Assembly: GCA_038889075.1 (NCBI GenBank)
Contig: JAWAHS010000013.1
Location: 21,261-39,530 of the forward strand
From: Ignisphaera sp.
GTDB taxonomy: Archaea > Thermoproteota > Thermoprotei_A > Sulfolobales > Ignisphaeraceae
Direction of reading: 5' to 3'
Length of the DNA: 18,270 nucleotides
The notes below the pieces were generated by a model. It was given only the letters and a program-made list of their open reading frames with translations, searched no databases and was not told where the DNA came from. A program made the translations under genes and the position numbers. Shown piece by piece: positions 1 to 18,270 of the stretch. The first letter of the stretch is position 1. Each line of letters opens with the position of its first letter.

Positions 1-1302
1 CACTATAAACTCGAGTACAGCACCATCCCTAGAGGCTATGGATGGCACAGCATTTATAGCTGCCTTCATATAGCTTGTCCCACAGGACTCCAGCCCTGAG
101 AAGGGGGTAAAGAGAAGCAGATCTGATGAGGATAGCAGAAGCCTCGCCTTCACAACATCATAATCGTGTATGTAGACCACGTTCTTCATCTCGTTATGGA
201 GCTTCTTGAAGAGCTTCATATACTCCAAACCTATATGGTCGTTTGGATGTGCCTTACCCCCGAGGATGAACAGTATCGGCATATCCTTCAACTCCTTGGC
301 AAGCCTTATAGCCATCCATGGCCTCTTGTACTCCGTTACCCTTCTAGCCCATAGTACTGTGAACATGCCATCTAGTGATATATCCTTGTACCTTTGGAGG
401 AACTTTTCAAGTTCACGTCTATTCCTCTCCTTAAGCTCTACGAGTCTATCTATTGTTAATCTTAGGGATTCGTAGGTCTCCCTAATATTCTCCTTCATCC
501 ACCGTTCAACATTTACACCATTCGTTATATAGCTTATCTTACTACTAAAGTGTGGAAATATTTTAAGAAGAACGTCATAGTGTTTTGCAGAGACTGCAAA
601 TGCGTGTTCAGAGGCTGCTAACCCTATTTCTGTAAGGAATACCTCTGGCTCTATAAACCTATAGTCATACTCTCTAGCAAGTAGCTCCCTTGGAAAAGAT
701 GGGTGTCCCCAGATCCCAGCTGTGTGGATGACAAGCCTATACTTACCCGGTATCTTTAGCTTTAGTGGTAGTAGTGCTGTATATGCCTCCTGTAGATCTA
801 TATAGGCGATATCTTCAAGCCCTATAGACCTCCTTATATATTCCGCTACAGCCTTAGCGAGAACTGTATACTTATAGAACTTCTCCTCAACACCATTCTC
901 GATATATATCCTTTCACATATCCTCGAAACCCACTCAGGTGAAACAACGTTGAAGAATACAGCTTTTGCAGAACCGCTTCTATAAACAAGAGGTTCAACC
1001 TCAACATCAACTCCCTTCAACTCTATCTTAAATCTATCCTCGCTAACAAGATTCTTTACAAACTCTTCAGGCTGCTGCTGAGGTCTCGGTCTTGGAACAC
1101 CATCGGAATCGAAGTCGTAATCCACATAGCCACTTCTATAGAAGAGTGTCATTACAGCATATCTCAGTCCTACTCTAGATGCAGCATAGAACTTATCTCC
1201 TTCGAGAACACCTAGACCTCCAGCATAGGTATACCCAATATCCAGTGCGAGATCAGGTGTTACACTAATGGCGTATCTATCGTTCGACACAGTTAACACC
1301 AT
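1..1302 (-). CDS. glgP: Alpha-glucan (glycogen/maltodextrin) phosphorylase, GT35, compact archaeal type; 3' end lies outside the window
   Basis: Not in the ORF track because it has no stop in the window. Manual translation from ATG 1302 (alternative GTG 1290) reads MVLTVSNDRYAISVTPDLALDIGYTYAGGLGVLEGD...ITNGVNVERW...WARRVTEYKRP...GGKAHP...FTPFSGLESCGTSYMKAAIN. It has the YxGGLG, TNGV, ARRxxxYKR, GKAHP and ExxGTSxMK (PLP lysine, nt 64-66) motifs of GT35 phosphorylases. Confidence 0.93.
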   Translation of the reverse strand, partial: MVLTVSNDRYAISVTPDLALDIGYTYAGGLGVLEGDKFYAASRVGLRYAVMTLFYRSGYVDYDFDSDGVPRPRPQQQPEEFVKNLVSEDRFKIELKGVDVEVEPLVYRSGSAKAVFFNVVSPEWVSRICERIYIENGVEEKFYKYTVLAKAVAEYIRRSIGLEDIAYIDLQEAYTALLPLKLKIPGKYRLVIHTAGIWGHPSFPRELLAREYDYRFIEPEVFLTEIGLAASEHAFAVSAKHYDVLLKIFPHFSSKISYITNGVNVERWMKENIRETYESLRLTIDRLVELKERNRRELEKFLQRYKDISLDGMFTVLWARRVTEYKRPWMAIRLAKELKDMPILFILGGKAHPNDHIGLEYMKLFKKLHNEMKNVVYIHDYDVVKARLLLSSSDLLLFTPFSGLESCGTSYMKAAINAVPSIASRDGAVLEFIV

Positions 1303-1779
1303 ACAGCTCAGCTCTATAGGTAGTATAAATAAAGTATATATGTTTTTACCAGTTTAAATACTGCAGTGCGTAAATGTGTTTTTGTAATACATTTTAGAAA
1401 TTGTATGGTCGTCTCGGTTTAGAGTTGACTCTATATAGGTTTTTCAGCTTGTATCTATTGTTGAAAGTCCTGTTCTTCAGACTTGGAGGAGAATACGACC
1501 TTTTCCCTAATACTATAGAGAATGTTTTCGAAATCCTCTAGAGCTGTGTTTAGCGATTTCTATTGCCTATGGATACAGCCTGTAGAGCTATTTTAATAAC
1601 ATCCAGTGCTTCATGTAGTTGTTTCGGTTTTCATATCTGTTTGTATCAGCTGATATTGATCGAAACTGAAGAAATTGAAGATTCCCCAATAGTGTTAGAG
1701 ACACCAGTTGAGTAAAGTTAGGCACACAGTGTTCTTTAAGCTCGTCAGCTATCTGGAGCCCAAATTTTTCACAGCCATG

Positions 1780-2356
1780 CTAATAGCTATAGATCTTAAC
1801 ACCTCTGCTTTCAGCATACGCTCTAATATCATCACCAATAAGAGCACCGGCAAGTATCGCTACAGCTGGTTCTCCAAACCTCTTCTCAACAACTTCAGCC
1901 TTGACCATAAGGCTTCCCACATCTTCTATCGATGGCCTAACCTTTACCTCAACGATATATATGCTCTTATCCGTTTCCACAAGAAGATCAACCCCAATAT
2001 TATTGACAACAGCGTTCCTCCTCCTAGCCAGTATAGCCTCTCCTCGACCTTCATCTCTTCCCTAAGATCCTCCCAGATATACCTAGAATAGGTAGACTCT
2101 GTTAAAACCTCCAACCCAAGCTCAATTCTAGAAAAACTCTTACTAGCTTCTTTCCACCTCCTGTTATTTTCTTCCCAACGCTTCTCCTCGAACTCTATAA
2201 ACCTATTGAAATCATCTCTAAGTTTTTTAACTCCTCCTCATGGGTATCAAGCCTCCTTAAAACCTCGCCCAAGCCGATCAAACCGGCTACAGCATAATGA
2301 AACTCCTCATTTTTAAGCCTCTTCAAAATCTCATGCTTAAGATCTGTGTACGACAT
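1780..2356 (-). pseudogene. Frameshifted crenarchaeal coiled-coil + PD-(D/E)xK-fold protein (DUF3782/DUF1626-like)
   Basis: ATG 2356 gives MSYTDLKHEILKRLKNEEFHYAVAGLIGLGEVLRRLDTHEEELK. A shift at the A6 run (~2223-2228) continues LRDDFNRFIEFEEKRWEENNRRWKE...LTESTYSRYIWEDLREEMKV. A second shift near 2047 continues RGEAILARRRNAVVNNIGVDLLVETDKSIYIVEVKVRP...GVKIYSY*, which is the 1780..1980 ORF. A D...EVK nuclease-like motif is present. Confidence 0.8.
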
Positions 2357-2789
2357 TACTTCAGATTCCATCTAAAACATACCACCTTTTTATAAAGTTT
2401 AAAACCTTAAATTAACACCACATCAATGAATATAACCAACCCATCGTCATCAATCTGCATGGAAACATTTATACCTCATAGACATCAACACCACATTGTA
2501 TGTCACTAGAGATAGCAGCGAAGACTACGTCAAAGTCAAAGAGATGTATTTAGTATAAGAGCTTCTAAATGTAGTATCCTCTTAACCATATAATTATGTA
2601 TTGAGATCTTGGGTTACTATGTAGATGGGAGCTGTACGCTGATCAATTCTATATCCATTTATAAATTTATAGTTGGTGTCCTGTTAGCTGTAGGTTATGT
2701 AGAAATCCCTAGATGTAGTGAAGGAGATGCTGATATGCAAAAAATGGTGTAGAGATGGATGGTGTAAACGGAGAGATTTCAGTCTCCTA

Positions 2790-3146
2790 TCACATTCTAC
2801 TAACCTTTGTACTGTTTTTGCTGTCTCTTTCCATCGACGCCTTTAGCAATTCAATACCATACTCTATAATTCTGTTTTCATCCTTTTCAGCTTCTACCAG
2901 CTGATGTTGGGCATAGCCCTGTTTTCTCTCTACAACATGCTTCTGTTGAAATTCAACAGCTCTTTTGGTTGGATGTGTAACAATATCTATATAGGCTCTA
3001 GCTATGGCTGCAACTGTTGCCTCATGTACTACAACTACCTGATCTCTAAACTCTATCGCTAGCCTAATGTGATAGTGGTCAGGTGGTATGAAGGCTACTA
3101 TTCTCAGCACATCTTCATTTCTATACATTCTAACCTCCTTATCCAT
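2790..3146 (-). CDS. Hypothetical protein, 118 aa (start may be the second Met, after a GGAGGT RBS)
   Basis: Clean ORF with natural composition. The HEATVAAIARAYIDIVTHP segment resembles archaeal conserved hypotheticals as I recall them. No function assigned. Confidence 0.78.
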   Translation of the reverse strand: MDKEVRMYRNEDVLRIVAFIPPDHYHIRLAIEFRDQVVVVHEATVAAIARAYIDIVTHPTKRAVEFQQKHVVERKQGYAQHQLVEAEKDENRIIEYGIELLKASMERDSKNSTKVSRM

Positions 3147-3343
3147 CGTCCATCGAAATCCCTATACCTTCTACAGAATAAAAGTATAGCTCGCCTAACA
3201 GTTTTAGAAAATCTATAGAAACCTGGAAAAACAGTGCTCGATTTCAAATCTTTGTATTAAATAGATAGAGTATTGAAAATGGCTAGCCATAGCCGTCAGA
3301 ATCCTATGTTGCAATCTAGATGCTGCTGGTTGAAGGCATGATA

Positions 3344-3377
3344 TTTATAAGCAGGGTTGTATTAGTGAAAGTGGTGG
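3344..3377 (+). promoter_or_regulatory. TATA box (TTTATAA 3344-3350) and RBS (GGTGG 3373-3377) for the 3384 gene
   Basis: Canonical archaeal spacing upstream of ATG 3384. Confidence 0.55.
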
Positions 3378-3383
3378 ATTGCG

Positions 3384-3767
3384 ATGTGCTTCATATCCGT
3401 ATTACTGCTTAGAAAGATGGTTGATCTAGATACGATTGTAGGTATTCTAAAGAGCCTTAGCTATACCGTTGAGATTAGGGAGTCTGGTGGTAGGAGTATT
3501 ATCGAGGCTAGAAGGGGTAGAGCCAGAATGTGGAGTACGCTCGATAGAGATATTCTTAAGATTGAAACGGAGGACTATGGTTTGGACTGTCTACGGGATC
3601 TAGATGAGATATACAGGGCTTTGTATGAGGAGGATCTGAAACCAGAGGTTGTAGAGGTTATCAGCCCGTACATCTATGTATATGAAAAGAGGAGAAGAAG
3701 TGCTAAGAAGCTATTTGAGAAAGTTGGAATAGAGGTTGAGGAGCTCTACGGCGGATACTGTGGCTAA
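3384..3767 (+). CDS. Hypothetical protein, 127 aa, ending GGYCG
   Basis: Clean ORF with TATA box and RBS, and Glu/Arg/Ile-rich thermophile composition. Confidence 0.78.
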   Translation: MCFISVLLLRKMVDLDTIVGILKSLSYTVEIRESGGRSIIEARRGRARMWSTLDRDILKIETEDYGLDCLRDLDEIYRALYEEDLKPEVVEVISPYIYVYEKRRRSAKKLFEKVGIEVEELYGGYCG

Positions 3768-4148
3768 TCACTGTATACACCTACCGAATGCTCAATTCTG
3801 TAACATAGTATAGTATTTAATTAGCCGTGTAGCATTATAGAGCTGCAGCATATAGTCTATCCATACTCTATCTAAAAGCACGTAGCCTACATAGTATGTA
3901 TCTCTGAAATGCTATTCCTCAATAGAGTAGCTTTGCTACCATCTATGCACATCTTTCAGCTAAATAGTGCAGAACATTGTAATGCATATCATCTTTCATA
4001 ATCTGCAAAATTTGTGTTCTTTCATAGATAGCTATGGCTGTCCAAAGATTTGGTACACCTTGGATTCGCCGTAGATACTCTATTTAGATTTCCATAAATA
4101 TTTATTAGAGTTCTGTATGCAGTATATCACGGATCCGACCACTTCTAT

Positions 4149-4820
4149 ATGGTGTGTATTTTGAATCTAAAGTTGAATAAGATAGTAGCAATTGTTGTGA
4201 AAGCTATAGATAACCAGGTTGGCAATTGTTTGCGATACAATCTACATTGTCTAGATCCACCATGTATAACCTCTGGACAGCTTGATAGCTATGGATTGAA
4301 GAACTACTCAGCTAAGGCAAGCTTTTGGAGAGCCGTAGACTCCGTAGCCTCTAGATATAATGGCGTCGTAATTTTTAGGGGGAGGTTTGGTGTATTTAAG
4401 CTCCTCCTCATCCATAACATTGAGGAGGTGTATAGAATAGAAAATACTACGGTATACGTTGATCCACTCGATTGCGAATACCTCAACTGTACCGCTATAC
4501 CAAAAACACATAGCCTTAGAATATATATAGAGGGTTCCTATAGCAATAGAGTTATCTTTAGAATGAATATAGTTACGCTACTTAAACTTGCTATAACTGA
4601 GAATCCATACTTTAAGGACTGTCTAGAGAGGTTTGCTGAAAAGCCATTTAGTGAGGAGAATATTCTCCATATTGCCAGCTGTAGCCTAGGTGTACTTTCA
4701 AAACACCGTAGCATATACGATATTCTATTCAACAGATATCCAAGAAACATTGCTGAAGCGCTGAGGCACATACCCATTCTCAGAAGCATTGTAAAAACCT
4801 CTGAAGAGAAAACAATCTAA
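4149..4820 (+). CDS. Hypothetical Cys-containing protein, ~223 aa (start uncertain)
   Basis: Long ORF with typical codon usage. The overlapping minus-strand ORFs are shadows. No recognised family. Confidence 0.75.
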   Translation: MVCILNLKLNKIVAIVVKAIDNQVGNCLRYNLHCLDPPCITSGQLDSYGLKNYSAKASFWRAVDSVASRYNGVVIFRGRFGVFKLLLIHNIEEVYRIENTTVYVDPLDCEYLNCTAIPKTHSLRIYIEGSYSNRVIFRMNIVTLLKLAITENPYFKDCLERFAEKPFSEENILHIASCSLGVLSKHRSIYDILFNRYPRNIAEALRHIPILRSIVKTSEEKTI

Positions 4821-4854
4821 ACAATACTATGATAAGAATTGCACTGACTGTCTA

Positions 4855-5134
4855 TAGGTTGTTTTGTTTTTGGTTTTTCTGGTTATTTGGGTTACCTCTA
4901 TGGATTCCGGGGATCGACCTAGAAGTATATAAATGATCAGGTGTTTGGATAGTTAGGAGCCGTTGAGCTGGTGAGTTGTTGGCGAGGGACGAGGCTCTGT
5001 GAACTGCTCTTCGCCGATGGTTCTGGGGAGCACAGCGACTCCCTGGAGCCGTAGGCGGGGAGAAAGGGGATAAACAGGTGGGATGAACCGTGTCCAGAAA
5101 TATCAAAACAGCCAAAAACAACTAAAACAACCTA
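4855..5134. mobile_element. Candidate MITE-like non-autonomous element with terminal inverted repeats
   Basis: Perfect 11-bp IR TAGGTTGTTTT (4855-4865) / AAAACAACCTA (5124-5134), extended imperfectly inward (GTTTTTGG and TTTCTGG versus CCAAAAAC and CCAGAAA). It can also be read as a 9-bp IR with a TA duplication. It sits between convergent genes and carries no transposase. Confidence 0.5.
4956..5095 (+). ncRNA. Candidate structured non-coding RNA inside the IR element
   Basis: GC-rich island ~25-30 nt downstream of AGAAG-TATATAAA (4921-4933). Stems 4981-4988/5008-5015 (extendable to 4973-4988/5008-5023) and 5017-5030/5039-5052 pair fully only with G.U wobbles, which favours the + strand. Confidence 0.5.
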
Positions 5135-5241
5135 GTTAATTGGCACGGGCAACCACTACTATTAGCAGACCATATATGTAGCTATACACCTCAGTAAATC
5201 TAGGGAGATTTCTTCCAGAAAAGAACATCTGGAGAAGTCGA

Positions 5242-6873
5242 CTATCTGCTGCTGTGCTTGAAGTAGTAGAGTAGAGTATTAACAGCTTTCATCAATTTTA
5301 ATACAGCTGTGGCTAGAGGTTTTACAATACTGTTTACTACAGGTATTCCTGTAAATACATCGATGAAGAATTCTATATCCTGTTCTCTAATTGCTTTAAA
5401 TACCGTTGAGAGAATAATGTATGCAGATATGTACATGGCTCCTCCAATTACTATTCTTAGTAGTGTTATCGGTTTCGGTAGTGGTATAGATAGTGGTAAA
5501 AGTGCTGCCGGTAGTGCTGCTAGCGAAGCTATGTAGATTGGTATAGTCCTCCAAATGTTGATGTAGCTTCCGAGGCTTTTAATAAGTGCTATGTTGTAGA
5601 GGATAGTTGATGCTATAGCTACCACTATATTTGATGTAAGGAAGCCCCATAGTCTGTAACCCATCGCTACGGTCAGTATATACGATGTTGGTATGAGGAT
5701 TGCTGTAGAGGTTAGCATTATATACATGTTGAGCTTTGTCTTACCAAGGGCATTGAATAGCTGGGGGATTGTTGCAGAGCCTAGTCCAGCTAGGAGGAAG
5801 GGTGCAAAGATTAGGGGGAGATATGCTGAGGCAAACCTGTATTCAGCTCCATAGAGTACATAGATAATCTCCTGTGAGTAGACTGTGGAGAGCAGTGTTA
5901 GAGGTACTACTACAGCTGCAACATACCTATTACTTCTAGCTAGAGCTGTAGATAGCTTTTCACCACCCCTACTAGAACTCATGTTTGTAAACATTGGTAG
6001 AAGGGATACTGTAATTGGATTCAATATAACGAGGACGAGAGTCTGAAGATTTAAAAGAGCTCTATATCCACCTATCTCAGCATTTGACAACGTGTATGCT
6101 AGTAGAATATTCTGGTACAGTGCTGTGATAGAATTGACTAGAGATGCTGTATAGAGTGGCAAGCTGTAGAGCACGAGCTCTCTAGCTATATAGAATCCTC
6201 CAATAGCTACACCACTGCTACCAGTATAGGTTACACGTTTCGTGATTGAGGCTAGGAATAGTAGGCCTATCGATACAGAGAGTGTGAGCCCAGCTAGGTA
6301 GCCAGCTATGGCTCCCGGTACCTGCAATCCTACGGCAAGTAGCGCTATGGCTATAGCTGTTCTAGAGATGCTGTAGGCAACTTTTATAGCAGAGCTTCTC
6401 CAAACCTCCTCAAATCCTATGAATATGGATAGAATGGAGGTGTAGAGGCTCTCAAGGATAATGGTAATCGATGCAAACATTACATAGCGATCCAGCTCAG
6501 GTCTTCCTATCAATAGTGTTGCTAAAGGTCTAGCGTAGAAGAAGCATATAGATGATCCGATAACCCCTATCAAACCCTTTAGGATAAGCGATGTTCTAAC
6601 AGCCCCTATAGCCATACCAAATTTTCTCTCAACTAGATAGAGTTTAGTGAATCTAGTAGTAGCCGTGTCTAGACCTAGATTTATGAAGGAGTAGAGGGTT
6701 AGAGGAACCACGAAGGTCAAGCTGTATATGCCATAGCCTTCGGATCCGAGAAGCCTGGCAATGGCTATAGCCCCTACAGCGAGAACAGCATTATAGATGA
6801 AATCTCCTACAGATAGTATAAAGGCATTTCTAGCAGCGCTGCTCAGCACCTCCATATCGTCACTATCCACCAC
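5242..6873 (-). CDS. Oligosaccharide/polysaccharide flippase (Wzx/RfbX-like, MOP superfamily)
   Basis: 543 aa with roughly 12-14 hydrophobic segments. It has the N-terminal 'IARLLGSEGYGIYSL...NLGLDTATTRF' pattern and the second-half 'LSNAEIGGY...PITVSLLPMFT' pattern typical of polysaccharide-biosynthesis flippases. Confidence 0.88.
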   Translation of the reverse strand: MVDSDDMEVLSSAARNAFILSVGDFIYNAVLAVGAIAIARLLGSEGYGIYSLTFVVPLTLYSFINLGLDTATTRFTKLYLVERKFGMAIGAVRTSLILKGLIGVIGSSICFFYARPLATLLIGRPELDRYVMFASITIILESLYTSILSIFIGFEEVWRSSAIKVAYSISRTAIAIALLAVGLQVPGAIAGYLAGLTLSVSIGLLFLASITKRVTYTGSSGVAIGGFYIARELVLYSLPLYTASLVNSITALYQNILLAYTLSNAEIGGYRALLNLQTLVLVILNPITVSLLPMFTNMSSSRGGEKLSTALARSNRYVAAVVVPLTLLSTVYSQEIIYVLYGAEYRFASAYLPLIFAPFLLAGLGSATIPQLFNALGKTKLNMYIMLTSTAILIPTSYILTVAMGYRLWGFLTSNIVVAIASTILYNIALIKSLGSYINIWRTIPIYIASLAALPAALLPLSIPLPKPITLLRIVIGGAMYISAYIILSTVFKAIREQDIEFFIDVFTGIPVVNSIVKPLATAVLKLMKAVNTLLYYFKHSSR

Positions 6874-7175
6874 ACTGCTACACCGTGTACCTCAAATACG
6901 CTATTAGCCATAGATATACAGCATTCTTTAAAAATTATAGAGTTTAAAAGCTGTATAGCAAAGCACGGATACAGTATTTTCCTACCATATAGTATGCCCT
7001 AATCCACACAATTTCTAGTAGCATAGAAAATACTATGTGCTGTAGAGCAATAATAGCTTCCGTTGGTATCCCACTTCAACCTAAATGTTATTAAGCCCAC
7101 TAGAAGCACTAGATTAGCGAGTAGAGCTATAGAAAGGTGTTGTAAAAGCTGGTTCAACAGTCTTGGTGGTAGAGG

Positions 7176-7700
7176 ATGGCTTCTAGATACGCAACCTTTA
7201 CAGAGATAGTAATCCTATCATCTACAGCAGCTATGCTATATGCTCTACTAGTTGCTATAGTATCGCTACTCCTTAGCTTTCCTGGTTTTGGACCTGTAAT
7301 CCTACCACAGCCATTTCTACAGCTCTACGTTGGTAGGTGGACTATATCCTATCGATTCGATGGTCTTTGGACAATAGTATGGATTATCTATCTACTGGCT
7401 ATCCACATACTACTATACTATCTAACAGCCTCATTATTTAAGCTACGTATACCTTTCATTGTCATTTCAATTCTGCTCTACCTATTGAATCTGATCATGG
7501 TACTCTATGGATATTCAGATGTGGAGCTAAGGCTATATGTAGAGAGGTATACCATTGGCTATCTAGGGCTGCTACCTGGGATAGGAGCTACAATACTTAT
7601 AGAATACCTCGGCTATAGAATAGGAAAAACACTTCTTCCAAAGATTTCCTCCAAATCTAACCTACATTCAACACGTCTGCAAAAATCCTTTGCATTGTAA
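7176..7700 (+). CDS. Hypothetical integral membrane protein, 174 aa, about 4 TM helices
   Basis: Four hydrophobic stretches. GGTGG/GAGG lies upstream of the ATG. Divergent from the flippase. Confidence 0.75.
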   Translation: MASRYATFTEIVILSSTAAMLYALLVAIVSLLLSFPGFGPVILPQPFLQLYVGRWTISYRFDGLWTIVWIIYLLAIHILLYYLTASLFKLRIPFIVISILLYLLNLIMVLYGYSDVELRLYVERYTIGYLGLLPGIGATILIEYLGYRIGKTLLPKISSKSNLHSTRLQKSFAL

Positions 7701-7746
7701 GCTATTCAAGCTTCCCTTAAATCTAGGGATAGCTATGGTGCTTAAA

Positions 7747-7970
7747 ATGATGGCTTTTTTACTGATAGATTTATCCTAACACCAGATCCTACTGAGATAC
7801 TCCAGTAGAATTAGAAGAGCATTACTAAGAGAGACTACGAATCCGATCTAGATCCCAGATTTCTAGAGGTTTATAACCATGTTAGAAATATGCTAAAGGA
7901 ATTTATAGGTGCTAAACCATCATCGCTGTACATCATATCTGGGAAGCTATTACTGGGTTGAGAGGGGTTG
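7747..7970 (+). pseudogene. 5' remnant of a class-V PLP aminotransferase (serine-pyruvate/alanine-glyoxylate type)
   Basis: After GGTG (7737-7740) and ATG 7747/7750, joining frames gives TDRFILTPDPTEI / SRIRRALLRETTNP / DLDPRFLEVYNHVRNMLKEFIGAKPSSLYIISG / EAI. This matches the 'LTPGPT...R.AL......D..F......R..L' N-terminus of class-V aminotransferases. At least 3 frameshifts; the rest of the gene is missing. Confidence 0.65.
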
Positions 7971-8807
7971 CATCCTATTTGATAAAGCTGGTTTTGCAAC
8001 AGCCTTAACATCATCTGGAATAATATGGTCTCTACCCTCTATGTACGCCCATGCTTTTGAAAGCCCTACTATCGCTATACCTGCCATTGGAGAACCACCC
8101 AGCCTTACAGCTGGATGGACTCTGGATTCCTCAACAATACTAGCGATATAGTCTAGTACAGAATCGTCTACCTTAACATTCTCAACCCTTTCCATCCCAT
8201 CTACAAGCTGCTGTCCGCCGATAACAGGCTTGAGACCTTCAATAGCTTTCTCAATCTCTCTAATACTCTTCGACATCTTTACAAAACCTTTATGGGATAC
8301 GTATCCTGTGGACAGCTTTATGAGAAATCTATCCACCTGGGCTTCTCGGGAAGCGAAAATGCACCCTCTATCTCGATAGGATTCTGGGTAGCTAGAACCA
8401 TAAAGGGTTCCTCAAGTCTATAGGTAACACCTTCTATAGTTACCTGCCTCTCTTGCACAGCTTCTAAAAGTGCTGACTGTGTCCTCGGTGAAGCTCTGTT
8501 AATTTCATCAGCGAGAAGGATATTTATGAATATAGGTCCCCTCCTATGTCTAAACTCACCACTCTTCTGGTCATATACATAGAATCCTACGATATCCGAT
8601 GGCAGAGGATCGGGCGTCATCTGAATTCTCTTAAAATCAAGGTCGAGAAGCTTGGCAATGGATTTAGCTGTATATGTCTTTGCAACCCCTGGAACACCCT
8701 CAATAAGAGCATGACCGCATGCAAGAATCATCTTAATTTTGAATTCCTTTTCAATAAGAATTTTCACCATCGATTAGAATTCTGAGAACATCCTTAACAA
8801 ATAACAT
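7950..8807 (-). pseudogene. MoxR-family AAA+ ATPase, frameshifted and 3'-truncated
   Basis: Has Walker [21 protein letters not shown], Walker [17 protein letters not shown] and ATQNPIE. An extra GA at ~8344-8347 splits PEAQVDRFL across the two ORFs 8318..8770 and 7950..8336. The probable original ATG at 8807 is out of frame. Homology ends after ALSNRM. Confidence 0.88.
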
Positions 8808-8933
8808 AGATACTTCACGCTTCTAGATGTAATAGACTGGATGAAGAGCGGTATATAAGTATTTCGTAATGGAATCCGGTTAGCGTTTCCATTGAAGGAG
8901 GAGATGCTATATCTATTAAAATAGGTAAAGTAT

Positions 8934-11927
8934 CTACTGAGCCGTTCTATAGAGTTCTATTCTAACATTTTTCAATCCTAGTGGTCTTAGGATGTATTCA
9001 TCCCTCCATGTGCTATCGACTATGTAGAATGTTTCTGGAGATACCCAGGGGGAATCCTCCTTATGTAGCGGTCCGAGGGCATTTCTTAGTGTACCGACAA
9101 GCACTATTTTAATCTCATTTTCACCCCTTCGGATATGCTTCGATATATCGATTTTGGATGATGTGAAGATTAGCTTACCCACTTCAGCACCATTTACGTA
9201 GACTATGGCTAGAGCTGCGTTAAGTCCCTCTATATCTAGATAGGCTTTATCGTAATCCTCTAACTCCATATAGATCCTCTTGCTAAGCTCTATCTCACCT
9301 GCATAGAATGGATATCCGTATCTACATAGATTAAGCTCCTCCTTAAACGATATGCTATGGGTTTCGGAAACTATTTTGGAAACTCCCTTTACACCCTCTT
9401 TCACACCGAAGTCGCCGAGTAGGTATACAGGCTCTATCTCAGGCTCTAAACCAGCTACCCCCTCCAGTTCAACATAGTTTAGACCTATCCTAACTAGTTT
9501 AGCAATACTATACTTTCTGAAGTTCCAATCAATCCACTCACCATCGTCTCTAAGCAAATCTAGTGTCTGACCATTTACCTTGGCTTCTCTAAATATCCTC
9601 GGATTCTCGATAACTAGATAGATATCTCCCTTCGGTATGGATTCTACAACGAATTCAAATCTCAGTCTATAGCCTACACCAATACCTTTTGAAACAATTG
9701 TATCTCTAACCTTTGGTAGAGGTTGGAGATCGCTCCACCCATTATTTTCTATGGATACTCTAGCGTAGTCCATTACAAGAATGTTCGGATTTCTTCTACC
9801 GATACTCCATAGACCATCCAGTGGTATCTCCCTCACCTTTCTAAACGCCATCCCCTGCTTAGCTACAGGTTCACCGGGTCTAAGTATAAACAGCTTTGAT
9901 TCAACCGGTCCAAGGTTTAGCTCAATCCATGTCCTACCATCTCTAGCTAAACCAAAGCTCTGGATCGCCTCACCCGATAATGGATTCCACTCCTCAATAC
10001 TGTACATCCCTTTAACACCTATCCTTACACTATAGCTCTTCTCCCTATCGACATTGGTGATAAATACGATCCTGTCATCACCAGCGATTCTAGTGTGCAC
10101 CAAAATACTTCCCTCTACATCATCGCTCTCTACAACAACGTCTAGATCAGTACTTCTTAGCAGTGTGGATAGCTCATCAAATGATTTAACAATCCTAACT
10201 CTACTGATTAGCTTAGCTATTTCGGGATTCTCAACACCATCTAAAAGCTTTGGTGTTGGCTCTACGGCTACTACAACTCCACCTGAATCGATAAATCTGT
10301 CTAGAAGTGATAGCGTTGATGAGGCGATGTTTACAGATGGCGGTAGTACAACGACTTTATATCTAGCTCTACCAATAGTGAGCCTACCATCCTTAACGAC
10401 ACCGTATTTACCCATGATAACCTCGTCACCGAGCTCGAAATCTATGTGTAGCTTCATCATGTGCTTCAGTAGATCTAGGAATACGCTATCGAGCTCTTTA
10501 GCTTTCGATTCGTTAATTGGTGTGTAAACACTCCAGACGCTGGAGATGGGGTGTATAATCAGTACATCGACTAGCCTAACCCCCTGTGATAAGATGTAGC
10601 TCAATCTAGTGAAGTAGTCCTCTATCAATCTATTGTATCTCCACCAGGGCTGGCTCCAGTGGAAGTTCAGTCCGTAGTCTGCCTTCCTCCTACCCCTCAT
10701 GGAGTAGGGGACGAGGTGGTGATTCAGTAGATTTACTCCTAGGGCGTAGAGGAAATCGCCGATCCACTTTCTATCCTCAAATGTTGGATAGTTGCCGAGT
10801 ACACCATAGGTTTCACACAGCACCCTCTCCCTACCAAGCTGGTTAGCAACGCTAGCAACCTGCTTGACAGTTAGTAGCGATTTCCATATCTGGTAGCCTA
10901 GATGGTCTATACCCGGTATGTGCATGTATTCGTAGTGTGGCATGGTGGCGCCTACAACGAGCTGAGAGACTAGTGTATCCTCAGCTAGATAGTGTCCCGT
11001 GAATTTAAGTCCGTGCTTCTCACACCACTCAAATATCTGCCTAGAGAAAGATTCTACAAAGAGTAGGGTAACGGTTCTCCAGTAATCATATCTCGTCTTT
11101 GTATAGCTTCCGATATCGAAGAACAGCTCGGGTAATCTATCAACTATACTGTATCCGTTGATCTTCTCAAAGTACTCTGGAAGCTTATCGCTCCAGGGAA
11201 GTGCAAATACGGGAAACCTCATACCCCTTGGAGGTACCATTGATATCCTTCTGGTTGGAGGTGTCTTGAACTGGTATATATTCGGCTCATCTGTAAACAC
11301 CCCCGGCACCACACTACCTATATACTTTGCAAATCTATCGACATAGGGCTTATATGCAACCTCGATAAACTTTTCAACCGTTTCTCTATCGAGGAGATCA
11401 ACATATGAGAAACCGGAGTACCAGGCATCTCCAGCTGGAGCAACATATCTTACAAAGGTTAGATACAGATACCTGCTATCAGCCTCAGCCCCGTATATCC
11501 TCTCACACCTTAGAGGCATCCACTTCTCATCCGGAACACACCGAAACATCGCTATGGTATCGGAACCTTCGAAACTCTTGGTATCGGCAACCATTATAAG
11601 GGATTTGTATCTATATCTAGCATCTAGAGCAGAAACATATCCTCCTGCAAATCCGGATGGCCATCTATCCTCATCGTATATCCAGACGGTAAATCCTCTT
11701 TTACTAGCCTCCTCAGCAACAGCTTCAAATACCTTAAACCACTCTTCACCTAGGTAGGGTGTTACCAGACCCTCTCTAGCATGGAAGAACACCCCTCCGA
11801 ATCCACCATCATCAAGCAATCTAATCTGCCTTGCAGCTTCCGATGCATCCAGCAAATCATTTAGAGACCAAAATGGTATGCCTCTAAAATTCTTCGGTGG
11901 ATTTCTAAACAACTCCCTACTCAGCAT
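8934..11927 (-). CDS. Large glycoside hydrolase, GH106-like (alpha-L-rhamnosidase family) with C-terminal beta-sandwich domains
   Basis: 997 aa with motifs PFWSLN, GFGGVFFHAREG, WIYDEDRWPSGFAGG, FTDEP, TGHYLAED, MHIPGIDHL, KQVASVANQLG, CETYG and GVNLLNHH. No signal peptide is evident. Substrate not established. Confidence 0.82.
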   Translation of the reverse strand: MLSRELFRNPPKNFRGIPFWSLNDLLDASEAARQIRLLDDGGFGGVFFHAREGLVTPYLGEEWFKVFEAVAEEASKRGFTVWIYDEDRWPSGFAGGYVSALDARYRYKSLIMVADTKSFEGSDTIAMFRCVPDEKWMPLRCERIYGAEADSRYLYLTFVRYVAPAGDAWYSGFSYVDLLDRETVEKFIEVAYKPYVDRFAKYIGSVVPGVFTDEPNIYQFKTPPTRRISMVPPRGMRFPVFALPWSDKLPEYFEKINGYSIVDRLPELFFDIGSYTKTRYDYWRTVTLLFVESFSRQIFEWCEKHGLKFTGHYLAEDTLVSQLVVGATMPHYEYMHIPGIDHLGYQIWKSLLTVKQVASVANQLGRERVLCETYGVLGNYPTFEDRKWIGDFLYALGVNLLNHHLVPYSMRGRRKADYGLNFHWSQPWWRYNRLIEDYFTRLSYILSQGVRLVDVLIIHPISSVWSVYTPINESKAKELDSVFLDLLKHMMKLHIDFELGDEVIMGKYGVVKDGRLTIGRARYKVVVLPPSVNIASSTLSLLDRFIDSGGVVVAVEPTPKLLDGVENPEIAKLISRVRIVKSFDELSTLLRSTDLDVVVESDDVEGSILVHTRIAGDDRIVFITNVDREKSYSVRIGVKGMYSIEEWNPLSGEAIQSFGLARDGRTWIELNLGPVESKLFILRPGEPVAKQGMAFRKVREIPLDGLWSIGRRNPNILVMDYARVSIENNGWSDLQPLPKVRDTIVSKGIGVGYRLRFEFVVESIPKGDIYLVIENPRIFREAKVNGQTLDLLRDDGEWIDWNFRKYSIAKLVRIGLNYVELEGVAGLEPEIEPVYLLGDFGVKEGVKGVSKIVSETHSISFKEELNLCRYGYPFYAGEIELSKRIYMELEDYDKAYLDIEGLNAALAIVYVNGAEVGKLIFTSSKIDISKHIRRGENEIKIVLVGTLRNALGPLHKEDSPWVSPETFYIVDSTWRDEYILRPLGLKNVRIELYRTAQ

Positions 11928-12033
11928 TAAAAACCACCATGGTAGTTTCCCAGGCTCTTACTTAAATCCTTATTTGAAGCACCGATGCGTATTTAAATAA
12001 CATCCATTTCAAGAGGATTTCTGGGACGAATCC
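11928..12033. promoter_or_regulatory. Divergent promoter region between the GH106-like gene and the GT2 gene
   Basis: 106-bp gap containing CTTAAAT (11961-11967, TTTAAG on the - strand), ATTTAAATAA (11991-12000) and CCACC (11934-11938, a GGTGG RBS on the - strand). Confidence 0.5.
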
Positions 12034-13386
12034 TTGCTAGCAACAGTATCTCTCATGATAGTTGCAATCTCAATGCTTGCAACAAGCATCTACCACACCT
12101 ACCTCGTGATCGGCTTAGGAAGGTCTTATAGGTGGATTCAGATGGATGGAGATGTAGGTAGAGGGGGTGGATCGCTTTCGATTATCACACCTATAAAGAA
12201 TGAGCCTATAGAGATTGTTGAAAGGTATTTCAAACTTTCCACCACTTTAATCGAATCCATTGAAACATACGCTGAATGCATTATAGTAGCAGACTACACA
12301 GACAACACGATGTTCGATTCCATACCAGGTCTACTATCGAGTGCTAATCCAAATATAGTAGTTGTTAGGAGATTGAATGGCTTTGGTGGGAGGAACGGTG
12401 CTATAAACGATGGTGTAAAGCTGGCTCTAGGCACTATGATTACCTTTATAGATGTGGATGCTGAGCCATCGCAAAGAGTTCTAGAGTCTATGGCTAGGTG
12501 TAGAGGTGTTTGTATATCGTGGTGGAGGATATGCGATAAAGATGTGTCTAGGGTCTCGAGGACTATAGCATTTATTACTGAATATGGAAGCTGGCTGTAC
12601 TACTGGCTCAAGTCGCTTAGAAACCTCTTCCTCTATCCACTTGGTAGTGGAACTGTGTTGGATAGGAATCTATTTACATCCATAGGTGGTCTGAGGGTAG
12701 ATGTTATACAGGATGATATATGGCTTGGAACACAGCTACTCTACAGAGGTATGCACCCGGTGATCATCGAGCCGATGTGTGTTGGTGCTCCAAGAACTCT
12801 GGATGCATTTGTAGTGCAGCAGAGGAGATGGGCATATGGAGCAGTGGATGTTCTTAAGAGATTCGGTATATACATTCTAAGATCGCCAGCCCCAGTAGGT
12901 ATTAGGATTGAAGCTCTAGTATATCTACTGCAGCCGCTGGTAGCTGCCATCAGTGGTCTCGGTCTGCTTCTTTCAATCGTTTCAGCATTTACCGAGGTAG
13001 TAGAGTTCGGCAACCTACACACAGCATCTATAGCAATACTCATAACCTCAATGGCTCTGGAGAGCATCGCTGTACACAAATTCCTAAGATGGTCTAGAGA
13101 TCCGCAATACGACCCCCCCTACATAGTGGGTAGAGCATCAGTGGTCTCGGTAGTTCTATCAATAGAAGTACTTCCATACGTACTAGCAGCTCTAATAGGT
13201 GTAAAGATACCATACAGAGTAACACCGAAGGGAAAACACCGCAGAGAGATACCAGCATCTATAAAGATTACCGCTTTAGCTTTTGCAGTAGCGCTAGCAA
13301 CATCAATAGTAAGAGGAAATAGGGTAGCCACCTTGGTAACAGCACTGGGTGCAGCATCGTTAATCTATACAATAGTTAGATTATAA
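12034..13386 (+). CDS. Membrane-bound family 2 glycosyltransferase, processive (cellulose-synthase-like) type
   Basis: One N-terminal TM helix, then IITPIKNE, GGRNGAINDG, FIDVDA (DxD), GSG, IQDD (TED-equivalent) and QQRRW (QxxRW). Several C-terminal TM helices and YRVTPK follow. TTG start. Confidence 0.88.
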   Translation: MLATVSLMIVAISMLATSIYHTYLVIGLGRSYRWIQMDGDVGRGGGSLSIITPIKNEPIEIVERYFKLSTTLIESIETYAECIIVADYTDNTMFDSIPGLLSSANPNIVVVRRLNGFGGRNGAINDGVKLALGTMITFIDVDAEPSQRVLESMARCRGVCISWWRICDKDVSRVSRTIAFITEYGSWLYYWLKSLRNLFLYPLGSGTVLDRNLFTSIGGLRVDVIQDDIWLGTQLLYRGMHPVIIEPMCVGAPRTLDAFVVQQRRWAYGAVDVLKRFGIYILRSPAPVGIRIEALVYLLQPLVAAISGLGLLLSIVSAFTEVVEFGNLHTASIAILITSMALESIAVHKFLRWSRDPQYDPPYIVGRASVVSVVLSIEVLPYVLAALIGVKIPYRVTPKGKHRREIPASIKITALAFAVALATSIVRGNRVATLVTALGAASLIYTIVRL

Positions 13387-13719
13387 TGATGTAGTAGATC
13401 GTATACCAAATACCACCATTTATAAATATATACCATCCAACTGCAGATTTCTACAAGGATACTGAGGTAAGGGATTTCCCTAGTTGGAGCCCACTACCAA
13501 GAAATTCCTCTGAGGGGAAATCCTTCTATAGCTCTAATATTGCTGAGTTTACTAGAAAACATAGTTTCGAAAGCCGTATCGCCGTGTAGCGAATCTCAAA
13601 AACCAATGGTATTCTTCTCCATTTTATCTTGCAGGTTAGTTAAAAGCAATTTCATTATTAGATATAAACCTAGTAGAAGGGACAACTAAATAGTATAAGA
13701 GAGAAATTGGGTAGCTTAA

Positions 13720-14388
13720 TTGACTGGGGCTACAGCACGTAGTACTAATGAGCAGGAGTTTTGGGAAAAATTTGAGGAGGTTGTTGAGAGAGCTGTTAGA
13801 AGAGCTAGATCTCAGGAGATAAAGGATATCGCTGATGCTGTTAGAATGCTAGCAGAGTATATGAAGACAGGATTTGAAAAAACCTCCCAAATAATACTGG
13901 AGCATTCTAAGAGGCTTGAGGAACTCACTAGAAGGGTTGAGGAGCTGACTCTAACCGTAGCTAATTTAGCTAAAGCTGTGGTAGAGGTTAAGATAGCTGT
14001 TGGATCTTTTACTGGCAGGGTTGGGCTGGATCTTGAGAAGACCGTCTTCAATCTATATAGAGATGTCCTGCTTACTCTAGGTATTAGAGATATCGAGAAG
14101 GTAGATAGGTTCATCTATAGGGATGTAGATGGTAGGTACATAGGGAAAGGAGGTAGGATCGAGGTAGATATATACATACACAATAACAATACCTATCTGA
14201 TAGAGGTTAAGAGCTTAGCCCAAGAGGAAGATGTTGACTGGATCAATAAGAAGTTCGAAATTGTGACACAAATCCTCAATAGAACTCCAACTAGAAAAAT
14301 AATCATAGCAGTAAATATCACGAGGGATGCTCTAAAGAGAGCACATGAACTAAACATAGATGTAATATACGGTGCAGTAATAGATTAA
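13720..14388 (+). CDS. Coiled-coil protein with C-terminal PD-(D/E)xK-like domain (DUF3782-like crenarchaeal family)
   Basis: Heptad region RLEELTRRVEELTLTVANL, then GSFTGRVGLDLE...IEVDIYIHNNNTYLIEVKS...ALKRAHELNIDVIYG. Confidence 0.83.
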   Translation: MTGATARSTNEQEFWEKFEEVVERAVRRARSQEIKDIADAVRMLAEYMKTGFEKTSQIILEHSKRLEELTRRVEELTLTVANLAKAVVEVKIAVGSFTGRVGLDLEKTVFNLYRDVLLTLGIRDIEKVDRFIYRDVDGRYIGKGGRIEVDIYIHNNNTYLIEVKSLAQEEDVDWINKKFEIVTQILNRTPTRKIIIAVNITRDALKRAHELNIDVIYGAVID

Positions 14389-14507
14389 CCTTTTCCCACT
14401 CTAAATGATGAGACCTCCAGTTATATAAGGTCTGTGTAGATAGGTCTACCAGAATATCTTAGATATGCATAATCATCCCTTTATATATTCAAGAGTCCAT
14501 AGTAAAG

Positions 14508-14800
14508 TAGGTTGCTGACCCTGTGTTTCCTCCATACTAAGGAGTGAAAGTGAGAGAACATAACCCTCGCACCCCTAGTATATTTAAGTTGGGGGAACCT
14601 TGGAAGCTGTTTCCAGTTTCATACCAGTTCACAGCAGTTGACCGATGTGAGATTCAGATACCTTCTAAACTCTCTGCTGTAGATGTATAGTTCAAGATGT
14701 AGAGATCTAGGATGCCTCTAAGTGCCTCCAAGTCCAGTGGAAAAACCGAGGGGGTATAGGGGAAGCAAGATGATGCAACAACGTCAACCTATACAGACCT
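14508..14800 (+). mobile_element. Degenerate non-autonomous element; possible IS200/IS605 tnpB 3'-end (omegaRNA-like) remnant
   Basis: 14683-14800 reads MYSSRCRDLG / MPLSASKSSGK... and then GAGGGGGTATAGGGGAAGCAAGATGATGCAACAACGTCAACCTATACAGACCT. From memory this resembles the 3' ends of crenarchaeal tnpB genes (unverified). Bounded by TAGGTTG (14508) / CAACCTA (14791), with an internal CCCC-TATATTTAA-GGGG. Confidence 0.4.
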
Positions 14801-15228
14801 AGATCAGAGCTGAACCCCAAGGTAGCACTAGATATCAAAAACTATCTGTATATTGGTTAGCTCTCTTTTATCTCATGGTTAGCTCAGGGATTGGAATTAT
14901 CTTGCTAGCTTGTAATAGCCTTCCTTGGCCTGATCTTGTATATCCATACATTGAGGACGACTATGAGTATCGGAGTGCTATCTCATAATAAATACTTGTA
15001 GCAGGTGTTGGATTGTATAGATAACGGTTTTTTCTATCCTAGGAAATGGTGCAATTCCGGTATACAATTGCTATCGCATAAGCAATGCGGCGTCTAATCC
15101 TACAGTACCCATGGCTAGGTATATGCAGGTATATAGCTTTGATTTTGATCTAGTGTGTTTAGATTTTCATAAACATTTATATATCTTCCCCTCAGTATGA
15201 TATTGTCTGAGGTGTATCATATGCGCCA

Positions 15229-15744
15229 ATGGTAGTTCACGTAGCTATAGATTTATCGAAGTGTACTGGCTGTAGATATTGTGAGCTCTGGTGTTCATTC
15301 TTTCACGAAAAGGTGTTTTCAACATCGCTATCTAGGATAAAGATTGTAAGAGATGATTTAATAGGGATGGACTATCCTATAGTATGTAGACAGTGTCTAG
15401 AGGCTCCATGTATATCAGCCTGCCCTGTAGGTGCTCTGTATAGAGATGAGCAGGGCATTGTAAGACTTAACAAAGATGTATGTAGTAGGTGTGGATCGTG
15501 TGCTGAGGCATGCCCCTACGACGCTGTTTCTCTAAATCCATTCGATGGAACACCGTTGATCTGCGACCTATGTGGTGGAAATCCCATGTGTGTTAGAAGG
15601 TGTCCTACGAATGCTTTATCGCTATACCCGTTGACCGAAATCACCATAGCCGATCCGAATAAGATTGGGAAGAGATACCGTGTTGCAGTAAACGAGTACA
15701 GAAGGTTGCTTGAGGGGTGGGGGGTTGGTGTCAGGTATGAGTAG
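15229..15744 (+). CDS. Iron-sulfur protein with four [4Fe-4S] motifs (HydN/CooF/DmsB-like), partner of the AOR-family enzyme
   Basis: 16 Cys in CTGCRYCELWC, CRQCLEAPCISACP, CSRCGSCAEACP and CDLCGGNPMCVRRCP. TTTATATA (~15176-15183) and GAGGTG (15209-15214) lie upstream. Confidence 0.93.
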   Translation: MVVHVAIDLSKCTGCRYCELWCSFFHEKVFSTSLSRIKIVRDDLIGMDYPIVCRQCLEAPCISACPVGALYRDEQGIVRLNKDVCSRCGSCAEACPYDAVSLNPFDGTPLICDLCGGNPMCVRRCPTNALSLYPLTEITIADPNKIGKRYRVAVNEYRRLLEGWGVGVRYE

Positions 15745-17638
15745 AGTCTATGGCTATGGTGGAAGGATCCTAAGGATAGATCTGTCCAATAGAGAGGCTA
15801 GGATAGAGGATGTGGATAAGAGGCTAGCTAGAATGTACCTAGGTGGTAGAGGTTTTAATATCGCTAGACTCTACCATGAGGTAACCCCAGAGGTAGATCC
15901 GCTATCACCTAGCAATAAGCTGATGATCGCCACAGGTCCTATTGCTGGAACAGGATTTCCCCTTGGTGCAAGACTAAATGTAACCGCCAAATCACCTCAA
16001 ACGGGGATACTAGGCGATTCTAATGCAGGTGGACACTTTGCTGCTGAGATGAAGTTTGCAGGCTTTGATCAGATAGTTGTAGAGGGGAGGAGTCCTCGCC
16101 CTGTCTACCTATTCATAAGCAACGATTTTGTTGAGATCAGAGATGCTGAGGGGCTGTGGGGTATGCCTATATCGAAGGCATACGAGGCCCTTAGAAGAGA
16201 GATAGGCGATTCCTTCGTCCAGATAGCGTTGATAGGTCCTGCTGCTGAGAACGGTGTGAAGTTCTCGGGAATATTCTTCAACAGAGTAAGGCCTGCTGCA
16301 AGAACTGGGCTGGGGACTGTAATGGCTTCTAAGAATCTTAAAGCAATTGCTGTTAGAGGCGATGGATATATCGAGGTAGCTAAGCCAGAGGCGTTTGAGA
16401 GGATAGTTGAGGAGATAGAGCTAGAGGTATATACCCATGAGCAGTACTGGCCTAGGAGGATAATGGGTACCTCGAGAATACTGCTAGCTGCTAACAGAAT
16501 CGGTATACTTCCTGGAAAGCACTTCACAGAACCTATCGTGCCCTATGCTTTCGATGTGAGTGGAGAGAAGCTAGCTCTAAAATACAATGTTAAGAATAGA
16601 GCGTGCTTCTCATGCATAGTTCCATGTAGCAGGGTATTCCTTGTTAAAAAGATAGGGGAGGCATTTCTGAGCGAGGGACCCGAGTACGAGGCTCTAGCAG
16701 GTATGACTGTGAGAATCGGTAACAGCGATCTAGATAAAGCTCTTAAAGCAATAGAGCTTGTAAACGATTTAGGACTCGACGTGATTTCAACAAGCGAAGT
16801 AATTTCATGGGCTATGGAGCTCTACAGCAGAGGGTTGCTGACCAAAAATGAGGTAGGAGGGCTCCAGCTAGACTGGGGTAATATGGATGCCGTAATGAAG
16901 TTGGTAACGGATATAGCCTATAGGAGAGGATTCGGCGATATCCTAGCCGATGGAGTAGCAACAGCTGCAGAGAAGCTGGGGAAGGGACACGATATAGCTT
17001 TCCATGTAAAGAAGCTTGAAATGATACAGGCCGATCCAAGAGGATTGAAAGGGTATGGACTGGGATTCGCTGTATCTACTAGAGGTGCTGATCACCTGAG
17101 ATCTGAACCATTCATAGAGTTAAGCGACGATCCTGAACTAGGAGCTAGGATGTTCGGTGAGCCCGAGGCTACGCTAAGGCTTGGTGTTAAAGGTAAAGGT
17201 AGGCTTGTAGCCTACTACGAGAATATCTGTGCACTAGTAGATTCACTAGGTGTTTGCAAAAACCTAGCTGAGAATATGAATATACTCGACTACGAAAAAA
17301 CTGCTAGACTTGTGGAAGCTGTTACAGGTATAGAGCTATCACCTAGAGAGATAGAGGCTATAGGGGAGAGGATAGTCAATCTAGAGAGGGTGTATATAGC
17401 TAGGGAGGGAGTTAGAAGTATACACGATACCCTTCCACAGAGATTCTTCAGAGAACCTCTAGGAAAAGGACCATCGGCTGGCCATATAATCGAGCTAGAG
17501 ACTATGTTGAAGGAGTACTACAGAGTTCGTGGATGGGATGAGGGAACAGGGCTACCAACACCTGAGAAGCTCAAGGAGCTAGGGCTCAGTGATGTCCTCG
17601 AGGATATGCAGTCGAGGGGGATACTACCCAGTCGATAG
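15737..17638 (+). CDS. aor: Aldehyde:ferredoxin oxidoreductase family (W/Mo-pterin) enzyme
   Basis: Likely start is ATG 15737 (MSRVYGYGGRILRIDL), overlapping the stop of the Fe-S gene, rather than TTG 15710. Motifs: YLGGRG, KSPQTG, SNAGG, ARTGLGTVMASKNLKAIAVRG, CFSCIVPC, GPEYE, DLGLDVIS, RGADH, DSLGVC, EYYRVRGW. Subfamily not determined. Confidence 0.93.
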   Translation: MSRVYGYGGRILRIDLSNREARIEDVDKRLARMYLGGRGFNIARLYHEVTPEVDPLSPSNKLMIATGPIAGTGFPLGARLNVTAKSPQTGILGDSNAGGHFAAEMKFAGFDQIVVEGRSPRPVYLFISNDFVEIRDAEGLWGMPISKAYEALRREIGDSFVQIALIGPAAENGVKFSGIFFNRVRPAARTGLGTVMASKNLKAIAVRGDGYIEVAKPEAFERIVEEIELEVYTHEQYWPRRIMGTSRILLAANRIGILPGKHFTEPIVPYAFDVSGEKLALKYNVKNRACFSCIVPCSRVFLVKKIGEAFLSEGPEYEALAGMTVRIGNSDLDKALKAIELVNDLGLDVISTSEVISWAMELYSRGLLTKNEVGGLQLDWGNMDAVMKLVTDIAYRRGFGDILADGVATAAEKLGKGHDIAFHVKKLEMIQADPRGLKGYGLGFAVSTRGADHLRSEPFIELSDDPELGARMFGEPEATLRLGVKGKGRLVAYYENICALVDSLGVCKNLAENMNILDYEKTARLVEAVTGIELSPREIEAIGERIVNLERVYIAREGVRSIHDTLPQRFFREPLGKGPSAGHIIELETMLKEYYRVRGWDEGTGLPTPEKLKELGLSDVLEDMQSRGILPSR

Positions 17639-17647
17639 GTGGTGTAA

Positions 17648-18270
17648 ATGGGGTACTCGGAGAGGGAAACCTGGAGTAGTAACCTAGGTGCTATTCTATC
17701 TCTTATAGGGGTTGCTGTTGGATTGGGGAATGTGTGGAGATTTCCCTACATGCTGGGCAAATTTGGTGGTGCGGGCTTCCTAGTGGTATACATGCTCCTG
17801 GTCGTAGCGATAGGTGTACCTGGGTTAATAATAGAGTTGACTATTGCTAGATACGCGAGAAGAGGACCTTTCAGTGCATTTGAGAAAATAGGCTGCCCAG
17901 GGGGAAAGGCTATGGGCTACCTACTACTGGTAACAGCTGTTGCCGCAGTTGCATACTATATTGTTGTTATAGGATGGGTTCTATGGTATCTGATACTATC
18001 AGTCTCAGGTATGATGTTCAGGGAGGGAGTGGATATAGGGCTGCTATTCTCAGAGCTAACAGGTTCACTACACATACAGCTAGCTATGCATGTAACCATC
18101 GTTGTGCTCTGTATGCTGATAATCATCAGCGGTATTAGAAAGGGCATAGAGCTAGCTAGCAAGATAATGATGCCTATAGTGTATGTAATACTAATCGGTA
18201 TAGCGATATACGTTCTTAGGCTACCAAAGGCATTGGATGGACTAGCATTCTATCTGAAACCTGTATGGGA
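17648..18270 (+). CDS. Sodium-dependent transporter, NSS/SNF (LeuT-like) family; runs off the window
   Basis: Not in the ORF track. ATG 17648 follows GGTGGTG and reads MGYSERETWSSNLGAILSLIGVAVGLGNVWRFPYMLGKFGGAGFLVVY...AYYIVVIGW...GIRKGIELASKIMMP...GLAFYLKPVW. This includes the NSS signature W...GxAVGLGNxWRFPY. Confidence 0.95.
   Translation, partial: MGYSERETWSSNLGAILSLIGVAVGLGNVWRFPYMLGKFGGAGFLVVYMLLVVAIGVPGLIIELTIARYARRGPFSAFEKIGCPGGKAMGYLLLVTAVAAVAYYIVVIGWVLWYLILSVSGMMFREGVDIGLLFSELTGSLHIQLAMHVTIVVLCMLIIISGIRKGIELASKIMMPIVYVILIGIAIYVLRLPKALDGLAFYLKPVW

Follow-up and report, generated by a model that had tools for sequence, protein, structure and literature searches.

A short protein-less element of an Ignisphaera genome: a probable TnpB-family transposon derivative with a self-promoted guide RNA gene

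Features of the locus

The window is the whole stretch of DNA that was analysed, 18,270 nt from an Ignisphaera sp. genome (contig JAWAHS010000013.1). Between two convergent genes it holds a short segment with an inverted repeat (IR), a predicted promoter and a structured RNA, and with neither tnpB nor serine-recombinase tnpA inside it. The features, in window coordinates, are as follows.

4149-4820, convergent with the downstream gene: upstream flanking gene, a 223-aa ORF with no Pfam match
4846-4905, + strand: left end (LE); terminus GACTGTCT (4846-4853), then a G/T-rich arm, which repeats part of the right end in inverted orientation
4855-4865, no strand: left IR arm, TAGGTTGTTTT, 11 nt; compared with shuffles; repeat of at least 11 nt in 6 of 26 copies
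4921-4933, + strand: predicted archaeal promoter, BRE-like AGAAG and TATA box TATATAAA (4926-4933); predicted start at about 4956
4956-5156, + strand: structured RNA of about 200 nt, omega-RNA-like; consensus fold, 215 bits with model R1
4965-4997, + strand: P1, 5' hairpin of the consensus fold
5004-5067, + strand: P2, long hairpin of the consensus fold
5078-5081 with 5153-5156, + strand: terminal helix GUGG/CCAC of the consensus fold
5088-5096 with 5140-5148, + strand: inner stem of the consensus fold, enclosing the A/C-rich loop
5097-5139, + strand: A/C-rich loop of the 3' module, the region of the right IR arm; length and sequence vary among copies
5124-5134: right IR arm, AAAACAACCTA, 11 nt, inside the A/C-rich loop
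5140-5156, + strand: right end (RE) terminus TTGGCACGGGCAACCAC, also found on tnpB-bearing elements
5157-5176, + strand: putative guide segment, flanking DNA past the scaffold, assigned by analogy with TnpB omega RNAs
5242-6873, convergent with the upstream gene and ending at 5242: downstream flanking gene, of polysaccharide-biosynthesis or flippase type

Below, G-numbers denote genomes in an order-level sample of 151, with G000 as the source genome, and L-numbers denote the loci examined. R1 is a covariance model built from six copies of the element. Metagenome contigs of four hot-spring runs were compared with the window over 4300-5700.

An earlier reading of the letters alone (the sequence-only reading) had described an IR-bounded cassette with its own promoter and a structured RNA. 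Its sequence observations proved accurate. The 11-nt arms at 4855-4865 and 5124-5134 are 100% complementary with a spacing of 258 nt, and their imperfect extensions (left G/T-rich, right A/C-rich) reach 25 nt at 76%. The AGAAG and TATA element is present at 4921-4933 as described. The GC-rich block has a GC content of 0.59-0.60 across 4950-5099 against 0.31-0.44 in the flanks, and the stem 5017-5030/5039-5052, which also appears in the computed fold, has 14 pairs, of which 4 are G.U. The + strand folds at -63.1 kcal/mol (z = -3.14, 1 of 200 shuffles), and the - strand no better than its shuffles (z = -0.40, 66 of 200).

The 11-nt IR by itself is only moderately unusual. A perfect IR of at least 11 nt at the same spacing arose in 17 of 1000 dinucleotide shuffles of 4700-5300, and the extended arms scored 30 against a null of 19.8 ± 3.8, a score equalled in 16 of 1000 shuffles. 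We accept the IR as real because it is conserved among copies, not because of the shuffle statistics. In 6 of 26 aligned copies, the left-end region and the 3' part of the RNA form a perfect IR of 11-17 nt, with the conserved core GTTTT(T)GGTTTTTCTGG; these six are the closest relatives of the window copy. As judged from the aligned copies, the IR is restricted to a subfamily, and it is subterminal, since the cassette ends at 4846 and 5156, beyond the arms.

Three other interpretations of the segment were rejected. A coding gene on the - strand would be an 89-aa ORF without a Pfam match, and 5 copies fail to preserve its frame and length. A replication origin was ruled out because an AT-rich core and an orc gene are absent, and a permuted or circular RNA processed via the IR because the promoter comes after the left arm.

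Copies, ends and abundance

The source genome (1.95 Mb in 25 contigs) carries four copies including that of the window. A DNA search found two of them on contig 17, one with 84% identity over query 1-264 and the other with 77% over 99-269, and R1 found a fourth, truncated copy on contig 1. The three source-genome copies of 77-84% mutual identity have kept the promoter, all helices and the GC-rich composition. Across the order, R1 matched 28 of the 151 genomes, with a maximum of 11 matches in one genome (G152); within the genus, 7 of the 15 genomes in that sample had matches (G000 and 6 of the other 14). The copies are dispersed and their flanks differ. Searches of phage and plasmid collections gave no match. 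Short, non-coding and present several times with common ends and unlike flanks, the element has the properties by which a MITE or PATE is recognised. The sequence-only reading had looked ahead to copies and to longer relatives encoding TnpB or a transposase; both were found, the relatives with either a serine TnpA and TnpB or a TnpB-like protein linked to a ribbon-helix-helix (RHH) gene.

The ends could be placed exactly. Homology among copies begins with GAC(T/C)GTCT at 4846 and stops at ...GGCACGGGCAACCAC, 5156. Eight metagenome contigs from three runs diverge into unrelated sequence just 5' of 4846, and four contigs from two runs diverge past 5156 or 5158. The earlier boundaries of 4855 and 5134, with the IR as the terminus, must therefore be moved outwards to 4846 and 5156-5158 on the evidence of copy homology and contig flanks. 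The tips read GAC...CAC, with AC possible as a shared crossover dinucleotide. Read from the sequence, no target duplication flanks the window element, and no TAM-like conserved motif was visible beside the left end in the aligned copies or at the LEs of full IS607-type elements. Past CCAC the 3' sequence is unlike in every copy.

In the four hot-spring runs, the summed contig depth over 4817-5192 was 20-200x the flank depth; in run X6, it reached 5492 over the element against 24.9-27.3 in the flanks. Ten metagenome contigs start matching at 4956.

Some copies depart from the common form. L012 (G003:C2) and L020 (G010:C14) have the promoter, P1 and the 5' half of P2, followed by the same unrelated AT-rich sequence, a form that is either a shared truncation or a recombinant of the element; the G010 example lies within 6 kb of a full copy and a solo left end. 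The copy C17b (L003/L024, G000:C17:~4900-5050) lies about 100 nt from an apparent intron-containing tRNA gene, identified by eye, on the opposite strand.

RNA scaffold and promoter

In an alignment of 26 mutually related copies fitted to the model, 32 of the 51 pairs showed compensatory change and 85.4% of cells were paired. Shuffled controls gave 17.4 ± 2.4 such pairs, with 0 of 500 reaching 32, and slid controls gave 8-14. Covariation among aligned copies, which the sequence-only reading had named as a check on the RNA, is thus present, although protein-coding master elements may have passed on some of this signal.

The terminal helix takes in the final 4 nt (5153-5156) and so closes at the RE tip, as in TnpB omega RNAs, whose scaffold ends there. 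A scaffold that finishes at the RE boundary would therefore draw its guide from flanking DNA, as TnpB omega/reRNAs do; passages of two reports on TnpB omega RNAs place the guide after the RE boundary (PMC10055086; 10.1101/2023.03.06.531077). In sister RNA classes the whole terminal helix is swapped, for example from GUGG/CCAC to CCGU/ACGG.

Six of 12 strong copies have a TATA-like motif 28-31 nt 5' of their GGAGCC start; in several more it stands at an equivalent offset. The conservation of a TATA box about 28 nt upstream of the RNA supports the earlier proposal of an ncRNA gene with its own promoter.

Between the terminal helix and the inner stem, a conserved GAUGAA stands opposite (C/G)UGA, with GCAA in the window type (window 5078-5096 with 5140-5156; also L061, L060/L121 and L110). 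From its sequence, this motif has a possible kink-turn layout of the box C/D type and may be an L7Ae site. Sulfolobus ncRNAs that associate with L7Ae and are complementary to transposase mRNA are mentioned in the discussion section of one report (PMC3325985).

No Rfam family matched the window at its gathering score, and the four matches at E<=10 (three sub-threshold and one sequence-only lncRNA) were not credible. ARAGORN found no tRNA, and the covariance models for SRP RNA, RNase P RNA, and C/D and H/ACA sRNAs gave no match, in agreement with the sequence-only reading, which had seen no tRNA, SRP, RNase P or C/D features. That reading had made novelty depend on Rfam, and here the outcome is divided. 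The window copy has no match to RF02814 Sso133 (Sulfolobus sRNA133) at the gathering score or at E<=10 and reaches the threshold of no other family, whereas distant relatives match Sso133, so the family is not wholly new to Rfam. Sso133, a model of 73 nt and one hairpin with a gathering score of 44 bits, gave five matches of 52-97.5 bits in 4 of 16 scanned loci: L110 (97.5 bits), L120, L112 (twice) and L117. All lie within R1 hits on the same strand, over the equivalent of the P2 hairpin and including the ...CCCGUAG.C.G... motif. We found no annotation of Sso133 as a transposon guide RNA. At L117 (G105:C1, locus 3434-3969), a TnpB-like locus, a CRISPR array (Rfam CRISPR-DR25, at least 9 repeats) lies about 500 nt downstream of the Sso133-type RNA.

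IS607-type relatives

The RE terminus of the window element also stands directly after full-length tnpB genes in G102 (L066/L079), G094 (L071/L080) and G039 (L067), and after the C1 tnpB of the source genome (C1:339154-339168). In L079 and L080, a serine recombinase tnpA with a MerR-type HTH lies upstream of tnpB, which is the IS607 arrangement, and the LE begins with GACTGT as in the window element. L067 is cut by a contig end, with its upstream region outside view.

The tnpB-linked RNAs have a 3' module in common with the window scaffold and score merely 35-37 bits with R1; the window scaffold is therefore a distinct class. The P2 region reads ...CELLFADG..., compared with ...ACLNLFSRLNDG... 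at the 3' coding end of tnpB, and on this comparison P2 appears to be a recognisable, shortened remnant of that coding end. A mini-element in G008 (L069) consists of LE, the 3' tail of tnpB and RE.

Parts of a published account of the IS607 family describe ends without terminal IRs, in which several short internal motifs are bound by TnpA, and give GG termini with a GG target for most members and no target duplication (PMC6188088). TnpA motifs internal to the ends would fit the subterminal IR of the window element.

A TnpB-like protein linked to RHH genes

G027 has an operon of a small RHH gene and, after it, a TnpB-like gene, P0001 (361 aa); 157 nt upstream of the operon, in divergent orientation, stands a window-type RNA (177.8 bits). 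P0001 had no match in local Pfam or among PDB sequences, and its BLASTP comparison with an IS607 TnpB was not significant. It matched NCBIfam TIGR01766 (TnpB-related; 46.9 against a cut-off of 32), with partial matches to the guided_TnpB and N-terminal-domain models. D210, E270, D335 and H337 are invariant in 19 homologues, the last a His at the usual position of the RuvC-III Asp (LDKHTASAY), and the Cys4 motif is absent. Given this invariant D, E, D/H set, the protein does not look inactivated. P0001-like proteins were found in 44 of the 151 genomes, often in several copies and also as fragments with stop codons, and 463 database relatives at E<=1e-10 are named TnpB-related, IS605 OrfB or hypothetical.

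Of 21 P0001-like loci searched with R1 unfiltered, 15 had a hit 5' of the gene start and on the other strand (10 at E<=0.01 and 5 at E 0.05-0.6); L105, L113, L114, L115, L116 and L119 had no R1 hit. In addition, an element of G011 with a window-type left arm and RE holds an antisense remnant of the P0001 gene (68% identity over residues 271-352, with one TGA). Because of the G027 neighbour, these upstream hits and the G011 remnant, the best reading of the sequences is that the window cassette is the same element minus its protein genes. Deletion of the protein genes from an element with a divergent RNA would also account for the cassette's own promoter.

An RHH/MazE-associated TnpB clade, RIIIr-4, is described in the literature as lacking the zinc finger and having His for the RuvC-III Asp; the relevant passages suggest a guide RNA in a long 3' UTR and take the clade as non-mobile and possibly a toxin-antitoxin pair (PMC10691335).

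Partner genes and history of the sites

With the queries used, no intact transposase and no Y1 TnpA were found in the source genome. Both of its serine-recombinase (IS607 tnpA) genes are broken: the first (C1) is 5'-truncated and interrupted, and the second has its C-terminal end cut by a nested element that carries the genome's sole P0001 homologue (33% identity), which has its own, different RNA. At the first site (L078, G000:C1:~340400-341300), the tnpA that precedes the C1 tnpB has lost its N-terminal part and is split by an insert of about 250 nt. This insert reads as the 3' end of the genome's other tnpB type (C9:17019, C1:444846) in reverse complement, a guide-RNA mini-element within a transposase gene. 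At the second (L082, G000:C5:38279-41709), the P0001-type gene and a divergent RNA lie between the C-terminally truncated IS607 tnpA and its tnpB, a case of nested TnpB-family elements.

G152, with its 11 copies, has an intact serine recombinase; a P0001-like protein is absent at E<=1e-10, and its best TnpB is 25% identical. G010 has none of the three: no P0001-like protein (E<=1e-10), no close IS607 TnpB and no serine recombinase. As neither genome has a P0001-like protein or a close IS607 TnpB, many copies occur where no partner is apparent.

No excision joint across 4846-5157 was found in the four metagenome runs, which gave only internal skips typical of diverged copies, and no contig in them joined both flanks across the element. 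No empty site was found among relatives for either the window copy or C17a. Between the genes that flank the window element lie 12.5 kb in G012 and about 23 kb in G009; since these genes are not neighbours in these relatives, the element lies at a rearrangement junction that offers no empty-site comparison. The site orthologous to C17a holds a decayed remnant in G009 and unrelated filler in G012, and the remnant indicates that the C17a insertion is old.

The putative guide at 5157-5172 matches G000:C2:86485-86500 at 15 of 16 nt, 14 of them consecutive. We set this guide-target match, obtained for one of three source-genome guides, aside as too weak, with about 0.05-0.15 such chance matches expected per guide by our own estimate. 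On contig 2, the matched position lies where an ABC-ATPase gene encodes its Walker-B motif. The full IS607-type element L080 (G094) interrupts an ABC-ATPase gene close to the Walker-B motif.

Discussion

We consider it probable that 4846-5156 derives from a TnpB-family transposon and has IS607-type ends, that it is non-autonomous and without protein genes, and that it keeps a self-promoted guide gene of the omega/reRNA kind; the same degree of confidence covers its retained parts, namely LE, RE, the archaeal promoter and a + strand guide-RNA gene of about 200 nt. The dispersed copies, the conserved TATA box, the covariation and the relatives bearing tnpA and tnpB together uphold the core of the sequence-only reading, a mobile, self-promoted ncRNA gene without protein cargo. 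The contig depth, the helix closed at the RE, the RE terminus in common with tnpB elements, the apparent coding remnant in P2, the G027 neighbour and the upstream R1 hits, the G011 remnant and the IS605 precedent also count in favour of our identification. Against it count the failure to find an empty site or excision joint in relatives or metagenome contigs, a source genome in which the queries used found no intact transposase, the 33% identity and different RNA of that genome's sole P0001 homologue, the copies in G152 and G010 that have no apparent partner, the low R1 scores of the tnpB-linked RNAs (35-37 bits), tips other than GG, and a left end with no visible TAM-like motif.

We infer transcription, nuclease binding, use of the guide in trans and present-day mobility. 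Transcription would run from about 4956 through the scaffold into the flanking DNA and yield a scaffold with a 3' guide. The scaffold would be bound by a TnpB-type RuvC nuclease made elsewhere, for which the RHH-linked, zinc-finger-less TnpB relative is the candidate, or otherwise an IS607 TnpB. Such a nuclease would cut DNA that matches the guide, that is, the emptied donor site, and retention of the element would be favoured. Retention by donor-site cutting has been demonstrated with IS605 TnpB. Movement would depend on a serine-recombinase TnpA supplied in trans, for which the inverted G/T-rich and A/C-rich arms are probable subterminal binding motifs. The T-runs of the arms, on outward-facing strands, may stop read-through from the convergent neighbour genes.

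The identification may be right and the cassette nevertheless an inert relic at this locus, its structure kept through descent from functional masters. The broken state of both source-genome IS607 tnpA genes with no Y1 TnpA found, the absence or strong divergence of a cognate nuclease, the decayed remnant of the C17a site in G009 with the old insertion it implies, and the truncated fourth source-genome copy would all suit a relic. We think it unlikely all the same, as the three copies of 77-84% identity keep promoter, helices and GC-rich composition, and present-day hot-spring communities contain many variants at high depth, which speaks for continuing spread somewhere. A cellular role is much harder to sustain. 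A domesticated host sRNA with vestigial ends, for example a regulatory or antisense RNA bound by L7Ae or the guide of a nuclease-dead regulator, would be in keeping with the copies in G027 and G093 that have lost the G/T-rich left arm and kept promoter and RNA, with distant relatives that correspond to Sso133, with the K-turn-like motif beside the terminal helix and with the precedent of exapted, transcription-regulating TnpB systems described in parts of a preprint (10.1101/2023.11.30.569447). However, the distribution is patchy (28 of 151 genomes, 7 of 15 in the genus), copy number varies and reaches high values, the flanks do not agree among copies, relatives lack synteny around the window copy, and the associated protein keeps its D, E, D/H set; a host function is accordingly very improbable.

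Almost no weight falls on coincidence, in which the arms would be T-rich terminators of the convergent genes and the GC-rich block an unrelated, single-copy host RNA. An 11-nt IR did occur in 17 of 1000 shuffles, T-runs face outwards on both strands, and the neighbouring genes end close by, at 4820 and 5242; yet the arms accompany the RNA to other loci and genomes with different neighbours, and the whole is a multi-copy unit with sharp common ends.

Within the preferred reading, a transposon derivative with a guide gene, a more specific proposal can be made, towards which we are nearly neutral and lean slightly to doubt. The window RNA could belong to the missing guide family of archaeal RIIIr-4, a family whose genes would lie not in the 3' UTR of the nuclease but divergently upstream at the RE of a mobile element, with their own promoter, and which would include Sso133 and spread as a guide-only parasite. 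As a self-contained transcription unit, the guide gene could on this proposal have broken free as such a parasite. If true, a guide-only parasite would exist at high copy in hot-spring communities, even where a cognate nuclease is not detectable.

The TnpB nucleases, from which Cas12 descends, rank with the commonest genes of archaea. To our knowledge, nearly all of their known guide RNAs overlap the 3' end of tnpB. The element supplies a scaffold, supported by covariation and exact at both ends, for a probable heat-stable guide RNA of archaea with its own promoter. It suggests a location for the guide of the zinc-finger-less TnpB clade linked to RHH genes, for which the literature has a guess in the 3' UTR, and it places the orphan Rfam family Sso133 in a likely biological setting. 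It would also mean that a lone guide gene can persist and multiply as a mini-element, which bears on the separability of guide and nuclease on the way to CRISPR.

Comparison with known systems

The Sulfolobus MITEs SM1-SM4 are reportedly deletion derivatives of DDE-type ISs, with terminal IRs and target duplications, and we know of no structured RNA gene in them. The window element resembles them as a small archaeal non-autonomous element that would be mobilised in trans. With Sso133 it shares the P2-equivalent hairpin through its distant relatives, and differs in that Sso133 is a single 73-nt hairpin to which the window RNA itself has no match.

An omega/reRNA normally adjoins, and usually overlaps, the 3' end of tnpB. 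The window RNA, in contrast, is not beside a tnpB; relatives with the same RE follow tnpB, and the closest protein-linked relative is divergent. Compared with the IS607 family (IS607, IS1535, ISC1926; Chen et al. 2018), the full-length relatives agree in having a MerR-HTH serine recombinase and tnpB, and the element may agree in showing no obvious target-site duplication and in placing short motifs and inverted similarity inside the ends and not at the tips; it differs in its termini, GAC...CAC and not GG, and in that the window copy is protein-less. The likeness to RIIIr-4 (Altae-Tran et al. 2023) lies in a P0001-like protein without a C4 zinc finger, in D335/H337 and in the RHH gene that precedes P0001 in G027. 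Here, however, the structured RNA is divergently upstream, the loci have conserved ends, many copies are fragmentary, and the window copy is the RNA alone.

For IS605, passages of one report describe PATEs whose omega RNAs are used in trans (PMC10055086). Like the PATE-like IS200/IS605 elements of Geobacillus stearothermophilus (Meers et al. 2023), the window element is short and protein-less, has LE and RE with a probable guide scaffold at the RE, and presumably takes TnpB and TnpA from trans. Unlike them, it has an archaeal host, ends of the IS607 (serine recombinase) and not the Y1/IS605 type, an internal TATA promoter, a subterminal IR and another RNA family. The kind of element is thus known from omega-RNA PATEs; what is new is that the host is an archaeon, that the ends are of IS607 type, that the promoter is internal and that such RNAs stand divergently beside an RHH-linked TnpB.
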